Assembly: GCA_030765625.1 (NCBI GenBank)
Contig: JAVCCF010000037.1
Span: forward strand, 1,716 to 65,715
Source of the DNA: Candidatus Tenebribacter burtonii
GTDB lineage: Bacteria; Cloacimonadota; Cloacimonadia; Cloacimonadales; TCS61
Length of the DNA: 64,000 nucleotides
Direction: 5' to 3'
Shown: in pieces, positions 1 through 64,000 of the stretch
How the letters are laid out: the number at the start of each line of letters is the position of its first letter
Position numbering within the stretch: position 1 is the stretch's first letter
The notes under the pieces: generated by a model
What the model was told of the DNA's origin: nothing
Seen by the model: only the letters and a program-made list of their open reading frames with translations
Database searches by the model: none
Position numbers and translations under genes: made by a program

Positions 1-52
1 AAATAAGCAGTAATAGAAAGTTGCTAATAAAAAAAGTAGGAGGTGAGTAAGT

Positions 53-418
53 TTGACTATATCAATAGATCCTAATAAAAAATTCAGAAAAGAATTGAAC
101 TCGGGAATAGTCTCTATGGTGCTATTGAGCATAATGACTCAAGCAAAAGAACCGATGTATGGTTATCAGATCGCCAAGAATCTTGAAGGAAAAGGAGAAG
201 ATGTACAGATGATGAAACAAGGTGCGCTATATCCTGTATTACGCTCTTTAGCTGCATCAGGTTTATTACAAAGCCATGTAGATCCATCAATAACCGGTCC
301 ACCAAGACGTTATTATCAGATCACTGATTCAGGTAGAGAAACATTATTAGAATGGAAGAAGATTTGGAATGAGACGAAAACCTATATCGACAGTATAATA
401 GGAGATGAGAATGTATAA
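53..418 (+). CDS. PadR-family transcriptional regulator
   Basis: TTG start 9 nt after AGGAGG (38-43). Winged-helix PadR signature MYGYQIAKNL...GALYPVLRSLAASGLL...RRYYQITDSGRETL. 121 aa. Confidence 0.85.
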   Translation: MTISIDPNKKFRKELNSGIVSMVLLSIMTQAKEPMYGYQIAKNLEGKGEDVQMMKQGALYPVLRSLAASGLLQSHVDPSITGPPRRYYQITDSGRETLLEWKKIWNETKTYIDSIIGDENV

Positions 419-1298
419 AAGTATTGATGAATTTTTATTAGTTTTGAAACAGGAATTGAAAGGGAATGATAAAGCATTGATACAGGATGTTCTATCAGAT
501 GCTGAAGAACATATTCGTACTGCTATTGAGAACATTACAAATACTGAACAAAATATAACAGAAGAAGAAGCACTTTCTCAAGCAATTGAAAGTTATGGAA
601 ATCCACCTGAAATAATTGCAGATTATAAAAAGATGGATGCATATCTGAAACCTATGCTTGCTCCATCAGAAAATATCGATAACAGACCATGGTGGAAGAA
701 GTTCTTACTTATTATTGCAGATCCTAGAGCATGGGGTGCTTCACTTTATATGGTAATCTCAATGCTAACCGGGATAATTTATTTTACTTGGGCTGTTACA
801 GGATTATCAGTTACGTTGTCCCTGTTGATACTCATTATTGGTCTTCCCCTTTTAGGAATTTTCCTGCTTTCGGTACGAGGAATTGCTCTTTTAGAAGGTA
901 GAATTGTGGAAGCTATGCTCGGAATAAGAATGCCAAGAAAACCAATGTTTGTAGCAAAAGACAAAGGATGGTGGGGAAAATTCAAGGCTCTTATCTCTTC
1001 GGGAATAACGTGGAAATCATTGATTTATATGGTATTGCAAATGCCATTGGGAATCTTCTACTTCACTCTTGTTGTAACCTTATTCTCAGTTTCATTATCG
1101 CTAATTGCTGCACCAATTCTTAAACTGATATTTCATCAATCAATGGAGATTAACAACACAGATGCTTATAATATCAAATGGCTTTTTCCGTTGCTACCAT
1201 TTGTTGGAGCATTTCTTCTGCTTTTATCACTACATTTAGCCAAATTAATTGGAAAATTGCATGGTCTCTTTGCTAAACTGATGCTGGTTAATAAGTAA
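411..1298 (+). CDS. PadR-associated membrane protein (helical N-terminal signalling module plus two repeated two-TM sensor-like modules)
   Basis: ATG 411 lies 6 nt after GGAG (401-404) and overlaps the PadR stop (416-418). N-terminal soluble helical part ends in YGNPPEIIADY. It is followed by two similar hydrophobic modules (WGASLYMVISMLTGIIYFTW... and TWKSLIYMVLQMPLGIFYFTL...). Confidence 0.6.
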   Translation: MYKSIDEFLLVLKQELKGNDKALIQDVLSDAEEHIRTAIENITNTEQNITEEEALSQAIESYGNPPEIIADYKKMDAYLKPMLAPSENIDNRPWWKKFLLIIADPRAWGASLYMVISMLTGIIYFTWAVTGLSVTLSLLILIIGLPLLGIFLLSVRGIALLEGRIVEAMLGIRMPRKPMFVAKDKGWWGKFKALISSGITWKSLIYMVLQMPLGIFYFTLVVTLFSVSLSLIAAPILKLIFHQSMEINNTDAYNIKWLFPLLPFVGAFLLLLSLHLAKLIGKLHGLFAKLMLVNK

Positions 1299-1315
1299 GG
1301 AATTTATTAAGAAAT

Positions 1316-1352
1316 AAAAATAACCTTCGATCAATGGTCGAAGGTTATTTTT
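1316..1352. terminator. bidirectional intrinsic terminator between convergent genes
   Basis: Perfect 13-bp stem AAATAACCTTCGA / TCGAAGGTTATTT with 7-nt loop. A-run on one side and T-run on the other. Confidence 0.75.
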
Positions 1353-1381
1353 GAAACTATTAGAAAGTTAAGAGCTAGTTG

Positions 1382-3442
1382 CTATTTTTCTCTTTTCTTC
1401 AAAATCTCTTCTTCAATAATTTTTGGTACCGCTTTATATTCACTAAATTCCATCGTAAAATCTGCTTTACCCTGTGTTACTGATCTAAACTGTGTTGCCA
1501 GTCCAAAAGTCTCAGAAAGTGGCATTTCAGAATCAATCTTGGTAAATTGGTTATCTATCACTGTATCTGATACAAGTCCTCTATTCTGATTTATTATAGC
1601 CATTATATTTCCTCGAAATTCTGAAGGAGTTTCCACTGAAACTTTCATCACGGGTTCGAGTATAATTGGCTTAGCCTTGCGATAGTTCTCTCTAAAGGCA
1701 GATCTTGTAGCAACTTCAAAAGCAAGTTGCGATGAATCCACAGCGTGGAAATCACCATCATCCAAAGTCATTTTTACACCAACCACAGGAAACCCAGCTA
1801 GATCTCCCTTTGCCAATGCAGAGAAAAAACCTTTTTCACAGCCGGGAATAAACTGGCTGGGAATATTTCCACCTCTTATCTTATCTTTGAAGTAATTATC
1901 ATCTTTTCCTGAATGAGTAAGAATTCCTTTAACACGTGCAAATTGACCACGACCACCAGATTGTTTCTTATGAATATAATCAAATTCGATTGCTTTTGTA
2001 ATGGTTTCTCGATATGAAACTTGAGGTGCACGAACTTCCAGATTCACACCATATTCTCTTCTCATCCTTTCGATATACACATTTAAATGCAATTCACCCA
2101 TACCATTAATTATTGTTTCATTGGTTTCTTCATCCACGTTTGCTTTAAAGGTGGGATCTTCTTTAGTGAATCGGGACAGAGCTTTAGAAAGTTTATCTTG
2201 ATCAGCACTGTCTTTTATTCCCAGTGCCAAAGATATAATAGGTTTTGGAACATATGATTCACGCATTGTATAATTAATATTTCTACCATTGAAAGTGTCA
2301 CCCAAAGCGCAGTCAACACCAAATAGAGCTACAATGTCACCAGCTTTTGCACTTGTGATATCTTCCATATTATTAGCGTGCATTTTCACAAGTCGGCCTA
2401 CTTTTACTTTGTTTCCTGTTCTTGCATTTCTTAGTTCAGATCCTTTTGATATAGTACCTTGATAAATCCGTAAGTATGTAAGCTGGCCATATTGTTGATT
2501 TTCTAATTTGAATGCTAAAGCAACAGCTGGTAAATCAGGGTCTGAAATCAATTTTATATCTTTCATATTATCATCTTTGTCGCGAGCAATATTTATACCT
2601 GTTGTTGGATCAGGGAGATAGCGAACCACTGCATCAAGAAGTAATTGAACACCTTTATTCTTGAATGCAGATCCCATAAATACTGGTGTCATCTCCATTG
2701 TAATTGTTGCTTTTCTCACGGCTTTGATGATCATCTCTTCAGTTTCATTCCCTTCCAAAAAAGCTTCTGCCAGTTCATCACTAAACATAGAAACAGCATC
2801 GATCATTTCTTCACGCATTTCTTCAGCTTTATCTACATATTCTGCTGGAATATCTTTTTCTAAAACTTGTTCACCTTTGGGTCCTGTAAAATATCTTGCT
2901 TTGCGGGAAATAAGATCAATAATACCTTCAAACTTGTCTTCCAGTCCAATTGGAATCTGCATAAGAACAGCATTATGATCCAGCTTTTCACACAATTGAT
3001 CTTTCACTTTTTCCGGATCAGCTCCCACTCTATCCAATTTATTTATGAAGGCAATATGAGGAACTCGATATCTCTTTAATTGTCTATCTACTGTATAAGA
3101 TTGAGATTGAACTCCGCTAACTCCACAAAGAACGAGTATCGCACCATCTAAAACTCGAAGTGCATTTTCTACTTCTATCGTAAAATCCACGTGCCCGGGG
3201 GTATCAATAACATTTAAGTTATGACCATCCCATCTTACATTTGTTGCAGCGGAGGCAATAGTAATACCTCGTTCCTTTTCAAGCTCCATGGAATCCATAG
3301 TTGCTCCCACACCATCTTTTCCCCGAACTTCACCAATTCTATATATTTTATTACAATAATATAATATCCGTTCTGCCAGAGTTGTTTTACCGGAATCTAT
3401 ATGAGCACTAATCCCGATATTTCTAAATTTTTTAATATCCAT
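1382..3442 (-). CDS. fusA: elongation factor G (stand-alone copy, not in an rpsL-rpsG-fusA-tuf context)
   Basis: G1 [10 protein letters not shown]3 DTPGHVDF, G4 NKLD. Full five-domain length, 686 aa. Confidence 0.9.
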
Positions 3443-4067
3443 TTTATTTCCTCTTTTTTCTATATATCATTTCCCCATTTGAAGTTATACAAATTGAAAA
3501 AAGTACAATTAAAGATAATTAATCTATCTTATTAATTAACGTGACTATAAATTTTATGAAGGGTTATTATACAAGAAAAATATTTTTATGATTGAATTAT
3601 ATTTCTTTTCTTTCATTGATGATGAACAAGAAGCAAAATAAGAAAAAGTAATTAATGTGGTTTAGCAACTACTCCGATCATAAAATTATTATCTAATCTC
3701 TCTAAATAAACAAAATTGTAAATATATTGGGTATTATTTTCTAAAGTAAGAAGATTGATATAATTTAACCCATCATATTGCTTGATATTTGTTATGTATT
3801 CCTTAATAAACAGATATTTTCTGGAATTTTTTATAGAGAACATGTTCTTTCCGATAAAGTTTGGGTTACCTGAATATATTAACGCATTGCTATTTGTATT
3901 AAGGTAATTATTGGTTCGTATTTATGAAATTTTGATAGGGGATTTGTGGTTTAATAAATCATGTCTTTATCATTTTTCATTTATATAACAATTAAAATCT
4001 TGACATAATAATTACATAAACAAACAAATTGATTAGTTTATTAACTAAAAAATATTGGAGGAAAATT

Positions 4068-5075
4068 ATGAAAAAGATTTTTGGAATTTTGATTTTCACA
4101 TTTGTAGTATCTGTAGTATTTGCTACAACAATTTATGACATTCAGTATACTGATGTCCCTGGACCAGATGGAACATATCCTTCACTCTTTGAAGATCAAG
4201 AAGTTACAGTTACTGGTATTGTTACAGGTGTAGAATTTTCTCATTATAAAGACAACTTTTTTATTGAAATGTCAGATGGTGATCCTTGGTGCGGTGTATA
4301 TGTATTTATGGCTGGTGATACAACATTAGTGGTTGGTGATGAAGTTGAGATAACAGGAACAGTAAGGGAGTATAATGGTTTGACTGAAATCTCGGGCTAT
4401 GATGATACATTCATTAGTGTAACTCTGTTAAGTTCTGGAAATACTATTCCTGCACCAATAGTTGTACAAACTGCTGACCTTACTGATGCAGCAACTACTG
4501 AACCTTATGAAGGTGGTCTTGTTGAAGTAAACGATGTAGTTGTAACAGAAGAGCAAATAAATTTTGGTCAATGGTATGTAACTGATATTTCAGCAATTCC
4601 GTGTCAAATTGATGATGGATTCTTCTATTTAAATTCTGTAACCCCTGAAATTATAATTGTTTTAGGTATGGAGTGGGCAATTATTAGAGGATGTCTTGAT
4701 TACAGTTATGATGAATATGGAATCAATCCGAGAACTCCTGATGATTTAATAGATGAAGTTTCTTCCGATGAAAACACAGTTAATATTAATTCAGAATTCA
4801 TCGGTTGTTATCCAAACCCATTCAACCCACAAACAACTGCTTATCTAAATTTGAAAAATGATAGCAAGGTTACTTTAAATGTTTACAACATTAAAGGTGA
4901 AATGGTGAAAACTCTTGTTGATGAGAATCTTATAAGTGGTGAACATCATATTATTTGGGATGGTACTGATAACAATAACAGCAAGGTTTCAAGTGGTATT
5001 TATTTCTTTGAGTCTGATATTAATAATGACGGTGGTGATTATACAAGCGTTAAAAAGGTGATCTTACTTAAATAA
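4068..5075 (+). CDS. secreted protein with T9SS-type C-terminal sorting domain; N-terminal part unassigned (IYDIQ-type module, weak recall of nuclease-associated OB-like domains)
   Basis: ATG 4068 lies 6 nt after GGAGG (4057-4061). Signal peptide MKKIFGILIFTFVVSVVFA. C-terminus YPNPFNPQTT...VYNIKGEMVKTL...WDGTDNNNSKVSSGIYFF...KKVILLK. Confidence 0.6.
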   Translation: MKKIFGILIFTFVVSVVFATTIYDIQYTDVPGPDGTYPSLFEDQEVTVTGIVTGVEFSHYKDNFFIEMSDGDPWCGVYVFMAGDTTLVVGDEVEITGTVREYNGLTEISGYDDTFISVTLLSSGNTIPAPIVVQTADLTDAATTEPYEGGLVEVNDVVVTEEQINFGQWYVTDISAIPCQIDDGFFYLNSVTPEIIIVLGMEWAIIRGCLDYSYDEYGINPRTPDDLIDEVSSDENTVNINSEFIGCYPNPFNPQTTAYLNLKNDSKVTLNVYNIKGEMVKTLVDENLISGEHHIIWDGTDNNNSKVSSGIYFFESDINNDGGDYTSVKKVILLK

Positions 5076-5097
5076 GATTATGATCGGAAAGGAAATA

Positions 5098-5433
5098 ATG
5101 AGAAAGACTTTTAAAAAATTTGTTACTTTGCTGATAATATCTGGTATTGGGTATTTAGGGCTGAAGATATATCAACTTTTCAAAGGTCTTATTGAATTGG
5201 ATAAAACTCTTCCGCAGTATCTAGGTAATATTATTGGTGAAGTTCCAATTATATCAATTACTGCAATATTCAATAAAATTACTATTACAATTAAATACAG
5301 TAAAACTATCATCAAGAAAAATGAAAATTTAGAAAACATAATCCAAGATTATGTTACAGATTTTTACCCCATCTTTAAAGCTGATAATGTGAAAGTATTA
5401 ATAGAAGAATCCATTAAGGAAGAGCAGAAGTAG
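5098..5433 (+). CDS. hypothetical small membrane-anchored protein
   Basis: ORF with one N-terminal hydrophobic helix (FVTLLIISGIGYLGLKIY). Start ambiguous (ATG 5080 or 5098). Followed by a strong terminator. Confidence 0.4.
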   Translation: MRKTFKKFVTLLIISGIGYLGLKIYQLFKGLIELDKTLPQYLGNIIGEVPIISITAIFNKITITIKYSKTIIKKNENLENIIQDYVTDFYPIFKADNVKVLIEESIKEEQK

Positions 5434-5452
5434 TTCACTTAATATACTAAAA

Positions 5453-5485
5453 GGAGCTGAGAAATTTCTCAGCTCCTTTTTTTTT
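5453..5485 (+). terminator. intrinsic terminator
   Basis: Stem GGAGCTGAG / CTCAGCTCC, loop AAATTT, then a run of 9 T. Confidence 0.8.
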
Positions 5486-5574
5486 ATTAAATTCATAATC
5501 ATAATTCCATTTTCTGAAACAGAATGAATAGAATTATAAAAATTTACATATATTCATTATTATAGGTTAATATT

Positions 5575-5603
5575 TTGACATGTCACTTAAAATGATGTAT
5601 TAT
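5575..5603 (+). promoter_or_regulatory. sigma70-like promoter candidate
   Basis: TTGACA (5575-5580), 17-nt spacer, TATTAT (5598-5603). Lies immediately upstream of the truncated CTD reading frame. Confidence 0.35.
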
Positions 5604-5608
5604 CTTAA

Positions 5609-5947
5609 ATTTTAGGATTCAGTGTAGATGAACCAACAGACACAAACAATAACCTGCTTAACATCCCCAATGAATATTGCTTGCAGAACAACTACCCGAA
5701 TCCTTTAAATCCTTCTACAACAATTCGTTTTGGTTTAGCAGAAAGTGTTGATGTAAATTTGCAAATTTATAACGTAAATGGTCAGCTTATTAAAAGCTTG
5801 GAATCCGGTGTCTGTGAAGCCGGCTTCCATGAAGCTGTCTGGAATGGAGATGATAATAACGGCAAAAATGTTTCCAGCGGAATTTATTTCTATAAATTAT
5901 AAACGTCTGACTTCACATCAATGAAGAAAATGATTTTGCTCAAGTAA
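5609..5947 (+). pseudogene. remnant of a T9SS cargo gene: only the C-terminal sorting domain survives, interrupted by an in-frame TAA
   Basis: The frame opens at 5609 right after a stop, with no N-terminal domain or signal peptide. It encodes ...NNYPNPLNPSTTIRFGL...IYNVNGQLIKSL...WNGDDNNGKNVSSGIYFYKL, then TAA (5900-5902), then in-frame TSDFTSMKKMILLK-stop. That tail completes the consensus seen in the intact paralogs (YFYKLSTKDKTIMKKMLILK). Confidence 0.7.
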
Positions 5948-5968
5948 AAAATAAGAAAAGAAAAAATA

Positions 5969-5997
5969 GGGGAACCAGTAAGTTCCCCTTTTCTTTT
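5969..5997. terminator. bidirectional intrinsic terminator
   Basis: Stem GGGGAAC / GTTCCCC with 6-nt loop. T-rich tract downstream on both strands. Lies between the pseudogene and the convergent receptor gene. Confidence 0.65.
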
Positions 5998-6002
5998 GTC
6001 TT

Positions 6003-9000
6003 TTAAAACTTAACTTCCATTGTAAGGAACATATTGAAAAGTGGAGATGGTGTTAAATACATATACCTATTACTAGTTAGGTGATCATCTTGAAATTCAC
6101 CGTCTTCATCATAGTACCCTCGATTATAGTCTGAGGCAACCCGAGCTGAAAGGTAGTTTTCGTCTTCATTTAAAATGTTATTTAAATCAAATCTCAAAGA
6201 AGCATTCAAACCATTAACTTTGAAGGCATATTTAAAATTTACACCAATTTCATTAAATGCTGGTAATTTTGATGATACCATTTTATCTCTCAGACTAAAA
6301 TCACCAAGCCCTGCTCCTACGTATTCATAATTGTCCGGGCTTCCGATAACGTAATCTCCACCAATTGTTTGATAATATTCCTGCTCCGGAACGTAATCCT
6401 CAGCACCTGGATCCCAAACATAGTTACTTACATATTCATTCTCATAATTGGCATAATAGCCATCCCAGTATTTAGCGGTAAAACTAATTCTAAGTTTACC
6501 TTCCAGAGGCATATCTTCAAATGTGTAACCGATTGAACCGTTCAACATTGTTTCAGGTGAAAAAGGTACAACCTTTCCGATCATATCATCAGCGTCCATG
6601 TCGAAGATCTCATCGACATTCATCTCCGACCAACGATTAGTAGATAGTGTTACGGAAGTATTAGCATCAACGTTATTCCACTTCATTGTTGTGCTTAGTT
6701 CCAAGCCTTGATGGGTTGCCTGCCCAGCATTTAAGGTAAGGCTTGCATCATACTCATTAGTTACAATTGAAGTATCTGAAGTAGCAAATTCTTCAGTAAC
6801 AGGAATAGATACAGATTCGATCTTATCTTTGTATTTACTTATATAATAGTTTGCATTTACATCAAAAATCACTCCGTCATAACCTAAACCAAATTCAATG
6901 GTATTGATCTGCTCAGGTTTAAGCTCACCATAGAAATGCTCTTCGTTCTGATTGTAATAATTACCCCAACTTCCCATCACAATGTTTTTCATATACAATT
7001 GATTTCCATCCGGTCCATCATAACCGCTATACCATTCGCTGGTTCTTGGTTCCTTGTATGCCAAAGAATAATTTGCCATTATGTTGAAATATTCAGTTAT
7101 ATTATAATTAACGCCAAACTTGGGAGAGAAGAAAGAATAAACTTTCTTGTAATCATTATTATCGAATTTCAGAGTTGAATCAACATTAGTCATTTCCTTA
7201 GTAGAATAGAAATAATGACCTGTCGGTTGACCAGTTCCAAGATCATAAATTTCGATCTTGTTTTCTGCAATACTAGAAGTATAAACAGCATATTGTCCAT
7301 CAGCCATTATGTTGAGGTTGGAAATAGGTTTATATTGGAATCGAGCAAAACTAGACAAATTTAATACATCTGTTATGTAATCGTAAGATGTTTGCATCTT
7401 ATCATAAGTTGCAACACCACCATTATCATCATAATGCCTAAATGCTTCTACTTTGCCAATATGATTGGCATGCCAGCTTCTTAGTTCTCCACCAAGAACC
7501 ATCTTAAGCTGTTGGTTCAGATCATGTTGGTAATAAGTGTTCATTCCTGCCTGGAAATGATCGCTAATTCTGTTGTTCCGCCAACTATATTCATAGCGAG
7601 ATGGATCACCAAAGAAATCTGAACCGTTACCGCTAATTGGTACTGCTACACCTTCAGAATTCTCGTATGTAATCGCAGGTATCCAAATATTTAAGACTTC
7701 GATATAGGTGCTGTCATTTGGATTGAAGCCATCCACGATAATGTCATATTCTTCATATAAATAAAGAGCATGTTTACCAAAAACCTGGTTTTCCCACACT
7801 CCAGGATCAGTCTCATCTAGGAAGCCATCGTTGAAAGAAACATCCCCAGTGTTAATATCAAATTTATCCTGGCTCAGATATTTACCTCCACCATCACCTT
7901 TAGTTATAAATACATTGGTCATTAGAACCTGAGTTTCAGATATTTTCCATTCATCACGAACAGAGAATTGAGGTTTGAAATAATAGTTTTCTTGGTAACT
8001 GTGGTTATTTCTACTATAAGAACGACCCAAAGTTTCAAAGAGATCTGGGTCTGATTTAAAATAAACCTGATTATGTTCTTGAGGAGCACCGATAAAACTA
8101 GTATTTACCGTGTGAGATCCAATAATGTTCTGAGCTTCTAGTCCAAAAGAATAACCATCGTAATTGGTTCCATTCAAATAATAATCTCCACGTTTGCGTT
8201 CTAACATAAGATTATAATTAAATTTTCCACCAAATAAGTTTCCCGAGTTGTAGCGTAAGAGGACATTATAATTGTAAGGATTATAATCTTCAAGTTCACC
8301 TTCTCCATCTGCAGTATCTCCGTCTGTGTTGTATTGACCATATGAAGAACGTACTGTGATTTCAGGATCTGGAGTCGATCCCATTGTTTCGATATTTAAG
8401 GAGCCACCAAACGCACCAGAGCCATAAAGTGAAGAACCAGCTCCTTTTTGCACCTGAACCGATTTAACACTGGAAGAAAGTCCCGTCCAGTTACTCCAGT
8501 AAACTTTTTGACTCTCAGGATCGTTAACTGGGATGCCGTTAATTAAAACCTGAATCTTATCTGCTTCAAATCCACGCATTGTTATTTCAGCATCTCCGAT
8601 ACCTGTTGTGCTGGCAAATAAACCAGGAACATCTTCCAGCATTTGCGGCATATCACCTGTTGTATATTTATCTGAGATAGCTTCTTGATCAATATCTGTA
8701 AATGCGATGGGAGTTTCCCGCTTGACTGCTCTGTTAGCTGAAACTTTAATTCCTTCAATTTGTATTGCACTACTCTTAATCTGGAAATTTACGATTGCTG
8801 TGATATCATCTTCAACAAGTTTATTAGTTTTTTGGGATTCATAACCCATTAGGTGAACATTTATAGTATGTTCTCCTACTTGTACATTCTGCAAAATATA
8901 AGTTCCATCTGCTTTAGTATAGATTCCTGTTTGGGAATCTTCTAAAAAAACAGATACACCTTCAATTGCTTTTCCTGTTTCTGCATTTGTAACCCTTCCA

Positions 9001-9080
9001 GCTATTTTACCTGTTTGGCCTAATAAACTAATTGGAAGTAAAAAAATTAAAAAAATAAGTAATAGATTTTGATTCTTCAT
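6003..9080 (-). CDS. TonB-dependent outer-membrane receptor with N-terminal carboxypeptidase-regulatory-like domain
   Basis: Start at ATG 9080 (GGAGGA 4-5 nt upstream) rather than 9092. Signal peptide. GKIAGRVTNAETGKAIEGVSVFL beta-sandwich, plug region (ITMRGF...IQVLINGIPVND). Long barrel ending in the aromatic terminus ...TMEVKF. Confidence 0.85.
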   Translation of the reverse strand: MKNQNLLLIFLIFLLPISLLGQTGKIAGRVTNAETGKAIEGVSVFLEDSQTGIYTKADGTYILQNVQVGEHTINVHLMGYESQKTNKLVEDDITAIVNFQIKSSAIQIEGIKVSANRAVKRETPIAFTDIDQEAISDKYTTGDMPQMLEDVPGLFASTTGIGDAEITMRGFEADKIQVLINGIPVNDPESQKVYWSNWTGLSSSVKSVQVQKGAGSSLYGSGAFGGSLNIETMGSTPDPEITVRSSYGQYNTDGDTADGEGELEDYNPYNYNVLLRYNSGNLFGGKFNYNLMLERKRGDYYLNGTNYDGYSFGLEAQNIIGSHTVNTSFIGAPQEHNQVYFKSDPDLFETLGRSYSRNNHSYQENYYFKPQFSVRDEWKISETQVLMTNVFITKGDGGGKYLSQDKFDINTGDVSFNDGFLDETDPGVWENQVFGKHALYLYEEYDIIVDGFNPNDSTYIEVLNIWIPAITYENSEGVAVPISGNGSDFFGDPSRYEYSWRNNRISDHFQAGMNTYYQHDLNQQLKMVLGGELRSWHANHIGKVEAFRHYDDNGGVATYDKMQTSYDYITDVLNLSSFARFQYKPISNLNIMADGQYAVYTSSIAENKIEIYDLGTGQPTGHYFYSTKEMTNVDSTLKFDNNDYKKVYSFFSPKFGVNYNITEYFNIMANYSLAYKEPRTSEWYSGYDGPDGNQLYMKNIVMGSWGNYYNQNEEHFYGELKPEQINTIEFGLGYDGVIFDVNANYYISKYKDKIESVSIPVTEEFATSDTSIVTNEYDASLTLNAGQATHQGLELSTTMKWNNVDANTSVTLSTNRWSEMNVDEIFDMDADDMIGKVVPFSPETMLNGSIGYTFEDMPLEGKLRISFTAKYWDGYYANYENEYVSNYVWDPGAEDYVPEQEYYQTIGGDYVIGSPDNYEYVGAGLGDFSLRDKMVSSKLPAFNEIGVNFKYAFKVNGLNASLRFDLNNILNEDENYLSARVASDYNRGYYDEDGEFQDDHLTSNRYMYLTPSPLFNMFLTMEVKF

Positions 9081-9493
9081 TTGTTCCTCCATTTTATAAT
9101 TAAGATAGATTTACTTGTTGTATGATTTACGTGTCAAGAATATTCATAATATCATATGTCTTTTCCCATGAATTAACGTATTTTATCTGTATATTATTGC
9201 TCTTATATTCCTGAATGGCAATTTGTTATACATTATTCATGATCTGGGAATATCATTGATAATGAGAGAAACTTTTTAGTGTATACACTGTCTTAGCATG
9301 TTTAACTTGTTCTTTTAATTTACGAATTTATTGGTTACTTAAAATGAAATTATAAACGGATGGGCAATTATTAATTCATAAAAGTAAAACTACGAACTAG
9401 AACTTTTCTAAAAAATTATTTTATTCCAATAATTTCTAATTGACAAAATTAAGCTCAAAAACATTTTTTCAAAAAAAATAACGTGGAGAATTT

Positions 9494-10444
9494 ATGAAAA
9501 AAATCTTAGTTACAGGCTCAGTCGGACAGATCGGTTCGGAATTAACAATGCTATTAAGAGAACTTTATGGTAATGACAATGTAGTAGCAGGTGGAAATAG
9601 AACAAAACCCAGCAGAAAGTTATTAGAATCGGGTCCTTTCGAGATTGTAGATTGTACAAATGTAAAACAACTAGCAAAAACAGTTAAGAAATACAATATT
9701 GATACGATATATCATTTAGCAGCAATACTTTCTGCAGTCGCAGAAGCAAAACCGAATTTAGCTTGGAACGTAAATATCAATGGTTTGTACAACGTTTTAG
9801 AAGTAGCTCGAGAAAATAATTGTGCGGTATTTACTCCAAGTTCTATTGGTGCCTTTGGTCATTCCACCCCTGTAAACAATACTCCCCAAGATACAATTCA
9901 ACGACCAAACACTATGTACGGTGTAACCAAAGTTGCTGGAGAGTTGCTTTGTGATTATTATTTTAAAAGATTTAATGTAGATACGCGTGGTGTAAGGTAT
10001 CCAGGGATTATTTCTAATGAAACTCTTCCTGGAGGTGGAACAACTGATTATGCTGTAGATATATATTATGAAGCAATAAAAAAGAAACAATATACAAGTT
10101 TTCTAAAGGCTGGGACTTTCCTTGATATGATGTATATGCCGGATGCTTTGAAAGCAGCAGTTGACATTATGGAAGCAGATCCTGCTAAACTTATTCATAG
10201 AAATGCTTTCAATATTTCAACAATGAGCTTCGATCCCGAGATGTTAGGTGCTTCGATCCGTAAGCATATTCCTGAATTTAAACTGGATTATGAAGTGGAT
10301 GAAATGCGTCAGGCTATTGCTGATAGCTGGCCAAATAATATGGATGATTCTGCTGCTAAAGGAGAATGGGGCTGGAATTACGATTATAATCTGGCAAAAA
10401 TGACCGAAGATATGTTAAATGTACTATGTAAAAAACTGAAATAA
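9494..10444 (+). CDS. tdh: NAD-dependent epimerase-fold dehydrogenase, probable L-threonine 3-dehydrogenase (short-chain type)
   Basis: Rossmann motif ILVTGSVGQIGSEL and catalytic YGVTK. About 316 aa. kbl lies 1.1 kb downstream on the same strand. Confidence 0.65.
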   Translation: MKKILVTGSVGQIGSELTMLLRELYGNDNVVAGGNRTKPSRKLLESGPFEIVDCTNVKQLAKTVKKYNIDTIYHLAAILSAVAEAKPNLAWNVNINGLYNVLEVARENNCAVFTPSSIGAFGHSTPVNNTPQDTIQRPNTMYGVTKVAGELLCDYYFKRFNVDTRGVRYPGIISNETLPGGGTTDYAVDIYYEAIKKKQYTSFLKAGTFLDMMYMPDALKAAVDIMEADPAKLIHRNAFNISTMSFDPEMLGASIRKHIPEFKLDYEVDEMRQAIADSWPNNMDDSAAKGEWGWNYDYNLAKMTEDMLNVLCKKLK

Positions 10445-10458
10445 TTCTAGGAGGGATT

Positions 10459-11190
10459 ATGAAAAAGATTTTTGGATTATTAATGCTGAGTTTGGTGTTA
10501 TTTACTGTTTCATGTGATCTATTTGGACCTAATCAAGCAGGAGATGTTTTTATAGAAATTACACCTTCAACGAGTGGATATGTTTGGGAATCTGATATTG
10601 AGATCATTGTAACTTTAGATAATGAAGAAAAAGTGAATTATGTGAAGATTTTTGTGGATAATGTTGAGATTATCGAAGATCATTTATTACCTTTTAGCAA
10701 AGTTATCAGTACAAACCAGTGGCAATATGGTGAGCATACTATAAAAGCTAAAGCCTATTATGATGATGATTCAAGATCTGATAAACAAATAACAGTTTCA
10801 TATATTTGCTGTCCCATTTTTGAAGAGGATCTTATTAATATTAATGGAATAACAGAAACTAATGTGCAAGGTGAACTTATTGGTAATATTGATGAAAGTG
10901 ATTGGCATTTTGGTGATGGTATTGTTGGCACTACTTTTGGTCCTGCTTTTCCAAATCCATGTCAGCTTAGTTGCTCAATTCAGTTCAACTTAGAAGTAGA
11001 AAGTACAGTTTCTATCATAATTATTAATTCCGAAAACGAAATTATTGAAGTTTTATTAGATAATTCAACTTTAGTTGTTGGTGAGCATTATCTCCAATGG
11101 GCTGCACCTGAAAATGTGAATGATATTTTCAGGGTGATTTTTCATGCAGATGATGATTCTCATTGGCATGGAGATGTGGAAGTTCAGTAG
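10459..11190 (+). CDS. lipoprotein with Ig-like module and a degenerate T9SS-CTD-like C-terminus
   Basis: Lipobox LFTVSC. Ig-like segment VNYVKIFVDNVEII...GEHTIKAKAYYDDD. C-terminal AFPNPCQLSCSIQFNLEVESTVSIIIINSENEIIEVLL...GEHYLQW resembles the CTD but lacks the KKMxLLK tail. Confidence 0.5.
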   Translation: MKKIFGLLMLSLVLFTVSCDLFGPNQAGDVFIEITPSTSGYVWESDIEIIVTLDNEEKVNYVKIFVDNVEIIEDHLLPFSKVISTNQWQYGEHTIKAKAYYDDDSRSDKQITVSYICCPIFEEDLININGITETNVQGELIGNIDESDWHFGDGIVGTTFGPAFPNPCQLSCSIQFNLEVESTVSIIIINSENEIIEVLLDNSTLVVGEHYLQWAAPENVNDIFRVIFHADDDSHWHGDVEVQ

Positions 11191-11565
11191 ATGATCTTCG
11201 GAATTGGTATCGATAACATTGAAGTCGTACGGATTAAGAAACAGATTGATGATTCAATAAAATTCAAAGAAAAGATATTTACAGCTAAAGAAATTAAATA
11301 TTGTGAATCTAAAAAGAATTATGCTGAAAGTTATGCAGTTCGTTTCGCAGCTAAGGAAGCATTTCTAAAAGCTATTGGAACCGGCTGGAGTAACGGTATA
11401 CAATTTAAAGATATTGAGATATTGAATGATAAAAAAGGGAAACCAGTAGTTTGTCTACATGGGAAAGCAAAGCAGATAAAATTAGATAAAGAACTTGGAA
11501 ATATTCAGGTTTCATTATCGCATTTAAAAGAAATAGCTACAGCAATAATAATAGTAGAAAAATAA
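11191..11565 (+). CDS. acpS: holo-[acyl-carrier-protein] synthase
   Basis: MIFGIGIDNIEVVRI...FAAKEAFLKAIGTG; 124 aa. ATG directly abuts the previous stop. Confidence 0.85.
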   Translation: MIFGIGIDNIEVVRIKKQIDDSIKFKEKIFTAKEIKYCESKKNYAESYAVRFAAKEAFLKAIGTGWSNGIQFKDIEILNDKKGKPVVCLHGKAKQIKLDKELGNIQVSLSHLKEIATAIIIVEK

Positions 11566-11582
11566 AATTAGGAGAAAAAATT

Positions 11583-12809
11583 ATGGCACTTGAAAGATTG
11601 AATGCTGCACTGAACAAAAACTTGGAAGAATTACGTACAACAGGAAGAGATAAGGGTGCAGAGCTGATTATTAGTGAAATAAAAGAAGCAAAAGGTGAAT
11701 TTGGTCCTCGCTACAATTTGGTTGGTTACGGAGAACAGGAATTCATCAAGATGAATGCAAATTCCTATCTTGGAATGTCGATGAATCCGGAAGTTATCGA
11801 AGCTGAAGAAGCTGCTGCTCGAAAGTTTGGTGTAGGTCCTGGAGCTGTTCGTTTTATCAGTGGAACCCATACTCCACATATTGAACTTGAGAAAAAGCTT
11901 GCAGAATTTCATGAACGCGAAGCTGGTATGATATTCAGCTCTGCATATGTAACAAGTTTGGGTGTAATATATCCACTCATAACAAAAGAAACAGTTGTAG
12001 TATCTGATGCATTGAACCATAACTGTATTATTCAGGCAATGCGTCTTTCACGTCCTGCAGCCAAAATGATATATAAGCACAATGATATGGTTGATCTGGA
12101 AGCCAAAATGAATGAAGCTGTTGGAATGGGAAAACGTTGTCTGGTTATAACTGATGGAATTTTCAGTATGCGTGGAGATTTTGCACTACTCAATGAACTT
12201 ACAGAGATTTGTGCTAAATTCGATGATAAATTTGAGGAAGGTGTTATAACTATTGCTGATGACTCTCATGGTGTGGGCGCTTTTGGAAAAACAGGTAGAG
12301 GAACTGAGGAATTCACAGGAGCAAAAGTTGATATTTTAATAGGAACTTTAGGAAAGGCTTTTGGTGTTAATGGTGGTTATGTAGTAGCTTCTAAAACTGT
12401 ATTAGATTATCTGCGTGAATCTGCTCCAATGTATATTTATTCTAATCCGATAACATGCTCAGAAGCTGTAGCTACATTAAAAGTTTTAGAAATTGTGAAC
12501 AGCGATTTTGGTATAAAAAGATTAGCACACCTTGCTGCTATGACAAAAAAATTCGAGGATGGATTAACTGCTTTAGGCTTTGAAACAATTGAAGGACCAC
12601 ACCCGGTTGTTCCATTAATGGTACGTGATACAGCAGAAACTACAAAACTGGTTGATTATCTTACAAAAAATGGTGTTTTGGGAACTGGTTTGAATTTTCC
12701 GGTTGTTCCAAAAGGTGATGAAGAGATTAGATTCCAGGTTAATGCAGATCATACTGAAGCTGATATAAATAAAGTACTGGAAATCTTGAAACAATATAAA
12801 AATTTATAA
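11583..12809 (+). CDS. kbl: glycine C-acetyltransferase (2-amino-3-ketobutyrate CoA ligase)
   Basis: Alpha-oxoamine synthase family. DDSHGVG and the PLP-lysine context GTLGKAFG. 408 aa. Linked to tdh. Confidence 0.8.
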   Translation: MALERLNAALNKNLEELRTTGRDKGAELIISEIKEAKGEFGPRYNLVGYGEQEFIKMNANSYLGMSMNPEVIEAEEAAARKFGVGPGAVRFISGTHTPHIELEKKLAEFHEREAGMIFSSAYVTSLGVIYPLITKETVVVSDALNHNCIIQAMRLSRPAAKMIYKHNDMVDLEAKMNEAVGMGKRCLVITDGIFSMRGDFALLNELTEICAKFDDKFEEGVITIADDSHGVGAFGKTGRGTEEFTGAKVDILIGTLGKAFGVNGGYVVASKTVLDYLRESAPMYIYSNPITCSEAVATLKVLEIVNSDFGIKRLAHLAAMTKKFEDGLTALGFETIEGPHPVVPLMVRDTAETTKLVDYLTKNGVLGTGLNFPVVPKGDEEIRFQVNADHTEADINKVLEILKQYKNL

Positions 12810-12841
12810 TACGCACAGATAGATTATTTTTATAGCAATTA

Positions 12842-12873
12842 ATGGCTCAAGATTACTTGAGCCATTTGTTATT
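12842..12873 (+). terminator. intrinsic terminator after kbl
   Basis: Perfect 10-bp stem ATGGCTCAAG / CTTGAGCCAT, loop ATTA, then TTGTTATT. Confidence 0.7.
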
Positions 12874-12952
12874 CCATGCTCCAAATTATATAATTCTTGA
12901 CACTACACTTGATATAAACGAATAAATAACATATTACAAAAGAGGATATAAT

Positions 12953-14494
12953 ATGGGATATGAAAATGCAACACGATCACTTACCAAAGTGATTGAGATG
13001 AAAAACATTACCAAAAAATTTGGAGATTTTGTAGCAAATGATTCGGTCAATCTTGATATTTTCAAAGGAAAAGTCCATGCTTTGCTGGGTGAAAACGGAG
13101 CAGGAAAATCCACCTTGATGAATATTTTGTATGGTTTATATAGTCCCACTTCCGGTGAAATATTGATAAATGGGAAAAAGGTAAATATCACAAATCCCAA
13201 TATTGCCATAGATCATGGAATTGGGATGGTTCACCAGCACTTTATGCTTATAACACCTTTTACAGTAGCACAGAATATCATCTTAGGTAGAGAACCAACG
13301 TCTAAAATGAGTGTACTTAATATGAAGAAAGCACTCATGGATGTTAAGGAAATATCTGAACGTTACGGGCTTTATGTAGATCCTAATGCTAAGGTCGAGG
13401 ATATTTCTGTTGGAATGCAGCAAAGGGTTGAAATACTAAAAGCATTGTACCGTGGAGCTGAAATTTTGATACTTGACGAACCAACAGCTGTTCTTACACC
13501 ACAGGAGATCGTTGAGCTTATCCAGATAATTAAAAATCTTACAAAAGAAGGGAAATCAATTATTCTTATTAGCCATAAACTTAAAGAAATAACAGAGGCT
13601 GCAGATTTTTGTTTGATTATAAGACGTGGAAAACATATTGATACTGTTGTGGTTTCAGAAACAGATGAAGCGGGATTAGCCTCTAAAATGGTTGGAAGAG
13701 AAGTAAGTTTTAGTGTTGCCAAAGAAGACAAAGAAGCTGGTGATGAGATATTCTCAATCAAAGATCTTGTTGTTAAAGATAATAGAGGTATTATTGCTGT
13801 TGATAAACTTAATCTTTCTCTTAAGAAAGGTGAAATATTTGGATTAGCAGGAATTGATGGGAACGGGCAAACTGAATTACTGGAAGCGATTACAGGTCTT
13901 AGAAAAGTTGAATCAGGTCAAATTATGATCAACGGTAAAGACATAACAAATAATACACCTTTCCAAGTTATTAGTAAAAAGATCTCACATATTCCGGAAG
14001 ATAGACAGAAACGGGGTTTGGTTTTAGATTTTGATATTTCGGAAAATACAATTTTAGAGAATTATTATAAAAATCCATTTGCCAGAAAAGGAATTCTTCA
14101 ATACAAAAATATTAAAGTTTATGCCAAGGAGTTGATTAATAAATTTGATGTTCGTCCAAAGGATGAAGCAAAGATGGCAAGAACTCTTTCCGGTGGTAAT
14201 CAACAGAAGGTGATCATTGCAAGAGAAGTATCAAATAACCCGGATCTACTTATTGCAGCTCAGCCAACAAGAGGTCTTGATGTTGGAGCAATAGAATTTG
14301 TTCATAAATCATTAATTGAACAACGCGATAACGATAAAGCAGTTTTCTTGATCTCTTTTGAATTGGATGAGATCATGAATGTTTCAGATAGAATAGCTGT
14401 TATTTATGAAGGTAAGATAGTTGGAATTGAGGATGCAAAAGATGCTAAGATTGAAACATTAGGATTGATGATGGCAGGCGGAGGCAACAAATGA
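12953..14494 (+). CDS. ABC transporter ATP-binding protein, duplicated ATPase (BMP/nucleoside-sugar type)
   Basis: Walker A GENGAGKST. Second half carries LSGGNQQKV. 513 aa. Confidence 0.9.
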   Translation: MGYENATRSLTKVIEMKNITKKFGDFVANDSVNLDIFKGKVHALLGENGAGKSTLMNILYGLYSPTSGEILINGKKVNITNPNIAIDHGIGMVHQHFMLITPFTVAQNIILGREPTSKMSVLNMKKALMDVKEISERYGLYVDPNAKVEDISVGMQQRVEILKALYRGAEILILDEPTAVLTPQEIVELIQIIKNLTKEGKSIILISHKLKEITEAADFCLIIRRGKHIDTVVVSETDEAGLASKMVGREVSFSVAKEDKEAGDEIFSIKDLVVKDNRGIIAVDKLNLSLKKGEIFGLAGIDGNGQTELLEAITGLRKVESGQIMINGKDITNNTPFQVISKKISHIPEDRQKRGLVLDFDISENTILENYYKNPFARKGILQYKNIKVYAKELINKFDVRPKDEAKMARTLSGGNQQKVIIAREVSNNPDLLIAAQPTRGLDVGAIEFVHKSLIEQRDNDKAVFLISFELDEIMNVSDRIAVIYEGKIVGIEDAKDAKIETLGLMMAGGGNK

Positions 14495-15636
14495 AAATAA
14501 AATTTAAAGAACTAAGAAAGAGTATTTATATTTTTGCCACCGAAAAAACAATTGGATTTACTTTGATTTCTATTTTTCTTGGACTTGTGGTAGGTGCAAT
14601 TTTTCTTGTTGCTGCAGGGTTTAATCCATTTCAAGCTTATTGGATAATGCTGATAGGCATATTCTCAAAACCTAGTTACATCTCTTATACGATCATTCGT
14701 GCAACTCCTTTGATCCTAACCGGGCTTTCAATAGCATTTGCCTTCAAAACAGGTTTATTTAATATTGGAGCTGAGGGACAATTCATTATCGGCTCAGTTG
14801 CTGCAACAGCAACAGGTTATTTCTTGCATTTACCTTTATTAATACATATTCCAGTAGTAATAATTTCAGCAGTTATTGCTGCAGGCGTATGGGGCGGAAT
14901 TGCCGGATATTTCAAAGCGAAATTTGGTGTACATGAAGTAATATCGACAATTATGCTTAATTGGATAGCACTATATTTCCAAAATTTTCTCATCTATACC
15001 AAAGGATTTCAGAAACCGGGAGGAGAAACTTCATATTCCATCCAGCCTACGGCAAATATGATGATCCTAAAAACTTGGAAACAATCTGAGGCTGGTCGCG
15101 AATGGTTATTGCAGCATCCATTCTGGAAAGATCTTTTAAGAACACCAATGAACTGGGGTTTTATTATTGCTATTCTAATGGCAATATTAGTTTGGTTTGT
15201 TTTGAATAAAACTGCTCTTGGTTATAGATTACGGGCAGTTGGTTTTAATAAATTTGCAGCTGAATATGGTGGAATAAATGTAAATAAAAATATAATAATA
15301 TCAATGTTCATCGCTGGAGCATTGGCAGGTTTAGCTGGAGCCTTACAAGTTGTTGGAGTATCACACAAAGTAACACTGATTGCAGCTATGGAAGGTTATG
15401 GTTTCGATGGTATTGCCGTTGCTCTTATTGCTAACAGTAATGCACTAGGATGTATATTAGCGGGATTATTATTTGGAGCTCTGAAGTATGGTGGTACAAA
15501 AATTCAGATGTTTCCTGTAAAAGCACCTTCAGAAGTTATTAGTATTATGATAGGTTCCATAGTCTTTTTTATCTCAATACCAAAACTGATTAAAGTTATC
15601 TTATCAAGAAAAAATAAAAAAGGGGGTACAAAATGA
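14491..15636 (+). CDS. ABC transporter permease (BMP-family system)
   Basis: Polytopic membrane protein. ATGA start/stop overlap with the ATPase gene. Confidence 0.85.
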   Translation: MKIKFKELRKSIYIFATEKTIGFTLISIFLGLVVGAIFLVAAGFNPFQAYWIMLIGIFSKPSYISYTIIRATPLILTGLSIAFAFKTGLFNIGAEGQFIIGSVAATATGYFLHLPLLIHIPVVIISAVIAAGVWGGIAGYFKAKFGVHEVISTIMLNWIALYFQNFLIYTKGFQKPGGETSYSIQPTANMMILKTWKQSEAGREWLLQHPFWKDLLRTPMNWGFIIAILMAILVWFVLNKTALGYRLRAVGFNKFAAEYGGINVNKNIIISMFIAGALAGLAGALQVVGVSHKVTLIAAMEGYGFDGIAVALIANSNALGCILAGLLFGALKYGGTKIQMFPVKAPSEVISIMIGSIVFFISIPKLIKVILSRKNKKGGTK

Positions 15637-16583
15637 TAGATACAATATTGAGCAATATTGCCTTAATAATCGGTACAACTTTAATGTATTCAACACCCCT
15701 TATTTATACATCTCTTGGCGGTGTCCTCTCAGAAAATTCAGGAGTGATCAATATCGGTTTGGAAGGAATGATGATTATCGGAGCTTTTGCCGGTGCAGCA
15801 ATTGGATACTTTGTTGGAGATCCATGGATTGCTTTTATCGGTGCAGGAATTGTCGGTGGTTTATTCGGACTTCTTCATGCTTTTGCCTGTGTTACATTTG
15901 GTGCAAATCAGGTTGTTTCAGGAATAGCAATTAATTTCTTGGGGGCTGGTATCGCTCTATTTCTAAGCCGGATGTTGTTTGAAGGTGCCACAATGACAAA
16001 ATCAATTGCTCTCGATAATAAAATGCCAAGACCATTAAATGGAGTTTTCCATGATGGATCCTTTTTGAACATTATTTTTAATAATCAATATGCAACAGTT
16101 TATCTGGCATTTATCATGGTCTTTTTGATCTGGTTCTTTATGTATAAAACAAAATATGGTTTGAGATTAAGATCAGTAGGAGAACATCCAACGGCAGCTG
16201 ATACTTTGGGAATAAATGTTATAAAGATTCGTTATCTTGCTGTAATTATGTCAGGTGTTTTCTCCGGATTTGGAGGAGCAGCTATGAGTCTGGCAATAGT
16301 ATCGAATTTTAGACCTACTTTAGTATCTGGACATGGATTCATTGCACTAGCAGCAATGATATTTGGGAAATGGAAGCCACAAGGAGCTTTGCTGGCATGT
16401 CTTCTCTTTGGTGGTGCTCAGGGTTTAGCAGTATTCTTAGGACAATTTGATTTTGAAATATCTTCTCAATTAATAAGTATGTTGCCATATGTGATCACAA
16501 TTGTTGTTCTTATAGGTTTTGTAGGAAAGTCTGCGGCACCATCAGCTGATGGTATTCCATATGAAAGAGAACAGAAAAATTAA
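15633..16583 (+). CDS. ABC transporter permease (BMP-family system)
   Basis: Polytopic membrane protein, translationally coupled to the upstream permease. Confidence 0.85.
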   Translation: MIDTILSNIALIIGTTLMYSTPLIYTSLGGVLSENSGVINIGLEGMMIIGAFAGAAIGYFVGDPWIAFIGAGIVGGLFGLLHAFACVTFGANQVVSGIAINFLGAGIALFLSRMLFEGATMTKSIALDNKMPRPLNGVFHDGSFLNIIFNNQYATVYLAFIMVFLIWFFMYKTKYGLRLRSVGEHPTAADTLGINVIKIRYLAVIMSGVFSGFGGAAMSLAIVSNFRPTLVSGHGFIALAAMIFGKWKPQGALLACLLFGGAQGLAVFLGQFDFEISSQLISMLPYVITIVVLIGFVGKSAAPSADGIPYEREQKN

Positions 16584-16681
16584 TGTTTATCACTTGACAT
16601 TATAAGCAGCATAAAAGTGTTTTGGAAATAATAAAAAATACTACTGGAAGGTAGCTTAAAAAAATAGGAAAGGAGATGCAA

Positions 16682-17692
16682 ATGTTAAAACGAATTATTA
16701 CGATTTTTGTTATTGTACTGTTTGTGATATCTGTTGTTAGTTGTGGGCAGGCAAAAAAAGAATCAGGTATTAAGATTGCAATGGTAACCGATGTTGGTGG
16801 AGTAAATGATCAATCATTTAATCAATCAGCTTGGGAAGGATTAAAAAAAGCTGAAAAAGAATTCGCTATTTCTGTAGATTATCTTGAGTCAAATCAGGAT
16901 GCAGATTATGCACCCAACATGGAAACATTGCTTGATGCCGGAAATAATTTGATTTGGGGTATCGGTTTTAAAATGGGTGATACCATTAAAGAAAAGGCTC
17001 TGGAGAATCCAGAACAAAATTATGCTATAATTGACTATGCTTATGGTGAAGAAACTCCAGCAAATTTAGTTGGTGTTGTTTTTAAAGAGCAAGAGCCATC
17101 ATTCTTGGTTGGTTACATTGCAGGTAGAATGACCAAAACAAACAAAGTTGGTTTTGTTGGTGGAATGAAATTCCCACTTATTGAAAAGTTTGAATATGGT
17201 TTCAAAGCTGGTGTAAAATTAGCAAATCCTGATGTAGAGATTTTTGCACAATATGCTGATTCTTTTACAGATGCTGCAAAAGGCAAAGCTATTGCAAATC
17301 AGATGTATAAAAATGATGCAGACATAGTATATCATGCTGCTGGTGGTGTTGGTGATGGTGTTATTGAAGCTGCAAAAGAACAAGATAAATTTGCTATTGG
17401 TGTTGATAGAGACCAAAATTCACTTGCTCCTGAGCATGTGATCACATCAGCTATGAAAAGAGTTGATAATGCAATTTTCAATGTAGCTGCACTTTTAGTT
17501 AAAGGTGAATTCCCTGGTGGAACAACTGTTAGCTATGGTTTAAAAGAAGGTGGAGTTGGAATTGCACCTACATCCTATAAACTTGTTCCTGCTGAGATAT
17601 TAGAAGAAGTTGAAGAACTTAAAGCTAAAGTTATTTCTGGGGAGATTGTTGTTCCAAGTACACCAGATACTTTTGCAGAATGGATGAAGTAA
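16682..17692 (+). CDS. BMP-family (Med/PnrA-like) substrate-binding lipoprotein
   Basis: ATG 16682 lies 6 nt after AGGAG. Lipobox VVSCG. IAMVTDVGGVNDQSFNQSAWEGL signature. Confidence 0.85.
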   Translation: MLKRIITIFVIVLFVISVVSCGQAKKESGIKIAMVTDVGGVNDQSFNQSAWEGLKKAEKEFAISVDYLESNQDADYAPNMETLLDAGNNLIWGIGFKMGDTIKEKALENPEQNYAIIDYAYGEETPANLVGVVFKEQEPSFLVGYIAGRMTKTNKVGFVGGMKFPLIEKFEYGFKAGVKLANPDVEIFAQYADSFTDAAKGKAIANQMYKNDADIVYHAAGGVGDGVIEAAKEQDKFAIGVDRDQNSLAPEHVITSAMKRVDNAIFNVAALLVKGEFPGGTTVSYGLKEGGVGIAPTSYKLVPAEILEEVEELKAKVISGEIVVPSTPDTFAEWMK

Positions 17693-17721
17693 ATTTAATA
17701 AATTGTAACTTATTATAATTT

Positions 17722-17753
17722 GGAAGCCCCAACTATCGGGGCTTCCTTTCTTT
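17722..17753 (+). terminator. intrinsic terminator
   Basis: Perfect 9-bp stem GGAAGCCCC / GGGGCTTCC, then TTTCTTT. Confidence 0.8.
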
Positions 17754-17769
17754 ATAAAAAGGAAAATAA

Positions 17770-18600
17770 ATGAGTAAAACAGGAATATTGTTTATTGTTC
17801 CAACACCGATAGGAAATTTAGCAGATATTACTTTTAGAGCAATTGATATTCTAAAAAAAGTCTCATTGATCGGTGCAGAAGATACTCGGAATTCCAAGAA
17901 ACTATTGAAACATTATGATATTAATACGCCAATGATAAGTTATCATAAATTCAATGAACGTAAGCGAGTAGATCAGTTATTAGATAGATTGCAAAATGGT
18001 GAAGATATAGCAATAATATCAGATGCTGGAACTCCTGGGATATCTGATCCATCCAGTATTATTATAAAGGAAACTATAAATTGTGGAATAAAAATAGAAG
18101 TATTACCTGGTGCAACAGCGTTCATTCCAGCTTTAGTTGCATCTGGGTTGAATTGTGAAAGATTTCAATTTATTGGTTTCTTACCAGAAAAAAACAAAAC
18201 TCGAGAAATATTATTGGAAAATATTAAAAGTAATGAAAATACTTTAATTTTTTATGAAGCTCCTCATAAATTACACAAATCCCTAAAATATTTATTTGGT
18301 TATTTGGGAGATCGTAAAATTTCTATTGTTCGCGAAATTTCTAAAATTTACGAAAACCATTATAGAACAACATTAAAGGATATTGTTAAAAACCCAGAGC
18401 AAATTATTGCAAAGGGTGAGTTTGTGATCATTGTAGAAGGCTCACAAAAAAGCATAATCACTGACAGTGAATTAAGTGATAAACTTATTAAATTATTAAA
18501 AAAAGGTGAAACAAAGAAAACAGCCATAAAAAGTGTTACAAACGAAACAGGTGAGCAGAAGAATAGAATATATCAACTGGCTTTAGAATTGCATGAATAA
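17770..18600 (+). CDS. rsmI: 16S rRNA (cytidine1402-2'-O)-methyltransferase
   Basis: Tetrapyrrole-methylase fold. LFIVPTPIGNLADITFRAIDILK...GAEDTR...ISDAGTPGISDP. Confidence 0.9.
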   Translation: MSKTGILFIVPTPIGNLADITFRAIDILKKVSLIGAEDTRNSKKLLKHYDINTPMISYHKFNERKRVDQLLDRLQNGEDIAIISDAGTPGISDPSSIIIKETINCGIKIEVLPGATAFIPALVASGLNCERFQFIGFLPEKNKTREILLENIKSNENTLIFYEAPHKLHKSLKYLFGYLGDRKISIVREISKIYENHYRTTLKDIVKNPEQIIAKGEFVIIVEGSQKSIITDSELSDKLIKLLKKGETKKTAIKSVTNETGEQKNRIYQLALELHE

Positions 18601-18670
18601 TAATTTGACTTAATGTAGCTGTAATAATTTTTTTGAAAAAAATAATGAGTTCTGCATAATAGAGTGTTTT

Positions 18671-18772
18671 TGTTATCCTGACGGATATTGCACGTTCTTC
18701 TTTGGAAGTATCTCCGCTTATAATGAGATTCTTCGTGAGAGAATTCCCGAAGATCTCCTCAGAAAGATAACA
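18671..18772. repeat. palindromic intergenic element (TGTYATCCYGA-end family), copy E1
   Basis: 5' end TGTTATCCTGACGG pairs with 3' end CCTCAGAAAGATAACA (outer 7 bp, then CTGA/TCAG, then GGA/TCC). About 100 bp. Shares TCCCGAAGAT with E2. Confidence 0.5.
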
Positions 18773-18822
18773 TTATTTCATTTTACAGAACCTTTAAAAA
18801 AATAAAATATGGAGGATTAGAT

Positions 18823-19149
18823 ATGTTCCCAGGTGGAAAAAAAGGAATGAAAGACCTTATGAAACAGGCTAAGAAAATGCAGGATGAGATGATGAAAACT
18901 CAGGAAGAACTGGCAAATAAAATTGTAGAAGGAACTTCCGGAGGTGGAATGGTTAAGGCGCAGATGAATGGTAGAAATCAACTCATCTCTTTAAATATTG
19001 ATAAAGAAGTTGTAGATCCTGAAGATATTGAAATGCTTGAAGACTTAATAATTGCCGCTGTTAACGAAGCTCATGAAAAAATTGCAAAATCCAGTGAAGA
19101 AGAAATGGGTAAACTTACAGGTGGTCTTAAAATACCAGGAATGTTTTAA
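18823..19149 (+). CDS. ybaB: nucleoid-associated protein YbaB/EbfC
   Basis: 108 aa. MKQAKKMQDEM...GGGMVKAQMNG. Adjacent to recR. Confidence 0.9.
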   Translation: MFPGGKKGMKDLMKQAKKMQDEMMKTQEELANKIVEGTSGGGMVKAQMNGRNQLISLNIDKEVVDPEDIEMLEDLIIAAVNEAHEKIAKSSEEEMGKLTGGLKIPGMF

Positions 19150-19188
19150 TATTATTGAGATAATCTTTAAAATAAGAGGTAAAACAAA

Positions 19189-19788
19189 ATGTTTAATGGC
19201 TTTTTAGAAGATCTTGTAAACAATTTAAAGAAACTACCTGGAATTGGCTCAAAAACAGCTCAGCGATTGGCAATACATCTGATCAGCAAAGAAAAAGCAG
19301 ATGCAATAAATCTGGCTGAATCCATAAAAGATGCAGTACAAAGTTACAAACATTGTTCAATCTGTAATATGCTTTCTGAAACAGATCCTTGTTTGTTTTG
19401 TGAAGATTCTACAAGAATGGAAAATGTTATCTGTGTTGTAGAAAATACTCAAGATGCTTATTTAATAGAGAATCTACATGAATTTAGAGGTAGATATTTT
19501 GTTTTGAACGAACTGCTTTCTCCTCTAGACGGAATTGGTCCGGAAGAAATTAATTTTCCAAAATTAGAAAGGATCATTAATTCAGGTGAAATAAATGAAA
19601 TAATTTTAGCCCTTAATCCTTCTGCTGAAGGTGAGAGTACTATCAATTTTTTAGCATCACAATTTGAAGTTAAGAATATTAAGATAACAAGACTTTCTAC
19701 AGGTTTGCCATTTGGCGGAGACATCGAGTATACCAGCTCACTCACTTTGAGTAATGCTTTTAAAAGAAGATATTCGGTAACTGAATAG
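19189..19788 (+). CDS. recR: recombination protein RecR
   Basis: KLPGIGSKTAQRLA helix-hairpin-helix, Cys4 zinc finger CSICNMLSETDPCLFC, Toprim segment. Confidence 0.95.
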   Translation: MFNGFLEDLVNNLKKLPGIGSKTAQRLAIHLISKEKADAINLAESIKDAVQSYKHCSICNMLSETDPCLFCEDSTRMENVICVVENTQDAYLIENLHEFRGRYFVLNELLSPLDGIGPEEINFPKLERIINSGEINEIILALNPSAEGESTINFLASQFEVKNIKITRLSTGLPFGGDIEYTSSLTLSNAFKRRYSVTE

Positions 19789-20513
19789 TGCATAAAATAA
19801 TCCTAATTATTTTCTTATTTTCTTCAAGCTTTTTTTCAAACAATTTAATTGCAAGATCCCTTAACGAAAGTGTGATCTTATTACATGGATTGGGTGATTT
19901 TAAACTTTCGATGTTAAAATTAGAAAATGCACTGAGAGATGAAGGATATACAACAAAAAATATTGGTTATTCTTCAACCGGAGAAACTATTGAATCTTTA
20001 TCTGATAAAGAGTTATCGAAAGTAATTGAGCAATATAAAAAGATCGGTTTTAAAAAGATTCACTTTGTTACTCATTCGATGGGTGGACTAATTGTAAGAT
20101 ATTATTTACAAAATCACACTCTTCCAACCGGAAGCCGCATTGTTATGCTGAGTCCACCAAATCATGGTTCAGAAATTGCTGATTATTTTCAGGAGAGCAA
20201 ATTCTATAAACTTATCGTTGGTGATGTGGGGCAGGAGTTAGCAACGAATTCTAATATTCTATCGAAACTTAAACCTATAATTCCGGAGGTTGGGATAATT
20301 GCTGGAAATAAAAGCACAAATCCATATTTTTCTAAGATCATACCAGGTGAAGATGATGGTAGGGTTGCTGTTGATAAAACAAAGCTCTCTGAAATGAAAG
20401 ATTTCTTGATCGTTCCCAACACACATCTTACAATTAAATATAATGATGAAGTTATAAAGCAAACGACATTCTTCCTAAGAAATGGAGAATTCAAACATCG
20501 CAATAATGGATGA
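19788..20513 (+). CDS. secreted alpha/beta hydrolase (lipase/esterase-like)
   Basis: GTG start overlapping the recR stop. Signal peptide. LLHGLG and nucleophile elbow THSMGG. Confidence 0.75.
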   Translation: MHKIILIIFLFSSSFFSNNLIARSLNESVILLHGLGDFKLSMLKLENALRDEGYTTKNIGYSSTGETIESLSDKELSKVIEQYKKIGFKKIHFVTHSMGGLIVRYYLQNHTLPTGSRIVMLSPPNHGSEIADYFQESKFYKLIVGDVGQELATNSNILSKLKPIIPEVGIIAGNKSTNPYFSKIIPGEDDGRVAVDKTKLSEMKDFLIVPNTHLTIKYNDEVIKQTTFFLRNGEFKHRNNG

Positions 20514-20525
20514 AACCATTAATTT

Positions 20526-21755
20526 ATGAAAAAAATTAAAAAGAATTCTTATTCTCCTGCAACTAACTTGATTTTATATACTTTGCTTCTGGTTGCAACT
20601 CCCTTTCTTATTGTACAAAATTATTTACAACAGGTAATTGGTATGACATCACAATTATCTTTTTCATTTTTAGGAATGAATATACCATTTATCATTGCTA
20701 TTGCTACTATTTTTATATTAATACTCATAATAATTCTTCGTCACAAAATAACAATATTTCGAATCTACTCAATAATTGTAGTTATTGTTATGATGATTCT
20801 TGGTCAAAACTCAACTGATTATTATTTTAATCATAAATTCTATGAACTTCAGCATAACTGGCATTATATTGCTTATGCTATTTTTTCTTACATTATATAC
20901 AGGTATCTTAAACAAAAAAAATATTCTTCAAAACGAATCATTTTATACACTTTCATTTCAGCTAGTTTTATCTCTATTTTTGATGAAGCAATACAAATTC
21001 TGATCTCAAACAGAATATTTGATGTTTGTGATATTGCAAAAGATATTTGGGGTTCTGTAATTGGAATGATAGTGATTTTTTTTGTAGTTGAACAAGGAAA
21101 AATTATGAAAAAGGGATGGAGATTAAGGCAAAAAAAAATCAGCGACTATATAAAAAATCCACTTTCATTACTTTTTCTGGAAATGATTTTTGCATATCTC
21201 CTGCTATTAATTAGTTCAATACTTTCTCATAACGAATATCTGGGAGAAGCAATTTTATTCTCTTTTATGTCCTTTGTTGTTTTCTTTTTTATATTTCACA
21301 ATTTACAGAGAAAGAAATTTCGTCTAACAGTCATTTCATTTATTGTCACTATCCTATTATTGCAAACCATATTTTTTATTAAATACCATAATTCAAATAT
21401 TGTATATAATAGAAAAGGAATGATTGTTTACAAAGGGATTCCAATTCCATATTTTGATATTATGATATTCCCAGATGGTACATTTAGATTGGTAGATAAG
21501 AAAATCTATTTTAATCAGAAAGATAAAGTTAATAGAATTTTTAAGTATGCTAATGATATTCTTCTAATTGGAAGTGGTGAAAATGGGGAAGGTGGAATGG
21601 GATTTATTGATGAACAAAGAGAAACCCAGTTTATATTTAATTCACAGAAAAAACTTCCTCTACAGGTTATTGTTCTAAAAACTCCAGATGCGTGTAAAGA
21701 ATTCAACCTATTAAACAAAAAAGGTTATGATGTAATGTTCATTATTCATAATTAA
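20526..21755 (+). CDS. polytopic membrane protein, VanZ-like region fused to a C-terminal Mth938-like soluble domain
   Basis: VanZ-like motif FDEAIQILISNRIFDVCDIAKDIWGSVIG. C-terminus ILLIGSGENGEGGMGFIDEQ...LQVIVLKTPDACKEFNLLNKKGYDVMFIIH resembles the Mth938/DUF498 fold signature (recall-based). Confidence 0.5.
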   Translation: MKKIKKNSYSPATNLILYTLLLVATPFLIVQNYLQQVIGMTSQLSFSFLGMNIPFIIAIATIFILILIIILRHKITIFRIYSIIVVIVMMILGQNSTDYYFNHKFYELQHNWHYIAYAIFSYIIYRYLKQKKYSSKRIILYTFISASFISIFDEAIQILISNRIFDVCDIAKDIWGSVIGMIVIFFVVEQGKIMKKGWRLRQKKISDYIKNPLSLLFLEMIFAYLLLLISSILSHNEYLGEAILFSFMSFVVFFFIFHNLQRKKFRLTVISFIVTILLLQTIFFIKYHNSNIVYNRKGMIVYKGIPIPYFDIMIFPDGTFRLVDKKIYFNQKDKVNRIFKYANDILLIGSGENGEGGMGFIDEQRETQFIFNSQKKLPLQVIVLKTPDACKEFNLLNKKGYDVMFIIHN

Positions 21756-21779
21756 TTAAAATATAGGTATTTTAGAGAA

Positions 21780-22670
21780 ATGAAAAAAAATTATAAGCTT
21801 GAAGATAAGTTCATACGATTTTTATTAATTTTGATTTGGTTCATTCTTATTAGTTTTGGATATATTTCTATAATAAAACCTGCTTGGCTTATAAATTTAT
21901 CAGAAACTGGTAAAAGCATGGAAGCGCAACAAAGTATTAATAAAGCTTATGAAGCTTTAAAAAATGAAAATTACAAAATAGCTGTGCAATCATATAAGAA
22001 GGCTCTTGAGATTCAACCAAAAATGGAAGGAGCACAGATAGGATTGGGTGTTACTTATTCTAAAATAGGAGTGTATAATAAAGCTATCTCAATTTTTAAA
22101 AACCTCCTTAAAGATAAACCGGGGAATCCATATGCATTATATTATAATTTAGCAGAAATTCATGAGAAAACAGGGAAAATTGAAAAAGCAGTAAATTATT
22201 ATATAAAATCAGCAGAAAGTGCTCCAAGTGCATTTTATCCATATGGTAAAATCGGGCAAATATATTTAAATAGAAAAAAATGGGATGATGCAATTGTTTA
22301 TTATAAAAAAGCAATTGAAAATAAACTAGATATTAAAACATCATATTTGAGTATGCTGAAAAGTAGCTTATATGAATATAGCGACCCAGAAATCATAGAA
22401 AATTTAAATAAAATACTAGCAAGTGGTTTCCCTCCAGATTTTCAGGAACGTTATTACTCAGAGAGATTCCAAAAAGTGCTTAGTGAAGATAAAAATCTTG
22501 CAAATATTTATAATGATATAGGATTTGCTTATGCTATGAAAGGCGAGATGGATATAGCAATTATATATTTTCGTAAATCAATAAAGATCTGGCCGGAATC
22601 TGAGAGAGCAAAACAGGATTTGAAAACTGCTCTTGAAATTCAAGATGAAAATCAGATTAAAGTAAGATAG
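21780..22670 (+). CDS. membrane-anchored TPR-repeat protein
   Basis: N-terminal TM helix. Repeated 34-residue units (AYEALKNENYKIAVQSYKKALEIQP..., AEIHEKTGKIEKAVNYYIKS...). Confidence 0.7.
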   Translation: MKKNYKLEDKFIRFLLILIWFILISFGYISIIKPAWLINLSETGKSMEAQQSINKAYEALKNENYKIAVQSYKKALEIQPKMEGAQIGLGVTYSKIGVYNKAISIFKNLLKDKPGNPYALYYNLAEIHEKTGKIEKAVNYYIKSAESAPSAFYPYGKIGQIYLNRKKWDDAIVYYKKAIENKLDIKTSYLSMLKSSLYEYSDPEIIENLNKILASGFPPDFQERYYSERFQKVLSEDKNLANIYNDIGFAYAMKGEMDIAIIYFRKSIKIWPESERAKQDLKTALEIQDENQIKVR

Positions 22671-22697
22671 AAAGAGGAAAAATACACTGGAGGAAAC

Positions 22698-23099
22698 ATG
22701 AAGGTTAAACATTACTCTGATATACTATTAGAAGAAGTAACAATGGAAGGAGCCAGAAAAGCGAAGATTCGCTGGCTTATTTCAGAAAAAGATAAAGCAC
22801 CAAATTTTGCAATGCGCATGTTTGAAGTTGAACCTGGTGGTTTTACTCCTTATCATTCCCATAGTTGGGAACATGAAAATTTCATTGTTGAAGGAACTGG
22901 ATCACTGGTTACAGAAGATGGTGAATTGCCATTTAAACCAGGGGATGTAATCTTTGTTGATTCACACATGAAACATAATTATAAAAACACAGGTGAAACA
23001 ACACTAAAATTTCTTTGTCTGATTCCACTGGAAAAACCGGTAAAACAAGTTAAAAAAAATGTGAACCCCTTTGCTACAGGGAAAGCAAATAATTGTTAG
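22698..23099 (+). CDS. cupin-domain protein
   Basis: GGFTPYHSHSWEHENFIVEG and GDVIFV...H motifs. 133 aa. Confidence 0.8.
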   Translation: MKVKHYSDILLEEVTMEGARKAKIRWLISEKDKAPNFAMRMFEVEPGGFTPYHSHSWEHENFIVEGTGSLVTEDGELPFKPGDVIFVDSHMKHNYKNTGETTLKFLCLIPLEKPVKQVKKNVNPFATGKANNC

Positions 23100-23126
23100 A
23101 TAATAATTTTATCTTATTAAAATTCA

Positions 23127-23252
23127 TTGTCATCCCGAAGATTCTTTTAGATTTATTCTCGGAGGAACTAAAGATCAGTTTTTCAGCTTTACATCTCGTT
23201 CAGGGCAAAGATTCTTCCAAAGATTTACGTAGAAGATACTTCAGCATGACAA
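23127..23252. repeat. palindromic intergenic element, copy E2
   Basis: Terminal inverted repeat: TTGTCATCCCGAAG (23127-23140) against CTTCAGCATGACAA (23239-23252), 11 of 14 complementary. The 62-aa ORF called over it (23093-23281) is probably spurious. Confidence 0.5.
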
Positions 23253-23308
23253 CTATTTCTTTAGTGGACAGAACTAATTAAAATAATATTAAAAGGAGAT
23301 GAAAAAAA

Positions 23309-24364
23309 ATGGAAAAGAAATTCTTTAAAGATCTTGTAATGGCACCAAGTCCATCAGGATTTGAACAACCCGCACAAGAAGTGTACAGAAATTTTGTGAG
23401 AGAATATGCAGATGAAGTTACAACCGATGTTCATGGAAATGTGATTGCCCTGAAAAAAGGAACTGGAAAACTCCGTCTTATGGTGTCGGGTCATGCTGAT
23501 GAGGTTGGCCTTATGGTAAATTATATTGATGATAAAGGTTTTATCAGGTTTACATCTATTGGTGGTGTAGATGCAACATTGCTTCCGGGGCTTCGTGTGA
23601 ATATCTATCACAACAAAAAAGTAGTTCGAGGTATTATTGGTAGGAAACCAATTCATTTGATGAGTCCTGAAGACAGAAAAAGTACACCAAAAATGTCTGA
23701 TTTGTGGATTGATATTGGAGCAAAAGATAAAAAAGCTGCTGAGAAAAAAGTATGTGTTGGTGATCATGTTACATATTCTCCCGGATTAGAAATTCTTTCT
23801 GGAAGCATAATTACAACAAAAGCTACAGATAATAAAGCTGGGGTATACATTGTTGGATGTCTTCTAAAAGAACTTGCAGGAGAAAAAATTTCTGCGAATG
23901 TCTATTCTGTTTCTTCTGTTCAAGAAGAAGTGGGTCTTCGCGGTGCAAGAACAAGTGCTTTTGGAATAGATCCTCACGTTGGAATTGCTATTGATGTTAC
24001 TCACGCAACCGATTATCCGGGAATGAACAAAAATCAACTTGGTGATGTTGCATTAGAAAAAGGACCAACTATTTCGGTTGGTGCAAATATAAATCCAAAG
24101 GTATTTGAACTTCTTAAAAAAGCTGGCGATAATGTTAAAGTTAAATATCAGATAGAAGCAGCACCACGCGGAACAGGAACTGATGCAAATGCAATTCAAG
24201 TAACAAGAGCAGGTGTTGCTGCCGGGCTCATCAGCATTCCAAATAGATACATGCACACTCCAAACGAGGTGATCTCTTTTAAAGATCTTAATGGAGCTGT
24301 TAAATTACTTTCTGAATTTGTGCGCTTGATCGACGATAGCACAGATTTTATTCCGAAAGTATAG
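23309..24364 (+). CDS. M42-family aminopeptidase (FrvX/CelM-like)
   Basis: MAPSPSGFEQP...SGHADEVGL...DNKAGV...VQEEVGLRGA...YMHTPNE. 351 aa. Confidence 0.85.
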   Translation: MEKKFFKDLVMAPSPSGFEQPAQEVYRNFVREYADEVTTDVHGNVIALKKGTGKLRLMVSGHADEVGLMVNYIDDKGFIRFTSIGGVDATLLPGLRVNIYHNKKVVRGIIGRKPIHLMSPEDRKSTPKMSDLWIDIGAKDKKAAEKKVCVGDHVTYSPGLEILSGSIITTKATDNKAGVYIVGCLLKELAGEKISANVYSVSSVQEEVGLRGARTSAFGIDPHVGIAIDVTHATDYPGMNKNQLGDVALEKGPTISVGANINPKVFELLKKAGDNVKVKYQIEAAPRGTGTDANAIQVTRAGVAAGLISIPNRYMHTPNEVISFKDLNGAVKLLSEFVRLIDDSTDFIPKV

Positions 24365-24368
24365 ATTT

Positions 24369-24432
24369 TGTTATCCTGAGCATAGACGAATGATTGTAAT
24401 TATATGGTTCGTCTTTGCTCATCATGATAGCA
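24369..24432. repeat. palindromic intergenic element, copy E3 (also a likely terminator of the M42 gene)
   Basis: TGTTATCCTGAGCATAGACGAA ... TTCGTCTTTGCTCATCATGATAGCA. AGACGAA/TTCGTCT and TGAGCA/TGCTCA pair around a 17-nt loop. Confidence 0.55.
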
Positions 24433-24471
24433 TTTATTAATTTTCTTTTTATAATGAATTTATGAGGTAAA

Positions 24472-25221
24472 ATGATAACTGTAAATAACCTGACAAAAGT
24501 ATTTCAACAACAAAATGGGGAAGATCTGTATGCTGTTAATGATCTTACCTTCACTGCTGGTAAAGGTGAGATTGTTGTGCTTTTAGGAGTGAACGGAGCA
24601 GGTAAAACAACCGCGATGAGAATGCTTTCTACAGTGTTGCAACCAACTAGTGGAAATGCAACTCTCGAAGGTTATAGCCTTAAAAGTGACCCCCAGAATG
24701 TGAGAGCAAATCTTGGTTTTCTTTCCGGAGATACCGGTCTTTATGCTAGACTTACTGCACACGAGACAATTACATATTTTGCACGGTTGTACGATGTCCC
24801 AGAAAACAAGATCAATACAAGGATTAATGAAATGGCAGATCTTTTGGATATGCATGAATTTTTGGATAAAAAGATAGATTTTCTTTCAACGGGTATGAAG
24901 CAGAAAGTATCTATTGCACGTTCAATTATTCACGACCCTCCAATAATGATTTTTGATGAACCAACAGCAGGACTCGATATCCTAACTGCAAAAAATATAA
25001 TTTCCTTCATTCATAAATGTAAAGAAGATGGAAAATGTGTTCTTTTCTCAACTCATATTATGCGCGAAGCTGAACGAATTGCAGATAAAATTATTATGAT
25101 CCATCAAGGAAAAGTCCTAGCTCAAGGTAGCTGGGAAGATTTTAAAACAGATACAGGTCTGCACGATCTAGATGATATCTTCATTCATTATGTAAATAGT
25201 ATTACAGAAGAGGATGTATGA
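24472..25221 (+). CDS. ABC transporter ATP-binding protein (NatA/ABC-2 type)
   Basis: Walker A GVNGAGKTT, signature LSTGMKQKV, Walker B IFDEPTAGLD. Confidence 0.85.
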   Translation: MITVNNLTKVFQQQNGEDLYAVNDLTFTAGKGEIVVLLGVNGAGKTTAMRMLSTVLQPTSGNATLEGYSLKSDPQNVRANLGFLSGDTGLYARLTAHETITYFARLYDVPENKINTRINEMADLLDMHEFLDKKIDFLSTGMKQKVSIARSIIHDPPIMIFDEPTAGLDILTAKNIISFIHKCKEDGKCVLFSTHIMREAERIADKIIMIHQGKVLAQGSWEDFKTDTGLHDLDDIFIHYVNSITEEDV

Positions 25222-27251
25222 ATTTAAAAAAAATTATAATAATATATAAAAAAGAGATGCTTGATCTTGTTCGTGATAGAAGAACCATAATTACTTCCTT
25301 CATACTTCCTATAATACTATATCCACTTCTAATGATTGGTTTTTCTTCAATGATGTCACGTCAGGAAATGAAACTTGAACAACAGGGAATTGTCATATAT
25401 CTTAATGATATGGTTCATGATGAATCTTCAAATGAATTAAAAGAATCACTTTCTCAAATTGAAAATATCCAGATCATAGACGAAGCAATTGTTTATAACG
25501 AAAGTACATATCTTGAACTACTCCAAGATAAATCCATTCAAGCACTTATCAATATTGAAGACAGTCTCTCTTCATCTGGTTACAGGATTTTTAATATTAC
25601 ATGTTTCTATGATGAAACTTCCGAGAAAAGCTCTATGGCTTACAACAAGGTCAGAGACAATTTTCAAGAAATTGAAGAAGTTCTTATCAGCAAAAGATTA
25701 GAAAAGATCAAAATAAATACGGAAATTCTAAATGCGGTTGAGATCAAAAAGGAAAATATTGCACCTCCTGAGCAAATGGTTGGTTTTATTGTTGGGAAAT
25801 TCCTACCTTATCTTTTAATTATTCTTACTATAAGTGGAGCTTCTGTAATTGCATCTGATCTAATTGCAGGGGAGAAAGAACGTAAAACTCTTGAAACAAT
25901 TCTTGTAAGTGCCGCCAGAAGAGATGAACTGGTAATTGGTAAATATCTTACAATTATTACAATTTCAATCATTACTGTTCTCTTGAATTTATTGAGTATG
26001 TATCTATCTTTCCGACATATATTTATGCAGTTGGGAACAAGTATGGGTGAGTTCCAATTACCATTAGGTAATTTTGCACTTATTCTATTATTGATGCTTC
26101 CATTAATAACTTTATTTTCAGCCATCTTACTTTCAATTTCAACTTATTCCAGGAATATTAAAGAAGCTCAAAGTTATCAAATGCCACTTCTCTTTGGAGC
26201 AATAATGCTGTCAATGGTCAGTTTCCTGCCTGGATTTGAATTAAACCTGGGATTTTCTCTCATTCCCATTGTCAATTTTTCTTTGATGATGCGCGATATA
26301 ATGTTGAATAATTATCAATTAAATTATCTAATCATAATAATTGGATCCACGATGGTCCTTGATGTTATCACGGTATATATTTCAATTAGATTATTTCACA
26401 GTGAAAAAGTTTTGTTTAGAACAGTAGAAGAGAAATCTCTGAAATTCTGGGGTAAAAGCAAGAAAAATGTTCTAAACTTACAATTTGTCATGCTATATTT
26501 TGTGCTAATGATAATTGCTCTTTATTATATCGGTGGTAGTTGGCAGTTAAAAAATATGATGAGTGGCTTAATTAAAACGCAATTAGTATTAATTCTATTA
26601 CCAGTTTTATTGATAATGCGAATTTCAAAAACAGACATTAAATCTACATTTAGACTGAATTACACAAATCCATTAAATTTCTTGTTAGTATTATTTGCAG
26701 CACTTCCACTTCTATTATTGTCAGGTATTCTGGGACAACTCATTAACTTTATTTTTCCTGTTTCAGAAGCATATTTAGAAGCTTTGCAGAATCTTGTGAC
26801 CGTTAAAGAAAATGGTCTATGGTTCACAATCTTCGTGGTTGGAATTCTACCCGGAATTTGTGAGGAAGTAATGTTCAGAGGATTTATTCTAAATGCTTTA
26901 AGAAAGAAAGGACTCTGGTATGGAATCATTCTTACAGCTGTTTTATTTGGTGCATTTCACCTTGATCCATTCCGTTTTCTACCAGTAACTCTTCTTGGAA
27001 TATGGCTTGGTTATCTCGCAGTTAAAACTAATAGTTTATATGTTCCAATTCTTGCACACTTTGCACAAAATTCACTGGCAATTTTAATAACAAATTATGC
27101 AGAGAAAGTTTCATTTATCAAACTGATAATTAGAGAGGATGAAATTGCATATTGGGTTGTTATTCCATCAATAATAATACTCTATTTAGTTATAAAAGGA
27201 TTAAATAAAATAAACCCTGTAGCAAATAAAATAATGAGTAATACTTGGTAA
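25218..27251 (+). CDS. ABC-2 (NatB-like) permease fused to a C-terminal CPBP (CAAX-protease/Abi) intramembrane protease domain
   Basis: ATGA overlap with the ATPase gene. N-terminal ~400 aa is an ABC-2 permease with a large extracytoplasmic loop. C-terminus carries CPBP motifs EEVMFRGFI, FGAFH and HFAQN. Confidence 0.7.
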   Translation: MNLKKIIIIYKKEMLDLVRDRRTIITSFILPIILYPLLMIGFSSMMSRQEMKLEQQGIVIYLNDMVHDESSNELKESLSQIENIQIIDEAIVYNESTYLELLQDKSIQALINIEDSLSSSGYRIFNITCFYDETSEKSSMAYNKVRDNFQEIEEVLISKRLEKIKINTEILNAVEIKKENIAPPEQMVGFIVGKFLPYLLIILTISGASVIASDLIAGEKERKTLETILVSAARRDELVIGKYLTIITISIITVLLNLLSMYLSFRHIFMQLGTSMGEFQLPLGNFALILLLMLPLITLFSAILLSISTYSRNIKEAQSYQMPLLFGAIMLSMVSFLPGFELNLGFSLIPIVNFSLMMRDIMLNNYQLNYLIIIIGSTMVLDVITVYISIRLFHSEKVLFRTVEEKSLKFWGKSKKNVLNLQFVMLYFVLMIIALYYIGGSWQLKNMMSGLIKTQLVLILLPVLLIMRISKTDIKSTFRLNYTNPLNFLLVLFAALPLLLLSGILGQLINFIFPVSEAYLEALQNLVTVKENGLWFTIFVVGILPGICEEVMFRGFILNALRKKGLWYGIILTAVLFGAFHLDPFRFLPVTLLGIWLGYLAVKTNSLYVPILAHFAQNSLAILITNYAEKVSFIKLIIREDEIAYWVVIPSIIILYLVIKGLNKINPVANKIMSNTW

Positions 27252-27299
27252 AATGGACTTGATTTCACGGGAATAAGACTACAATGGAGTTAAGAGCAA

Positions 27300-27416
27300 G
27301 TGTTCAACCTTTACGGAAATTTGCATTCCCAAAATCCCGAACTCTTTCAGGAGGAAGGAGAAGATAATAACACTGTATGTCATACTGAGAGAAGACGAAA
27401 TGTTGAGCACATACAC
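27300..27416. repeat. two adjacent palindromic elements, copies E4a/E4b
   Basis: E4a (27300-27373) runs GTGTTCAACCTTTACGG ... TTTCAGGAGG...AGATAATAACAC and parallels E1 at both ends. E4b (27375-27416) contains TGTCATACTGAGAGAAGACGAAATG, bracketed by GTATGT/ACATAC. Confidence 0.4.
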
Positions 27417-27455
27417 AAAAATTAGATGTAGTCCGATTTAAGAATAAGGTAAAAC

Positions 27456-28199
27456 ATGAGCAGAGATATAAAAACTAAAGGGATAATAATCAAGAAGATC
27501 AATTTTCGTGAAACAAGTATTATTCTCGATGTGCTAACTCCCCAGTATGGTGTTATCTCTATAATGGCAAAAGGAATTCGTAAGCAGAAGAGCAAAAATA
27601 CCGGGTTGCTTGAAATCCTTAATGAACTTGAACTCGATCTTTATAAGAATCCAAGTTCAGAATGGTACATTTATAAATCATCACAAATCATTAATGCACA
27701 CCTTTTTAATATAGACCTTTCCACCAGCATACTCATGCAAGCTGCTGTAGAAGTGATCCGACAGATCATAATTTCAATTGATGATTCTCAAGCGATTTAT
27801 AAATTACTCGAAACTTATTTGCAATTTATAAGAACAGTTAATAAAAACGGAATTGCTATCTTCTGGCGTTTTCTTTTAAAACTTTACAAAGTTATGGGAA
27901 TTGAATTCAATATCTCAAATTGTATAGAATGTTCTCAAAGAAAACAATTCTTTGCTTACTTTCCACAAAAACATGGTTTTATCTGTGAGGATTGTTATCA
28001 TCCCGTAAATAATGATCAAGTATTCAAAATAAATGAAAATGCGGCTGATTTGATTTCAAAATTAAAAAATATCGGAAATTATATTGAGGAAATAACAATT
28101 TCAAAACCAACTGTTAAGCAACTTAATAGAATTTTCATTACACATCTATCAGAACATTTTAATAAGAAGATCCATTTGAAAAGTATTGAATTATTGTAA
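27456..28199 (+). CDS. recO: DNA repair protein RecO
   Basis: OB-fold N-terminus GIIIKKINFRETSIILDVLT...ISIMAKGIRK. Zinc-finger cysteines CIECS...CEDC. Confidence 0.9.
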   Translation: MSRDIKTKGIIIKKINFRETSIILDVLTPQYGVISIMAKGIRKQKSKNTGLLEILNELELDLYKNPSSEWYIYKSSQIINAHLFNIDLSTSILMQAAVEVIRQIIISIDDSQAIYKLLETYLQFIRTVNKNGIAIFWRFLLKLYKVMGIEFNISNCIECSQRKQFFAYFPQKHGFICEDCYHPVNNDQVFKINENAADLISKLKNIGNYIEEITISKPTVKQLNRIFITHLSEHFNKKIHLKSIELL

Positions 28200-28684
28200 T
28201 TTATTCTTAACTACACAGTTAACATTTTTCTGAATAATAAAAACAATACAAAATTTATTCAATTGTTCCGTAATTTCTTTCTGTAAGCTATCTATCTGTA
28301 AATAAATACGTTAGAACAACTATAAATCATTCAAACGTAAAACATAAATATTTTTTTTAAGTGGCTTCGTCACAATTTCAGGATTTTCGACATATATAAG
28401 TAGTAGGGATAATTACATCCAAAAAAAAGTAATAAAACATGTTTATTAAAAAAATGAAATTTACACACTTAACAAATTTACTCTTTACAGAAAAAAACAA
28501 TTTAGCAGTTTTAGAAAGTGAAGTATATAAATCAAATAACATATTCTACATAGTAAAGAATAAGTTCATTCGGATAACTCCTCTCTGAGCGATCGGAGAG
28601 GACTGGGAAGAATTAAAGTAGAGAAATAAAGAAATTGACAAATAAAATTGAGATGAAAATAAAAATAAACAAATGGAGAAAAAT

Positions 28685-31471
28685 ATGAAAAAATATATTT
28701 TACTCGCAATTACCTTATTAATAATTTGCAGTTTATCAGCTAATACTGTATCCGGTTATGTATACTTAAATGGAGGTTCCGGTGTTATTACCAGTGTACA
28801 AGTTAAATTCAATCCACAAAGTAATGGAACAAATAATGTATATCTAAACCCGGATGAAACTGGATTCTATTCATATGAATTCAGTTCTGATGAATTTGAT
28901 ACTTATGATGTTACATTCAAATTGTATAGTAGTAATGGGGATTATTATCTGGTTCCCATTAATAATGTCCTGATTGATAACACTACTACACCATTAACTT
29001 TGGATGATGTTACGTTACAACCAATTACTAATTCAACCAATGTGGTTGTTTCCAACAATGAAAGTATACCAGCTTTCCGATATATTCAGGATGCAGTAGA
29101 TTATTTGTCTATTCGTAATAGTGGTACAGTTACAGTTCTTCCAGGAACCTATACTGGTAATAGGAATAAGAATATTAATTGGTCACCAACGGGTGCAAAT
29201 TTCAACGAGAGACATATTAAAGTAATAGGAGTAGGTGAATGTATAATTGATTGCGAAGGAAGTGGGTATGCGTTTTGGTTTGAAGCTCCGTGGTGGTCAA
29301 ATTATCAATATACTATTGATGACGTGGCAGAAAATCTCATTATCAAAAAAGCCTATAGGGGGATTGTTATTACAAATGGTTCTCCGTTAATCAGAAACAA
29401 TATAGTTGAGAATTGCTCAATTCCAGGTTTTCATGAACTACATGGTGCAGGTATATATTGTGGGAGTTCTGCAATTATCGTAGGTAATACAATAAGAAAC
29501 AATGTTGCGAATTGGACAGATTGGGAAGATTCTAAGTCACTTGGGGGTGGGATTTATATTGAAAATAGTGATTTTAATAATGCTGCGAAAATTATAAATA
29601 ATATAATATCCGGTAATAGTGCATATAATGGAGGTGGAATTTATTGTACAGGTAGTGGTAGGATTGATCTATCTGGAAATACGATTACAGAAAACACTCT
29701 CGTAGAGGGTTCAGGTAATTTTCCTTACCCTGATGATCATGGGACTGGAATATATTGTCAGTTTGTTGATGATATAACAATTAAGGATAACCTTATATAT
29801 GGTAACATCCCGTACCCAGGTAGTTATGGAATTTCGCTTTTTATCGATTGTACTGATGCATTAATTTATAATAATACTATAATTGATAATATTGCTCATT
29901 ATGGAATTAAAATAAAAGCTTCTTCTTCTGCGATTATCGAGAATAATGTAATTTCAAACAATAGATATGGAATTCATAGATTTAATGGAGGAATACCCTT
30001 AACTGCTACTTATTGCTGTATAAGTAATAATACATCTGGCAACTATATCGGTGTAACTTCAGGAACAGGTTGTTTAGCAGAAAATGTTGATCCAAATCTT
30101 GATCAACAAACTTACCAGCCCCTCTGGATTTCAGATGCAAAATCTCCTTGTATTAATGTAGGTGATCCGGCCTTACCACTCGATCCAGATGGTACACCTT
30201 CTGATATTGGGGCAATACGAGCAATTAATCATACAATTGATACGGTTGAATTATTTGATGCTAACGAAGGTATCAACTGGAAATGTTTCCCTGTTCTGGA
30301 TGATATATATGCAGAAGAAGATATTGCCGCTAATGTACTCTATGACATAATGTCACCGCCTATTCCTGCCGCACTTGAATTAGTCGAAACTCAGGGTGGT
30401 GTTAATGACATTTATTTTGACACTTATTGGCATCATGATGATCAGCAATTTACAAGTGTAAAGGGTTATAAATTAGAAATGAATGAAGCTGCAACGTTAG
30501 AAATTACCGGTTTCTTGGAGTACCCTGAACAAATAATAAACCTGGTAGCAGGTGGAGAGAATTGGACCGGTTATTTCCTGGAAGAGAGCATGAATCCCTT
30601 TGATGCTCTGGCAGAAGTACTTGATAAGATAAATAGGATAACAACAAGAACTTTTACTTATATAAAATTAGCTGATAATAGTTGGCTGGGAATAGGTAAT
30701 ATACCAAGGGTTCCTACTTTAAATTATGGTGATCTGGTAATTGTTAATTGTACAGAAAATGGAAGTTTCTTCTGGGGAGAAGGTGGTGCCGGCACAGTTC
30801 CAATAGAAACACGCTCATCCTCCCAGGATTTTACCTATACGGAAGAAGCAGATTACATTCCTGTATATGTTGAACTCGATCTTGAAGCTCTGGATAATCC
30901 AACAGAAATAGGTATCTTTGTTGAAAATGAATGTAAAGGTGCAGAAGTAATTGAAGACACACTGGTTCAAATCCGTGCTTATGTTTTTAACGATTCTCTA
31001 ATATTGGATCCTGGTTCAGTAGAATTCCAACTTTCTTATGGTTCAAGAGCAGAGAATGTACTTATAGATTCATACACTATTAAAGAAAATCTTGATGATG
31101 CAGGTAGAATGGGAAAACTTGATTTCACACAAACACAAAATAGTTATTATTTGATTTCTCTAAATGAAGACGATAATAATGTACCTGAAGTAGCCAAGAC
31201 ATCTCTAAATCAGAATTATCCCAATCCGTTCAATCCATCCACTACTATTGCATATTCAATTCTAAATGATGGTATGATTGAACTCAAAGTTTACAACATC
31301 AAAGGACAATTAGTGAAAACTCTGGTAATGGGTGAACAACAAACAGGATCATATGAAGTTGTTTGGAACGGCAAAGACAATAACGAAAAGAATATTTCAT
31401 CAGGAGTATACTTCTACAAATTATCAACGAAAGATAAGACAATAATGAAGAAAATGTTGATTTTGAAATAA
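28685..31471 (+). CDS. large secreted right-handed beta-helix repeat protein with T9SS C-terminal sorting domain
   Basis: ATG 28685 follows GGAGA. Signal peptide. Many PbH1-like turns (GGGIYIENS, NGGGIYCTG, GTGIYCQ). Helix cap SPCINVGDP...DIGAI. Extra ~330-aa domain. CTD NYPNPFNPSTT...VYNIKGQLVKTL...SSGVYFYKL...KKMLILK. Confidence 0.75.
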   Translation: MKKYILLAITLLIICSLSANTVSGYVYLNGGSGVITSVQVKFNPQSNGTNNVYLNPDETGFYSYEFSSDEFDTYDVTFKLYSSNGDYYLVPINNVLIDNTTTPLTLDDVTLQPITNSTNVVVSNNESIPAFRYIQDAVDYLSIRNSGTVTVLPGTYTGNRNKNINWSPTGANFNERHIKVIGVGECIIDCEGSGYAFWFEAPWWSNYQYTIDDVAENLIIKKAYRGIVITNGSPLIRNNIVENCSIPGFHELHGAGIYCGSSAIIVGNTIRNNVANWTDWEDSKSLGGGIYIENSDFNNAAKIINNIISGNSAYNGGGIYCTGSGRIDLSGNTITENTLVEGSGNFPYPDDHGTGIYCQFVDDITIKDNLIYGNIPYPGSYGISLFIDCTDALIYNNTIIDNIAHYGIKIKASSSAIIENNVISNNRYGIHRFNGGIPLTATYCCISNNTSGNYIGVTSGTGCLAENVDPNLDQQTYQPLWISDAKSPCINVGDPALPLDPDGTPSDIGAIRAINHTIDTVELFDANEGINWKCFPVLDDIYAEEDIAANVLYDIMSPPIPAALELVETQGGVNDIYFDTYWHHDDQQFTSVKGYKLEMNEAATLEITGFLEYPEQIINLVAGGENWTGYFLEESMNPFDALAEVLDKINRITTRTFTYIKLADNSWLGIGNIPRVPTLNYGDLVIVNCTENGSFFWGEGGAGTVPIETRSSSQDFTYTEEADYIPVYVELDLEALDNPTEIGIFVENECKGAEVIEDTLVQIRAYVFNDSLILDPGSVEFQLSYGSRAENVLIDSYTIKENLDDAGRMGKLDFTQTQNSYYLISLNEDDNNVPEVAKTSLNQNYPNPFNPSTTIAYSILNDGMIELKVYNIKGQLVKTLVMGEQQTGSYEVVWNGKDNNEKNISSGVYFYKLSTKDKTIMKKMLILK

Positions 31472-31482
31472 CTCACCATGCT

Positions 31483-32134
31483 GTTCCTCTCTTTCCCGTA
31501 CTTAAAGAGAGGGAACATAAGATGCCATTGTGTATTTATGTTTGCGAAAGTAATCCTTCCGAAGGTTATGTAACTTTTAAAATAAGTCTTTGCCTTCGGA
31601 AGGTTATTGCTCATTATATTTCACTTGTATGCAAGTTGAACTTGCATACGCAGCCCAAGTTGATAAGTCCAACTTATCAACAAGAAGAAAGAATTCCAGT
31701 CAAGCTGAGGACGGTGTCCGGCAACTGACGGATGACAAAAAAGGAAAAATAAGTTTTCAAAGGCTTATAAAATGTAATCATCCTAAAAGCCCCTCTCTTT
31801 ATGCGTTGGCTTCGCGGACAGCGAAACACCGCTTGTCTTAACAAGGTTACTATGAAGAGAGGGGTTGGGGTGAGTTCGAGGAAATGTAATCCCCCTTTAG
31901 AAGGGGGAAAGTTCGGCTTAACCGAACAGGGGTTTCTTGAAAATAATACAATTAAAGATGTCGTTTTGCTTCAGTTCCTTCGTCGAATGTCGAAGAAGAT
32001 TTTCTCAGGAAGACGAAGCAAAAAAGGAGATTTATTTGAAAACTAAAACTATTTTTTCACTTGTTTTTAGCTTATTAGTTCTCGCCCCAAACTTCGTATC
32101 GGGGCAAGTCCTAATTTCCCCCTGTCAAGGGGGA
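31483..32134. repeat. intergenic array of at least ten distinct GC-rich stem-loops
   Basis: Examples with perfect stems: 31627-31649 GTATGCAAGT-TGA-ACTTGCATAC; 31659-31681 GTTGATAAGT-CCA-ACTTATCAAC; 31790-31799/31855-31864 CCCCTCTCTT/AAGAGAGGGG (long range); 31890-31908 TCCCCCTT-TAG-AAGGGGGA; 31911-31927; 32117-32134 TCCCCCT-GTCA-AGGGGGA. Also the near-identical 15-mers CCTTC[C/G]GAAGGTTAT at 31555 and 31593. Confidence 0.65.
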
Positions 32135-32147
32135 CAGATGGGGTTAA

Positions 32148-34454
32148 ATGAATTATAAATATATTTTTTTGTTCGTGCTAATTTGTGTAAATTCGCTGCT
32201 AAACTCCGTTACCTGGCACATCAAACAAGACGGCACAGGTAACTTCACCACTATACAGGCAGGGATAGATGCATCTGCTGATTTCGATTCCGTACTCGTT
32301 TATCCCGGAACGTATTATGAAAACCTGAATATAGATGCTAAGAATATTACTTTATCCAGCTTGGAGATGATCACCGGTGATCCACAATATATTGCTTCTA
32401 CGATTATAGATGGTCAACGTCAAAATAGTTGTATCATTTTGGAATATATAGATATTGATGTAACGATTCGTGGTTTTACCATCCAAAATGGTTATGGTAC
32501 ATTTTTACATGCATTTGAAGGTGCTGGAATCTATGCTATATACATAGAGAACGGAACAATAATGAATTGTAATTTCCAAAGTAATATTGCAACAAGAGGT
32601 GGAGCAATTTACACATGTAGAGTAGATCTCACTTTTTCCGGTCTTAGGATTACAGAAAATTCTGCGGGATTAGGTGGTGGTGCATTTTGGGATTACGACA
32701 GTACAATCATTTTTGATCCTGAAAATCGGTGTAATATTTATAATAATAATGCCGGCAAGGGCGCAGATTTATGTGCACAATATGAGGTAAATGTCAATGT
32801 TGTTGTCGATACTTTCACTGTATTCAATCCGGATAGATTTTTTGCAGAGTATAGAATGGATGCTTCTTATACATTCGATATACAAAATAACTGGATGGAG
32901 CTAGTGTCACAGGATCTTTATGTAGCAGTGGATGGAGATGATAATAATTCAGGCTTAACTCCTGGTGAGCCATTAAAAAATATATCATGGGCTGTTCGCA
33001 AAATTCAAGCAAATGAACAAGATCCCCATACTATTAACGTCTCAGCTGGTACATACTCACATGAGATAAATCAACAAATATTTCCCATTGGTTGTAAAGA
33101 ATATGTTTCTATAATTGGTGAAGATATGGAAACAACTATTTTAAATAATAACTATATGAACATTACAATTTTGGGGCTTAATTTAGCCGGTTTTACTGAA
33201 ATATCAAACTTTACTATTCAAAATGATTTTGATTTTGAAGCATGGTGTATAATGAATTTTCGAAGTATTGAATATTTAAAAGTTAACAATATAACCACAG
33301 ATGGAAATTCAAATATTAGGAGTATAATAGTAAGTGAGCATGTAGACAATCTTTTTGATAATATTATTGTAACGAATAATACTGCAAAAATCGTGGCAGG
33401 TTTTGCTTTGTTTGATAATACTGGTATTTTAAGGAATTGTATTATTAGTAATAATTCTTTAGTTTATAATCCTATATATCCAGGATCAACAGGTTTACAT
33501 TTAAATGCTTATGATCATTTTATTGTTGAAAATACTATTATTTCAAATTGTATTTCTTATGATAATGCTTCCTGTGTAAGTCGTTTAGCAACAGAATATG
33601 GTCAAAACGATAGTATAACTGTGAATAATTGTCTTATTTCAGGAAATAGTAGTAATGATGAATTTGTTATTGTTGTAGGTGGAGATGGTAATATAGAAAT
33701 TAACAACAGTACTATAGTCGATAATTACAATAATGCTAACACTATAAAAGCATTTGGTAATTTGACATTAAGAAATACAATTATGCATAATAATACAGAT
33801 TATGAAATTTATATGGAAGATAATACACAATATGGTTATATTTATGAACTTAATTTAGATCACTGCAATATCAAGAACGGTACAGATGGTGTTTACAACA
33901 TGAATAATGCCAACATCATTAACTGGCTGGAAGGCAATATAGAAGATGACCCGCAATTTGCAGGAGTTGGAGAATATCCATATCAATTAACTTCAGCTTC
34001 TCCTTGTATAGATGCAGGTACACCGGATACAATCGGCTTATTCTTGCCACCCTGGGATCTATTACATAATCAAAGAGTATGGGACGGTGATGATAACGGA
34101 ATTGCTATCATTGATATGGGTTGCTATGAATTTGGAGCAGATTCTGTTGGAGTATTCAATGATCCAATTCCAGTAACAGATTATCAATTAACTAACTATC
34201 CAAATCCTTTTAATCCGGAAACAAAGATAGTTTTCGATCTACCGGAATCCGGTCAGGTTAAACTGGAGATCTACAACATTAAAGGGCAGAGAGTAAAAAC
34301 ATTGTTAGATTGTTATATGAGTCCCGGCAGAAGCGAAATGGTTTGGAACAGTAAAGATGATAATGGTAAAAGAGTTTCTTCAGGAGTTTATTTCTATAGA
34401 TTAAATGTAAACGATAAAACTGAAAAGACAAAAAAAATGCTGTTGCTTCGCTAA
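32148..34454 (+). CDS. large secreted beta-helix protein (GGAI/GGGAF Pmp-like repeats) with T9SS C-terminal sorting domain
   Basis: Signal peptide MNYKYIFLFVLICVNSLLNS. Repeats RGGAIYTC and GLGGGAFW. Cap SPCIDAGTP...DMGCYEF. CTD NYPNPFNPETK...IYNIKGQRVKTL...SSGVYFYRL...KKMLLLR. Confidence 0.75.
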   Translation: MNYKYIFLFVLICVNSLLNSVTWHIKQDGTGNFTTIQAGIDASADFDSVLVYPGTYYENLNIDAKNITLSSLEMITGDPQYIASTIIDGQRQNSCIILEYIDIDVTIRGFTIQNGYGTFLHAFEGAGIYAIYIENGTIMNCNFQSNIATRGGAIYTCRVDLTFSGLRITENSAGLGGGAFWDYDSTIIFDPENRCNIYNNNAGKGADLCAQYEVNVNVVVDTFTVFNPDRFFAEYRMDASYTFDIQNNWMELVSQDLYVAVDGDDNNSGLTPGEPLKNISWAVRKIQANEQDPHTINVSAGTYSHEINQQIFPIGCKEYVSIIGEDMETTILNNNYMNITILGLNLAGFTEISNFTIQNDFDFEAWCIMNFRSIEYLKVNNITTDGNSNIRSIIVSEHVDNLFDNIIVTNNTAKIVAGFALFDNTGILRNCIISNNSLVYNPIYPGSTGLHLNAYDHFIVENTIISNCISYDNASCVSRLATEYGQNDSITVNNCLISGNSSNDEFVIVVGGDGNIEINNSTIVDNYNNANTIKAFGNLTLRNTIMHNNTDYEIYMEDNTQYGYIYELNLDHCNIKNGTDGVYNMNNANIINWLEGNIEDDPQFAGVGEYPYQLTSASPCIDAGTPDTIGLFLPPWDLLHNQRVWDGDDNGIAIIDMGCYEFGADSVGVFNDPIPVTDYQLTNYPNPFNPETKIVFDLPESGQVKLEIYNIKGQRVKTLLDCYMSPGRSEMVWNSKDDNGKRVSSGVYFYRLNVNDKTEKTKKMLLLR

Positions 34455-34527
34455 CAACTTCGCAAAGCTATGTAGTTCAAGAAAGCTATAAAGTACACCT
34501 GTTGTTAAATTAGCCTTGCGTCTGTAA

Positions 34528-34752
34528 ATCCTTCGATACTTGGCTGAAGCCAAACTCAGGATGACTGATGTAGGGTCAATTCCCCGAATTGATCGATAAG
34601 TAATGTTAGCTTGTTTGAAAATCTACGGGTCAATTCTCCGAATTGACCGGACTAACGGACGATTAGGGATAATCGTCCCTACAGTACACTCTTGTTGATA
34701 AGTTAAACTTATCAACTTAGATTGTGTCCGCTATCCGGCAACTGCCGGATGC
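34528..34752. repeat. second intergenic stem-loop array sharing modules with 31483-32134
   Basis: 34528-34565 is a minus-strand GTCATCCTGAG element (ATCCT/AGGAT stem with inner TTGGC/GCCAA). 23-mers GGGTCAATTC[C/T]CCGAATTGA[T/C]CG at 34573 and 34627 match at 21 of 23. 34657-34678 GGACGATTA-GGGA-TAATCGTCC. 34694-34716 GTTGATAAGT-TAA-ACTTATCAAC has the same stem as 31659. 34724-34752 is homologous to 31713-31736. Confidence 0.65.
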
Positions 34753-34797
34753 GAACGAGAAAAAAAGTGCATGCTATTAATTTTTACTTTATTATTT

Positions 34798-34824
34798 ATC
34801 CTGTCTATCCTGTTGATCCTGTCA
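34798..34824. repeat. 3 x 9-bp tandem repeat
   Basis: ATCCTGTCT ATCCTGTTG ATCCTGTCA. Lies 87 nt upstream of the apbE start. Confidence 0.7.
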
Positions 34825-34910
34825 AAAAGAAAACTTGTATACTTAAAGTATAATTAACTTAAAACCATAAGAATTGACAAATTAACTGCCCGAAATTTTG
34901 TGACAAATAT

Positions 34911-35900
34911 ATGAAAAGAAAAGATATAATTAATATAATTTTGTTTATAATGGTTTTTGCTTTTGCAGCATACCGGTATTTATCACGAACATATTCATCG
35001 CAAAGATCGGCTTTCGTAATGAATACATTAGTTGATATAAAAATTGAAACAAAACATAAAGAGACAAATGATATCTTGGATAATGCACTCAAATTAATAG
35101 AAGATTATGAAAATAAATTCTCATTCTATAAAAATGGAAGCCAAATTTGGAACTTTAATAATTCTGTGATAGACAGTTTATACATAGATGAAGATCTTGC
35201 TAAAATTCTATCCATTTCAAAAGAGCTCTTTCAAAAGACACATTCTCATTATGATATCACAATTGGTGCTTTATCAGAGATATGGGATTTTGATGATGAG
35301 GTCATTCCCACAAATGAAGAAATCGAAAAAGCAATTCAAGTTACAGATTTTAAAAAATTGAAGATCCAAAACAATTATTTGTATAAACCGGATGGGATAA
35401 AGATCAATTTGGGAAGCCTGGCAAAAGGCTTAATTATTGATAAAGTAGTTGAGTATCTAAATCAGCAGAATGTGATTTCAGGTTTTGTTAATGCCGGAGG
35501 AGATATGCGTATTTTCGGCACAGAAAAACCTTTTAAAATTGGAATCCAGCATCCCAGAAGCAAATCAAATGAGATAATAGATGTTATTAATGTGGGGAAC
35601 AGGTCTGTTGTTACATCAGGTGATTATGAAAGATACTTTATGAAAGATGGTAAACGTTATCATCATATTATTGATCCGCTTACAGGTTATCCTTCAAGAA
35701 ATGCTATTTCTGTTACAGTTATCTCTGAAACAGCTTTAATTGCAGATGCATATTCAACTGCTCTTTTTTTGTTAGAACCAGAACAAGCAATAGAATTTGC
35801 TGAAGAAACTTACGATCTTGAAGCTGTAATATATGTTATTATAGATAATGAGATAGAAAAACTTGAAACTCTTGGAATGAAGGAATATTATGAAAGATAA
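34911..35900 (+). CDS. apbE: FAD:protein FMN transferase (ApbE family)
   Basis: N-terminal membrane anchor. Motifs DITIGAL, GSLAKG, NAGGD, SGDYER, HHIIDPLTGYP. Confidence 0.85.
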   Translation: MKRKDIINIILFIMVFAFAAYRYLSRTYSSQRSAFVMNTLVDIKIETKHKETNDILDNALKLIEDYENKFSFYKNGSQIWNFNNSVIDSLYIDEDLAKILSISKELFQKTHSHYDITIGALSEIWDFDDEVIPTNEEIEKAIQVTDFKKLKIQNNYLYKPDGIKINLGSLAKGLIIDKVVEYLNQQNVISGFVNAGGDMRIFGTEKPFKIGIQHPRSKSNEIIDVINVGNRSVVTSGDYERYFMKDGKRYHHIIDPLTGYPSRNAISVTVISETALIADAYSTALFLLEPEQAIEFAEETYDLEAVIYVIIDNEIEKLETLGMKEYYER

Positions 35901-36672
35901 AATTGATATACAAAGTTTGGAAGATAAAAGAAAAATAACAATAAACAAAGTTGGTGTAAAGAATGTAAAATATCCAATAATTGTTGATGACCGTGAGAAT
36001 AAATTGCAAACTACAGTTGCTGATCTTGATATATTTGTAGAATTACCTCACCAACATCGTGGAACGCACATGAGCAGATTTCTTGAGATTCTAAACCATT
36101 TTCACAAAGATAACTTTATTCAAAGATTACCTGAATTTCTTGCTGAGATAAAAAAAGCACTCAATGCTGATTATGCTTATGTGAATATCAGATTCCCATA
36201 TTTTATGAAGAAGACAGCTCCTGTTTCTAAAACAAACTCATTGCTTTCTTATGATTGTTTTTTCCAAGCTTCATTAAATGAAGGGTTCAAAATGCAGCTC
36301 GGAGTTGAGGTACCAATCACTACTCTGTGCCCGTGTTCAAAAGAGATAAGCGAAAAAGGTGCTCATAGCCAGAGATCAATTGTTAATGTAATGATCAGTT
36401 ATAATGAATTCATCTGGTTAGAAGAGATAATTGAACTTGTTGAAAGCTGTGCTAGTTGCGAAATATATTCACTTCTTAAAAGAGTTGATGAAAAATATGT
36501 TACCGAGAAAGCCTATGATAACCCAAGATTTGTTGAAGATATTGTAAGAGAAGTTACATTAAAATTGCAAAAAGAAGAACGAATTGACTGGTTCAAAGTA
36601 CAATCAGAGAATTATGAATCAATCCACAATCACAATGCTTATGCATGTGTAGAAATAGATAAAAGGAAATAA
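35890..36672 (+). CDS. folE2: GTP cyclohydrolase I type 2 (FolE2/MptA family)
   Basis: HQHRGTHMSRF and TTLCPCSKEIS motifs. 260 aa. Overlaps apbE by 11 nt. Confidence 0.8.
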   Translation: MKDKIDIQSLEDKRKITINKVGVKNVKYPIIVDDRENKLQTTVADLDIFVELPHQHRGTHMSRFLEILNHFHKDNFIQRLPEFLAEIKKALNADYAYVNIRFPYFMKKTAPVSKTNSLLSYDCFFQASLNEGFKMQLGVEVPITTLCPCSKEISEKGAHSQRSIVNVMISYNEFIWLEEIIELVESCASCEIYSLLKRVDEKYVTEKAYDNPRFVEDIVREVTLKLQKEERIDWFKVQSENYESIHNHNAYACVEIDKRK

Positions 36673-39195
36673 ATGAAAGTTACCTCAAGACTCCTGAAAA
36701 ATAAATTTAAAATTATCACAGCCAGAGATAATTCAAATCCTCTGGTATGTCTTCAACTTTACATTCGAATTGGCTCAGCATGGGAAGATAGATTAGAAAC
36801 AGGATTTTCTCACCTTACAGAACATCTTGTATTTAAATCTACAAAATCATTTGCTGAAAATGCAATAATGAATAAGGTTACAAATCTTGGTGGATCTTTG
36901 AATGCATATACAGAGTTCGATTCTACCTGTTTTTATATCTCACTTCCTTCTAAATTTATAGAAGAGGGAATTGAAATACTATCTGAACTTGCAATTAATG
37001 CAAATTTTTCTGATGTAGATTTCGTTTCAGAAAAAAAAGTGGTTATTGAAGAACTGAAACAATTTAAGAACGAACCTGAAGATTCTTTTATAGAAGATAT
37101 TGCGGCTGACTACTTTACAAAGAATCCGTACAAAAAACCAATAATTGGAAATTTGCACTCTTTAAAAAAAGCAGATCCCGGTTCACTTCGCAATTTTTAT
37201 AAAAAATATTATGTTCCCAATAACTGTTTCTTAGTGGCATCGGGTGACATTAATGGAAATGAATTTGATAACGTGATTGAAAAGTACTTTGGGAAGTGGA
37301 ACCCTTCAAATTTGAAAGATCGAGTCAGGGTGAGCAATCACTTTCCAATAAAGCATAAGATCAAATATATACCAAAAGATATATTGAGCAATATTCTTGC
37401 TTTTGTTATTCCTGATCTTGCAGAGACCGATCCTGATTCTTATGCGCTTTCATTAGCTACCAAAGCATTTGCAATTGGTAAGAATTCAAGATTGTATAAA
37501 AGACTATTTACACAGGAAAAACTTATTGATAATGTGCACGTACATTCTCTAAGCGGTATAAATGATGGTGCCTCTGTAATAGTAATCATGCCTAAACAAA
37601 AAGCTGATTTAACGAAGATAAGTAAAATATTTTTGGAAGAACTTAAACAGTTTTTTCTGCATGGATTGAGCGATATAGAATTAGAAGATAATAAAAAGGA
37701 ATTAATCTATTTTTATCGCTATACATTTGAATATATGGAATCACTTGCGTCCGGTTTGGGAAGCGAAGAGATTCTTTCTACTTATAAAAAATTCTTTGAA
37801 TATCCAGAAATGATAAGAAATATTACAAGTAATGATATAAAAAAAATAATAAGAAAATATTTTAGTAAAGAATACCTTTATATTTATTGCACTGGTAAAG
37901 ATAAAGTAAATGAGAACATACTTGGTAAATTACTTAAAGAAAAATATCAATCTAATAAAATTATAGAAAGAACATTTTTTGAGACCCGTTTAGATAATGG
38001 AATTAAGATTCTATTGAAAAAGGTAACCGGAAAACCTACCGTTGGAATTTCACTCTCGTACGAAGTTTCCCAATTGAATGAGACTAAGAAAAATCTTGGA
38101 ATAAATTATCTTACATCTGCTTTGTTACTTTACGGTAACAATAAACGCAATTACCAGCAGTTTCTAAATCACTGTATCTCAAATGGCATTAACTTTGGTA
38201 TTAGTTCACAGAGTGAGACAACTAATATTAATGCAAAGTGTTTTAAGGAAATGCTTCCTGCCAGTTTGGAGTTACTTTCTGATGTTGTACTCCATCCTAC
38301 ATTTCCAATGGAACATTTCAACAATATTAAAGCAACCATAAAAAGTAATTTAGATAGAATAAAAGACTATCCACAACATAGCTCTTCACTTTTATTTAAG
38401 GAGCTGATCTTCGGAAAAAAGAGTAATCTTAATAGTCGCTCAGGTTCAAAAACATCAATTCAAAATATAACTTTGAAGCAGGTAAAAGAATGGTATGGAA
38501 TGCATTACCAGCCGGAAAATATGTCACTTGCTATTGTTGGCGATTTCAATTTTGATGAAGCGTTAAGAATATGTGAAACTAACTTTGTCTTTAAGAAAAA
38601 TAATTATTCCAGATCTATCCAAAAAGCAATAATTAATTCTTCCAAAACAAAATATAAATTAACTAAAAAAGGGAAGGATCAGGCAATTATCAATATTGGT
38701 GGATTTGCCTGCAATGCACATGATAAGATTAAGAACACAGCATTTCATATTCTCTCGCAGATCATTGGCGGTGAAAATGATTCGATCCTTTTTACAGAAC
38801 TCCGTGAGAAACGAGGACTTGCCTATAGTGTTGAATTCGGTTTTAGTTCAGTGAGAACTACTGGATTTTGGGTAGCTTCAGCGGTAGTTGATAAAGCAGA
38901 TAAAGACGAAGCAGTCAAAGTTATACGAGATGTTTTAAAAGATATAACAACTAACGGTATAACACCAAAAGAGCTTAAAACTACAAAAAATTTCATCAGA
39001 GGTCAGAGAGTTATGGAACAAGAGAGTGTGCTGAATCTGGCGCAAACACTTTCTGTTTTGGAATCCTTAGGTTTGGGATATTCTTACTATTTGAAAAGAG
39101 ATGAACGTTTGGATAAGGTAAATGTGAAAATGATTCATGATCTTGCATCTGAATATTTCAAAGAAGAAGATCAATTCATTCACATCATGATTTGA
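36673..39195 (+). CDS. M16-family (pitrilysin/insulinase-like) zinc peptidase, two fused M16 units
   Basis: Inverted zincin motif HLTEH (HxxEH) in the N-terminal unit. Second, inactive-type unit follows. 840 aa. Confidence 0.85.
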   Translation: MKVTSRLLKNKFKIITARDNSNPLVCLQLYIRIGSAWEDRLETGFSHLTEHLVFKSTKSFAENAIMNKVTNLGGSLNAYTEFDSTCFYISLPSKFIEEGIEILSELAINANFSDVDFVSEKKVVIEELKQFKNEPEDSFIEDIAADYFTKNPYKKPIIGNLHSLKKADPGSLRNFYKKYYVPNNCFLVASGDINGNEFDNVIEKYFGKWNPSNLKDRVRVSNHFPIKHKIKYIPKDILSNILAFVIPDLAETDPDSYALSLATKAFAIGKNSRLYKRLFTQEKLIDNVHVHSLSGINDGASVIVIMPKQKADLTKISKIFLEELKQFFLHGLSDIELEDNKKELIYFYRYTFEYMESLASGLGSEEILSTYKKFFEYPEMIRNITSNDIKKIIRKYFSKEYLYIYCTGKDKVNENILGKLLKEKYQSNKIIERTFFETRLDNGIKILLKKVTGKPTVGISLSYEVSQLNETKKNLGINYLTSALLLYGNNKRNYQQFLNHCISNGINFGISSQSETTNINAKCFKEMLPASLELLSDVVLHPTFPMEHFNNIKATIKSNLDRIKDYPQHSSSLLFKELIFGKKSNLNSRSGSKTSIQNITLKQVKEWYGMHYQPENMSLAIVGDFNFDEALRICETNFVFKKNNYSRSIQKAIINSSKTKYKLTKKGKDQAIINIGGFACNAHDKIKNTAFHILSQIIGGENDSILFTELREKRGLAYSVEFGFSSVRTTGFWVASAVVDKADKDEAVKVIRDVLKDITTNGITPKELKTTKNFIRGQRVMEQESVLNLAQTLSVLESLGLGYSYYLKRDERLDKVNVKMIHDLASEYFKEEDQFIHIMI

Positions 39196-39361
39196 TGAAT
39201 AAGTAAATTTAATGTTAAGTAAAAGTTTGAATCTACACATTTGATTTTCTATTCCATTTAACTCCCATTTGGAAGGTAAGATCAAGAGGGATTATCTAAA
39301 TGGAAATCAAATATGACAGAAGATTGTTTATAGAATAATAATTCAATAGAAAGGAAACAAA

Positions 39362-40138
39362 ATGAAAACGATTGGAATCGATCTTGGCTCGAGAATGTCG
39401 AAGATCGTTGTATTGGATGATAATAAAATAGTTTATTCAAATGTAACAGATACCGGAGTAAATCCCAAAAAAGTGGCTGAAACTCTATTGAATGATGCAC
39501 TGGGAAAAACTTCTCTTTCCAGATCTGACATCACAAATATATACTCTACGGGTTATGGCAGGAATATTGTTCCGTTTTCCGATAAACGTATTTCTGAGAT
39601 CAGCTGTCATGCCAGAGGCGTCAATTACTTTTTCCCTGATGCCAGGACGGTAATTGATATCGGAGGACAGGATTCCAAAATTATCCTAATCGATGAAAAA
39701 GGACATGTAAAAGATTTTGTGATGAATGATAAGTGTGCTGCTGGAACAGGTAAATTTTTAGAAGTAACAGCAACAACCCTTGAAACAACCATTGATGAAT
39801 TAGGTAAAATATCACAATTATCGACTAAAAAATTAGATATAAATAGCACCTGTGTAGTTTTTGCTGAATCTGAAATAATAGGTCTTATTGCTGAAGGCTA
39901 TGAAAAGCCAAATATTATCAATGCTATTCACCGATCTATTGCAAAAAGAACTAAAAATCTTACTTCTCAACTTCATTGGCAAAAACCGATTGTCTTTACG
40001 GGTGGTGTAGCAAAAAATACTGGAATGCAGATAGCAATTTCTGAGGTTGTTGAAGCAGTAGTGATTGTACCCGAGAATTCGTTTATTACTGGTGCATTGG
40101 GAGCTGCAATATTTGCAAAAGAGAATATTGCAAAATAA
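39362..40138 (+). CDS. BcrAD/BadFG/HgdC-type ATPase (2-hydroxyacyl-CoA dehydratase activase-like)
   Basis: Acetate/sugar-kinase fold. GIDLGSRMSKIVV, DIGGQDSK, cluster-ligand context DKCAAGTGKFLE and STCVVFAESE, GGVAKN. Confidence 0.85.
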   Translation: MKTIGIDLGSRMSKIVVLDDNKIVYSNVTDTGVNPKKVAETLLNDALGKTSLSRSDITNIYSTGYGRNIVPFSDKRISEISCHARGVNYFFPDARTVIDIGGQDSKIILIDEKGHVKDFVMNDKCAAGTGKFLEVTATTLETTIDELGKISQLSTKKLDINSTCVVFAESEIIGLIAEGYEKPNIINAIHRSIAKRTKNLTSQLHWQKPIVFTGGVAKNTGMQIAISEVVEAVVIVPENSFITGALGAAIFAKENIAK

Positions 40139-40209
40139 ATTACATCTTGACACTTAGATCATTTATAAATTCGTTAATTGCATTTATTAAAGGAGTTTAA
40201 TAAACTAAA

Positions 40210-41187
40210 ATGAAAGCAATTACTTTAATATTAATTATCATTTTCCTCTGCATTAATTTATATGCGCAGAGTGAAAATGGATCTAATATTAATGATTTAA
40301 AATATAATATAAACCTGATAAAATTTTATATAGATAAAATAGAATATGACAATGCGCTTGAGTATATTGATAAAACACTTGAAGAGGCAATAGAAAAGGA
40401 TTCTCTTTATTATTTTAAAGCTTACATTTATAAAGAAAAGGAAGACTGGTTGCAGGCATCAGAATTCCTTGCCAAAGCAATATTATATTCTACTGAAGAA
40501 CAGATAATTAATGAACGTTTAGTAGAATTTAAATTAGCAATTATCCATGTTTCTCCTTTATCATCATTTGATATTGTATCTGCTGCTGTCGCCAGTGCAC
40601 AAAATACTCAAAAACATACTGGTTTTCTTAATATACTTGCACGATTGTATGAAAACAATCAACTTTATGGCGAAGCAAATGATGTTTATAGAACCATTCT
40701 TCTGGAAATTGATGGATCTGAAAGCTGCAATTTACAAATGAAAATAGTCACAAATAACATATTCCAAAAGGAATATAAGGAAGCTTTGAATATTCTTAAA
40801 CCTCTTATTGTCCTTGATGATTCCTTATATATTGAAAAATTGCTTTTCTTAGATTATATTGCTAATATTTCACTTGAATATTATGAAGAAGCAAAGACAC
40901 CGCTTATCAGACTTTATTTAGATTTCCCCGAAAACATAAACCGTAAGGAGATCCTTGCAGGATTAGCAGATATCTATGAACATCAAGAACAGTACCTTAT
41001 GGGTTGGTTTATTTTAAATGAGCTATTTATTATTAGTGATGAAGTAGGAAGATTCCAAATACAAAAAGATATTGAACGTATTAAACAGATAATCTGTGAA
41101 AGTAATAATATTGAAGATCAATTTAGATATTTCAAACCTATCTTTGAATTGAAAGAAAAGAATGAAATACCTGATAAAATTGAATAA
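40210..41187 (+). CDS. secreted helical-repeat (TPR-like) hypothetical protein
   Basis: Signal peptide MKAITLILIIIFLCINLYAQS. Helical repeat character. No catalytic motif seen. Confidence 0.45.
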   Translation: MKAITLILIIIFLCINLYAQSENGSNINDLKYNINLIKFYIDKIEYDNALEYIDKTLEEAIEKDSLYYFKAYIYKEKEDWLQASEFLAKAILYSTEEQIINERLVEFKLAIIHVSPLSSFDIVSAAVASAQNTQKHTGFLNILARLYENNQLYGEANDVYRTILLEIDGSESCNLQMKIVTNNIFQKEYKEALNILKPLIVLDDSLYIEKLLFLDYIANISLEYYEEAKTPLIRLYLDFPENINRKEILAGLADIYEHQEQYLMGWFILNELFIISDEVGRFQIQKDIERIKQIICESNNIEDQFRYFKPIFELKEKNEIPDKIE

Positions 41188-41287
41188 AAATATAGAAAGC
41201 ATTTAATATATTGACTCGCAAATGTTATATTAATTTTTTGTAATAAAAATTATGAAATAGTAATGAATAATTAATAGAGGAGCTAAA

Positions 41288-44200
41288 ATGAAAAAATTTA
41301 AAAAAGTTACTTTAGACGGGAATTTTGCTGCTGCGCATGTTGCTTATGCTTTCAGTGATCTTGCTGCAATTTACCCGATCACTCCGTCATCTACAATGGG
41401 TGAATATGCAGATGCCTGGGCATCGAATGATCGTAAGAACATTTTTGGTCAAACTGTTGATGTAATTGAAATGCAGTCGGAAGCTGGTGCAGCAGGAGCT
41501 GTGCATGGTGCACTTTCAGCTGGTGCATTCACAACCACATTTACTGCTTCTCAAGGTCTGATGCTTATGCTCCCGAACATGCATAAAATTGCCGGTGAAA
41601 TGTTACCTACAGTTTTCCACGTTACAGCACGAACACTTGCCACTCATTCTCTTTCTATATTTGGAGATCACTCAGATGTGATGTCAGCAAGAAACACAGG
41701 TTTTGCATTAATGGCTACCAGTTCAATTCAAGAGATCATGGATCTGGGAATTGTTTCACATCTTTCTACTTTGAAAGCCAGCATTCCATTCTTGAATTTC
41801 TTTGATGGATTCAGAAATTCTCACGAGATCCAAAAGATCGAAGTTATAGATTATGACACAATGTGCGAAATGGTAGATATGAAATATGTTGAAAAATTCA
41901 GGAGTAGATCCATGAATCCTGAAAGACCAATGGTAAAAGTTGGTGCTCAAAATCCCGATGTATTTTTCCAGTGTCGCGAAACTTCTAATAAATATTATGA
42001 TGTAGCTCCTGAGATAGTACAGAAATACATGGATAAATTAGCAAAAGTGATTGGAAGACAGTATCATCTATTTGATTATGTCGGTGCTCCAGATGCAGAA
42101 AAGATAATTATTGCCATGGGTAGCGGCGTAGAAACAATCGAAGAAACAATTAATTATCTTAATGCCAAAGGTGAAAAACTCGGGCTTATTAAAGTTCGTC
42201 TTTACCGTCCTTTCTCTGTTAAAGCTTTTATTGATGCCATACCTGCTACTGTTAAGAAAATAGCAGTTTTGGATAGAACAAAAGAACCTGGTGCAATTGG
42301 TGATCCATTATATTTGGATACTGTTGCAGCACTTAAAGATAAAAAGGATATCACAATTCTTGGTGGACGTTACGGTCTCTCTTCAAAAGAGTTTACACCT
42401 TCAATGGTTAAAGCAGTGTATGATCATCTGGATGGTGAAGCTTTTCATGGATTCACTGTTGGTATAAATGATGATGTAACTAATAAATCACTTAAAATTG
42501 GTGCTCAACTTAACACTATACCCGAAGGTGGAATTAGTTGTAAATTTTGGGGATTGGGATCTGATGGAACAGTTGGTGCAAATAAAAACTCAATCAAGAT
42601 AATTGGTGATAATACCGATATGTATGCTCAAGGTTATTTCCAATACGATTCAAAAAAATCTGGTGGAATTACACGATCACACCTTCGTTTTGGAAAAAGT
42701 CCTATCCAGTCTGAATATCTTGTAGAAAGTGCAGATTTTATTGGATGTCATAATCCTGCTTTTATCGGACGCTACGATATTCTTGAGGGTATTAACGATA
42801 ATGGTGTATTCCTTTTAAATTCACAATGGAAAACTAAAGAAGTCTTTGAAAATTTAACAGAGGATATGCAAAAAACAATAATTGAAAAAAATATAAAACT
42901 TTATAATATAAATGCTTTAAAAATAGCTAACGATGTTGGGCTTGGTGGTAGAATTAATACAGTTATGCAAACCGCCTTCTTCCTTATTTCCGGTGTGTTA
43001 GATAGAGAAGAAGCTATCAAGATGATCAAAAAGGCTATTGAAAAAACATTCATTAAAAAAGGAAAGAATGTAGTTGAAATGAACTGGGCAGCAGTTGATA
43101 AAACAAATGAGGCATTAGTAGAAATTTTCGTTCCCGATGCAATTCCAACAAATCATACAAAAATGAAAAAACTTGTACCAGATGATGCAGATGAATTTAC
43201 AAAGAATATTATTGAAAAGATAATGAGAGAAAAGGGAGACAGTATTCCTGTTTCTCATATGCCGTTAGATGGCTTTGTTCCATCCGGTACCACAAAACTT
43301 GAAAAGCGCGGGGTATCACCTTTCGTCCCACATTGGGATGCAGATAAGTGTATTCAGTGTAATCAGTGTTCCATTGTCTGTCCTCATGCAGCTATCCGTC
43401 CTAAACTTATTAAAAATGAAGATATGAAAGGAGCACCTGAAAGTTTTAATACTCTTACCGCAATGGGTAAAGATAAAGAAGAATATCAGTTCAAGATCCA
43501 GGTTTATATCGAGGATTGTCAGGGATGTGTTGTATGTGTGAATGAATGTCCAAAACAAGCTCTTGAAATGAAACCGATTGAAGAAGAACGTGCTCTTGGT
43601 GAAAAAGAAAACGTGGATTTTTTTGAATCACTTCCAAATGATGTTATGGGCTCAAATTTAGAGACAACAGTAAAAGGAAGTCAATTCAAACAGCCTCTTT
43701 TGGAATTCTCCGGTGCTTGTGCTGGTTGTGGTGAAACTCCATATGTTAAACTTATTACACAGCTTGTTGGGAATAGAATGATCGTGGCAAATGCTACAGG
43801 CTGCACATCCATTTGGGGTGGAACTTTCCCGACTATTCCTTATTGCAAAAACAAAGACGGACATGGTCCAACCTGGGCGAATAGTCTTTTTGAAGATAAT
43901 GCCGAATACGGTTTTGGAATGAGATTGGCGGTAGATTCCAATAGAAAACAACTTAAATTTAATGTAGAGAAACTCCTCACAAACGGGACGGATAGTAAAC
44001 TTGAAACTGTATTGAGAAAAGCTCTTGAATTATGGAACGAAACAGATAATGCAGCTGTACAAAATTCAATTCAAATTCAGAATATCCTTCCGGAAATATT
44101 GAAAAAAGCTTCAGGAGAAAATGAAGGAATCATCAGAAAAATTGTTGAACTTAAAAATTACTTTGTAGATAAATCTGTTTGGTCTTTCGGTGGTGATGGC

Positions 44201-44812
44201 TGGGCTTATGATATTGGTTATGGTGGTGTAGATCATGTAATGGCTTCCGGCAGAAATGTAAATATCCTGGTCGTTGATACTGAAGTTTATTCCAACACCG
44301 GTGGTCAAGCTTCTAAAGCCACTCCACTTGGTGCAGTAGCAAAATTTGCTGAATCAGGTAAGGAGACAGTTAAAAAAGATCTCGGTCTTATGCTGATGAG
44401 TTATGGATATGTTTATGTTGCTTCGATAGCATTGGGTGCGAATAAGAATCAAGCACTCAAAGCAATTCGCGAAGCTGAGGCTTATGATGGACCATCAATA
44501 ATATTGGCTTATGCTCCTTGTATCAATCACGGATTCCCAATGTCTCAAACTATGATGGAAGAGAAGAAAGCGGTTGATACAGGTTACTGGCTTCTTTATA
44601 GATTCAATCCTAATTTGAAAAAAGAAGGAAAGAATCCATTTGTATTGGATTCCAGGGAACCAAAATTACCGGTTAAAGAATTTCTGGAAGGTGAAAGACG
44701 TTATACCTCGCTGGAAAGAACATTCCCTGATAAAGTAGAAGGTTTCAGGGTTGGATTTGATAAATATGTAAAAGAGCGTTACGAAAAATATGTAAAGATG
44801 GCAGTAGAATAA
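41288..44812 (+). CDS. nifJ: pyruvate:ferredoxin (flavodoxin) oxidoreductase, single-polypeptide form
   Basis: 1174 aa. Ferredoxin-like CIQCNQCSIVCPHAAI and CQGCVVCVNECP. TPP-binding GGDGWAYDIGYGG. Confidence 0.95.
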   Translation: MKKFKKVTLDGNFAAAHVAYAFSDLAAIYPITPSSTMGEYADAWASNDRKNIFGQTVDVIEMQSEAGAAGAVHGALSAGAFTTTFTASQGLMLMLPNMHKIAGEMLPTVFHVTARTLATHSLSIFGDHSDVMSARNTGFALMATSSIQEIMDLGIVSHLSTLKASIPFLNFFDGFRNSHEIQKIEVIDYDTMCEMVDMKYVEKFRSRSMNPERPMVKVGAQNPDVFFQCRETSNKYYDVAPEIVQKYMDKLAKVIGRQYHLFDYVGAPDAEKIIIAMGSGVETIEETINYLNAKGEKLGLIKVRLYRPFSVKAFIDAIPATVKKIAVLDRTKEPGAIGDPLYLDTVAALKDKKDITILGGRYGLSSKEFTPSMVKAVYDHLDGEAFHGFTVGINDDVTNKSLKIGAQLNTIPEGGISCKFWGLGSDGTVGANKNSIKIIGDNTDMYAQGYFQYDSKKSGGITRSHLRFGKSPIQSEYLVESADFIGCHNPAFIGRYDILEGINDNGVFLLNSQWKTKEVFENLTEDMQKTIIEKNIKLYNINALKIANDVGLGGRINTVMQTAFFLISGVLDREEAIKMIKKAIEKTFIKKGKNVVEMNWAAVDKTNEALVEIFVPDAIPTNHTKMKKLVPDDADEFTKNIIEKIMREKGDSIPVSHMPLDGFVPSGTTKLEKRGVSPFVPHWDADKCIQCNQCSIVCPHAAIRPKLIKNEDMKGAPESFNTLTAMGKDKEEYQFKIQVYIEDCQGCVVCVNECPKQALEMKPIEEERALGEKENVDFFESLPNDVMGSNLETTVKGSQFKQPLLEFSGACAGCGETPYVKLITQLVGNRMIVANATGCTSIWGGTFPTIPYCKNKDGHGPTWANSLFEDNAEYGFGMRLAVDSNRKQLKFNVEKLLTNGTDSKLETVLRKALELWNETDNAAVQNSIQIQNILPEILKKASGENEGIIRKIVELKNYFVDKSVWSFGGDGWAYDIGYGGVDHVMASGRNVNILVVDTEVYSNTGGQASKATPLGAVAKFAESGKETVKKDLGLMLMSYGYVYVASIALGANKNQALKAIREAEAYDGPSIILAYAPCINHGFPMSQTMMEEKKAVDTGYWLLYRFNPNLKKEGKNPFVLDSREPKLPVKEFLEGERRYTSLERTFPDKVEGFRVGFDKYVKERYEKYVKMAVE

Positions 44813-44882
44813 CATTAAACCCTTGCTGTTCCCTTAACAGGGAAACGTAGAAAAGCAAGGAGATTTATAACAGCTGATAAAT

Positions 44883-44921
44883 AGAGCCTGCCGGAGATGA
44901 TCTGGTAGGCTCTGTTTTTTT
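44883..44921 (+). terminator. intrinsic terminator after nifJ
   Basis: 10-bp stem AGAGCCTGCC / GGTAGGCTCT (one G-T pair), then 7 T. Preceded by a nested hairpin at 44821-44860. Confidence 0.8.
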
Positions 44922-44931
44922 GGGAGAGAAG

Positions 44932-46491
44932 ATGAAAATCAAAATTTTACAAGTTATCAATGAACCATTTTATTATGATAGAGGAGATTTGAAAGAATTC
45001 ATCACCGATAGAAAATGCGAAGTTGAATTAAATGGAGTAAATATTGGTTTCTATGGTTATCCTCAAATTGATGAAATATATGATGCAATCAAAAAGAGTA
45101 AGCCTTTATATTATCCAAAATGTGTTATTGAGGATTTTTCGTTAAATGATTTTAAAGAGAAAAATAATATAAGTAAGTATGAATCAGTAAAATTCATTGA
45201 TTCCAATTTTACATGTAGTATATTTTATTTAAAAGAGAATAAAGAAATCGATTTTTATAATTCATTATTTGAGGGACATTTAAGTTTTCTTAATACAATA
45301 TTTTGCGATGGTGATGTTATATTCAGTGATTGTGAGTTTACTGACCCTAAAATGACTGATTTTTGTAGAGCACAATTTGGAAATGGGAATAAATATTTCT
45401 CAGCTGTGTACCACAGCGAGAAAGTTAATTTTATAGGAGTCAACTTTGGTAATGGAAATGTTCAATTTACTGAAGCAGAATTCAAATCTAAAAAGATCGA
45501 TTTTGCTCATTCTGAATTTGGAGATGGGAATTTATTATTTGAGGAAATACAATTTGAAGCCGATAGAATTCGATTTAATAATTGTAGTTTTGGGAAAGGA
45601 GAAATAAATTTTGTTGGGACTGATTTTGGAGATGCAGACATTTGTTTTAATAATTCAACTTTTAAATCAGAGAGTATTTATTTTTGCAGTACAAGGTTTG
45701 GTGTTGGTGGATTAGATTTTACTAATACAAAGTTACATTCAACTTTTATGGATTTTGAAAATGCTCAATTTGGTGATCTTGATATTAGATTTGATAATAT
45801 GCATTGTTATTCAATAAAATTTGATAATTGCTACTTATTTGGGGATATATTTTTTAATAAAACACAAATATCTGGAGTTTTATCATTGATAAATTTTCGG
45901 ACGGATGGTTCTATCTATTTCGATTTACTGAATAAGAAATTGAATGAATTAATTTATGGTCAAAACGTAACTTTTGCAAAAAAATCTCAGCAGTTCTTAT
46001 TACTAAAACAGAATTTTAACAAGCTTGGACATTATGATGATGAAGATTCTGCTTATGTAGAATTTAAAAGATGCCAAGCAAAAGCTCATTTGAAAGATAG
46101 TAAGAAGAAAAGTTTCATAAAGAAGATTAGTGGATTTCTGATTTATTGCGGTAACCGACTTATGTTTGATTTTGTAGGTGGTTACGGTACGAAACCCAGA
46201 AGTGTTTTCAGATTTATGGTAATGGTTATTTTAGGATTTGCTCCGCTTTATGCATTTATTCCAGATTTCCTAAAATGGGATGATATTTCAAAACAATTTT
46301 GTAGTATTGAGTTATTAAATAAATTACTTGTTGGATTATACCACAGCATGATTACTTTCTTAACAATTGGTTATGGAGATGTTGCACCTAAATCAGTGTA
46401 TGGTTCATTATTATCTGGCATTGAGGGATTCGTTGGATTATTCTTAATGGCTTATTTTACTATCGCATTTTCACGGAAAGTACTGAGATGA
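44932..46491 (+). CDS. pentapeptide-repeat domain fused to a 2-TM potassium-channel pore
   Basis: ATG 44932 follows GGGAGAGAAG. About 40 consecutive 5-residue repeats with Phe at the centre position (…AQFGN GNKYF … FGNGN VQFTE AEFKS KKIDF AHSEF GDGNL…). C-terminal TM1, pore helix, selectivity filter TIGYGD (46363-46380), TM2. Confidence 0.7.
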   Translation: MKIKILQVINEPFYYDRGDLKEFITDRKCEVELNGVNIGFYGYPQIDEIYDAIKKSKPLYYPKCVIEDFSLNDFKEKNNISKYESVKFIDSNFTCSIFYLKENKEIDFYNSLFEGHLSFLNTIFCDGDVIFSDCEFTDPKMTDFCRAQFGNGNKYFSAVYHSEKVNFIGVNFGNGNVQFTEAEFKSKKIDFAHSEFGDGNLLFEEIQFEADRIRFNNCSFGKGEINFVGTDFGDADICFNNSTFKSESIYFCSTRFGVGGLDFTNTKLHSTFMDFENAQFGDLDIRFDNMHCYSIKFDNCYLFGDIFFNKTQISGVLSLINFRTDGSIYFDLLNKKLNELIYGQNVTFAKKSQQFLLLKQNFNKLGHYDDEDSAYVEFKRCQAKAHLKDSKKKSFIKKISGFLIYCGNRLMFDFVGGYGTKPRSVFRFMVMVILGFAPLYAFIPDFLKWDDISKQFCSIELLNKLLVGLYHSMITFLTIGYGDVAPKSVYGSLLSGIEGFVGLFLMAYFTIAFSRKVLR

Positions 46492-47006
46492 ATACTGAGA
46501 AAAAGCAGAAAGAAATAATTTTTAATCCAATCGGAATCATACATTCACCTTTCAAAGACTGTGAAGGAATGCCGATCCAAACTATCGGAGCACAAGGAGT
46601 AAAGGCTCAAATAAAGATCTTTCCTGAATTCAAAGATGGTCTCAAAGATCTGGATGGATTTTCCCATATCATTTTAATTTATAATTTCCATTTATCAATA
46701 GATTATAATCTTTCAGTTAAACCGTTCATGGAAGATACGATAAGAGGTGTGTTTGCAACTCGTGCTCCGCGTCGTCCCAACCAAATTGGAATGTCTATCG
46801 TTAAACTGGAAAGTGTTAAAGATAATATTCTGCATATTTCTAATGTTGACATTGCGGATGGGACACCAATTTTAGACATTAAGCCATATATAAAAAGAAT
46901 TGCTTGTATTGAAAGTGAAAAGATTGGCTGGTTAGAAAAAAAAGCAGATAAATTCGATAATAAAATTTCGGATGATAGGTTTATAAAAAATAATGGGAAG
47001 AATTAA
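46488..47006 (+). CDS. trmO: tRNA (t6A37) methyltransferase TrmO/TsaA family
   Basis: IGIIHSPF..., GFSHIILIYNFH, RAPRRPNQIG, DGTPILDIKPY. Confidence 0.85.
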   Translation: MNTEKKQKEIIFNPIGIIHSPFKDCEGMPIQTIGAQGVKAQIKIFPEFKDGLKDLDGFSHIILIYNFHLSIDYNLSVKPFMEDTIRGVFATRAPRRPNQIGMSIVKLESVKDNILHISNVDIADGTPILDIKPYIKRIACIESEKIGWLEKKADKFDNKISDDRFIKNNGKN

Positions 47007-48828
47007 AGTATTAGCCGAAGAAGTTGCAAATAGGATAGCAGCAGGAGAAGTAATTGAAAGACCGGTTTCTGTAGTTAAAGAACTGGTAGAAAATTCAATT
47101 GATGCCGGTGCAACACAAATTACAGTACATATTGAAAGCGGTGGCAAGAAACTAATGCGCGTGATAGATAACGGAAGAGGAATGAGCGAAGATGACGCCT
47201 TACAGGCTTTCGAGCGTCATTCAACCAGCAAGATTGAAACAGTCACGGATATTTTTAACATATCAACACTCGGCTTTAGAGGAGAAGCTCTTCCAAGTAT
47301 TGCTTCGGTAAGTCAACTCATTCTTATAACTAAGGATGCAGAAAGCGATACTGCTTCCAGGGTTGAATTTAGAAGTGGGAAGCTTACAGATTTTTCCAAA
47401 ACTTCTGCAAATAGCGGAACTACAATTGCTGTAAGAAATTTATTCAGCAATGTACCAGCAAGAAGAAAGTTTTTAAAATCTGATCCAATTGAATTTAAAC
47501 ATATTCTCAATTATTTACATTATCAATCCATTTTATATCCGCAAATTCATTTCCGCTTTTTAGTGGATGGAAAAGAAAAGCTCAATTATCCAGCAGTTGA
47601 TGAAATGAATACACGATTAGCTACTGTATTCGGAAGTGATTTTCTTAAACGAGACCTGATAGAAGTATCTGCAAAAGGGAATGAAATTGAACTATCAGGT
47701 TATATAGGTGGATTAAATGAAGAGAAAGAAGGTTTTGCCGATTACAGATACCTTTTTGTAAATGGAAGGTATATTCGCGATAAAATTGTTTTACACAGTT
47801 TAAAAGCGGCATATGGTCCATTCATAAAGAAATTACGAACATTTCAGCAAGGCAAGACACCACCATATATTTTGTTCTTGAACGTTGACCCCCAGCAGGT
47901 TGATTTTAATGTTCATCCTGCAAAATTAGAAATTAGATTCAGAGAACCTGGCAAAGTTCATACGTTTATAAAATTAACAATTGAGAAATTACTCCTACAA
48001 TATGAAAATGATAAATTTAAACAGATAAAGAATATAATGAGTTCCGCTTATCAAAGCGGCAGAACGACCAGTGTTGAATCTAGGATCTTTTCTAACAAGA
48101 TGGAGAAAAAACGATTCAATCAGGTTAAAAAGGAATTGAAAGAGATATATCAACCTGATCTGTTTAGAAAAAAGACCGATGATGAAATCCAAATTGAAAA
48201 GAATTTTGCTAACAATAAAACTGATATGTTCCTTCGCCCGGAAGAAGATATTATAAATCCTTGGCAACTACATCAAAGTTATATTTTTGTGCAAGTAGAA
48301 GAAGGACTCATGATCATTGATCAGCATGCTGCACATGAGCGAATAATATATGAAAAGATATTACACAGAATTCATGGAACTCCTGCTCAAACTCAGAAAT
48401 TGCTGTTTCCAATAGTGATAGATCTTCCACCACATCTCAGCAATACTATTCCAGAATTGATTTCGGGAAATATTGAAATATTTAATAAAATTGGATTTTC
48501 CATCAGAACTTTTAGTGGAGATTCTATTGTTATTGATGAGATTCCGATAGAGCTTGAAGACTGGGATGGCGGAGATATATTTATCGATATTATAAAGCAA
48601 TTAGAAGATGAATTTGAACAAACCGAAGATTTCAGGGATAGTTTATCAAAATCCGTATCCTGCAAAGCAGCTATTAAAGCCGGCAGAAAAATGAACAGAA
48701 AGGAGATGTTGGCACTAATTAATGACCTTTTCGCTTGCGAGGTTCCATATTTTTGCCCACACGGCAGACCGCTTATCATCAAGATGACAATGCCGGAGTT
48801 TGAGAAAAAATTCAAAAGAATAATATGA
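46993..48828 (+). CDS. mutL: DNA mismatch repair protein MutL
   Basis: GHKL ATPase N-terminus VANRIAAGEVIERPVSVVKELVENSIDAG. C-terminal dimerisation domain with DQHAAHERI and CPHGRP. Confidence 0.95.
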   Translation: MGRIKVLAEEVANRIAAGEVIERPVSVVKELVENSIDAGATQITVHIESGGKKLMRVIDNGRGMSEDDALQAFERHSTSKIETVTDIFNISTLGFRGEALPSIASVSQLILITKDAESDTASRVEFRSGKLTDFSKTSANSGTTIAVRNLFSNVPARRKFLKSDPIEFKHILNYLHYQSILYPQIHFRFLVDGKEKLNYPAVDEMNTRLATVFGSDFLKRDLIEVSAKGNEIELSGYIGGLNEEKEGFADYRYLFVNGRYIRDKIVLHSLKAAYGPFIKKLRTFQQGKTPPYILFLNVDPQQVDFNVHPAKLEIRFREPGKVHTFIKLTIEKLLLQYENDKFKQIKNIMSSAYQSGRTTSVESRIFSNKMEKKRFNQVKKELKEIYQPDLFRKKTDDEIQIEKNFANNKTDMFLRPEEDIINPWQLHQSYIFVQVEEGLMIIDQHAAHERIIYEKILHRIHGTPAQTQKLLFPIVIDLPPHLSNTIPELISGNIEIFNKIGFSIRTFSGDSIVIDEIPIELEDWDGGDIFIDIIKQLEDEFEQTEDFRDSLSKSVSCKAAIKAGRKMNRKEMLALINDLFACEVPYFCPHGRPLIIKMTMPEFEKKFKRII

Positions 48829-49769
48829 TCCAAAAGCAATATAATAAAATTCCTCTTATCATCATTCAGGGAGCAACTGCTGTGGGGAAGAGTGAATTTG
48901 CCATTAAGATTGCAAAAGAATTTAATTCTTCAATTATTTCAGCTGACTCAAGGCAAGTTTACAAATATATGAATACCGGTACTGCAAAACCTACTTTAAA
49001 AGAGCAAAGTAATATTAAACATCACCTCATTGATATTGTAAAACCTGATCAAGAATACAATGCAGGAACTTTCTCTGAAGATGCAGATAAATTAATAAAA
49101 CAAATCTCATCACAAAATAAAATCCACATAATTTGTGGAGGTACGGGTTTTTACATAAAAGCTCTTTTAGAAGGTTTATTCAAAGCTCCTGAAATTCCTA
49201 TTGAAATAAGACAATATCTGCGAAAAAATGTAGAAATAAAAGGTACAGAATTTTTTTATAATCAACTTAAGAAAATTGATCCTGAATCTGCTGAAAGAAT
49301 TAATCAAAACGACGCAAACCGGATTATTCGTGCTTTGGAGATATATGAAACCACTGGGAAAACTATAACACAATTATGGGAAGAAGACATCAGCAGACGG
49401 AGGAACTTCAAAACTGTAAATATAATATTAAAAGAAGATCGGGAAATACTTTATGCTAAAATAAACAATCGAGTTGATAAAATGATAGATAACGGCTTAC
49501 TGAATGAAATGGAAGTACTTATTGAGAAAGGATATAAAAGAACTGATCCCGGTATGAATACAGTGGGTTATAAAGAACTGTTTCCATTTTTAGATGGTGT
49601 ACATAAATTGGCAGAATGCATAGTCAAAGTTAAGCAAAACACACGAAATTTCGCAAAGCGTCAGATAACATGGTATAGAAAAATTGATTTTGATTTGACA
49701 TTAGATAGTAAAAACATTATCTTTTCAAATGTCTTTAAAGAAATAATGAGTAAATTACAGGAGAAATGA
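48825..49769 (+). CDS. miaA: tRNA dimethylallyltransferase
   Basis: P-loop GATAVGKS, SADSRQVYKYMNTGTAKP. ATGA overlap with mutL. Confidence 0.9.
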   Translation: MIQKQYNKIPLIIIQGATAVGKSEFAIKIAKEFNSSIISADSRQVYKYMNTGTAKPTLKEQSNIKHHLIDIVKPDQEYNAGTFSEDADKLIKQISSQNKIHIICGGTGFYIKALLEGLFKAPEIPIEIRQYLRKNVEIKGTEFFYNQLKKIDPESAERINQNDANRIIRALEIYETTGKTITQLWEEDISRRRNFKTVNIILKEDREILYAKINNRVDKMIDNGLLNEMEVLIEKGYKRTDPGMNTVGYKELFPFLDGVHKLAECIVKVKQNTRNFAKRQITWYRKIDFDLTLDSKNIIFSNVFKEIMSKLQEK

Positions 49770-50620
49770 TGATCATTGCAAAGGTAAATGCTTACGAAAT
49801 TAAATTTCATGAATATAAAGCAGAATTGAATGAGGTACTTAAAATTATGCATCTTGAGGAACCTAATAGTGAAGCAAAGAAAAGAGCAATCGAACAACTC
49901 ATTGATGGTAATTTACTTCTTGATTCAGCAAAAAAATCTAACATTGAGATTTCAGAAGATGATATTGAAAATGAATTAGTTGAGTTCAAATTAAAATTTA
50001 AATCTGAAAATGATTTTAATAACATGCTAAATAAAGAAAAAATTGAAATAGAAACCATAAAAAATAGAATTAGAAACAATTTATTAATAACAAAATATGT
50101 TAAAATTAATTTTTCATTTGAGACGGATATTTCATTAGAAAAACTTCAAGAAATATATAAAGAAAATATAGATTCATTTAAAACCTATGAGATGGTTAAA
50201 GCTTCTCACATACTCATTAAGGGCACAGAGAAAGAAAGCTTTTCAAAGGCTCAAGACTTATATAAAAAGATAAAAAATAAAGAAGATTTTGACAAAATTG
50301 CAATTGAATGTTCTGAATGCCCAAGTAATTGTCAACATGGTGATCTCGGTTATTTTACTAAGGGTAAGATGGTAAAAGAATTCGAAGAAGTTGCTTTCAA
50401 TTTAAACCAGTATGAATTTAGTAAACCTGTAAAAACAAAATTTGGGTATCACATCATTATGAATACAGGCAGAAAAGAAAGTGTTGTAGCGGGTTTTGAT
50501 GAAGTTAAAGATGCATTAAAAGACAGACTAAAGCGTATTGATTCGGAATTAAAACTTATAAAACATCTCAAAGGATTACGCAGTAAGGCAAATATTGTGA
50601 TCAACCACAAAGAACTATAA
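49766..50620 (+). CDS. parvulin-type peptidyl-prolyl isomerase (SurA/PrsA-like)
   Basis: Parvulin core ASHILIK...GDLGYFTKGKMVKEFEEVAF...KTKFGYHII. No obvious signal peptide. Confidence 0.8.
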   Translation: MMIIAKVNAYEIKFHEYKAELNEVLKIMHLEEPNSEAKKRAIEQLIDGNLLLDSAKKSNIEISEDDIENELVEFKLKFKSENDFNNMLNKEKIEIETIKNRIRNNLLITKYVKINFSFETDISLEKLQEIYKENIDSFKTYEMVKASHILIKGTEKESFSKAQDLYKKIKNKEDFDKIAIECSECPSNCQHGDLGYFTKGKMVKEFEEVAFNLNQYEFSKPVKTKFGYHIIMNTGRKESVVAGFDEVKDALKDRLKRIDSELKLIKHLKGLRSKANIVINHKEL

Positions 50621-50641
50621 CATGTTATCAGGAGATAAAAA

Positions 50642-51346
50642 ATGGCATTATTAGGTGTGAATATAGATCATATAGCAACACTCCGAGAAGCAAGAAAAGG
50701 AATAGAACCGGAACCGGTTTATGCTGCAAGTATAGCTGAACAAAATGGAGCAGACCAGATTACTATTCACTTGCGAGAAGATAGAAGACACATCCAAGAT
50801 CGTGACCTGCAGCTACTCAGACAGACAATTCAAACAAAATTTAACCTAGAAATGGCACCAACAATTGAAATGGTAAAAATAGCTTCTGAGATTAAACCTG
50901 ATACAGTTACACTTGTTCCAGAGAAGAGGGAAGAACTTACAACAGAAGGTGGCTTGAATTTAACTGAAAATCACAGGGATGTTATTTCTTCATTAAAAAA
51001 AGCTGGAATTGAAGTTAGTGTCTTTATAGAACCAATTTTGAAGATGATACAAGTAGCTAAAGATCTTGGTGCAGATACAGTTGAGATACATACTGGAAGA
51101 TATGCTAACTTGGAGAATGATGGAGATATTCAAGCTGAAGTAGATAAAATATATAAAGCTGCAATTTTAACTAAAAAGCTTGGGATGAGAGCGGTAGCAG
51201 GGCATGGATTGAATTACCACAATACACAAAAGCTTGTTGAACTAGATATTTTTGAGGAATTCAATATTGGACATAGTATTATTTCTCGTGCTGTATTCTC
51301 CGGTCTTGCAGAAGCTATCCTTACAATGAAATTAATTGTTGAATAA
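50642..51346 (+). CDS. pdxJ: pyridoxine 5'-phosphate synthase
   Basis: LGVNIDHIATLREAR...HLREDRRHI...GHGLNY. Confidence 0.95.
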   Translation: MALLGVNIDHIATLREARKGIEPEPVYAASIAEQNGADQITIHLREDRRHIQDRDLQLLRQTIQTKFNLEMAPTIEMVKIASEIKPDTVTLVPEKREELTTEGGLNLTENHRDVISSLKKAGIEVSVFIEPILKMIQVAKDLGADTVEIHTGRYANLENDGDIQAEVDKIYKAAILTKKLGMRAVAGHGLNYHNTQKLVELDIFEEFNIGHSIISRAVFSGLAEAILTMKLIVE

Positions 51347-51480
51347 AAACAAAGTAACGCCAAGAATTAATCCTGAAAATATTCTGTACTTGTTAAGGAA
51401 AATAATTTCTTCATTTGATTAGATTCTCGTTTTCACGGGAATGGCAAATAGAGAAATTAACCTAGATTATATATAATTCT

Positions 51481-52818
51481 TTAAGATTCTATTCTTTCTG
51501 TCCATGTTAGCTTATATACTTCATCAGGTTTAAGTTCTTTTTCAAATTCTATTTGCGTTGCACTTTTCTTTTTAAAAGGTAAACTATTTTTCATAATTGT
51601 CCAATCACCATATAAATTATGAAGGACTGTAATGGTTTTTGTTTTTCCCGATCTGTTTTTCAAAGTTACTTTCATATCGCGTTCAACTATCCTGTTAGAT
51701 ATCTTTCTTCGTTCCATTGTGATGGTTTCAGCAACCAGATCAAAAGCATTTCCTGTTGTAAGGAGGATCTCTTCATCTTTTGCAGTGTGATCAAGAGCAT
51801 CTTCACCAATGAATTCTAATTCGTTATCTGCATCATCTTTTTTGTAAATTTTTACCACACCTTTTGGTAATGGAATTCCTAAACCATCTTTTTTAGAATT
51901 GATAAACTTTATTTTACTTTGAATATTTGTAGAACCTGTGACGTATTCGTATTTTGATTCTGCATTAACTATTTTTGTAGGAAATAGTCGAAGTTGTTTA
52001 GTTTGATTATTATTGATGTTAACATTTTCACTTAGAGTGTACATGTGAAAATCATGAAATGCCTTTTCTGCAAAATCGGGAGTACCAACGTCAGTTGTTT
52101 CCACTGCATATTTTGCGTAAGAACGCTGGTCGAATTGTTTCTTTATCTTCTGTACATCACCGGCAATAAGCTTGAGTTTCGTGTCTATGAAGGCTTTACC
52201 TGTTTTATTGATTATAGTAACCCAGCTATTGATCTCAAGTTTGCCAGTGTCTTCATTCCAAACAGTATTATAGGTAACATCCCATTTCATACCAGTACAA
52301 ATATAAGAAAAATCAATTGGGAATTTTCCTTCTTTTGGAACATTCAATCGCCAATGAAGAGTTGGCTTTAAGAAAAAATTTTTAGGAAGTTTTGCCAGGC
52401 TGATATTTCTAATTTCATCTCTTTGTATAAGGATGAGCTTGTCTGTATTATTCTCAATTATTCCAATTGTAGAACTGTCATTAAATTGTAATGTACCAAT
52501 GAACTTAACATCATCTTCAGCAATTATCTCAATATCTTTTCCAATGTATTTTTCCAGTATTTTGGAAGTATTTGCCAGATCGTATTCATAATTCTGCGAA
52601 AAGATCTCAATATTACCCTTGAGTGGTTTGATGATAACCGAATTTGCCTCTATTGTTGACGGGATATCATCCATAAAATAGCTTTGAATTCCCTTCGACA
52701 GTGTAAGGTCTATCGAAGAACGAACCAGCGAGAAATTCTCATTGTAAATTGTTACCTGATCCTTTGCATTGAGACATGTAATCATAAATACGATTAAAAT
52801 AAATATTTTAAATTTCAT
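51481..52818 (-). CDS. secreted DUF4139-like protein (function unknown)
   Basis: Signal peptide. VTIYNENFSLVR... N-terminus and length are typical of DUF4139/DUF4140 proteins (recall-based). Confidence 0.55.
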   Translation of the reverse strand: MKFKIFILIVFMITCLNAKDQVTIYNENFSLVRSSIDLTLSKGIQSYFMDDIPSTIEANSVIIKPLKGNIEIFSQNYEYDLANTSKILEKYIGKDIEIIAEDDVKFIGTLQFNDSSTIGIIENNTDKLILIQRDEIRNISLAKLPKNFFLKPTLHWRLNVPKEGKFPIDFSYICTGMKWDVTYNTVWNEDTGKLEINSWVTIINKTGKAFIDTKLKLIAGDVQKIKKQFDQRSYAKYAVETTDVGTPDFAEKAFHDFHMYTLSENVNINNNQTKQLRLFPTKIVNAESKYEYVTGSTNIQSKIKFINSKKDGLGIPLPKGVVKIYKKDDADNELEFIGEDALDHTAKDEEILLTTGNAFDLVAETITMERRKISNRIVERDMKVTLKNRSGKTKTITVLHNLYGDWTIMKNSLPFKKKSATQIEFEKELKPDEVYKLTWTERIES

Positions 52819-52834
52819 TTTTCCTCCTTAAAAT

Positions 52835-53449
52835 TTAATCTATGATCTGCTTTATTTTAGATACGATCATATCGATACCAATCTTGTTTTGACCACCTTC
52901 AGGAATAATAACATGAGCATATTTCTTACTAGGTTCAACAAACTCAATGTGCATTGGTCTAACAGTAGAAAGATATTGATCTACTACAGATTGGAAATCT
53001 CTTCCGCGTTCACTTATATCACGCTGGATCCTTCTTAATATTCTTATATCTGCATTAGTATCTACAAATATTTTTATATCCATCATGTTACGTAATTCCA
53101 CATTTTCAAAGATTAGAATTCCTTCGATGATGATAAGTTTCGTAGGAATTTTGGTTATTGTTTTTTTAATTCTTGTATGTGTCTTAAAATCGTAAAACGG
53201 CATTTGAATTATCTGATTATTCTTTAATTGATGAAGTTGCTGTATTAGAAGCTCATTATCGAAAGTATCAGGATGATCAAAATTTATTTTGTTTCTTTCC
53301 TCAGGTGGAAGATGCCCAAAATTTTTATAATAACTATCCTGAGGGATCGTTGTGATCTTATCCTTAACTTGTCTTTGTATTGCATCTGTGATGGTACTCT
53401 TGCCGGAACCTGTACCACCGCAAATTCCAATTATTACAGGAGATTTCAT
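52835..53449 (-). CDS. udk: uridine kinase
   Basis: P-loop IGICGGTGSGKSTI. 204 aa. Confidence 0.9.
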   Translation of the reverse strand: MKSPVIIGICGGTGSGKSTITDAIQRQVKDKITTIPQDSYYKNFGHLPPEERNKINFDHPDTFDNELLIQQLHQLKNNQIIQMPFYDFKTHTRIKKTITKIPTKLIIIEGILIFENVELRNMMDIKIFVDTNADIRILRRIQRDISERGRDFQSVVDQYLSTVRPMHIEFVEPSKKYAHVIIPEGGQNKIGIDMIVSKIKQIID

Positions 53450-53473
53450 TATTTATTGCTCCTTATTCTTAAC

Positions 53474-54037
53474 TTACTTTGCCTTATAAATTGCCACATT
53501 AAGTCCTGAATCTATATTCAATGTTACACTATCAAAAAGATCACTGCTTTCAATGTAGTCAAGATATTCCTTAACTGTATCTTTATGTGAGATGACATTA
53601 TCTGCAACTATTATTGCGTTATTGTTTAATTTATTAATCAGTATCTTAATGTAATCAATGTAATTGATCTTTCCGGCATCAATGAAAACAAAATCAAATT
53701 TATCGGTCAGTTCGGGAATTATCAATTCAGCTTTTCCAAAACGTTGGATGATATTCTTTCTGTTAACAAGATTTTTCTTAGCTAGCTTAAATCTGTCTTC
53801 ATCTACCTCGATAGTATCTACAACAGCATCACAAGATTCTGCAGCAATAGATAACCAAAAAGTAGAAAATCCGTTTGATGTTCCGATCTCCAAAATATGT
53901 TCAGGTGCCTTTATTTTTACGAAAGTATAAAGCAATTCTGCAGTTTCCTGATGTATATTCCATAATCGATGGATATTATTTCTTTGAATATCGAATCTTG
54001 CTAATTCATGTTTATATTTTTCTTTTATTCTTTCCAT
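53474..54037 (-). CDS. class I SAM-dependent O-methyltransferase (family 3, YrrM/CCoAOMT-like)
   Basis: ILEIGTSNGFSTFWL (SAM motif I), FDFVFIDAGK, VADNV. Confidence 0.8.
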   Translation of the reverse strand: MERIKEKYKHELARFDIQRNNIHRLWNIHQETAELLYTFVKIKAPEHILEIGTSNGFSTFWLSIAAESCDAVVDTIEVDEDRFKLAKKNLVNRKNIIQRFGKAELIIPELTDKFDFVFIDAGKINYIDYIKILINKLNNNAIIVADNVISHKDTVKEYLDYIESSDLFDSVTLNIDSGLNVAIYKAK

Positions 54038-55119
54038 TTATATTTCCCAAACGTTCCCTTAAGTCCAAATATAATAAAATATGGAATGTAGATCAACTCA
54101 GCAATTGGGAAAATCCACATTAATTTTAATCTCTTCATTTTAACTAAAAACAATGTTAATAATAGAAATTCTGGAATTATCTTTAAAAATAAAATAATTA
54201 CAAATAAAGTTGTTGAAATATAAGCAAACGTAAATCCCATAAAACATCCGACAAAAACTAAATAATAAACAAATATAAATAATGTCATCATTTTTACAGG
54301 TATTGTATAATTATACCATTTGGATCCACGTCTTGTTTCCTGTTGGATCTGTGACCCTGTAGTTTCATCTCTACCAGTATTAACAATAGAATCAGGATGG
54401 AACATGAATTTCATTCTGCGAGCAATTTTTCCCATTTTTTGTATCATTAAAACGTCATCACCAGATTTGATCAAACCTATATCGTTAAATCCGTTAACTT
54501 TATCATACAGTTCTTTCCGATAAGCCATATTCCCGGCAGTTATTGTAACTCCCCAGTTCCATCCGAAACTTCCTGCAATAACAGCAAAAATAGATGATCG
54601 TTCCAAATTCTTCAGGAACTTGAAAAAAGGATTTTTGTAATATATATAAGAATATCCTGCAACAATATCGGTATCATCAGTAAAATGATTATTAATTTGC
54701 AAGAGCCAGTTATTCGTTGGAACGCAATCAGAATCCGTGAATGCAAGTATATTATGCTTTGCTGCTCGAATTCCTTTGTCCAGAGCTCCTTTCTTTCCTA
54801 AGAGGACTTTAGACTCATTCTTAACTTGAAGAAGCATTATATTACTGTTTTTAGATTTGTACTTATTCACAATATTAGACGTATTATCTTCAGACCGGTC
54901 ATCAACTATAATTATTTCATAATTTTCTTTTGGAAAATTCTGAGAAATTAAAGAATTAAGAAGATTGTAAATATGCTTCTCTTCGTTTCTGGCTGCTATT
55001 ATAACAGATATCTTATTTATCTTCGCATTCTTTGAATTATTTAAAAACAAAATTCCAATGAAAAAAGAGAATATAATCATGAAGTACAAAATTGCGAAGA
55101 TATAAATAGTAAATTCCAT
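54025..55119 (-). CDS. membrane-embedded family-2 glycosyltransferase with processive-type signature
   Basis: N-terminal TM. VIIAARNEE, VDDRSED, TDSDC (DxD), GDDVLM, QQETRRGSKW (QxxRW-like). Three or four C-terminal TM helices. Confidence 0.8.
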   Translation of the reverse strand: MEFTIYIFAILYFMIIFSFFIGILFLNNSKNAKINKISVIIAARNEEKHIYNLLNSLISQNFPKENYEIIIVDDRSEDNTSNIVNKYKSKNSNIMLLQVKNESKVLLGKKGALDKGIRAAKHNILAFTDSDCVPTNNWLLQINNHFTDDTDIVAGYSYIYYKNPFFKFLKNLERSSIFAVIAGSFGWNWGVTITAGNMAYRKELYDKVNGFNDIGLIKSGDDVLMIQKMGKIARRMKFMFHPDSIVNTGRDETTGSQIQQETRRGSKWYNYTIPVKMMTLFIFVYYLVFVGCFMGFTFAYISTTLFVIILFLKIIPEFLLLTLFLVKMKRLKLMWIFPIAELIYIPYFIIFGLKGTFGKYKWKE

Positions 55120-55238
55120 AAATTCCTTAATTCACAGTTGTTATTGCAAAAACCTTGACCGTGAACCCTTTTAAAATAATTTTCTATTTCAAAAATTGAA
55201 ATATTAATTTTTTAGTCAATGATATTGGAGAGAAATAA

Positions 55239-55874
55239 ATGGCATTAATACCAAAGTTCATCTATAAAGTAAAGATCAAAATGAAGCTGGTTGCACTTAC
55301 ATTCGATGATGGACCACATCCCCTGTTCACAAATGAATTGCTTGATCTATTTAAAGAAAATGGCATTAAAGCCACATTCTTTGTTACAGGTAAGAATATA
55401 GTAAAACACAAAAAGATAGTTAGAAGAATGATCAAAGAAGGACATGAACTTGGTAATCATTCATATTCACATTGGAATTTAATATTTAAGAAAAAGAGCA
55501 TGATAAGAGAAGAAATAGAAAAAACAGACAGGTTGTTACGTGAGCTTGGTGTAAAAGATGATATCCATTTCCGACCACCATTTGGTAGGTTTTTATTTGC
55601 AGCATTATCAATTCTGGCTTCTTTGAATAAAAAGATAATTATGTGGAATGTTCCAACAAAAGATTATAAAGAGAACGATCCAAAAGTGATCCTAAAAAGA
55701 ATTTATAAACGTATCAAGCCTGGATCAATAATAGTGTTGCATGATTCTGGAATAGAAAGATCTGGAAAGAAAATTGATAGACAAGCTACTATTGATGCTG
55801 TGAAAATGCTTATTGACGAATTGCCTAAAAGAGGTTACGAATTCAGAACTGTGTCAGAGTTAATTAATAATTGA
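55239..55874 (+). CDS. polysaccharide deacetylase (CE4, NodB homology domain)
   Basis: LTFDDGPHP, ATFFV, HELGNHSYSH, RPPFG, LHD. Confidence 0.85.
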   Translation: MALIPKFIYKVKIKMKLVALTFDDGPHPLFTNELLDLFKENGIKATFFVTGKNIVKHKKIVRRMIKEGHELGNHSYSHWNLIFKKKSMIREEIEKTDRLLRELGVKDDIHFRPPFGRFLFAALSILASLNKKIIMWNVPTKDYKENDPKVILKRIYKRIKPGSIIVLHDSGIERSGKKIDRQATIDAVKMLIDELPKRGYEFRTVSELINN

Positions 55875-57503
55875 ATCTGTATCTTCTATAAAGCTGGCGA
55901 TCGTAGGTGATTCCCTTTTGATATCATCCAAAGTAGGATTTGTTATTACTTTCTTACCTTTTACTTCTTCAAGTGTGAAATCAACTTTAATTTTGAGATT
56001 AAAATGTTTTGTAAAAATATCAGAAATAACTTCTTTTTCATTCTTTAATAAGTCATAGGCAAATGAATTAGCTGATACTAAGTGAAGGAAATTGTTAGAT
56101 AAGTTTTGTATATTACAATTAACAAGATAGTTAGACACAATAGGTTTTTGTTTATATAATATTTTTGCAATATCATCTAAACTCTCTTCAACAGCTTCAA
56201 TGGTCAGTTTATCGATCTTGGGTTTTTCTTGTTCTGCCTCTTTTTGAATTTCAGCTTTTACCTCTTCTATTTTTTCATGCATTGTAATAGTTTGTTGCTG
56301 CGGAATTACTACCTTTTCATTCTCAATAGGCTGCATACGAATTGGTTTAACCTTTTTTGTTCCCATATTAATTGGTTCATCTATATTTATCGAATCAATC
56401 AATTTATCAAGAGATTGAAGTTCAGAAAGACGAGATATCTTTATGAATGCCATTTCTACAACAAGAGTGGGATTACTACAGTTTTTAATATCCATTTTGG
56501 TTTTAATAAGTATAGTCATAATGTAAATAAGGTCACCATCCTGGAATTTATCGGATATCTCCAACATTTGCTTTCTGTTGGCTTCTGAGATAGTTGGAAT
56601 GTCGATGTTAAGCTTTAAAAGAAGCAGGTTTCTAATGTAATCAAGTATTCCATTAAGGAATTCTTGTATATCATTACCTTTTTCTAAAATATCATGTAAT
56701 AATTCAATAATACCGGATGCATTTTTTTCTGTAACAAAAAGTAGGATCTTATAAAATACATCGGTGTGAACAATCCCGAAGATCGTGAGTACATCGACAA
56801 GAGAGATATAATCTTTGCCGTAAGCAATAACCTGATCCATCAAAGATAAAGCATCACGCATACTACCGTCAGCTTTTTTACCTATTGCAAATAATGCTTC
56901 GGGATCAATAGATATGTTGTCAATCTTACAAATGGAACTCAATCTATCTATAATTGCAGGAATCGGAATCCTTTTAAAATCAAAGCGTTGACATCTGGAA
57001 ATAATAGTGGGAATAACTTTATGCGGTTCAGTAGTAGCAAAGATGAACACAACGTTTTTCGGAGGTTCTTCCAGAGTTTTAAGAAGTGCATTAAAAGCAT
57101 TCTTAGAAAGCATGTGCACCTCATCAATGATATAAATTTTATTTCGGGAAGTAGATGGTGCGTACATCAGCTCTTTCTGAAGATCACGAATATCTTCTAC
57201 TCCAGTATTAGATGCACCATCGATCTCAATTACATCAGATGAAATTCCTTGCGTTATCTCAGTACAGTTTTGGCAAACATTGCATGGTGTTGTTGTAGGA
57301 CCGTCATTCAAGCAATTCAGGCTTTTTGCAAATATCCTTGCTAATGAAGTCTTACCAACACCTCTAGGTCCTGTGAAAAGATATGCCTGTGCTGTCCTAT
57401 CCATTTCGATTGTGTTCTTAAGTATCTTTGTTATATGATCTTGAGCATATACTTCATCAAAAGTTTGTGGTCTGTATTTCCTTGCTAAAATTAAGTACGC
57501 CAT
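55860..57503 (-). CDS. dnaX: DNA polymerase III subunit gamma/tau
   Basis: AAA+ GPRGVGKTS, Walker B IIDEVHML, zinc module CNVCQNC, sensor SRCQRF. 547 aa. Confidence 0.95.
   Translation of the reverse strand: MAYLILARKYRPQTFDEVYAQDHITKILKNTIEMDRTAQAYLFTGPRGVGKTSLARIFAKSLNCLNDGPTTTPCNVCQNCTEITQGISSDVIEIDGASNTGVEDIRDLQKELMYAPSTSRNKIYIIDEVHMLSKNAFNALLKTLEEPPKNVVFIFATTEPHKVIPTIISRCQRFDFKRIPIPAIIDRLSSICKIDNISIDPEALFAIGKKADGSMRDALSLMDQVIAYGKDYISLVDVLTIFGIVHTDVFYKILLFVTEKNASGIIELLHDILEKGNDIQEFLNGILDYIRNLLLLKLNIDIPTISEANRKQMLEISDKFQDGDLIYIMTILIKTKMDIKNCSNPTLVVEMAFIKISRLSELQSLDKLIDSINIDEPINMGTKKVKPIRMQPIENEKVVIPQQQTITMHEKIEEVKAEIQKEAEQEKPKIDKLTIEAVEESLDDIAKILYKQKPIVSNYLVNCNIQNLSNNFLHLVSANSFAYDLLKNEKEVISDIFTKHFNLKIKVDFTLEEVKGKKVITNPTLDDIKRESPTIASFIEDTDSIIN
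56352..56358 (-). promoter_or_regulatory. candidate -1 programmed ribosomal frameshift heptamer in dnaX
   Basis: Coding strand reads ACA AAA AAG GTT AAA, so A_AAA_AAG sits in the zero frame at codons 382-384. The -1 frame reads AAA AAA GGT TAA, a stop after one extra codon. Confidence 0.4.
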
Positions 57504-57668
57504 TTATTCCTCTTTATCTAATTTTTACTTTTTGGAATTTCCTTTACAGCTTATATTTGTCAATTAAAAATCTTTCAAATATCATTGAAACCGAAATAAC
57601 TTTGTAACTGATTAGAAATTACTTTTTTCTTGACTCTCAAAGCGTGTTTTTTTTCTTCAATTGCATAT

Positions 57669-57755
57669 GCAGAAGTGGCGGAATTGGTAGACGCGCTAGG
57701 TTCAGGGTCTAGTGAGCAATTGCTTGTGGGGGTTCAAGTCCCCCCTTCTGCACCA
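57669..57755 (+). tRNA. tRNA-Leu (anticodon CAG), type II with long variable arm, CCA encoded
   Basis: Acceptor GCAGAAG/CTTCTGC. Anticodon stem CTAGG/TCTAG with loop TTCAGGG. T-arm GGGGG-TTCAAGT-CCCCC. Discriminator A plus CCA. Confidence 0.9.
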
Positions 57756-57765
57756 TATTTATAAA

Positions 57766-58329
57766 TCACATAAAGAATAAATGCTCAATAAGAATTTTCA
57801 ATCCAATTCCGATTAGAACTGTACCCCCGATAAATTCTATCTTATTCTCGAATAATGATCCAAATTTACCACCAAGATAAACACCCAGTAATGAAAGTAA
57901 AAATGTGATTATGCCAATAATTATTGCGGGTTGTATGATTTGAACTTGCAATGCAGAAAAACTAAGTCCTACCGCTAAAGCGTCAATACTGGTGGCAATA
58001 GATAGAACGAATACAGTTATCAAATTATTTGGATCACATTTACTTTCTGCCTTTTCGATCAGGAAAGATTCATAGATCATCTTACCGCCAATAAAAGTAA
58101 GTAAGCCAAAAGCGATCCAGTGATCGAATGCCGCGATGTAGTGTTGGAAACTAGTTCCCGCTAACCAACCTAACACCGGCATGAGTGCCTGAAAGCCACC
58201 AAAGAAGAAAGCAACTCGAAGAGCAGGACGTACTTTGAAACATTTTAAAGTAACTCCACTGGCAATAGAAACAGCAAATGCATCCATTGCTAAACCAAAA
58301 GCAATTAAAATTATTGTAATTATATTCAT
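57766..58329 (-). CDS. mntP: manganese efflux pump MntP family
   Basis: Two homologous halves with the DAFAVS / DALAVG motif. Six TM helices. 187 aa. Confidence 0.85.
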   Translation of the reverse strand: MNIITIILIAFGLAMDAFAVSIASGVTLKCFKVRPALRVAFFFGGFQALMPVLGWLAGTSFQHYIAAFDHWIAFGLLTFIGGKMIYESFLIEKAESKCDPNNLITVFVLSIATSIDALAVGLSFSALQVQIIQPAIIIGIITFLLSLLGVYLGGKFGSLFENKIEFIGGTVLIGIGLKILIEHLFFM

Positions 58330-58402
58330 TCAATCTCCAAAAACAAAACTTGAATTAAAAGATAATTAGTAAATGATTTTATCCTAACTATAAATTTTCC
58401 CT

Positions 58403-58541
58403 CGTTAACAAGTTGTATTTTTCTCATTAACAAGTTGAACTTGTTAACGCTACTGCTTTGTAAGTTTTACTTACGAACTTGTTTATTATGTAAGAAGTAT
58501 AACTTCAATATCAATTGTGTTCGCAAGTGCAACTTGCGAAC
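58403..58541. repeat. periodic array of AAGT-nnn-ACTT-apex hairpins
   Basis: 58427-58447 TTAACAAGT-TGA-ACTTGTTAA. 58457-58477 TTTGTAAGT-TTT-ACTTACGAA (one G-T pair). 58494-58506 GAAGT-ATA-ACTTC. 58519-58541 GTTCGCAAGT-GCA-ACTTGCGAAC. Centres are about 30-33 bp apart. An extra 5' arm copy at 58403-58414 can pair 12 bp with 58438-58449. Confidence 0.65.
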
Positions 58542-58563
58542 AAGAGATGTATAAATTTTGAAC

Positions 58564-58590
58564 TTGACTTTCAATAACTACAATTATAAT
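58564..58590 (+). promoter_or_regulatory. sigma70-like promoter candidate for the antitoxin/NTPase pair
   Basis: TTGACT (58564-58569), 15-nt spacer, TATAAT (58585-58590). The spacer is shorter than optimal. Confidence 0.35.
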
Positions 58591-58608
58591 TTCACAATAG
58601 GTTTAAAA

Positions 58609-58860
58609 ATGAAGACGTACAATATTGAATTAATTGAGAAAAGATTTGAAGAATTAATTGATCTCACTATTGATCATGACAATATTCTTAGAATTAAAAC
58701 CGGCAAAGGTAATGCAATTATAATCTCAGAAACAAAATGGAAATCAATTAAAGAAACTTTATTTCTTCTTTCAATTTCAGGTATGAGAGAATTGATAAAG
58801 AAAGGTATGAACACTCCTCTGGCTGAATGTAGTGAGGAATTGGAGTGGAAGAAAAGTTAG
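58609..58860 (+). CDS. Phd/YefM-family type II antitoxin-like protein
   Basis: 83 aa. MKTYNIELIEKRFEELIDL...GNAIIISETKWKSIKETLFLLSISGMRELIKKGMNTPLAECSEELEW is typical of Phd/YefM antitoxins. Start at ATG 58609 is preferred over the TTG at 58558. Confidence 0.8.
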   Translation: MKTYNIELIEKRFEELIDLTIDHDNILRIKTGKGNAIIISETKWKSIKETLFLLSISGMRELIKKGMNTPLAECSEELEWKKS

Positions 58861-58885
58861 AATTAAAAAAATAAAGGGATTTAAT

Positions 58886-61699
58886 ATGGAATCAATAATA
58901 ATTAAAATAATTGATTTAATTATAACATTTGCTTCAAAATCAATGAAAAAAGATTTTGAAATTGTAAAGTATCTGAAGAAAATGGGATTATTGAAATTAG
59001 AAGCTAATTTTGATTCAAGACTTATACATTCGTTAATTGAATTTGGTAAAAATAAAACTAATCTCAGATTCATTGAAGTTATGAAAGACAAAGTGTTACA
59101 AGAACTATTTCAAAAAGGAATATATGAAAATAAGCTTGATGAGTTTAAGAAAAAGGCTGAATTTACGCTTCATAAGAAATTAGCTTTTGAGAATATTACA
59201 TTGGATATACCATACGAGCAAATTATAGATGATTTTGTTTCAACTTTCGAAACAATTGATAAACAAACAGAAAGCAAAGCAATACTTGATTTTATAAACA
59301 ATACTAACTTGAAATTATTTGAATTATCTGAAACCAACTATAAAAACTCTTTCGAATACAAAATAGAAAAATACTTGGCTCAATTAATTGATGATTTCTA
59401 TAACAAGTTTGTGAATGATGATCTTTATGTAGACTTAAACGGTGTAACTAAAATTAAAACAAAAGTTCATCTGCATACAAAAGGAATAGTAAAAGAGGAG
59501 ATGAATGATAATTCATATGTTGAACTTAAAGCCGTAGCAGAAATAGATTATGAACCAATTGATAAATACATAAATGAATGGTTGGAAAAAGAAAATAAGA
59601 ATTTCCTGATAATCCTTGGAGAATACGGAACAGGCAAATCAACTTTATGTGAATATATTTCCTGTGATCTGGCAAAAGGTAATTTAAATCAGGGTGAACA
59701 AAAGATACAGGACAAAAAGCACAGAAAACCAATAATATTTAACCTGAGAAATTTTAGAAATCAGGGCCTCGAAGCCTTTTTAATATCTGAGTTAAGTATA
59801 AATGTCAATGAAGTATCATTTATTGAATTTAAAGAGAAATTGAAAAATGATGAATTCATATTGATATTTGATGGCTTCGATGAAATGGCAGCAGAAATAG
59901 ATGTAAGGGGGAAAAAAATTAATTTCGATTATATATTCGATATTTTAAAGTTCTATAAAAATAGTAAAATCATACTTACAAGTAGAATTGAATATTTCCA
60001 ATCATTGCAAGAACAATCGGAAGCATTAAAAGTGAATGAAGAAAATGTAGATACTATTTACATTAAATTATTTGAAGAACCTCAGATCTTAAAATTCCTA
60101 GAAAGAATGAAGGGAGAGCCAAATAAGAACTGGAAAGAGATAGAAGCTATTAACGGATTAAAAGATTTAGCAAAGAGACCGGTTCTCTTAAACTTAATCG
60201 TAAAACATTTAATGAAAATTCTTAAAGAAACAAAACAAGAAGTAAAATCGATTGATGTATTCAGTGCTGCCATCGATGATGAACTTAAAGAGATCAGGAA
60301 AAAATTCCGAAAAGATGATAGAGATTATGGAACAGATGACGCTACAAGGATGAGAATCTTACAGAAGGTTTGTATATCTCTTTTCATCAAAAATCAACTA
60401 AGCATTCCAATTATAGAAATAGCAGATTATGCTAAAAATGATCCTGATTTAAAAAATAAAAACGCAGCACAAATAGAAAACTATCTGACAAATTTCCATA
60501 CTTACACTTTCTTTGCTAGAGATAAAGATGATATTTTTAGAATATCACATAAAGCATTTATAGATTATCTGGCAGCAAAAGAGTTATATGAAGAAATTAC
60601 AAGCAATAAACCAGTGAACTTCGGGAAACAACAAATCAATGTTGCTATAATTCACTTTATCTTCGAAATGAAACCAAGTAAAACCAAATTGAAAAGATTA
60701 TTTAAAACTGCAGCAGAAACAACAGAAAAAACCAAATGGCAAAAAAGCAATGCAGTTAATTTAATTTTGAAAATTGATAATCCTCGATATGCTGGCAATG
60801 TCGATTTCAATTCAAGTGAAGTAAATTTGGAAAATTCTTATTTATATAATATTGATATTTTGATTGAATTGGAAAAATTAACAAATCTAAATTTAGCTAA
60901 GAATCAAATCAGCAACATATCACCACTACAGGAATTGAAGACTTTAGTTAGTTTAGATTTAAATAATAACCAAATCAGCGACCTATCACCGCTACAGGAT
61001 TTGAAGAATTTGACTATTATTGATTTGTCTATAAATAGAATCCGCAACCTAAAACCATTACATGGTTTGATAAACTTAATAAGTTTAGACTTATTCATGA
61101 ATAAAATTACAGACATTAAACCTTTGATTAATTTAAGGAATTTACAAAGTTTAAGTTTAGTAGGCAATGAGATCAATAATATTGAGATTTTGAAAGATTT
61201 TATTTATTTAGAGACTTTATTTTTAGCTGGTAATCAAATTAATGATATCAAGTCTTTGAGAGAATTAAAGACGTTAAAATGCTTAACTTTATCATACAAC
61301 CAAATCATCGATATCAAACCTCTGATAGGTTTAAAAAAACTTACTGATTTGAACTTACGTAATAATCGATTAAATAACATCGAATCTTTGAGAGAATTGA
61401 AGAATTTATTGTTTTTATGTTTAACAACAAATCAGATTAATGATATTGGACATTTGAAAGATCTGAAAAATTTAACAACTTTAGAACTTGCTTACAATCA
61501 AATTTGTGACATTCAACCTTTGAAAAATATGAAAAAGTTACAGCGTTTAATACTATCAATGAATAAAATTAATAATATTGATACTCTGAAAGAATTAAAA
61601 AATTTAACTGAATTATTAATAACTGGAAATCCACTTAAATCCTCTCAAATAGAAGAATTGAGGAAAGCTCTGCCCAAAACAAATATCGAATTTTATTAA
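58886..61699 (+). CDS. NACHT-type STAND NTPase with unassigned N-terminal domain and 12 C-terminal leucine-rich repeats (bacterial NLR-like)
   Basis: ATG 58886 lies 7 nt after AAGGGA; an alternative GTG at 58832 would overlap the antitoxin. Walker A GEYGTGKST (59618-59644). Walker B ILIFDGFDEM (59858-59887). ILTSR, KRPVLLNL, FRISHKAFIDYLAA. Then 12 x 22-aa LRRs. Confidence 0.8.
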   Translation: MESIIIKIIDLIITFASKSMKKDFEIVKYLKKMGLLKLEANFDSRLIHSLIEFGKNKTNLRFIEVMKDKVLQELFQKGIYENKLDEFKKKAEFTLHKKLAFENITLDIPYEQIIDDFVSTFETIDKQTESKAILDFINNTNLKLFELSETNYKNSFEYKIEKYLAQLIDDFYNKFVNDDLYVDLNGVTKIKTKVHLHTKGIVKEEMNDNSYVELKAVAEIDYEPIDKYINEWLEKENKNFLIILGEYGTGKSTLCEYISCDLAKGNLNQGEQKIQDKKHRKPIIFNLRNFRNQGLEAFLISELSINVNEVSFIEFKEKLKNDEFILIFDGFDEMAAEIDVRGKKINFDYIFDILKFYKNSKIILTSRIEYFQSLQEQSEALKVNEENVDTIYIKLFEEPQILKFLERMKGEPNKNWKEIEAINGLKDLAKRPVLLNLIVKHLMKILKETKQEVKSIDVFSAAIDDELKEIRKKFRKDDRDYGTDDATRMRILQKVCISLFIKNQLSIPIIEIADYAKNDPDLKNKNAAQIENYLTNFHTYTFFARDKDDIFRISHKAFIDYLAAKELYEEITSNKPVNFGKQQINVAIIHFIFEMKPSKTKLKRLFKTAAETTEKTKWQKSNAVNLILKIDNPRYAGNVDFNSSEVNLENSYLYNIDILIELEKLTNLNLAKNQISNISPLQELKTLVSLDLNNNQISDLSPLQDLKNLTIIDLSINRIRNLKPLHGLINLISLDLFMNKITDIKPLINLRNLQSLSLVGNEINNIEILKDFIYLETLFLAGNQINDIKSLRELKTLKCLTLSYNQIIDIKPLIGLKKLTDLNLRNNRLNNIESLRELKNLLFLCLTTNQINDIGHLKDLKNLTTLELAYNQICDIQPLKNMKKLQRLILSMNKINNIDTLKELKNLTELLITGNPLKSSQIEELRKALPKTNIEFY
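60869..61660 (+). repeat. 12 tandem 66-bp coding repeats (22-residue LRR units)
   Basis: Units of the form LxxLxxLxLxxNxIxDIxPLxx, e.g. LKTLVSLDLNNNQISDLSPLQD and LKNLTTLELAYNQICDIQPLKN. Confidence 0.9.
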
Positions 61700-61720
61700 T
61701 ATTAAAAAAGGTTTTTCATA

Positions 61721-61750
61721 AAAGGGCAACTCGTGAGTTGCCCCTACATA
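61721..61750. terminator. bidirectional terminator between the NTPase gene and leuS
   Basis: Perfect 8-bp stem GGGCAACT / AGTTGCCC (61724-61743), loop CGTG. T-rich sequence follows on both strands. Confidence 0.7.
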
Positions 61751-61792
61751 TTTTCTCTGTGTTCTTTGTTTCTCAGTGTCTCTGTGTTGATT

Positions 61793-64000
61793 TTATTTCG
61801 CTACTATACTAACAAGCTTCTTCGGTACAATTATCATTTTCAGGATATTTTTCCCTTCAAGTGATTTCTTCACATTTTCTACTTCCAAAGCCAGTTTCTT
61901 TATTTCATCATCAGTTGCATCAACCGAGACATTGATCTTACCACGTACTTTACCCATGATCTGAATAACATAAGTGATCTCATCCTGAACCAGATACTTT
62001 TCATTGAATTCGGGAAGTCCAGCTTCATGGAGCAAGTTTTCGTTTCCAATTTTCTCCCACAATTCTTCGCTGAGGTGAGGAGCAAAAACATACATCAAAT
62101 GCGGGATTGCAATACAGCTTTCTACAAATATAATTTTCTCAGCATTATTCAATTTATCTACATTCTTAATAGAGTAAACATTGTTCAGATGCTCCATGAC
62201 AGCTGCGATGGCTGTATTGAACTGCATTCTGTTTTCGATATCATTCAGTACTTTCTTTATTGTGAAATGAGTACTGTAACGCAGCTTTTTAATTTCTGCA
62301 CTTAATTCGTTATCTGACCCTTCGACTCCGCTCAGGGTGACAGACGTATTTTTTATTAGTTCCAGATTTTCATCAAACAATCTCCAAACACGATTCAGGA
62401 AACGGAATGCACCTTTCACACCTTCATCACTCCATTCCGAATCTTTATCAGGGGGAGAGGCAAACAGCATGAATACCCGCACTGTGTCAGCTCCGTAACG
62501 ATCTATAATATATTGCGGATCAACCACGTTGCCTTTAGATTTACTCATTTTAGCACCGTCTTTTGTAACCATTCCCTGTGTAAGCAATCTGGCAAAAGGT
62601 TCGTTAGATTTTACCATGCCCAAATCCCGCATAAATTTATGGAAGAAACGTGCATACATCAAGTGCATTACAGCATGCTCGATCCCACCGATATACTGAT
62701 CTACCGGAAGCCAGTTATCTGCAAATTCCTTACTGAATGGCATTTTATCATTTTTGGGATCAGCATAACGAGCATAATACCAGGAACTATCCACAAAAGT
62801 ATCCATCGTATCTGTTTCACGTCTGGCAGATTTCCCGCATTTTGGGCATTTTACATTAACCCAATCATCAACTGAAAGCAATGGATTCTGAGTTGTTTTG
62901 CCCAGTTCAACATTCTCAGGAAGTTTTATGGGAAGATCTTCATCGGAGACCAGAACAGTTCCGCAATCTTCACAATAAATTATTGGAATCGGATTTCCCC
63001 AGTAGCGTTGTCGGGAAATTCCCCAGTCACGAAGTCTGTAAGTTACCGTTTCTTTTCCCATGTTGTTTGCAGTCATCCATTCTGAAATAGGTTTTTGGGA
63101 ATTAACGCTGTCCATTCCATCAAATTTATCAGAATTTACCAATATCCCAGGTTCAGTGTAAGCCTTTTTCATCTCTTCCATGATCAGATCTTTATCTGGA
63201 TTCTGAATAACTATCTTCATAGGAATATCATATTTTTTGGCAAATTCGAAATCACGTTGATCATGGGTTGGAACAGCCATCACAGCACCGGTTCCGTAAT
63301 CCATCAGAACATAATTTGTGATCCAGATCTGAACCCTTTCACCATTAACCGGATTGATCGCAAACCTTCCTGTGAAGATCCCTTCTTTCGTTGTATCTTC
63401 AGCAGTTCTCGTAATAGTATCTTCATTTAAAACTTTATCACAGAATTTTTGCATCTCAGAATCTGTCGGTTCGTCTTTAAGCCAATTCGTAACCAGAGGA
63501 TGCTCAGGTGGAAGTGCCATGAACGTACAACCGAATATTGTGTCCGGTCTGGTTGTGAATACTTTTATCAGCTCATCCGAATTTTCCAGTTTAAACCAGA
63601 TCTCAGTTCCGAAACTTTTTCCGATCCAATTAGTCTGCATGGTCTTCACACGTTCAGGCCAATCTATAACTCTACTGAAATCGAGTAATTCTTCGGCATA
63701 ATCAGTAATTTTAAAGAACCATTGTTCCAATTCTTTCTGGCGTACTACACTACCGCATCGCCAGCATTTATTATCTTCTACCTGCTCATTTGCCAATACT
63801 GTCTGGCAGTCATCGCACCAATTCTGAAACGAAGTTTTCTTGTAAGCCAGTCCTTTTTCATACATCTTTTTAAAGAACCACTGTCCCCATTTATAATATT
63901 CCGGGTGACAGGTACTTACTTCACGATCCCAATCCATTCCAAAACCCATCATATCAAATTGTTTTCTCATAATATCAATATTATTATCAGTTGTAATTCG
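61793..64000 (-). CDS. leuS: leucyl-tRNA synthetase, N-terminus beyond window end
   Basis: The frame stays open to position 64000 (…RITTDNNIDIMRKQFDMMGFGMDWDREVSTCHPEYYKW…). Editing domain, KMSKS motif (GAKMSKSKGN), C-terminal anticodon-binding part. Confidence 0.95.
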   Translation of the reverse strand, partial: RITTDNNIDIMRKQFDMMGFGMDWDREVSTCHPEYYKWGQWFFKKMYEKGLAYKKTSFQNWCDDCQTVLANEQVEDNKCWRCGSVVRQKELEQWFFKITDYAEELLDFSRVIDWPERVKTMQTNWIGKSFGTEIWFKLENSDELIKVFTTRPDTIFGCTFMALPPEHPLVTNWLKDEPTDSEMQKFCDKVLNEDTITRTAEDTTKEGIFTGRFAINPVNGERVQIWITNYVLMDYGTGAVMAVPTHDQRDFEFAKKYDIPMKIVIQNPDKDLIMEEMKKAYTEPGILVNSDKFDGMDSVNSQKPISEWMTANNMGKETVTYRLRDWGISRQRYWGNPIPIIYCEDCGTVLVSDEDLPIKLPENVELGKTTQNPLLSVDDWVNVKCPKCGKSARRETDTMDTFVDSSWYYARYADPKNDKMPFSKEFADNWLPVDQYIGGIEHAVMHLMYARFFHKFMRDLGMVKSNEPFARLLTQGMVTKDGAKMSKSKGNVVDPQYIIDRYGADTVRVFMLFASPPDKDSEWSDEGVKGAFRFLNRVWRLFDENLELIKNTSVTLSGVEGSDNELSAEIKKLRYSTHFTIKKVLNDIENRMQFNTAIAAVMEHLNNVYSIKNVDKLNNAEKIIFVESCIAIPHLMYVFAPHLSEELWEKIGNENLLHEAGLPEFNEKYLVQDEITYVIQIMGKVRGKINVSVDATDDEIKKLALEVENVKKSLEGKNILKMIIVPKKLVSIVAK

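Follow-up and report, generated by a model that had tools for sequence, protein, structure and literature searches.

Hairpin modules and orphan leaders form a mosaic between two T9SS cargo genes in a Cloacimonadota bacterium from an Antarctic lake

Two cargo genes and the spacer between them

The window, a 64,000-nt stretch of DNA from an Antarctic-lake Cloacimonadota bacterium, contains two secreted-protein genes that are separated by a gap of 676 nt (Table 1). Both genes encode the C-terminal secretion domain (CTD) of type IX secretion system (T9SS) cargo, as the preliminary description of the locus had proposed, while the paralogy that it assumed is loose; the two proteins shared 55% identity over the 86-aa CTD and a repeat-level similarity of about 25-27% elsewhere. 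An orphan CTD-only ORF was also observed at 5681-5902. The downstream gene (cargo2) has many orthologues in Cloacimonadota (60-84% identity), which were found in at least six different genomic contexts and always behind another cargo gene; in one of them (L015; L numbers denote other loci), a tyrosine-recombinase fragment adjoins the orthologue. Homology breakpoints were located inside coding sequence, namely in the CTD and at ca. 33773 in cargo2.

The region upstream of the first cargo gene showed 84-95% matches to the corresponding upstream regions of L014, L019, L020, and L105. This AT-rich promoter-like module was common to the upstream regions of first cargo genes only, and it is probably a common promoter or leader module of these genes. 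The cargo pair, which is absent in L002 and L003, was considered as a strain-specific insertion between recO and apbE. This idea was rejected; L020 carries a different cargo pair at the same site, which is therefore a variable hotspot and not the place of a single insertion.

The spacer sequence was unchanged in seven metagenome contigs of the same strain. Its fold had an MFE of -234.7 kcal/mol, with z-scores of -9.4 on the plus strand and -8.7 on the minus strand, whereas the z-scores of 13 other intergenic regions in the window ranged from +2.2 to -3.6. The z-scores were equal on both strands, and RNA-level and DNA-level roles are thus not separable by this comparison. All of the stem-loops and repeats that had been said to fill the spacer were found, and its folding lies far outside chance. 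Perfect hairpins occupy 31486-31512 (9 bp), 31627-31649 (10 bp), 31659-31681 (10 bp), 31890-31908 (8 bp), and 32117-32134 (7 bp), the last of which ends 13 nt 5' of the ATG at 32148. A long-range pairing of 31790-31802 with 31852-31864 (13 nt, 92%) encloses smaller hairpins, the direct repeat AAATGTAATC starts at 31770 and 31882, and CCTTC[C/G]GAAGGTTAT boxes are located at 31555 and 31593. The spacer is indeed GC-richer than its surroundings (0.41 versus 0.22-0.37 in the other intergenic regions and ca. 0.33-0.36 in the flanking genes), but the enrichment is modest. No weight was given to the long-range pairs of the 676-nt MFE fold, since the modules described below are independent in other genomes.

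Table 1. Features of the two cargo genes, the spacer between them, and the second hairpin-rich spacer (window coordinates)
Feature	Coordinates	Strand	Description
Upstream region of first cargo gene	28352-28664	+	AT-rich, unstructured (z -0.9); contains TTGACA
Upstream T9SS cargo gene	28673-31471	+	932 aa; beta-helix and FlgD_ig/Por_Secre_tail CTD (Pfam)
Spacer	31472-32147	+	676 nt; z about -9.5; mosaic of hairpin modules and orphan leaders
H1	31484-31514	+	first hairpin past the stop codon (CCTCTCTTT / AAAGAGAGG); no U-tract behind
M5 pair	31549-31609	+	two self-complementary CCTTCSGAAGGTTAT boxes (31555-31569, 31593-31607), which also pair mutually
Twin module HB-HA	31620-31697	+	HB (31627-31649), HA (31659-31681), and CAACAAGAAGAAAGAA; degenerate leader copy without ATG
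M9 and M4	31696-31733	+	M9 (CCAGTCAAGCTGAGGA) and M4 hairpin (TCCGGCAACTGACGGAT), then an A-run; seen again elsewhere
M1	31778-31873	+	long hairpin; outer stem TCATCCT/GGGGTGA, inner stem AGCCCCTCTCTT/AAGAGAGGGG
Insert nested in M1 loop	31803-31851	+	49 nt; two small hairpins including TTGGCTTCGC..GCGAAACAC
Orphan translation-initiation region	31872-31889	+	GAGTTCGAGGAA-ATG-TAA; start codon, then stop at once
M2 and M6	31890-31935	+	M2 C5/G5 hairpin (31890-31908) and M6 hairpin (31911-31927); M6 inserted 5' of the second G-run (AGGGGTTT)
M10	31960-32030	+	long imperfect hairpin (TTTTGCTTC ... GAAGCAAAA); ends in AAGGAG (32024-32029)
40-aa ORF	32036-32158	+	(TTG)KTKTIFSLVFSLLVLAPNFVSGQVLISPCQGGQMGLNEL; signal-peptide-like; 6 nt after AAGGAG
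M7	32083-32105	+	hairpin GCCCC / GGGGC with 12-nt loop; also in L020
M8	32117-32147	+	hairpin TCCCCCT-GTCA-AGGGGGA and SD-like G-rich GGGG (32140-32143); C5/G5, M2 paralogue
Downstream T9SS cargo gene (cargo2)	32148-34454	+	768 aa; pectinesterase-like beta-helix and CTD (Pfam)
Second hairpin-rich spacer	34455-34910	+	z -6.3; AT-rich stretch, then apbE
Second-spacer modules	34574-34594, 34628-34648 (M3a); 34657-34678 (M3b); 34694-34716 (HA, inverted); 34734-34750 (M4)

Hairpin modules and leaders in related junctions

The spacer, which holds about a dozen small hairpin modules, was compared with ten other Cloacimonadota junctions located upstream of orthologues of the downstream gene. All 11 junctions were structured (z -1.5 to -10.6), their module sets differed, and their lengths ranged from 75 to 676 nt, that of the window being the longest. 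The coding flanks were conserved: at eight of the ten other junctions, the last ca. 270 nt of the upstream gene, encoding the CTD, showed 79-94% nt identity to the CTD of otherwise unrelated upstream genes, and the downstream CDS showed 67-85%. Between these flanks, the spacers have blocks alone in common, and modules were gained, lost, moved, inverted, or nested in loops depending on the locus. Some stems carried compensatory changes (HB-HA, H1, M3a, and a variant of M2) and others were invariant. Many of the shared blocks may be inherited together, so that counts of orientation and position do not represent independent events. A metagenome scan with aligned cargo2 orthologues picked up the generic CTD motif and returned 80 unrelated T9SS loci in place of orthologous junctions. 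No modules were found in these 80 generic T9SS-CTD loci of other taxa, except for one L022 hairpin that is also present in L015, and they served only as a control; the number of strong hairpins downstream was usually 0-1 as compared to three here.

In the 5' part of the spacer, homologues of H1 directly follow the stop codon in L102 and L019, and TTT/AAA is replaced by CCC/GGG in the L019 copy, a compensatory change. M5-like boxes occur in both orientations in the upstream spacer of L014. HB and HA share the core AAGT-N3-ACTT, and compensatory changes were seen in 5 of the 19 pairs of HB-HA, whose covariance model (R1) had matches confined to clade loci. The module ends in ...CAACAAGAAAGGAAAATT-ATG directly 5' of a 438-aa cargo gene in L021 and occupies another position inside the orthologous spacer in L020. 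M9 and M4 recur after cargo2 (34734-34750) and also in L014 and L017.

In the 3' part, M1 was found in eight loci with an invariant inner stem and no covariation across them; it constitutes the entire 75-nt junction of L021 and lies ca. 25 nt before the start codon in L017. The 49-nt insert in its loop was nearly identical in L105 and missing from M1 of L020, L102, L021, L017, and L014, and a GGCTTCGC..GCGAAACAC hairpin was also free-standing in the L014 spacer. The AAATGTAATC repeats around M1 are suggestive of a target-site duplication, a reading that was dropped because L021 and L102 lack the repeat, which is imperfect in L105 and in L020. M2 was present without M6 in L015 and L105 (AAGGGGGAACTAAAGGGGGTTT), an M2-like hairpin with M6 and GGGGGTTTTA was located immediately 5' of the start codon in L103, and the M2 variant TCTCCC/GGGAGA of L102 and L103 is compensatory. 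M10 was nearly identical in L020 and L102. The downstream gene has M8 as its working leader, and M8 is kept in the syntenic relative L020, different leaders being present in other orthologues; a ...GGGGGTTAA-ATG ending is common to L014 and L020. The last hairpin had been thought to overlap the Shine-Dalgarno (SD) sequence of this gene. Its position 13 nt before the ATG was confirmed, with AGGGGGA as the 3' arm of the stem, but the better-placed SD, GGGG at 32140-32143, lies outside the 7-bp stem. This GGGG is weakly paired in the predicted fold, and the leader is not conserved among the orthologues.

Module copies were closer to one another than the adjoining genes are. The M1-M2 block was 94% identical to that of L105, where the CDS is 67% identical (nt), and the 3' ca. 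175 nt of the spacer (31973-32147) were almost identical to L020 (about seven differences in the alignment), where a single blastn match through the whole downstream gene and the second spacer averages 75%. The second spacer, behind cargo2, was the only other intergenic region of the window with an extreme z-score, and the L014 copies of its M3a module carry a compensatory change (GGTCATTT/AAATGACC). Each module family has two to three copies within 64 kb. A few copies lie away from cargo genes (58419-58488, 51418-51448, and L002/L004), that at 58419-58488 being a diverged HB-HA twin upstream of a Phd/YefM-like antitoxin gene. All copies are intergenic and form clustered short imperfect palindromes, like REP/BIME-type elements. 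These observations show that the modules are discrete, common to Tenebribacter-like Cloacimonadota, and almost only present in cargo-adjacent spacers.

Several modules correspond to complete cargo-gene leaders elsewhere, consisting of a hairpin, an SD sequence, and an ATG, and are orphaned here. The orphan initiation region behind M1 resembles leaders that are in use at orthologous genes, GAGTTCGAGGAATA-ATG in L105, GAGTTTGAGGAATTA-ATG in L021, and TAGTTTGAGGAAATT-ATG in L102 and L019, and L020 has ATG-TAG at the start-stop site. The 40-aa ORF, probably all that is left of a cargo gene, contains M7 and M8 and overlaps the start of cargo2 out of frame. At the same spot, L102 has a different 40-aa ORF, which resembles the annotated N-terminus of the L015 orthologue. 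Coding conservation was not found for the 68-, 81-, and 83-aa ORFs, whose frames hit stops in L017, L019, L020, L102, and L105; the 81-aa ORF was alone in its cluster, and the remaining small ORFs of the spacer were not in the protein collection. The view that the small ORFs called in the spacer are spurious thus holds.

Origin and possible roles of the spacer

With moderate confidence, we interpret the spacer as an accreted junction, in which clade-specific REP/BIME-like hairpin modules and orphan leaders have remained after T9SS cargo cassettes were shuffled; co-transcription of the spacer is probable, and its hairpins may act as intercistronic stabilising or processing structures. Cargo genes would be swapped or deleted by recombination, partly via the conserved CTD-coding sequence, and these swaps would leave leaders and trailers stacked at the junction. 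Both cargo genes may be co-transcribed from the shared AT-rich promoter module 5' of the first gene. The hairpins without U-tracts would then be stabilising or processing structures in the mRNA, and M8 may shape the initiation region of the downstream gene. Among the roles suggested in the preliminary description, scars of repeated cassette insertion are the best supported, by the orphan leader copies and by the variable presence of modules between conserved coding flanks; an mRNA-processing platform or translational control of the downstream gene, two further roles suggested there, may also apply. We regard as unlikely a cassette-exchange system for T9SS cargo in Tenebribacter-like Cloacimonadota, in which the CTD-coding end and portable hairpin/leader modules would form a joint for splicing new cargo genes behind old ones and the hairpins would be signals for recombination or for processing of the polycistronic mRNA and not passive repeats.

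The high conservation of M1-M2-M6-M10 relative to the neighbouring coding sequence could instead mean that a functional RNA is under strong purifying selection. The spacer's 3' half (31770-32147: M1, M2, M6, M10, M7, and M8) might be read as a structured 5' leader controlling the downstream cargo gene, possibly with triplets of a C5 anti-SD, a G5 decoy, and a G-rich SD as a switch, a start-stop mini-ORF, and a short leader peptide. This reading, which is not very likely, is consistent with the near identity to L020 of the ca. 175 nt next to the start codon despite the diverged coding sequence, the 94% identity of M1-M2 in L105, the preserved start-stop (ATG-TAA versus ATG-TAG), and the hairpin-plus-G-run design common to M2 and M8. 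However, orthologues with 82-84% protein identity (L015, L019, and L102) have another immediate leader, M1 alone suffices in the 75-nt junction of L021, M1 lacks covariation, and the SD is weakly paired in the predicted fold. A pairing of the second G-run of M2 with the C5 arm was also rejected, since the L103 variant does not covary, by eye, in that register. It is improbable that the spacer contains an independent small RNA gene, for example M1-M2-M6 at ca. 31770-31935, driven by a promoter of its own. Conservation across the window, L020, L102, and L105 is highest in this block, which is preceded by a TATAAAATGTAAT motif and folds strongly (z -5.5), but it ends without a terminator, M1 by itself is a gene leader in L021 and L017, and the components are found apart in other loci. 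Rfam matches were also absent: at the gathering threshold, only a tRNA (57669-57752) was detected in the whole window, and in a permissive scan of 31300-32300 the best E value was 0.25, every match being far under the gathering score. Together with the independence of the modules across genomes, this argues against the earlier suggestion that the spacer is a single structured non-coding RNA. That any of the small ORFs represents a true gene is the least credible of these readings and highly improbable. The best candidate is the 40-aa ORF, which has AAGGAG 6 nt upstream, a convincing n-h-c signal-peptide layout, and an L020 counterpart that stays intact despite two conservative substitutions (T->S and M->R), but it is preserved only in that near-identical relative, L102 has an unrelated ORF of the same length at the same position, two hairpins lie within the ORF, which overlaps cargo2 in another frame, and homologues have stops in the frames of the 68-, 81-, and 83-aa ORFs.

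The multi-terminator platform suggested earlier is not supported, and a stack of terminators or insulators between two independently transcribed genes is very improbable. A GC-rich stem (H1) directly follows the stop codon, and a terminator scan gave three sites versus 0.8 expected; however, two of the three are on the minus strand, and the single plus-strand site (31978-31995) is weak with a 5-bp stem. No U-tracts were found behind H1, HB, HA, M1, M2, M7, and M8, whereas classical U-tract terminators are present elsewhere in the window (1316-1352, 5449-5480, 5968-5989, and 17722-17746). At the DNA level, the hairpins might be recombination sites that mobilise cargo cassettes, either integron attC-like or targets of a transposase/RAYT. 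The varied contexts of the cargo2 orthologues, always behind another cargo gene, the equal strength of the palindromes on both strands, the insertions nested in loops, and the tyrosine-recombinase fragment in L015 fit this reading, to which we assign a low probability. Integron attC sites have an R''(RYYYAAC)...R'(GTTRRRY) core pair, spaced by 30-140 nt within an imperfect palindrome; each cassette carries one such site, and an IntI is found nearby. No RYYYAAC...GTTRRRY core pairs were found on either strand of 31401-32200, many different hairpins and not one site per cassette are present at each junction, the cassettes are 2-4 kb, the breakpoints lie in coding sequence (the CTD and cargo2), and Pfam detected no transposase, RAYT (IS200-like Y1), or integrase among window ORFs of at least 150 aa. 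The HB-HA twin palindromes alone might be tandem operator sites for a dimeric DNA-binding protein and not RNA hairpins. The core shared by HB and HA, the centre-to-centre spacing of 31-32 bp (ca. three helical turns), measured for the window copies at 31.6 kb and 58.4 kb and for the L021 copy, and the diverged twin 5' of the antitoxin gene point in this direction, but the outer stem positions vary and yet stay complementary, which is easier to reconcile with hairpins than with recognition by a single protein, and the twin lies mid-spacer, far from any start codon, in the window, L019, and L020. We consider such operators decidedly unlikely.

If the accreted-junction reading is true, the locus represents a modular hairpin-repeat family in an uncultured phylum, tied to T9SS cargo junctions that are apparently shuffled between genomic contexts, and it would help explain the variation of the large sets of secreted surface enzymes in these bacteria. 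The cassette-exchange reading, if true, would imply a dedicated mechanism that diversifies the secreted-protein repertoire. MAG annotation would also gain, since spurious ORFs of 70-80 aa get called in these spacers, and the spacer offers compact natural hairpin modules whose influence on translation and mRNA stability is testable. The finding does not indicate a new class of molecular machine.

Comparison with known systems

A full-text search of a paper library found no description of hairpins or repeats of this family in Tenebribacter or Cloacimonadota. As in integron cassettes with attC, genes change context here along with an adjacent imperfect palindrome; unlike these, the region has no attC core sites, the window has no integron integrase, each junction has many hairpins, and the cassettes are several kb long. 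The orphan-cassette arrays of polymorphic toxins (Rhs and CDI) may offer a resemblance in that a conserved coding segment lies beside variable modules and gene stumps are left. Here, the upstream CTD is the conserved segment, and the CTD-only ORF (5681-5902) and the putative signal-peptide stump (32036-32158) are examples of stumps. In contrast to Rhs and CDI, the homology lies in the C-terminal secretion domain of the preceding gene and not in an N-terminal core, and toxin/immunity genes are lacking. Similar to putative mobile promoters or shared 5' regions, M1 with GAGG, HB-HA with AAGG, M2/M8 with GGGGG, and the AT-rich module precede different cargo genes depending on the genome, whereas several copies here are orphaned, with no ORF behind, and stacked in one spacer.

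The BOX elements of Streptococcus pneumoniae (boxA-boxB(n)-boxC) are likewise modular intergenic repeats with separable units, variable copy number, and strong predicted structure. Their A-B-C grammar is fixed, while order, orientation, and nesting are free here, and organism and sequence differ. The REP/BIME elements of Enterobacteria are also short GC-rich extragenic palindromes, which form mosaic clusters at the ends of genes or between the genes of a transcription unit, vary in number between strains, and occur in either orientation. REP/BIME elements are known for stabilising upstream mRNA and not for terminating transcription. The spacer differs from them in that no RAYT transposase (among the window ORFs) and no conserved GTAG-type head were found, in that its cluster mixes at least ten unrelated hairpin families in place of one or two types of palindromic unit, and in that the copies seen here concentrate at T9SS cargo-gene junctions.

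Structure of the spacer and its proposed functions

The 676-nt spacer at 31472-32147 separates two genes for secreted (cargo) proteins bearing a type IX secretion (T9SS) C-terminal domain (CTD), and all of the features listed for it in the preliminary description were present. Its folding energy was -234.7 kcal/mol, with z-scores of -9.4 (+ strand) and -8.7 (- strand), making it an extreme outlier among the 15 intergenic regions of the window, and its GC content (0.41) was the highest among them. The hairpin-rich second spacer (34455-34910) ranked next (z = -6.3), and the remaining regions ranged from +2.2 to -3.6. The second spacer had two small modules, HA (inverted) and M4, in common with the first, and was ca. 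98% identical to that of the syntenic relative L020, as compared to 64% at the protein level for the adjoining gene. Judged by its RecO, the window falls within Candidatus Cloacimonadota, near Ca. Tenebribacter of Ace Lake, Antarctica, and the first spacer was found in identical form in seven metagenome contigs. Cargo1 and cargo2 had in common only the CTD (55% identity over 86 aa) and a weak repeat-level similarity.

A multi-terminator, one of the roles initially suggested, is not supported, since a terminator scan returned one weak site on the + strand and the strong hairpins lacked the U-tracts seen in classical terminators elsewhere in the window. A single non-coding RNA is not supported either; no Rfam family was matched by the spacer. 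The small ORFs had been regarded as spurious, and this is supported by the homologous spacers, in which the 68-, 81- and 83-aa frames were interrupted by stop codons. The gene-called 81-aa ORF formed a singleton cluster in the protein collection, where the remaining small ORFs had no entry. This ORF (31801-32046) is called a 'hypothetical protein' by automatic gene callers in several public assemblies, which is almost certainly an artefact.

Coordinates of the features (window positions unless a locus is named)
Feature	Position	Strand	Remarks
cargo1	28673-31471	+	932 aa; beta-helix, FlgD_ig/Por_Secre_tail CTD at end
cargo2	32148-34454	+	768 aa; beta-helix, FlgD_ig/Por_Secre_tail CTD at end
Perfect hairpins in spacer	31486-31512, 31627-31649, 31659-31681, 31890-31908, 32117-32134
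Long-range pairing	31790-31802 with 31852-31864
Direct repeat AAATGTAATC	31770 and 31882
Two CCTTCSGAAGGTTAT boxes	within 31472-32147
HB-HA twin	31620-31697
M1	31778-31873		in eight loci; inner stem invariant
M2	31890-31908		second G-run after it
40-aa ORF	32036-32158	+	TTG start; textbook signal-peptide layout
Conserved preceding CTD	31200-31471		79-94% identity in L014, L015, L019, L020, L021, L102, L103, L105
HB/HA-type palindromes (n=3, within 58419-58548)	58427-58447, 58459-58477, 58518-58542		5' of Phd/YefM-like antitoxin ORF
Orphan CTD-only ORF	5681-5902		73 aa; FlgD_ig/Por_Secre_tail, no cargo domain
Classical U-tract terminators	1316-1352, 5449-5480, 5968-5989, 17722-17746
AT-rich module copies	28352-28664; L014 4651-4702; L019 120-255; L020 2651-3036; L105 3287-3326

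Orthologous junctions and their modules

Many cargo2 orthologues (60-84% identity) were found, and ten further loci carrying one were compared. Across at least six different genomic contexts, the orthologue always had another T9SS cargo gene immediately in front of it. In eight of the ten loci, the CTD-encoding final ca. 270 nt of this preceding gene were 79-94% identical to the window at the nucleotide level, as compared to 65-67% in L017 and L104; the preceding genes were otherwise unrelated and differed in domains and in size (432 to 1518 aa). The start of the conserved unit seems to lie within the CTD of the preceding gene, and the orthologue coding sequences were 67-85% identical to the window at the nucleotide level. 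Between the conserved flanks the junctions measured 75-676 nt, that of the window being the longest, and all of them folded strongly. In L015, the stretch 10573-11873, just downstream of the cargo2 orthologue, holds two ORFs convergent to it, one of 249 aa and one for a truncated tyrosine recombinase (Phage_integrase, 183 aa).

The spacers had discrete blocks in common across loci. M1 made up the entire 75-nt junction of L021 and lay ca. 25 nt upstream of the start codon in L017. The M1 loop carried the same 49-nt two-hairpin insert in the window and L105 and was without it in five other loci, and one hairpin of this insert stood alone in L014. In the window, L020, L102 and L103, M2 and the second G-run were separated by an inserted hairpin, M6, which was absent in L015 and L105. 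The HB-HA twin was at a different position within the orthologous spacer of L020, and the second spacer, L014, L017, L021 and L105 had further copies of M3a, M3b, M4, M5 and M9. Compensatory changes were observed in the stems of HB-HA (5 of 19 pairs), H1 (TTT/AAA to CCC/GGG in L019), M3a and M2 (variant TCTCCC/GGGAGA). Module copies were often better conserved than the adjoining genes: M1-M2 was 94% identical to L105, as compared to 67% for the coding sequence. The last ca. 175 nt of the spacer (31973-32147) showed about seven differences from L020 in the alignment, and the single blastn match to L020, running on through all of cargo2 and the second spacer, averaged 75%.

In other taxa, 80 generic T9SS-CTD loci were without the modules, except for one L022 hairpin common to L015. 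Within 300 nt after the stop codon, 67 of 72 generic loci had at most one perfect hairpin of ≥8 bp, while most junctions of the window's clade had three. The hairpin TTAGATTCTCGTTTTCACGGGAATGGCA at 51418-51448, between convergent housekeeping genes, matched cargo-spacer hairpins of L021 and L104, and thus not all module copies lie next to cargo genes. A diverged HB-HA twin (58419-58488) also preceded a Phd/YefM-like gene. The ORF of a 955-aa NACHT and leucine-rich-repeat STAND NTPase begins within this antitoxin ORF (58609-58860), and the unusual antitoxin-NLR-like pairing (58609-61699 together) is possibly a defence locus.

Orphan leaders and a probable recombination mosaic

The working translation-initiation region of the orthologue was GAGTTYGAGGAAWT(A)-ATG in L105 and L021 and TAGTYTGAGGAAATT-ATG in L102, L019 and L015. 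The same initiation string occurred mid-spacer in the window (31872-31886), followed by ATG-TAA, the L020 counterpart of which was ATG-TAG. In L021, an HB-HA twin ending in CAACAAGAAAGGAAAATT-ATG preceded a 438-aa cargo gene; the window counterpart of this end had decayed and was without the ATG. M10 ended in AAGGAG, and a TTG 6 nt later started the 40-aa ORF, which was preserved in L020; another short ORF took its place in L102 and resembled the annotated N-terminus of the L015 orthologue. These leader matches indicate three orphan leaders (hairpin, Shine-Dalgarno sequence and start codon) upstream of the real one. The working leader of cargo2 in the window is the last hairpin, M8, with GGGG(T)TAA-ATG, and is a paralogue of M2. 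This hairpin may control the translation of cargo2, another of the roles initially suggested.

Identity to L020 jumped inside cargo2 at about 33773 (L020 9644), from ca. 73% on the left to 98.6% over 8.7 kb on the right, and recO, far to the left, was 92.5% identical. This sharp change is indicative of mosaicism produced by recombination, a breakpoint lying in cargo2 itself. Mosaicism is further supported by the conserved upstream CTD and by the orphan CTD-only ORF, which follows a classical terminator and a small cargo gene (4029-5075). The recO-apbE site is a variable hotspot, where different cargo pairs were present in the window and L020, and recO was followed directly by apbE, with no cargo genes between them, in L002 and L003. 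Scars of cassette insertion, as proposed at the outset, are supported; no attC-like core sites were found in the spacer, and a Pfam domain search found no transposase or integrase among the ORFs of at least 150 aa in the window. In the simplest account, cargo genes of the clade would be exchanged and deleted by recombination, with leaders, trailers and small palindromic modules building up at their junctions as a result.

Possible role in mRNA and relation to known elements

An AT-rich, unstructured, promoter-like module preceded the first cargo gene in each pair and was not found at the junctions. In other genomes, sequences upstream of unrelated first cargo genes were 84-95% identical to the window copy, which contained a TTGACA motif, GGCTTCGTCACAATTT and a CCTCTCTGAG hairpin and looks like a portable promoter/leader module. 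Its position upstream of the first gene only suggests that cargo1 and cargo2 may be co-transcribed. If so, the hairpins lacking U-tracts would be intercistronic and, most plausibly, would stabilise or delimit mRNA segments in a REP/BIME-like manner. The folding z-scores are strand-symmetric and would fit a role in DNA as well as one in RNA. Literature searches returned no description of these hairpin elements. The spacer modules are REP/BIME-like rather than established members of REP/BIME proper, and among known elements they come closest to mobile promoter/leader modules and to modular intergenic palindromic repeats (BIME, BOX).

Follow-up and report, generated by a model that had tools for sequence, protein, structure and literature searches.

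Covarying triloop hairpins of Candidatus Tenebribacter burtonii, a probable REP-like family of a Cloacimonadota RAYT

Perfect hairpins of closely similar design recur in intergenic DNA of a 64-kb stretch of the Candidatus Tenebribacter burtonii genome (hereafter, the window), and the question that they raise is what kind of element they represent. The original prediction, made from the letters of the window, regarded them as a structural family that might be REP-like, a terminator or stabiliser, or a recombination substrate. We consider it probable (roughly 80%) that the hairpins are the REP-like family of a Cloacimonadota RAYT, i.e., of an HUH/Y1 enzyme of the IS200 superfamily that belongs to the subclass 2.6/group 5 type. 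The dispersal of the hairpins, the covariation of their stems and a RAYT gene that they flank all support the REP-like and recombination-substrate part of the prediction.

Hairpins of the window and the anatomy of the unit

An exhaustive hairpin scan of the window recovered every predicted hairpin with its coordinates and sequence correct, and the count of seven AAGT-N3-ACTT hairpins at three intergenic loci was borne out (Table 1). All members had been described as intergenic, with neighbours about 32 bp apart; indeed, every one of them lies between long ORFs of the window. The cores of the 31.6-kb pair are 32 bp apart, and successive cores of the 58.4-kb cluster are separated by 30, 33 and 30 bp.

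Seven AAGT-N3-ACTT cores are to be compared with 1.6 ± 1.2 expected from 100 first-order Markov simulations of the window, the base composition of which is 33% GC. For hairpins that combine a 3-nt loop with a stem of 9 bp or more, the corresponding numbers are 7 (five of them members of the family) and 0.94 ± 0.89. When the three hairpin regions were folded as single-stranded DNA, exactly these hairpins were obtained, with z-scores of −5 to −7. Covariance model R1 gave 30.9 bits (E 2.6e-4) for the unit at 31627, 30.5 bits for the unit at 34694, 33.7 bits (E 5.7e-5) for the hairpin at 58427 and 34.7 bits (E 3.3e-5) for the hairpin at 58518. A search of the 64-kb window with the covariance model of the unit and filters off retrieved no further members. 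A hairpin at 5335 (AACATAATC CAA GATTATGTT) was considered and rejected as a member: it is located inside a small ORF, is devoid of the core and looks like a chance occurrence.

Table 1. Hairpins and neighbouring genes in the 64-kb window
Feature	Position	Strand	Sequence or remark
Type IX secretion cargo genes (paralogous)	28673-31471 and 32148-34454
Putative REP unit, forward (5′ CACT flank, loop TGA)	31627..31649		GTATGCAAGT TGA ACTTGCATAC, perfect 10-bp stem
Putative REP unit, second half of doublet	31659..31681		GTTGATAAGT CCA ACTTATCAAC, perfect 10-bp stem, then AAGA
Putative REP unit, CTCTT 5′ flank	34694..34716		GTTGATAAGT TAA ACTTATCAAC, perfect 10-bp stem
Probable variant partner unit	34721..34759		ATTG, TGTCCGC-T-ATCCGGC AACT GCCGGAT-GCGAAC, then GAG
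apbE	34911-35900
mntP	57766-58329	minus
Partial unit, directly 5′ of module	58400..58415		truncated left arm CTCGTTAACAAGTTG, read from sequence
Module hairpin 1, forward (CTCA flank, loop TGA)	58427..58447		TTAACAAGT TGA ACTTGTTAA, 9 bp
Module hairpin 2, short inner	58457..58477		(TTT)GTAAGT TTT ACTTAC(GAA)
Module hairpin 3, short inner	58494..58506		GAAGT ATA ACTTC, 5 bp
Module hairpin 4, inverted unit (ATTG 5′ flank, AGAG 3′ flank)	58518..58542		TGTTCGCAAGT GCA ACTTGCGAACA
Phd/YefM-like gene, then NACHT-LRR gene	58609-58860
leuS, final ORF, runs off window end	from 61793	minus

The unit is oriented and about 33 nt long, and can be written as 5′-(C)TC-N-GTT-nnn-AAGT-TGN-ACTT-nnn-AAC-N-CAAT-3′. 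Flanks and loops go together: CTC-type 5′ flanks are paired with loop TGN (42 to 1), and an ATTG 5′ flank with a GAG 3′ flank, which corresponds to the unit inverted, is paired with loop NCA (40 to 0). The hallmark of canonical REPs is a conserved unpaired GT[AG]G tetranucleotide at the 5′ foot of the hairpin. No such unpaired tetranucleotide is present in the unit, which is flanked by (C)TC-N on its 5′ side and by CAAT on its 3′ side.

A unit may stand alone, may form an inverted doublet with a partner across a shared central CAATTG, or may belong to a module with three to five hairpins. Two doublets are found in the window, 31627 with 31659 and 34694 with its variant partner. The architecture of the former is repeated in L139, L140, L192, L197 and L202, as in the example CTCT-TGTTGATAAGT TGA ACTTATCAACA-CAATTG-CGTTAGCAAGT TCA ACTTGCTAACG-AGAG; in the doublets of Cloacimonadota loci, GTTGATAAGT is the partner stem seen most often. 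Three-hairpin modules consist of CGTTACGAAGT, then GCGAAGT, then TGTTCACAAGT. Modules of four to five hairpins follow the order CGTT(A/T)ACAAGT TGA, TAAGT TTT, GGAAGT ATA and TGTTC(A/G)CAAGT GCA, and the order at 58427-58542 is identical to it. Of 98 distances between adjacent cores in Cloacimonadota loci, 73 are 30-31 bp.

Some copies in the window deserve a closer description. Since the hairpins at 31659 and 34694 have both their stem and a downstream motif in common, and both are located 3′ of paralogous type IX secretion cargo genes, they should be counted as paralogous and not as independent members. In the sequence at 34721-34759, the family basal stem and flanks are kept and the apical AAGT-N3-ACTT is swapped for a GC-rich hairpin; as single-stranded DNA it folds into 3 bp, a bulge and then 7 bp. 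The same apical replacement, ATCCGGC AACT GCCGGAT, is present on intact basal stems in L213 and L190. By its sequence, 34721-34759 is probably the partner unit of 34694 with a replaced apex. At 58.4 kb, the stem of hairpin 58457-58477 has 6 perfect base pairs, or 9 if one G.T is allowed, and hairpin 58519-58541, with the GTTCGCAAGT stem and loop GCA, has 10 bp, or 11 when taken as 58518-58542.

Dispersal and covariation of the hairpins in Cloacimonadota

A wider scan for members, which the original prediction had suggested, was performed with the pattern GTTSRYAAGTNNNACTTRYSAAC against one genome per species (185,579 species). The S/R/Y positions of the pattern were free to mismatch, and it spans just 8 of many stem variants. 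The search retrieved 83 loci against about 30 expected by chance (a rough estimate), 63 of them in records titled as Candidatus Cloacimonadota MAGs, including those of Ca. Tenebribacter davisii and Ca. T. mawsonii; many more members thus exist in this phylum. In the Cloacimonadota matches, the S/R/Y positions were 97-100% complementary, compared with 50% expected per position. Up to 8 loci per MAG were found with this pattern of 8 stem variants; the window has 3 loci in 64 kb. A literature search for repeats of Cloacimonadota returned nothing relevant.

The same hairpins are carried by contigs of the same species from Antarctic lake samples (L121-L132), which match the window at about 99-100% identity along most of the alignment. 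The unit at 34694 is identical in the strain-level contigs L127-L132. In L127-L130, the first hairpin of the doublet has decayed to GTTCGCAAGT TAA ACTTGCTAAA, and the order of the doublet differs relative to other intergenic modules. The best cross-species matches of the window are T. mawsonii contigs and contigs from an Antarctic-lake metagenome.

None of the 73 modules of Cloacimonadota loci falls within an ORF of 90 aa or longer. Where an ORF is present on both sides (56 modules), the flanking genes are co-directional in 41 cases, divergent in 9 and convergent in 6. These data bear on the possibility, left standing by the original prediction, that the hairpins are ordinary transcription terminators or mRNA 3′-end stabilisers that merely look alike. 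The copies at 31.6 and 34.7 kb, located 156 and 240 nt 3′ of type IX secretion cargo genes, would be suitably placed for such a role, and E. coli REPs can stabilise upstream mRNA (PMC6006769). Yet no AAGT hairpin was called by a terminator scan, none has a T tail, and the 58.4-kb module, as well as the 9 of 56 fully flanked related modules, lies between divergent genes, so these elements are not ordinary terminators. The specific association with a transposase gene that is described below would not be expected of terminators either, and we consider this explanation very improbable. As for known RNA families, at gathering thresholds Rfam returned just one tRNA in the window and no match for the hairpins; in E-value mode, matches were at chance level (E about 0.9), and this candidate was rejected. 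Nothing points specifically to an RNA role for the hairpins.

For the analysis of covariation, 106 hairpins found through the AAGT-N3-ACTT core alone, and not via the database pattern, were assembled in alignment A1. In the 11-bp stem, 80.3% of cells are paired compared with 65.7% in shuffles. The covariation score is 0.349 versus 0.132 in shuffled alignments, a value reached by none of 500 shuffles, and slid controls gave 0.05-0.12. The pair adjoining the core is CG in 42 hairpins, GC in 38 and UA in 17; the second pair from the core is GC in 51, AU in 18 and CG in 17. Thus, the mid-stems covary, and the proposal that structure rather than sequence is maintained holds at the scale of the family. 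Among oriented imperfect units, there are 22 G:T and 8 A:C mismatches in copies that are not independent; this excess suggests, albeit weakly, that folding takes place on one specific strand.

Some modules occupy orthologous positions in different MAGs: in 8 MAGs, the module precedes the PGM/PMM orthologue by 29-53 nt, and in 4 MAGs it precedes aspS by 30-81 nt, the proteins of the MAGs that keep these modules being just 76-90% identical. Modules at such housekeeping sites fit both old, vertically kept insertions and a host function. One can therefore ask if the hairpins are host-functional cis elements, either operators (e.g., of the Phd/YefM-like protein) or promoter/leader elements. In addition to the orthologous positions, the location of the 58.4-kb module in the divergent region between mntP and the Phd-like gene and the core spacing of about 30-31 bp, equal to three helical turns, would agree with this. 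However, operators of one regulator would conserve sequence, whereas here mid-stems change yet stay complementary, and a strand asymmetry such as the excess of G:T over A:C is not expected from binding to duplex DNA, a weak argument given the dependence between copies. Elsewhere, the four-hairpin module occurs without a Phd homologue nearby, and the sole Phd match is at the orthologous locus in L218. A Phd/YefM operator was rejected, as the same module is also found where no Phd homologue is close by, both in L179, L183, L163 and L165 and in the surroundings of RAYT genes. On balance, a role as host cis elements, whatever the origin of the hairpins, appears quite unlikely. A separate idea was based on TGTTCAC...GTGAACA, which we take to resemble parS half-sites; it was dropped.

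A RAYT gene flanked by the hairpins

A RAYT/TnpA(REP) gene had been named in the original prediction as something to look for elsewhere in the genome. By tblastn, there is no RAYT gene within the 64-kb window; in related genomes such a gene was found, flanked by the same hairpins. At eight genome loci, an ORF of about 179 aa has hairpins of the family on both sides. The 179-aa ORF matches Pfam Y1_Tnp with 25.7 bits (cut-off 23), and proteins of related genomes match the NCBIfam equivalog NF047646, "REP-associated tyrosine transposase", with 99.7-106.7 bits (cut-off 80). H60 and H62 of the HUH motif and Y138 (in QYIHxNP) are invariant. Among solved structures, the best and sole match is E. coli TnpA-REP (4ER8), a weak one (E 0.035). 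The motifs of the protein are E/N/D-H-L/F-H, VWQEGF and YIH(Q/L/N)NP, with 78 residues between the HUH and Y motifs. For subclass 2.6, a length of about 179 aa, motifs NH[LIV]H, WQ and YIH[QN]NP and a median HuH-to-Y distance of 82 have been described (PMC6006769). By comparison of length and motifs, the gene fits the TnpA-Y1 subclass 2.6/RAYT group 5 type.

The hairpins are arranged around the gene in a regular way. On the upstream side, a forward unit is followed by a short GGAAGT hairpin that ends about 11 nt before the ATG; on the downstream side, a short TAAGT hairpin overlaps the stop codon, and an inverted unit comes next. A forward unit upstream together with an inverted unit downstream was observed in L157, L187, L175, L184, L196, L204 and L211.

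A scan of metagenomes with the protein alignment yielded 80 homologous loci (45-86% identity, GC 0.31-0.64). In as many as 78 of the 80, a perfect hairpin with a stem of 10 bp or more lies no further than 300 nt from the gene; 60 have such hairpins on both sides, and hairpin density in these loci is 3.8 per kb near the gene versus 0.10 per kb elsewhere. The commonest hairpin type at the metagenomic homologues is CGTTCCCAAG(T/C) loop (A/G)CTTGGGAACG; much of the consensus (CT)C-N-GTTnnnAAG(T/C)-loop-(A/G)CTTnnnAAC-N-(GAG) recurs around most of the 80 homologues, over a GC range of 31-64%. A paralogue with 50-56% identity carries a different hairpin, CTTTACGAAGC AGA GCTTCGTAAAG, i.e., the hairpin type follows the gene lineage. 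Viral contigs (IMG/VR) were also scanned, with a loose pattern that matched at least 120 stretches, 80 of which were listed; most looked like chance. Among the viral matches listed, CTCGTTCCCAAGT-N3-ACTTGGGAACG was recurrent, which is accounted for by the commonest hairpin type around RAYT homologues. No RAYT gene was present in the viral stretches that were fetched.

The 58.4-kb module is linked to this gene by its hairpin types. In the closest relatives (L216-L219), the RAYT gene is flanked by CGTTAACAAGT, TGTTCGCAAGT and TGTAAGT, the types found at 58427-58542. The CGTTAACAAGT type, that of hairpin 58427-58447, flanks the gene in L216-L219; in L218 it is accompanied by TGTAAGT hairpins, and L219 adds TGTTCGCAAGT, the type of hairpin 58518-58542, which also flanks RAYT in L175 and L204. 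Of the inner hairpins, 58457-58477 is the counterpart of the TAAGT/TGTAAGT hairpin adjoining the stop codon of RAYT, and 58494-58506 is the counterpart of GGAAGT N3 ACTTCC located about 11 nt upstream of the start codon. A four-hairpin module without the gene is present in the window (58427-58542), in L179, where it lies upstream of leuS, and in L183 and L163. Since the L179 module is gene-less and the hairpin types are shared, the 58.4-kb module is best read as the two RAYT flanks brought together without the gene. Over window positions 57727-58547 and 61720-64000, the identity of L218 to the window is 86-88%, and its RAYT gene is located about 0.93 kb beyond the position equivalent to the window end. 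From this synteny, we infer that the genome's own RAYT should lie about 0.9 kb beyond the right end of the window. The contigs that carry the NACHT gene all end inside leuS. The GTTGATAAGT doublets at 31.6 and 34.7 kb, in turn, appear to be tied to the enzyme only by their shared format: in the loci examined, such doublets were never seen directly beside a RAYT gene.

The gene sits exactly between module hairpins 2 and 3, and gene-less modules exist, as MITEs derive from insertion sequences. The hairpins could accordingly be the ends and miniature (MITE/PATE-like) derivatives of an active IS200-type insertion sequence and not of a domesticated RAYT, and the four-hairpin module would then correspond to an IS with an internal deletion that has remained capable of transposition. 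The MAG RS_12_26 has the gene twice, in unlike surroundings (L157 and L211), and could be viewed in the same light, but these copies are only about 67% identical and are therefore not recent IS copies. Furthermore, the protein fails the IS200 equivalog model NF033573 (18-25 bits, cut-off 55) and passes the RAYT model. Finally, RAYT adjoins a stretch homologous to the leuS of the window in 8 loci, and the gene diverges there to 60-86% identity; the syntenic position and the divergence look like vertical inheritance. An active insertion sequence is thus an unlikely source of the hairpins.

Proposed action of the RAYT and comparison with known systems

E. coli TnpA-REP reportedly binds folded single-stranded hairpins. 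By analogy with this enzyme and with IS608 TnpA, the hairpins would be substrates of the Cloacimonadota RAYT, and the enzyme would act on single-stranded DNA. It may bind the folded hairpin where DNA is single-stranded, e.g., at the replication fork, reading the shape of the stem and a few fixed bases (apical AAGT/ACTT and basal GTT/AAC). By cutting and rejoining nearby, it would make the repeats spread and would maintain them. Mid-stem bases, which the enzyme would not read, would be free to drift; they would nevertheless stay complementary because copies that do not fold would no longer be substrates, and this would explain the covariation.

It is also conceivable, if rather doubtful, that the REP units have been co-opted by the host for regulation or for the organisation of the chromosome, or that the stem variants are a specificity code for RAYT paralogues. 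Such readings are based on the many perfectly paired mid-stem variants and on the modules kept at orthologous sites. We know of no characterised substrate of group-5 (subclass 2.6) RAYTs, and co-option or a specificity code, if true, would provide the first defined one.

A REP-like family of a RAYT is a known kind of element in a little-studied phylum; to our knowledge, work on REP/RAYT systems has been confined almost entirely to Proteobacteria. The features that stand out are unusually clean triloop hairpins, diversified covarying mid-stems and multi-hairpin modules, among them a gene-less copy of the RAYT flanks.

The closest of the published systems is subclass 2.6 (Quentin et al. 2018, PMC6006769), equivalent to group 5, which is found mostly in Bacteroidetes and not, as here, in Cloacimonadota. 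Common to both are a protein that is about 179 aa long and has motifs of the HUH, WQ and YIH[QN]NP type, a gene between inverted small hairpins without GT[AG]G, copies in intergenic DNA and a chromosomal position of the gene that is conserved across species. The flanks of subclass 2.6, copies of which occur in other parts of the genome, were described as "atypical secondary structures" that are weak and found by manual inspection alone (PMC6006769), and 16-mers flanking group 5 RAYTs are moderately abundant (Bertels et al. 2017, PMC5581495). In contrast to the subclass 2.6 descriptions, the hairpins of the Cloacimonadota family are strong, their stems of 10-11 bp being perfect and their loops 3 nt long; the consensus is clear, mid-stems are diversified and covary, and a module can comprise as many as five hairpins.

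E. coli REPs and BIMEs are likewise short extragenic palindromes that occur singly, as inverted pairs and in clusters and are associated with a Y1 HUH enzyme. They differ by an unpaired GTAG head, imperfect bulged stems and larger loops, and the similarity of the enzymes is marginal (E 0.035). In the REPINs of Pseudomonas (Bertels and Rainey 2011, PMC3116915), inverted doublets likewise behave as units; their inheritance is mostly vertical and their RAYT is single-copy, which may hold for the Cloacimonadota family as well. In a REPIN, however, two REPs pair into one long hairpin, whereas each Cloacimonadota unit is self-complementary and, unlike in REPINs, doublet partners usually have different stems. 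IS200/IS605 elements and PATEs also have subterminal hairpins for a Y1 transposase, and their gene-less derivatives consist of the two ends; unlike in those elements, the Cloacimonadota protein is below the IS200 cut-off, and its gene is found at a syntenic position in different species and as copies that have diverged.

The GTAG/CGTC-tagged REP superfamilies (Di Nocera et al. 2013, PMC3733652) are similar in being short stem-loops that form head-to-head dimers and intergenic clusters. The tags of these superfamilies are unpaired tetranucleotides, and CGTC repeats have stems of 8-9 bp and loops of 4-5 nt and are without an associated transposase (PMC3733652). In the Cloacimonadota family, CGTT is inside the stem, the loop is of 3 nt and a transposase gene is associated, and an assignment to CGTC-tagged REPs was rejected on account of these differences.

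The natural stem variants in Cloacimonadota reveal which positions vary freely, and as such they are a ready design for binding and cleavage assays. In Cloacimonadota genomes, the repeats should be masked before small RNAs, operators or terminators are called. Several modules lie at a contig end or at most about 100 nt from it; such positions hint at multi-copy repeats that break assemblies, and the repeats may thus account for contig breaks in Cloacimonadota MAGs.

AAGT-unit modules upstream of genes and at an insertion border

Composites of three AAGT units (REP-like hairpins with an AAGT-N3-ACTT core) are located 29-53 nt upstream of a phosphoglucomutase/phosphomannomutase (PGM/PMM)-family gene, at orthologous positions, in eight MAGs (L138, L144, L152, L170, L186, L199, L209 and L214), and a related module is present 30-81 nt upstream of aspS in four loci (L137, L147, L182 and L198). 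The hairpin closest to the gene is TGTTCACAAGT in most PGM/PMM- and aspS-upstream modules.

In the window, the four-hairpin module (58427-58542) is located at the left border of an insert, possibly a defence island, that consists of a Phd/YefM-like and a NACHT-LRR gene and separates mntP from leuS, which are neighbours in the related genome L176.

Palindromes in viral-labelled contigs and in Gluconobacter

The hairpin type most frequent near homologues of RAYT (the REP-associated tyrosine transposase) in metagenomes, CTCGTTCCCAAGT N3 ACTTGGGAACG, is present in multiple copies in five IMG/VR contigs (L011, L053, L054, L059 and L112), along with single half-sites CTCGTTCCCAAG. These contigs are labelled viral, have a GC content of 0.39-0.61 and carry no RAYT within the stretches retrieved; they may represent host DNA or prophage borders.

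Gluconobacter genomes (L155, L164, L188 and L215) contain a perfect palindrome, GTTCATAAGT N3 ACTTATGAAC, that adjoins a conserved flank, aaatcttatgtttctatct, at a site apparently orthologous across several genomes. This palindrome is probably unrelated to the Cloacimonadota AAGT hairpin family.

Cargo locus and further hairpin families of the window

Two type IX secretion cargo genes, each coding for a beta-helix and a C-terminal sorting domain, lie within 28673-34454. When compared with the same-species contig L127 (1890-8565), they are strongly diverged between strains that are ~99% identical downstream: the proteins are 932 and 768 aa long in the window and 1312 and 774 aa long in L127, and the order of intergenic modules differs as well. 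This is a hypervariable surface-protein locus. The 677-bp spacer 31471-32148 houses several further short GC-rich hairpins, part of which are also kept in L127.

Non-AAGT hairpins and inserted genes in the window
Feature	Position	Strand	Remark
GC-rich hairpin GTTCCCTCTCTTT...AAAGAGAGGGAAC	spacer 31471-32148		3' of stop codon
GC-rich hairpin CCTTCCGAAGG / CCTTCGGAAGG	spacer 31471-32148
GC-rich hairpin TCCCCCTT TAG AAGGGGGA	spacer 31471-32148
GC-rich hairpin TCCCCCT GTCA AGGGGGA	32117
GTAG-head hairpin	34570-34592	+
GTAG-head hairpin	34628-34648
GTAG-head hairpin	34657-34685	-
GTAG-head hairpin	61724-61750	-
Phd/YefM-like small gene	58609-58860
NACHT-LRR (STAND NTPase) gene	58886-61699		directly 3' of Phd/YefM-like gene

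A second hairpin family of the window, distinct from the AAGT units, has the canonical GTAG head, as in GTAGGG TCAATTC CCC GAATTGA, GTAG GGACGATTA TCCC TAATCGTCC and GTAG GGGCAACT CACG AGTTGCCC; by their sequence, these hairpins look like classical GTAG-type REPs. Relatives, such as GTAGGGGCAATTCACGAATTGCCC, are repeatedly present in other Cloacimonadota loci and frequently adjoin AAGT units (L140, L197, L161 and L204).

Follow-up and report, generated by a model that had tools for sequence, protein, structure and literature searches.

The window analysed here is a stretch of 64,000 nucleotides (64 kb) from Candidatus Tenebribacter burtonii, a member of the Cloacimonadota. Within it, four stem-loops that share an AAGT-nnn-ACTT apex span positions 58427-58542, at a site between the promoter block of mntP and the promoter of the divergent Phd-like and NACHT genes. 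The hairpins are named H1 to H4, and the four together are referred to as the tetrad. In window coordinates, the features of the locus are as follows.

57766-58329, minus strand: mntP (Pfam Mntp, 180 bits)
58396-58550, plus strand: the whole tetrad array of putative REP type, comprising a left-end duplication, H1, H2, H3, H4 and the terminal GAAC-AAG
58396-58417, plus strand: left-end tandem duplicate with the H1 5' arm, TTTCCCTCGTTAACAAGTTGTA, both a direct and an inverted repeat
58427-58449, plus strand: H1, TTAACAAGT-TGA-ACTTGTTAA, then CG
58457-58477, plus strand: H2, TTTGTAAGT-TTT-ACTTACGAA, imperfect with one mismatch
58494-58506, plus strand: H3, GAAGT-ATA-ACTTC, with a stem of only 5 bp
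58518-58542, plus strand: H4, TGTTCGCAAGT-GCA-ACTTGCGAACA, with a perfect 11-bp stem
58609-58860, plus strand: Phd/YefM-like gene of 83 amino acids (Pfam PF02604, 28 bits, just below the cut-off of 29.8)
58886-61699, plus strand: STAND NTPase gene with NACHT and LRR domains (Pfam NACHT and LRR_4)

The initial annotation had described the neighbours of the hairpins as MntP, a Phd-like protein of 83 amino acids and an NTPase, and these assignments stand. The closest match to the window MntP is the protein of Candidatus Tenebribacter davisii (89% identity). Directly upstream of mntP, a block with the sequence ATAAAWTCATTTACTAWTTAT...AGTTTTGTT (58330-58380, minus strand) is kept in seven of seven Cloacimonadota relatives (L001-L007), and it is probably a promoter and/or a metal-regulator site. 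On the other side of the array, a TTGACT box is found at 58564-58569, about 15-20 bp from the array end, and the -10 region of the promoter of the Phd-like gene overlaps with a perfect palindrome, AATTATAATT (58582-58591). A PADLOC search with the Phd-like and NACHT proteins gave only a weak mad8 match, which is irrelevant to the hairpins.

Structurally, the apex centres of the four hairpins follow one another at 30, 33 and 30 bp. H1 (hairpin proper 58427-58447) has a perfect stem of 9-10 bp and a TGA loop, and the arms of H2 are 9 nt each with 89% complementarity. H1 and H4 are palindromes of 21-25 nt with perfect stems of 9-11 bp. A repeat finder and a separate palindrome scan agree on the hairpin arms, and both place the four AAGT/ACTT stem-loops, with their 30-33 bp spacing, where the initial annotation had put them. 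Its proposed 12-bp pairing of 58403-58414 with 58438-58449 is likewise exact, and the minimum-free-energy DNA fold chooses this outer arm. What had been described as a duplicated arm is indeed a duplication, yet not a simple arm: it is a 22-nt tandem duplication of the array left end (58396-58417 and 58418-58439, 82% identical), in which the outer copy has the consensus CGTTAAC foot and the inner copy has CATTAAC.

When folded as single-stranded DNA, the region 58396-58556 reaches -27.3 kcal/mol compared to -12.6 ± 2.7 for shuffled sequences (z = -5.5), and the minimum-free-energy fold consists of separate local stems. The RNA fold of the minus strand is also more stable than expected (z = -6.2). 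Two genomes independently show a hairpin arm that is partly duplicated in tandem at the end of an array, namely the H4 arm in the relative L109 (approximately 9920-9964) and the H1 arm in the window (58396-58439). These duplications could be scars of processing by the transposase described below or of slippage.

The apex motif is not confined to this array. The sequence AAGTNNNACTT occurs seven times in the window versus 1.65 expected, a number reached in none of 100 shuffles. Four of the seven occurrences constitute the array, and the other three (31633, 31665 and 34700), which the initial annotation had missed, form hairpins with 10-bp stems in two other intergenic regions:

31627-31681, plus strand: hairpin doublet of the same superfamily, GTATGCAAGT-TGA-ACTTGCATAC and GTTGATAAGT-CCA-ACTTATCAAC, 32 bp apart, ending in AACAAG
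34694-34716, plus strand: solo hairpin of the same superfamily, GTTGATAAGT-TAA-ACTTATCAAC

Each site follows the gene of a large protein whose C-terminal tail is short and basic. Hairpins of the GTTGAT type accompany H4 in four relatives (L089, L092, L093 and L101). Seven perfect palindromes with a stem of at least 9 bp and a 3-nt loop are present in the window, five of which carry the AAGT/ACTT apex.

A second small hairpin, (T)CCGGCAACTG(A/C)CGGAT, is located at 31715-31735 and 34733-34750, near the AAGT-apex hairpins, and a form of it, caggcaactgctgg, occurs just past the arrays of L097, L098 and L100. This conserved element may represent a further unit within this mosaic family. The spacers 31547-31600 and 34570-34680 are themselves rich in repeats, with further unrelated palindromes and direct repeats such as CCTTCCGAAGG...CCTTCGGAAGG, two copies of GGGTCAATTCyCCGAATTGAyCG, and GGACGATTA-ggga-TAATCGTCC.

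Among 80 mntP loci from many phyla, clusters of the motif were found at only two loci, both from Cloacimonadota and again with a spacing of about 30 bp. One relative (L003) carries all four hairpin types with the same order and flanks as in the window (CTC before H1 and AAG after H4). The tetrad recurs outside genes as a unit with constant ends, present at some orthologous sites and absent from others. It measures approximately 130 bp, runs H1-H2-H3-H4 and begins with CT-CGTT... and ends with ...GAAC-AAG. This order, the 30/33/30 spacing and the termini recur in L003, L087 (two copies), L104 (two copies), L091 and L105-L108, and shorter versions with the same termini occur as three- and two-hairpin arrays in L097-L102 and L088-L094. 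A profile HMM built from the arrays of relatives matches window positions 58417-58550 with an E-value of 4.6e-36.

Only 18 contigs were recovered in a metagenome scan with the exact H4 pattern. Three array or hairpin loci were counted in the 64-kb window, and two to three in several contigs of 7-10 kb. None of 23 arrays lies inside a credible gene (ORF of at least 100 amino acids), and the only overlaps with ORFs involve start-extended ORF calls (two, in L006) and the 3' end of a gene for a REP-associated tyrosine transposase (RAYT) in L105.

The window array can be aligned with nine others, and 96% of the cells in this ten-array alignment are paired. Changes on both sides of a stem affect five pairs and 12 cells, as compared to 0-1 double-change cells when the pairing partners are slid by 1-3 columns. 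The H1 type is conserved in all ten arrays with compensatory changes at three pairs (GTTAAC, GTTACG, GTTTAC), and the H2 type, GTAAGT-TTY-ACTTAC, is present in the seven four-hairpin arrays. In H3, the arms GAAGT/ACTTC are invariant (10 of 10), with a loop of AYA, or TAA in three-hairpin arrays. H4 shows a G-C to A-U compensatory substitution in four of the ten arrays (GTTCGC, GTTCAC). Judged from the alignment, these changes support hairpin formation but fall short of proof, as shared ancestry may contribute and a symmetric binding site in double-stranded DNA would give the same pattern.

The tags by which known repetitive extragenic palindromes (REPs) are recognized were also sought. The canonical tag, GT[AG]G (PMC3733652, PMC6006769), is absent from the 5' side of the repeats. 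A GTAG next to H1 on the minus strand is present only in the window and is not conserved in other copies. Assignment to the canonical GTAG superfamily was rejected on the basis of the CT-CGTT flank, which is conserved on the 5' side of all copies. The CGTC tag was likewise looked for in the repeats and not found.

Comparison of orthologous sites shows how the array relates to its surroundings. When 58396-58547 is removed from the window in silico, the remaining spacer aligns colinearly with that of the relative L007 in a pairwise alignment. The promoter block aaacctattgtgaaatt...gtcaagt is shared by L007 and the window, and L007 has it without the array. No array is found in the leuS-mntP or NACHT-mntP spacers of L001-L007 and L104, and the block upstream of mntP remains intact in the window despite the insertion. 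A second site of this kind is located after a small membrane-protein gene, where L003 has an array and L104 has none. All six contigs of the window population that encode an identical MntP carry the array. These alignments indicate that the array belongs to a dispersed repeat family and entered the spacer as an insert of about 150 bp, independently of the islet between leuS and mntP.

Within this clade, the leuS-mntP spacer carries variable cargo, which in the window is the Phd-like gene plus the NACHT-LRR gene. The spacer is empty in L002, L003, L004 and L006, where leuS, a terminator and mntP follow one another without hairpins within approximately 110-160 bp (L002, L003 and L004), or within about 310 bp in L006. 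A homologous NACHT-LRR gene is present at this site in L005 and L007, without the Phd-like gene and without the array. The promoter block 58555-58612 is common to the window and L007; it directly drives the NACHT gene in L007, and in the window the Phd-like gene is located between the block and the NACHT gene. In L001 and L104, the site is occupied by another pair of small genes, with GTACGTTTAAACGTAC (L104) or GTACGTTATAACGTAC (L001) in its promoter. Four of the six short contigs with identical MntP (L081-L084) stop inside leuS, approximately 500-640 bp from its 3' end, which suggests strain heterogeneity or an assembly break.

The NACHT-LRR gene is thus cargo of the leuS-mntP islet, and both it and the Phd-like gene are outside the repeat element. 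The array is not specific to the islet, because relatives with the NACHT-LRR gene also lack it. Of the three suggestions in the initial annotation, a repeat family marking an insertion junction comes closest and is borne out in a more specific form, with the array itself being the inserted element; a role as insulator or cruciform, likewise suggested there, is hypothetical. What the initial annotation had named as evidence against an association with the islet, the same hairpins beside mntP in islet-less relatives, was not seen, as L002, L003, L004 and L006 have a plain leuS-mntP spacer.

In relatives, the tetrad is found on both sides of a RAYT gene or is split around it. An ORF in L006 divides the tetrad in the arrangement H1-H2, ORF, H4'-H3-H4. 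This ORF is a RAYT gene, with scores of 109 bits for NCBIfam NF047646 (REP-associated tyrosine transposase) and 25.6 bits for Pfam Y1_Tnp. In the Cloacimonadota relatives, the gene encodes 179 amino acids and is flanked or enclosed by the tetrad (L006/L096, L087, L104, L105-L108 and L109). Complete tetrads in direct orientation lie on each side of the gene in L087 and L104, whose RAYT proteins are 67-68% identical to that of L006. L105-L108 have a tetrad upstream and H2-H1 downstream, and their protein is 85% identical to that of L104. In L109, the arrangement H4-H3-RAYT-H2-H1 is found at a different genomic site (62% identity). Since the gene resides inside the tetrad in L006 and L109, the gene-less tetrad corresponds to the joined ends of a RAYT cassette.

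Six RAYT proteins score 102-112 bits with NF047646, above its cut-off of 80, and only 21-22 bits with the IS200 model NF033573, which has a cut-off of 55. Alignment of the six shows invariant H60xH62 and Y138xHxNPVR motifs, corresponding to the HUH motif and the catalytic tyrosine. The best match in the PDB is E. coli TnpAREP (4ER8), with which the HUH and YIxxNPV motifs are aligned.

In relatives with 67-85% identity, the RAYT gene occupies a syntenic position between a small gene and a gene for an HI0933-like flavoprotein, upstream of leuS. Such a pattern has been described for vertically inherited RAYTs (PMC5581495). No RAYT gene is present in the 64-kb window, and from synteny that of the window genome should lie approximately 1 kb past the window end; the contigs recovered with an identical MntP measure 8.4 kb or less, and none extends to that point. 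The contigs with the closest RAYT (P0004) belong to a relative at 79-84% nucleotide identity and not to the window genome.

The RAYT subfamily, with proteins of approximately 177-179 amino acids, comprises 462 clusters at E < 1e-10 from Cloacimonadota, Scalindua/Planctomycetota, Hydrogenedentes, Nitrospinae and others, and several members bear the JGI label 'REP element-mobilizing transposase RayT'. Homologues in Scalindua and Hydrogenedentes (52-54% identity) are flanked by hairpins of the form CT-CGTTCCCAAGC-loop-GCTTGGGAACG-AG, with the consensus CT-CGTTCCCAA(A/G)C-loop-G(T/C)TTGGGAACG-AG. H4 is the hairpin type of the array that most resembles these RAYT-flanking REPs of other phyla. It matches CGTTCCCAAGC of L111 at 8 of 11 stem positions, and has in common with the cross-phylum hairpins the foot CT-CGTT...AACG-AG and a CAAG/CTTG near the apex. 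This apparent co-inheritance of enzyme and hairpins across phyla is the strongest argument for RAYT acting on the hairpins. At the Scalindua locus L110 (14233-15171), the 178-amino-acid RAYT is encoded within a type I restriction-modification cluster, and a second, longer Y1_Tnp protein (312 amino acids) is encoded 4 kb away.

In its basic organization the tetrad is that of a REP/BIME-RAYT system, but it departs from the canonical form in its details. Like E. coli REP/BIME elements and their TnpAREP (the REPtron; PDB 4ER8), it combines several palindrome sub-types in mosaic extragenic clusters with a single HUH/Y1 RAYT flanked by them. The HUH and YxxxNP motifs of E. coli TnpAREP are found in the Cloacimonadota RAYT, and a CT dinucleotide is present beside the hairpin foot in both systems; CT is the cleavage site of the E. 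coli enzyme (PMC3479197). The differences are that the tetrad has a CT-CGTT foot instead of a 5' GTAG tag, that its stems are largely perfect with 3-nt loops whereas those of E. coli are bulged and imperfect, and that its hairpins keep one fixed direct order, H1-H4, unlike the alternating inverted Y and Z units of E. coli BIMEs. Similarity between the RAYT protein and 4ER8 is low (29 bits).

REPINs of Pseudomonas and enterobacteria, associated with RAYT groups 2 and 3 (Bertels and Rainey), are non-autonomous elements whose copying is attributed to a vertically inherited RAYT, present in a single copy and itself flanked by such units (PMC3116915, PMC5581495). The tetrad is similarly a non-autonomous unit of REP hairpins with a flanked RAYT. 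However, a REPIN consists of two inverted REPs that form one long hairpin, whereas the tetrad consists of four different hairpins in a fixed direct order that form separate local stems in the DNA fold, and identity with REPINs was rejected for these reasons. Furthermore, REPINs typically exist in hundreds of copies, whereas the tetrad was counted only in the 64-kb window and in metagenome contigs.

The CGTC-tagged REPs (Di Nocera et al. 2013, PMC3733652) share with the tetrad a C-, G- and T-rich foot tag at the 5' side that is unpaired or partly paired, a stem of 8-11 bp and an occurrence in deep-branching phyla. The tetrad differs from these in its tag, CTCGTT, of which GTT belongs to the stem, in its loops of 3 nt rather than 4-5 nt, and in lacking a CCA tail. 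The CGTC repeats were reported without a dedicated transposase (PMC3733652), whereas tetrads flank RAYT. Atypical REPs that lack GTAG have also been reported for one RAYT subclass (PMC6006769).

Taken together, we consider it quite probable (approximately 0.8) that the four hairpins are a copy of a non-autonomous, REP/BIME-like composite repeat of a RAYT (HUH/Y1) family that is mobilized via single-stranded hairpins. Several observations sit uneasily with this REP/RAYT explanation. There is no RAYT gene in the 64-kb window, the counts from the window and the metagenome (three loci in 64 kb and 18 contigs) do not amount to the high abundance that is a hallmark of REPs, the canonical 5' GT[AG]G tag is missing, and the hairpins are arranged in direct order rather than as inverted REPIN doublets. 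The compensatory changes in the palindromes would also fit a symmetric site in double-stranded DNA.

The initial annotation had proposed that the hairpins could be operator sites. The array would then consist of duplex binding sites for the Phd-like protein, acting in autoregulation, or for another dimeric regulator of mntP or of the divergent pair. In favour of this, the AAGT-N3-ACTT core forms a palindrome of 11 bp that recurs about every three helical turns, and the array ends close to the TTGACT box. However, the tetrad is found at no fewer than ten other loci without a nearby Phd-like gene, including identical copies beside unrelated genes (flavoprotein, RAYT, the small membrane-protein gene and others). 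Moreover, the array is missing from the homologous promoter block in L007, and all of L001-L007 keep the mntP upstream block without an array at this site. These findings led us to reject a Phd/YefM operator identity. The array also stops upstream of the -35 element without overlapping the promoter, its outer stems covary in a way that a fixed protein specificity would not need, and AATTATAATT at the -10 region is the more conventional candidate for an antitoxin operator. An operator array is the least probable of the explanations considered. A role of the hairpins in RNA, as intercistronic stabilizers or attenuators selected in transcripts like transcribed REPs, is scarcely more probable, despite the stable minus-strand RNA fold and the location of the arrays of L087, L104 and L105 between co-directional genes, 12-25 nt from start or stop codons. 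Both conserved promoter blocks have the window array on their upstream side, so that it is probably in neither mRNA. The arrays are oriented differently with respect to the genes around them, and a role in RNA would come on top of a REP origin, not in place of it.

Searches for known RNA and promoter elements bear on the same question. With Rfam 15 covariance models, only tRNA-Leu passes in 57500-59000 and nothing in 58330-58610 is above chance; thus, known Rfam families, including a yybP-ykoY manganese riboswitch upstream of mntP, were rejected. An intrinsic terminator was likewise rejected, given that a scan of 58330-58610 found no terminator-like site and that no T-run (U-run in RNA) follows any of the four stems. 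Counts from promoter and terminator scans are the same as for shuffles. A sigma-70-like match within the array (58514 to 58485, minus strand) is apparently not conserved in other copies, as judged by eye, and a GC-skew profile for strand bias relative to replication was uninformative at the scale of the window.

A closer relation of the REP/RAYT explanation is a miniature (PATE/MITE-like) of an active IS200/IS605-type insertion sequence, with H4/H3 as its left end and H2/H1 as its right end. The tetrad shares with IS200/IS605 elements the subterminal hairpins on one strand at both ends, and gene-less miniatures of those elements keep both ends. The gene of L006 and L109 is bracketed by H4-H3 and H2-H1 in the manner of left end, tnpA and right end, the hairpins of both sides are on the same strand, and the protein matches Pfam Y1_Tnp. 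A Y1 HUH enzyme recognizes and nicks single-stranded DNA in IS200/IS605, and by analogy might do the same in the tetrad system. However, the protein scores above the cut-off of the RAYT equivalog model and below that of the IS200 model, and the gene is syntenic and apparently single copy in relatives instead of scattered in multiple copies, which led us to reject an IS200/IS605 identity. In L087 and L104, moreover, complete tetrads and not half-arrays flank the gene. We regard such a miniature as improbable, albeit somewhat less so than an operator or an RNA element.

Under the preferred explanation, a REP-like repeat moved by RAYT, the palindromes would extrude as hairpins when the DNA is single stranded, for example at the replication fork. 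IS200/IS605 TnpA and E. coli TnpAREP bind single-stranded DNA hairpins and cleave at a short site defined by a guide (PMC3479197). RAYT presumably recognizes the common CAAGT/ACTTG apex and the CGTT foot, then nicks and rejoins the DNA beside the foot, such that an array without a RAYT gene is copied or moved. The candidate nick site, by analogy with E. coli TnpAREP, is the conserved CT directly 5' of CGTT. In the window, the array would have inserted into the stretch separating the mntP promoter block from the Phd-like/NACHT operon promoter, with the 22-nt arm duplication as a possible by-product of RAYT processing or slippage. Effects on the two flanking promoters, if any, are putatively secondary.

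We tentatively propose a broader interpretation that is rather less likely to be correct than not. The tetrad might be an example of a distinct REP architecture, hitherto undescribed, that belongs to a single widespread RAYT subfamily with proteins of about 178 amino acids (Cloacimonadota, Scalindua/Planctomycetota, Hydrogenedentota, Nitrospinota and others). This architecture would have a CT-CGTT...AACG-AG foot instead of GTAG and a CAAG/CTTG apex, and the ordered four-hairpin block of Cloacimonadota would correspond to the ends of the RAYT cassette, moving together.

The array is an ordinary and expected kind of bacterial repeat, and its hairpins are no basis for regulon or toxin-antitoxin models in annotation. 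It marks the leuS-mntP spacer as a variable site, and may explain why assemblies of the window population fragment nearby. The findings document a REP/RAYT pair in Cloacimonadota; our literature search surfaced no description of such a pair, with one unopened anaerobic-digester genome paper containing both terms. The CT-CGTT foot, common to the RAYT-flanking hairpins of other phyla, should be of use to repeat-finding programs that depend on GT[AG]G. If the broader interpretation is true, these repeats would make up a third class of REPs as defined by tag, with an enzyme of their own, and their perfect triloop hairpins and small RAYT would offer a compact system for studying substrate choice and copying by RAYTs.

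Follow-up and report, generated by a model that had tools for sequence, protein, structure and literature searches.

A NACHT-LRR gene behind an orphan YefM-type antitoxin gene in a defence hotspot of Cloacimonadota

Phd/YefM antitoxins repress their own promoters, and in solved complexes of the YefM–YoeB type the toxin-binding region is the C-terminal half of the antitoxin. Bacterial NACHT (bNACHT) proteins are the subject of work by Kibby et al. that reportedly appeared later in Cell in 2023. Members with LRR sensors (e.g. bNACHT16) and NNH N-terminal domains have been described; wild-type bNACHT genes are generally non-toxic, single-gene systems, and hyperactive alleles are toxic in E. coli (bioRxiv 10.1101/2022.07.19.500537). 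The pairing of NACHT with LRRs, which a preliminary description of the present locus had held to be characteristic of animal NLRs, is therefore not new in bacteria, nor are NNH domains, and in our homolog search dozens of proteins with the NNH5-NACHT-LRR layout came from Cloacimonadota, Bacteroidota and Aminicenantes. Hotspots of defence genes flanked by core genes are known from P. aeruginosa (cDHS1/2; PMC10250203) and from the defence islands of E. coli (PMC10121019). In the NetFlax network, Panacea and Phd-related nodes are partner-swapping antitoxin hubs, and NACHT is absent from the partners named in the main text (PMC10440598). Orphan antitoxins that act in trans are reported, for example, in PMC11825919 and PMC7354431.

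The window (the whole 64-kb stretch of DNA analysed here) carries a gene for an 83-aa Phd/YefM-type antitoxin homolog, hereafter Phd (58609–58860, + strand, ATG at 58609), and, beginning with an ATG 25 nt past its stop codon, a gene for a 937-aa NNH5-like/NACHT/12×LRR protein (58886–61699, + strand). Both ORFs lie where the preliminary description had placed them, and their adjacency is identical on eight independent metagenome contigs, so it is not a chance ORF artefact. The flanks are likewise those named before. On the left are tRNA-Leu(CAG) (57669–57755, + strand; ARAGORN, Rfam tRNA 52.6 bits), which anchors the variable region, and the conserved core gene mntP for a manganese exporter (57766–58329, − strand; Pfam Mntp on the identical gene of loci L001–L008). 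On the right is the 3′ part of the conserved core gene leuS (61793–63970, − strand; an ORF, with tRNA-synt_1 Pfam families on the identical L001 gene). GC content is 25–30% across the cargo versus 33–40% in the flanks. A repeat search found three palindromes or hairpins in the mntP–Phd gap (58396–58545), for which an Rfam scan returned no family; they are kept in L010 and L019 and missing from L016 and L189.

The 937-aa protein is a stand-alone, NLR-related STAND NTPase of the bNACHT type, with Pfam matches to NACHT (37.0 bits, cutoff 26.7), nSTAND3 (29.3), LRR_4 (111) and LRR_8 (60). Its NACHT module (NBD–HD–WHD, residues ~225–600, 59558–60685; model pLDDT 81.8) contains Walker A GEYGTGKST (residues 245–253, 59618–59644), Walker B LIFDGFDE (326–333, 59861–59884), sensor-1 LTSR (364–367, 59975–59986) and the winged-helix SH(555)K motif FRISHKAFIDYLAA (551–564, 60536–60577), all on the + strand. 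The motif residues are invariant in a 21-sequence alignment, and the top 35 Foldseek matches of the module are to NLRC4 (E=1.5e-10), NOD2 and NLRP3. The motifs and the three-part architecture of a genuine STAND/NACHT NTPase had been read correctly from the sequence, as had the count of internalin-type 22-residue LRRs: exactly 12 stand in register at residues 662–925 (60869–61660, + strand). A 66-nt period is detectable in the LRR-coding DNA, and NCBIfam internalin-like models match the repeats, all well under their cutoffs. The repeats, presumed to be the sensor, are evolving more quickly than the remainder of the protein (~45% versus 74% identity to L009). The all-alpha N-terminal domain (residues 1–176, 58886–59413, + strand; nine helices, AlphaFold pLDDT 87.8) is NNH5-like: Pfam NNH5 is significant in the homologs P0003, P0004 and L027 (48–55 bits) and not significant in the window protein itself, and a structure search gave no solved-structure match (best E=1.1). 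We presume that this domain is an effector or adaptor. None of the PADLOC bNACHT and Avs models matches the protein; its sole PADLOC match is a weak one to mad8.

Between tRNA-Leu/mntP and leuS, the cargo differs from genome to genome. NACHT-LRR genes occupy the interval in the window, L009, L027, L185/L186 and L187; L016 carries AbiGi and a 930-aa protein; L010–L015, L188 and L190 carry PDC-M50A, E2-like, ThsB-TIR/PDC-M50B and PDC-S16 genes; and L191 carries DUF4384 with a caspase. The tRNA-Leu(CAG) gene also lies to the left in L009, L027, L010 and L185, and the L191 locus starts within it; mntP is syntenic in L009, L010, L019, L027, L185 and L187, and the leuS flank is common to L010, L027, L185 and L187 (the L009 and L189 loci stop short of the right flank). 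Judged from these comparisons, the interval is a chromosomal defence hotspot in Cloacimonadota. We took MntP identity as a measure of how closely the hosts are related. Where MntP is 95% identical between hosts, their NACHT alleles share only 35–54% identity, and the window NACHT is closest (74%) to one whose host MntP is only 71% identical. Cargo is thus decoupled from host.

The small gene encodes a member of the Phd/YefM family. Pfam PhdYeFM_antitox scores 28.0 bits (E=1.9e-6), slightly below the gathering score of 29.8, and a profile of the protein and its relatives matches solved YefM/RelJ-type antitoxins (7v5y, E=2e-14; also 3g5o, 3cto and 2a6q). YoeB lies directly downstream in ~69 of 73 relatives from the wider YefM subfamily (~95%), so the window clade, delimited by a gap in bit scores, is an orphaned YefM whose ancestral YoeB partner was lost, and the empty toxin slot a lineage-specific loss or replacement. 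The preliminary description was right that a canonical toxin is missing here: a tblastn search that used YoeB from a related locus as query found no YoeB/RelE-like gene in the whole window. It had also reported no toxin-sized ORF, whereas a 104-aa antisense ORF (58777–59091) does overlap the Phd/NACHT junction; this ORF lies within coding sequence, has no PADLOC match and is almost certainly spurious. Purifying selection (dN/dS 0.19–0.38 among Phd orthologs) and a near-invariant promoter indicate that the orphan is functional.

A conserved block of ~60 nt upstream of Phd (58547–58608, + strand), recognised by conservation among orthologous loci, is its putative promoter and 5′UTR. It contains a −35-like TTGACT (58564–58569), straddled by the inverted repeat TTGAA (58558–58562)-N7-TTCAA (58570–58574), then TATAAT (58585–58590) and the ribosome-binding site AGG (58599–58601). 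The block is nearly invariant in the window, L016, L010, L019, L188 and L189, is recognisable in L031 and L190, and is also present in L027, a locus without Phd. The promoter-like box of the preliminary description stands as this block, although a sigma-70 consensus scan called no promoter there and its function is for that reason putative. Similarly, the proposed bidirectional terminator corresponds to a GC-rich hairpin, GGGCAACTCGTGAGTTGCCC (61724–61743), at the point where NACHT-LRR and leuS converge, with folding energies of −12.9 kcal/mol for the + strand (z −2.1) and −15.9 kcal/mol for the − strand (z −3.0), where U-tracts follow; a terminator consensus scan made no call at this position. 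The 25-nt spacer between the two genes (58861–58885, + strand) carries the NACHT ribosome-binding site AAAGGG and is unstructured (0 kcal/mol). Because the spacer is short and unstructured, the conserved promoter is shared, and the sole hairpin of the unit comes after the NACHT gene, Phd and NACHT-LRR very probably form one transcription unit. DNA homology of the window with other Phd loci stops at Phd codon ~81, which would place the left breakpoint of the cargo near the last two Phd codons. About 20 nt next to the NACHT ribosome-binding site are common to the NACHT genes of L009, L027, L031 and L189, and the window has no counterpart of the ~170-nt region upstream of NACHT in L009, L185 and L187. 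Cargo turns over behind Phd, with breakpoints no more than a few tens of bases from its stop codon.

The two genes are readily found apart. At the hotspot, the nearest NACHT-LRR orthologs, those of L009 (74% identity) and of L185/L186 and L187 (~51%), have no Phd in front of them, and neither has the NACHT-LRR gene of L027, a locus that looks like a clean deletion of the Phd ORF with its promoter and 5′UTR retained. Some 70 more distant NACHT loci have no Phd-like neighbour and no recurrent leader gene, and Phd-HMM matches occur in 2 of 80 NACHT loci, one being a Phd–YoeB pair across mntP. The preliminary description had itself named NTPase homologs that never co-occur with a Phd-like gene, or that usually have a canonical toxin between the two genes, as evidence against its reading, and the comparisons largely point that way. 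Downstream of Phd orthologs lie AbiGi, PDC-M50A (with TIR/E2 genes) or nothing. A co-directional NNH5-NACHT-LRR gene follows in three of nine Phd contexts (the window, L031 and L189; gaps of 25–40 nt); these span two NACHT allele groups, a recurrence that exceeds a one-off accident. Nine contexts are a small sample, and relative frequencies are biased because the Phd-less NACHT loci came from searching with NACHT. Cargo type does not follow the Phd tree, each NACHT-linked Phd being nearest to a Phd with other cargo (L189–L010 89%, L031–L190 76%, window–L016 72%), and the three are only 56–62% identical among themselves, with no shared derived residues in their alignment. By these comparisons, Phd and NACHT-LRR are not a dedicated toxin–antitoxin pair.

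We consider it likely that NACHT-LRR is a stand-alone bNACHT-type defence gene, which cargo exchange placed downstream of an orphan antitoxin gene already resident there and which is co-transcribed from the antitoxin promoter. In one host lineage, an orphan YefM-type gene that has lost YoeB resides at the left edge of the hotspot, and in this genome recombination would have replaced the cargo behind it with a promoter-less NACHT-LRR cassette, most like the allele of a Phd-less relative. The outcome would be a bicistronic unit of Phd promoter, Phd, NACHT-LRR and terminator. By analogy with characterised bNACHT and NLR proteins, the LRRs would sense a phage-derived ligand, and NTP-dependent oligomerisation of NACHT would activate the N-terminal helical domain and abort infection. 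The Phd protein would be unneeded for keeping the NACHT protein harmless. Any role in NACHT-LRR function would most likely be that of an autorepressor of the shared promoter, which would set, or stress-gate, transcription of the downstream defence gene; additionally, or instead, Phd may neutralise YoeB-family toxins in trans, since its YoeB-binding-type C-terminus is conserved. Transcriptional gating of NACHT-LRR by Phd is plausible and neutralisation at the protein level unlikely. Some considerations weigh against the preferred explanation, among them the threefold recurrence of the Phd/NACHT-LRR order. Phd could also serve the downstream gene as a functional leader and not simply flank it, because a co-directional defence gene lies within 25–64 nt downstream in seven of nine contexts, and the Phd-less genomes, sampled here as contigs, may hold a second Phd copy in trans.

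In a tentative alternative, the orphan protein and its promoter form a portable autoregulated module co-opted for NACHT-LRR, AbiGi and PDC-M50A. Phd would repress the promoter, its degradation or arrested synthesis during infection or stress would boost the immune gene, and the link to NACHT would be transcriptional and not NACHT-specific. Besides the autorepression known for the family, the spacing of the downstream genes and the inverted repeat across the −35-like element, this account draws on the near-invariance of the promoter block despite a Phd dS of 0.3–1.1 across the loci that share it, and on the presence of the module in L031 at an apparently different site. The N-terminal, DNA-binding half of Phd has also diverged markedly from YoeB-paired relatives, and its promoter has none of the GTAC palindromes found upstream of the canonical L009 Phd–YoeB pair. 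However, repression by Phd appears dispensable because L027 uses the same promoter without it, no co-directional gene follows Phd in L019 and L191, the NACHT-LRR of group-B hotspots has an unrelated upstream region, and a purely regulatory role leaves the conserved C-terminal segment of toxin-binding type unexplained. Of the earlier reading, a weaker and transcriptional form survives, in which the Phd promoter, perhaps with Phd as its repressor, would drive any defence gene behind it. The recurring gene order (three of nine contexts) leaves this as a modestly interesting regulatory hypothesis; the dedicated pairing does not survive.

It is doubtful that Phd shares nothing with NACHT-LRR apart from an mRNA, acting as an anti-addiction or anti-toxin immunity gene that would reside in defence islands because it neutralises YoeB-family toxins from plasmids, phages or elsewhere in the genome. 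Compared with the YoeB-paired Phd of L009, its protein shows 44% identity and a conserved C-terminal half, and this half retains ETLFLLSIxGMRExI..EC..ELEW, a motif common to YoeB-paired YefM proteins. The C46–80 segment has a dN/dS of 0.10–0.16 in 4 of 10 ortholog pairs, and in several comparisons no other part is as constrained. The clade is maintained by purifying selection even with no toxin encoded in cis, stands beside diverse defence genes or none that is co-directional, and has precedents in the trans-acting orphan antitoxins. On the other hand, no YoeB partner was found in the available sequence, and the model would not account for how very strongly the promoter is conserved, for the fact that Phd and its downstream cargo consistently point the same way, or for the diverged N-terminal half.

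A two-protein module of toxin–antitoxin type, in which Phd binds NACHT-LRR, holds it inactive and releases it upon infection, as the preliminary description proposed, is highly improbable: antitoxin-first order, tight spacing and a shared transcription unit do resemble a type II operon, the arrangement recurs three times, Phd-related antitoxins swap partners (PMC10440598) and hyperactive bNACHT alleles are toxic, but at least four genomes have orthologous NACHT-LRR genes with no Phd before them (in one, by apparent clean deletion), unrelated proteins follow the same Phd clade, neither derived residues nor the Phd tree track the cargo, the Phd C-terminus is of the YoeB-paired type, and wild-type bNACHT genes are generally non-toxic and act singly (bioRxiv 10.1101/2022.07.19.500537).

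With NACHT-LRR taken as a stand-alone defence gene, its nearest relatives are bNACHT proteins such as bNACHT16, with which it shares an N-terminal effector or helical (NNH) domain, central NACHT and C-terminal LRR sensor, the Walker A/B, sensor-1 and winged-helix His motifs, and a fold nearest to NLRC4, NOD2 and NLRP3. Those genes, too, are usually single-gene systems in defence islands. The window protein differs in its NNH5-like domain without a recognisable enzymatic or pore-forming fold, in matching no PADLOC bNACHT or Avs model beyond the weak mad8 match, and in being the second gene of a bicistron that starts with an orphan antitoxin gene. Phd resembles the antitoxins of YefM–YoeB (Axe–Txe/RelJ–RelK) in fold, in its C-terminal segment, and in being the first gene of an operon with an inverted repeat in the promoter. 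Unlike them, it has no YoeB or RelE-superfamily gene after it; its N-terminal half and promoter motifs are unlike those of the canonical L009 pair, and the gene that follows encodes a 937-aa STAND NTPase apparently independent of it. As in NetFlax, a single antitoxin family stands upstream of several unrelated proteins, but NetFlax partners form conserved two-gene pairs with validated neutralisation (PMC10440598), whereas NACHT-LRR, AbiGi and PDC-M50A all occur without Phd and nothing indicates neutralisation. The site itself recalls the core-gene hotspots of P. aeruginosa and E. coli (PMC10250203, PMC10121019) in its fixed core flanks including a tRNA, its variable, defence-rich cargo, a GC content below the surroundings and a cargo decoupled from host phylogeny. 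In contrast to those hotspots, the Cloacimonadota site is very small (one to four genes), the fetched loci bear no integrase or mobile-element hallmark, and the first cargo gene apparently uses a promoter that belongs to the conserved flank, the breakpoints lying immediately before its ribosome-binding site.

The NACHT-LRR gene (58886–61699, + strand) opens with an ATG at 58886, after a 25-nt spacer that separates it from the Phd gene, and runs for 937 codons. We prefer this start because the resulting N terminus (MESIIIK...) is conserved in orthologues and a ribosome-binding site (RBS) is present; the JGI gene call for L006, a contig that carries the window arrangement, starts the gene at an upstream GTG (58832), giving a 955-aa product whose frame overlaps Phd. 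The preliminary description had located both open reading frames and the 25-nt gap accurately, and the NACHT motifs and 12 internalin-like LRRs it listed are all present where it placed them. Walker A (GEYGTGKST, residues 245–253, fitting GxxxxGK[ST]) and Walker B (LIFDGFDE, residues 326–333, fitting hhhhDGFDE) are invariant in a 21-sequence alignment of relatives, and the protein also carries LTSR (residues 364–367) and FRISHKAFIDYLAA (residues 551–564). Within FRISHKAF of the winged helix, S554-H555, a candidate equivalent of NLRC4 H443, is invariant in the family alignment. Exactly 12 in-register 22-residue LRRs occupy residues 662–925. The protein passes the Pfam gathering score for NACHT (PF05729; 37.0 bits versus 26.7) and the cutoff for nSTAND3 (29.3 bits versus 27.2), and its LRR matches are very strong.

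An AlphaFold model of residues 1–650 (pLDDT 81.8, pTM 0.73) has the NBD-HD-WHD fold of the animal-NLR type, and the top 35 Foldseek matches in the PDB are all chains of NLRC4, NOD2, NLRP proteins (including NLRP3) or NAIP (E values from 1.5e-10, for NLRC4, to 3e-6). The layout is tripartite, with an N-terminal nine-helix domain, the NACHT module and the 12 C-terminal LRRs. The nine-helix domain is confidently modeled (pLDDT 87.8), and a search for relatives of solved structure found none (best E = 1.1). Pfam NNH5 ('NACHT N-terminal helical domain 5') scores 48–55 bits in two homologues (P0003 and P0004) and in the protein of locus L027, and is not significant in the window protein itself. By the defining features tested, NACHT-LRR is a NACHT/STAND protein of bNACHT architecture, and it falls below the threshold of every Avs, EruA and PADLOC model: PADLOC returns no Avs or bNACHT match and only mad8 at 17 bits, and NCBIfam EruA scores 45.9 bits, far under its cutoff of 1000. 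A literature search on the name 'EruA' returned unrelated matters only.

The combination of NACHT and LRRs, which the preliminary description regarded as characteristic of animal NLRs, is already known from bacteria. A search with residues 1–650 recovers dozens of proteins of the same layout in metagenome-assembled genomes (MAGs) of Cloacimonadota, Bacteroidales, Saprospiraceae, Cytophagia and Aminicenantes, many of them with Pfam NNH5 at the N terminus. Kibby et al. (bioRxiv 10.1101/2022.07.19.500537) counted LRRs among the sensor domains of bacterial NACHT proteins, defined the NNH domains and tested the LRR-bearing bNACHT16. In view of that study and of the dozens of homologues, NACHT-LRR is a further member of a described bacterial group. 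By analogy with other bNACHT and NLR proteins, the LRRs would recognize a phage cue, NTP-dependent oligomerization would follow, and the N-terminal helical domain, once switched on, would bring about abortive infection. The context, a site occupied in other loci by AbiGi, PDC-M50/TIR and caspase genes, would agree with the presumed anti-phage role.

The Phd gene (58609–58860, + strand; ATG at 58609, 83 codons) encodes a protein of the Phd/YefM type, as first proposed. Pfam PhdYeFM_antitox (PF02604) covers its full length at 28.0 bits (E = 1.9e-6), slightly short of the gathering score of 29.8; close homologues carry the PF02604 annotation, and a profile built from Phd and related proteins finds YefM/RelJ-type antitoxins of solved structure (7v5y at 2e-14, 3g5o, 3cto/3oei and 2a6q). 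A metagenome profile scan with the small protein delivered a wider YefM subfamily of 80 loci (40–54% identity). Among the 73 loci that extend far enough downstream, automatic scoring places YoeB directly after the antitoxin gene in 54, and allowing for over-extended ORF starts adds ~15 more (~69 of 73), with only three lacking it. In the window, no cognate toxin ORF (YoeB, Doc or RelE-type) directly follows Phd and tblastn finds no YoeB anywhere in the 64 kb, which bears out the reported absence of a canonical toxin. A YoeB remnant can be dismissed, as tblastn detects none and the 25-nt spacer is too small to hold one. An antisense 104-aa ORF (58777–59091, − strand) lies across the Phd/NACHT junction; PADLOC, the sole library scanned, gives no match, and in such AT-rich sequence the ORF is probably spurious.

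A search with a clade-only profile separates scores of at least 132 bits cleanly from those of at most 103 and so delimits a small 'MKTYNI...' Phd clade. Its roughly twelve members all come from metagenomes of one kind, and a search for members on viral contigs found none. Within this orphan clade dN/dS is 0.19–0.38 and both halves of the protein are constrained, so Phd is best regarded as a functional orphaned YefM derivative, not a decaying pseudogene. Its C-terminal half (ETLFLLSIxGMRExI..EC..ELEW) is common to YoeB-paired relatives and its N-terminal half has diverged; the conserved C terminus suggests a parallel or alternative role of Phd toward YoeB-family toxins in trans. In the closest relative genome, L009, a Phd 44% identical to that of the window overlaps a YoeB gene (Pfam YoeB_toxin). 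This canonical YefM-YoeB pair (L009 3544–4046; GCA_030626645.1) is inserted between tRNA-Leu(CAG) and mntP. Palindromes with a GTAC core (ACGTACGTTTTAACGTAC) mark its promoter, where the orphan clade has the TTGAA/TTCAA motif; the difference suggests that operator specificity has changed.

Phd and NACHT-LRR had been interpreted as a two-gene module in which the antitoxin-like protein restrains an NLR-like abortive-infection protein, and comparison across loci speaks against this, as the two genes are not co-conserved. The window arrangement, from Candidatus Tenebribacter burtonii (phylum Cloacimonadota), is identical on eight independent metagenome contigs. Elsewhere, NACHT-LRR follows mntP without Phd: after 190 nt in L009 (74% identical to the window protein over residues 1–640), after ~200 nt and ahead of leuS in both L185/L186 and L187 (each ~51% identical), and after 160 nt, again ahead of leuS, in L027, which belongs to a second allele group. 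Phd in turn heads other cargo, or none in its own direction. It precedes AbiGi (25-nt gap) and then an unknown 930-aa protein in L016–L018; PDC-M50A (36–64-nt gap) and then convergent E2-like, ThsB-TIR/PDC-M50B and PDC-S16 genes in L010–L015, L188 and L190; only a convergent 275-aa gene in L019–L021; and only convergent DUF4384 and caspase genes in L191. Besides the window, Phd is followed by NACHT-LRR in L189 (38-nt gap, on the mntP side) and L031 (40-nt gap, apparently at another site, adjoining a caspase-WD40 gene). This order accounts for three of the nine distinct Phd contexts and three of the seven Cloacimonadota NACHT-LRR loci, relative frequencies that come from a small sample in which many contigs are short, and that are biased because the Phd-less NACHT loci came from searches with NACHT itself. 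Phd HMM matches occur in 2 of 80 NACHT-relative genome loci, namely L031 and the equivalent of the L009 Phd-YoeB pair. A general small leader gene before NACHT was also sought in the 80 loci and rejected, with L031 the only instance apart from the Phd-YoeB pair beyond mntP in L025/L009.

The phylogeny of Phd does not agree with that of the cargo, which speaks against a conserved pair. The Phd of L189 is nearest to that of L010 (89%) and the Phd of L031 to that of L190 (76%), both with PDC-M50 cargo, and the window Phd is nearest to that of L016 (72%), with AbiGi cargo; among the NACHT-linked Phd proteins themselves (window, L031 and L189), identity is only 56–62%, and the NACHT proteins of L027, L031 and L189 share 72–74% identity. 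When these three Phd proteins were inspected by eye for derived residues in common, a possible sign of co-adaptation, one candidate position emerged, common to the window and L031 and not to L189, and it was discounted as evidence. The 145-aa gene after the L010 Phd was considered as a lost toxin or as the ancestor of the NACHT N terminus; it shows no similarity and is PDC-M50A. Judged from these comparisons, the pair shows neither of the two type II toxin–antitoxin (TA) properties considered, since the genes are not conserved together and the downstream gene does not appear to need the antitoxin, and Phd is a facultative neighbor of NACHT-LRR. Phd-related antitoxins are known as partner-swapping hubs (PMC10440598), whose partners form conserved, validated pairs, unlike the window Phd and its cargo. 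The window Phd shares membership of the Phd/YefM family but lacks a cognate toxin downstream.

Using MntP identity as a proxy for host relatedness, the loci split into two groups with 71–76% identity between them. In group A (window, L010 and L019; MntP 85–92%) Phd always lies beside mntP, and in group B (L009, L187, L185 and L027; MntP 85–95%) it never lies between mntP and NACHT. NACHT alleles cut across these groups: the window (A) and L009 (B) proteins are 74% identical, whereas within group B, at 95% MntP identity, NACHT identity is 53–54% for L009 versus L187 and 35–38% for L027 versus L185. Between window and L009 the LRR part is ~45% identical compared with 74% for residues 1–640. Such low NACHT identity (35–54%) at 95% MntP identity, together with the more divergent LRR part, suggests that alleles are replaced quickly or that the sensor is under diversifying selection. 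Aligned as DNA, the Phd loci match from mntP across the promoter and into Phd, where the homology gives out in the final one or two codons (...GAGTGG AAG AAA AGT TAG in the window versus ...GAGTGG TTA TAG in the others), and NACHT loci have in common only ~20 nt around the NACHT RBS. L019 retains the first bases of the L010 PDC-M50A gene before diverging, so breakpoints vary and no precise cassette system is indicated. L027 keeps the Phd promoter and 5′UTR (...TTTTGACTTGAC...TTTCAATTTCACAATAGGTTTAGAAAT) and then passes straight into the NACHT RBS; it equals L189 minus the Phd ORF. Judged from its sequence, L027 is a naturally occurring variant with an intact NACHT-LRR under the same promoter and no Phd. 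L027 and the three other Phd-less loci are indirect evidence that NACHT-LRR is maintained without Phd in cis, though a Phd copy elsewhere in those genomes could act in trans.

A conserved promoter block (TTGACT 58564–58569, TATAAT 58585–58590, + strand) precedes Phd, with TTGACT lying inside a TTGAA-N7-TTCAA inverted repeat. A GC-rich hairpin (61724–61743; −12.9 kcal/mol on one strand and −15.9 on the other), the likely terminator, separates NACHT from the convergent leuS. As consensus promoter and terminator scans called neither, both assignments draw on comparative and folding evidence. The Phd–NACHT spacer has no secondary structure and no terminator, and the ~170-nt upstream region of group-B NACHT loci is absent before the window NACHT gene; we infer that a single transcript from the conserved promoter covers both Phd and NACHT-LRR. 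The extreme conservation of this promoter, set against a dS of 0.3–1.1 in the adjacent Phd gene, favors a regulated promoter. Phd/YefM proteins autorepress their own promoters, and the inverted repeat in the conserved block is a candidate operator for such autorepression. Three strong palindromes (GTTAACAAGTTgAACTTGTTAAC, GTAAGTtttACTTAC and TGTTCGCAAGTgcaACTTGCGAACA) occupy the mntP–Phd intergenic region (58396–58545); they are kept in L010 and L019, are absent from L016 and L189, belong to no Rfam family, and may represent hairpins that regulate mntP or a short insert of the REP/MITE type. A riboswitch (e.g., Mn-sensing yybP-ykoY) or other RNA family in the mntP–Phd gap was rejected, since Rfam at E ≤ 1 returns the tRNA only.

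The Phd protein would not be required for tolerating NACHT-LRR, and its most economical role toward it, if any, would be as autorepressor of the shared promoter. It is conceivable, though we think it unlikely, that the orphaned YefM-like protein and its ultra-conserved promoter form a dedicated gate of a Cloacimonadota expression site for defense cassettes. Promoter-less immune genes (NACHT-LRR, AbiGi and PDC-M50A) would be swapped in just downstream of Phd, the antitoxin-derived repressor would keep their expression low, and loss of the labile repressor during infection would release it. If true, this would be a new exaptation of a degenerated TA module as an infection-responsive switch of unrelated immune effectors, an NLR among them. 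Of continuing use is an orphan YefM clade that, under purifying selection and behind a near-invariant promoter, repeatedly heads different immune genes, and with the Phd-less L027 allele as a natural control, reuse of a TA remnant as an immune-gene regulator is directly testable. An NLR-restraining antitoxin beside a rare bacterial NACHT+LRR protein would have been striking, and the comparative evidence removes most of that reading. What it leaves is an NNH5-NACHT-LRR family in which sensor and alleles change very rapidly between hosts that are almost identical; no fold relative is known for its N-terminal effector domain.

On its left the locus is bordered by tRNA-Leu(CAG), mntP and dnaX, and on its right by leuS; between the conserved tRNA-Leu/mntP and leuS flanks the cargo is NACHT-LRR, AbiGi, PDC-M50A/B, E2-like, PDC-S16 or caspase. 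GC content is 25–30% across Phd and NACHT versus 33–40% in the flanks. The low GC, the incongruent alleles, the mixing of Phd with different cargo and the junctions fit a small defense hotspot flanked by core genes. By sequence comparison, the locus has the core features of such a hotspot (fixed core flanks, defense-rich variable cargo and signs of cargo turnover), with the orphan YefM gene as the left edge of the variable segment in one host lineage.

Several cargo genes merit mention in their own right. In L016 (642–4461), AbiGi is followed by no recognizable AbiGii and instead by the 930-aa protein, which has no Pfam or PADLOC match, appears by eye to have a DUF559/Vsr-like endonuclease C terminus and is a possible new AbiG partner. 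At the same hotspot, L010 (4283–6187), L188 and L190 hold a compact cluster of PDC-M50A (a 137–145-aa membrane-like protein), E2-like (of the ubiquitin-conjugating type), ThsB-type TIR/PDC-M50B and PDC-S16/DUF2188, which combines TIR and E2-like candidate defense genes. Caspase genes (Peptidase_C14) adjoin the orphan Phd in L191 (1–3427, with a DUF4384 partner) and L031 (218–3068, as a WD40 fusion); L191 starts within the same tRNA-Leu(CAG), and there Phd directly follows the tRNA with no intervening mntP. Between NACHT-LRR and leuS, L187 has a 169-aa ORF (3249–3758) without a Pfam or PADLOC match, possibly an accessory or independent cargo gene. As a compact hotspot between core genes of an uncultivated phylum, the site is a potential source of new systems; candidates are the 930-aa AbiGi partner, the PDC-M50/E2/TIR cluster and the unassigned 275-aa and 169-aa proteins. 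Defense hotspots flanked by core genes have reportedly been described in E. coli, and the window locus fits that pattern. It likewise resembles the core defense hotspots of P. aeruginosa (PMC10250203).
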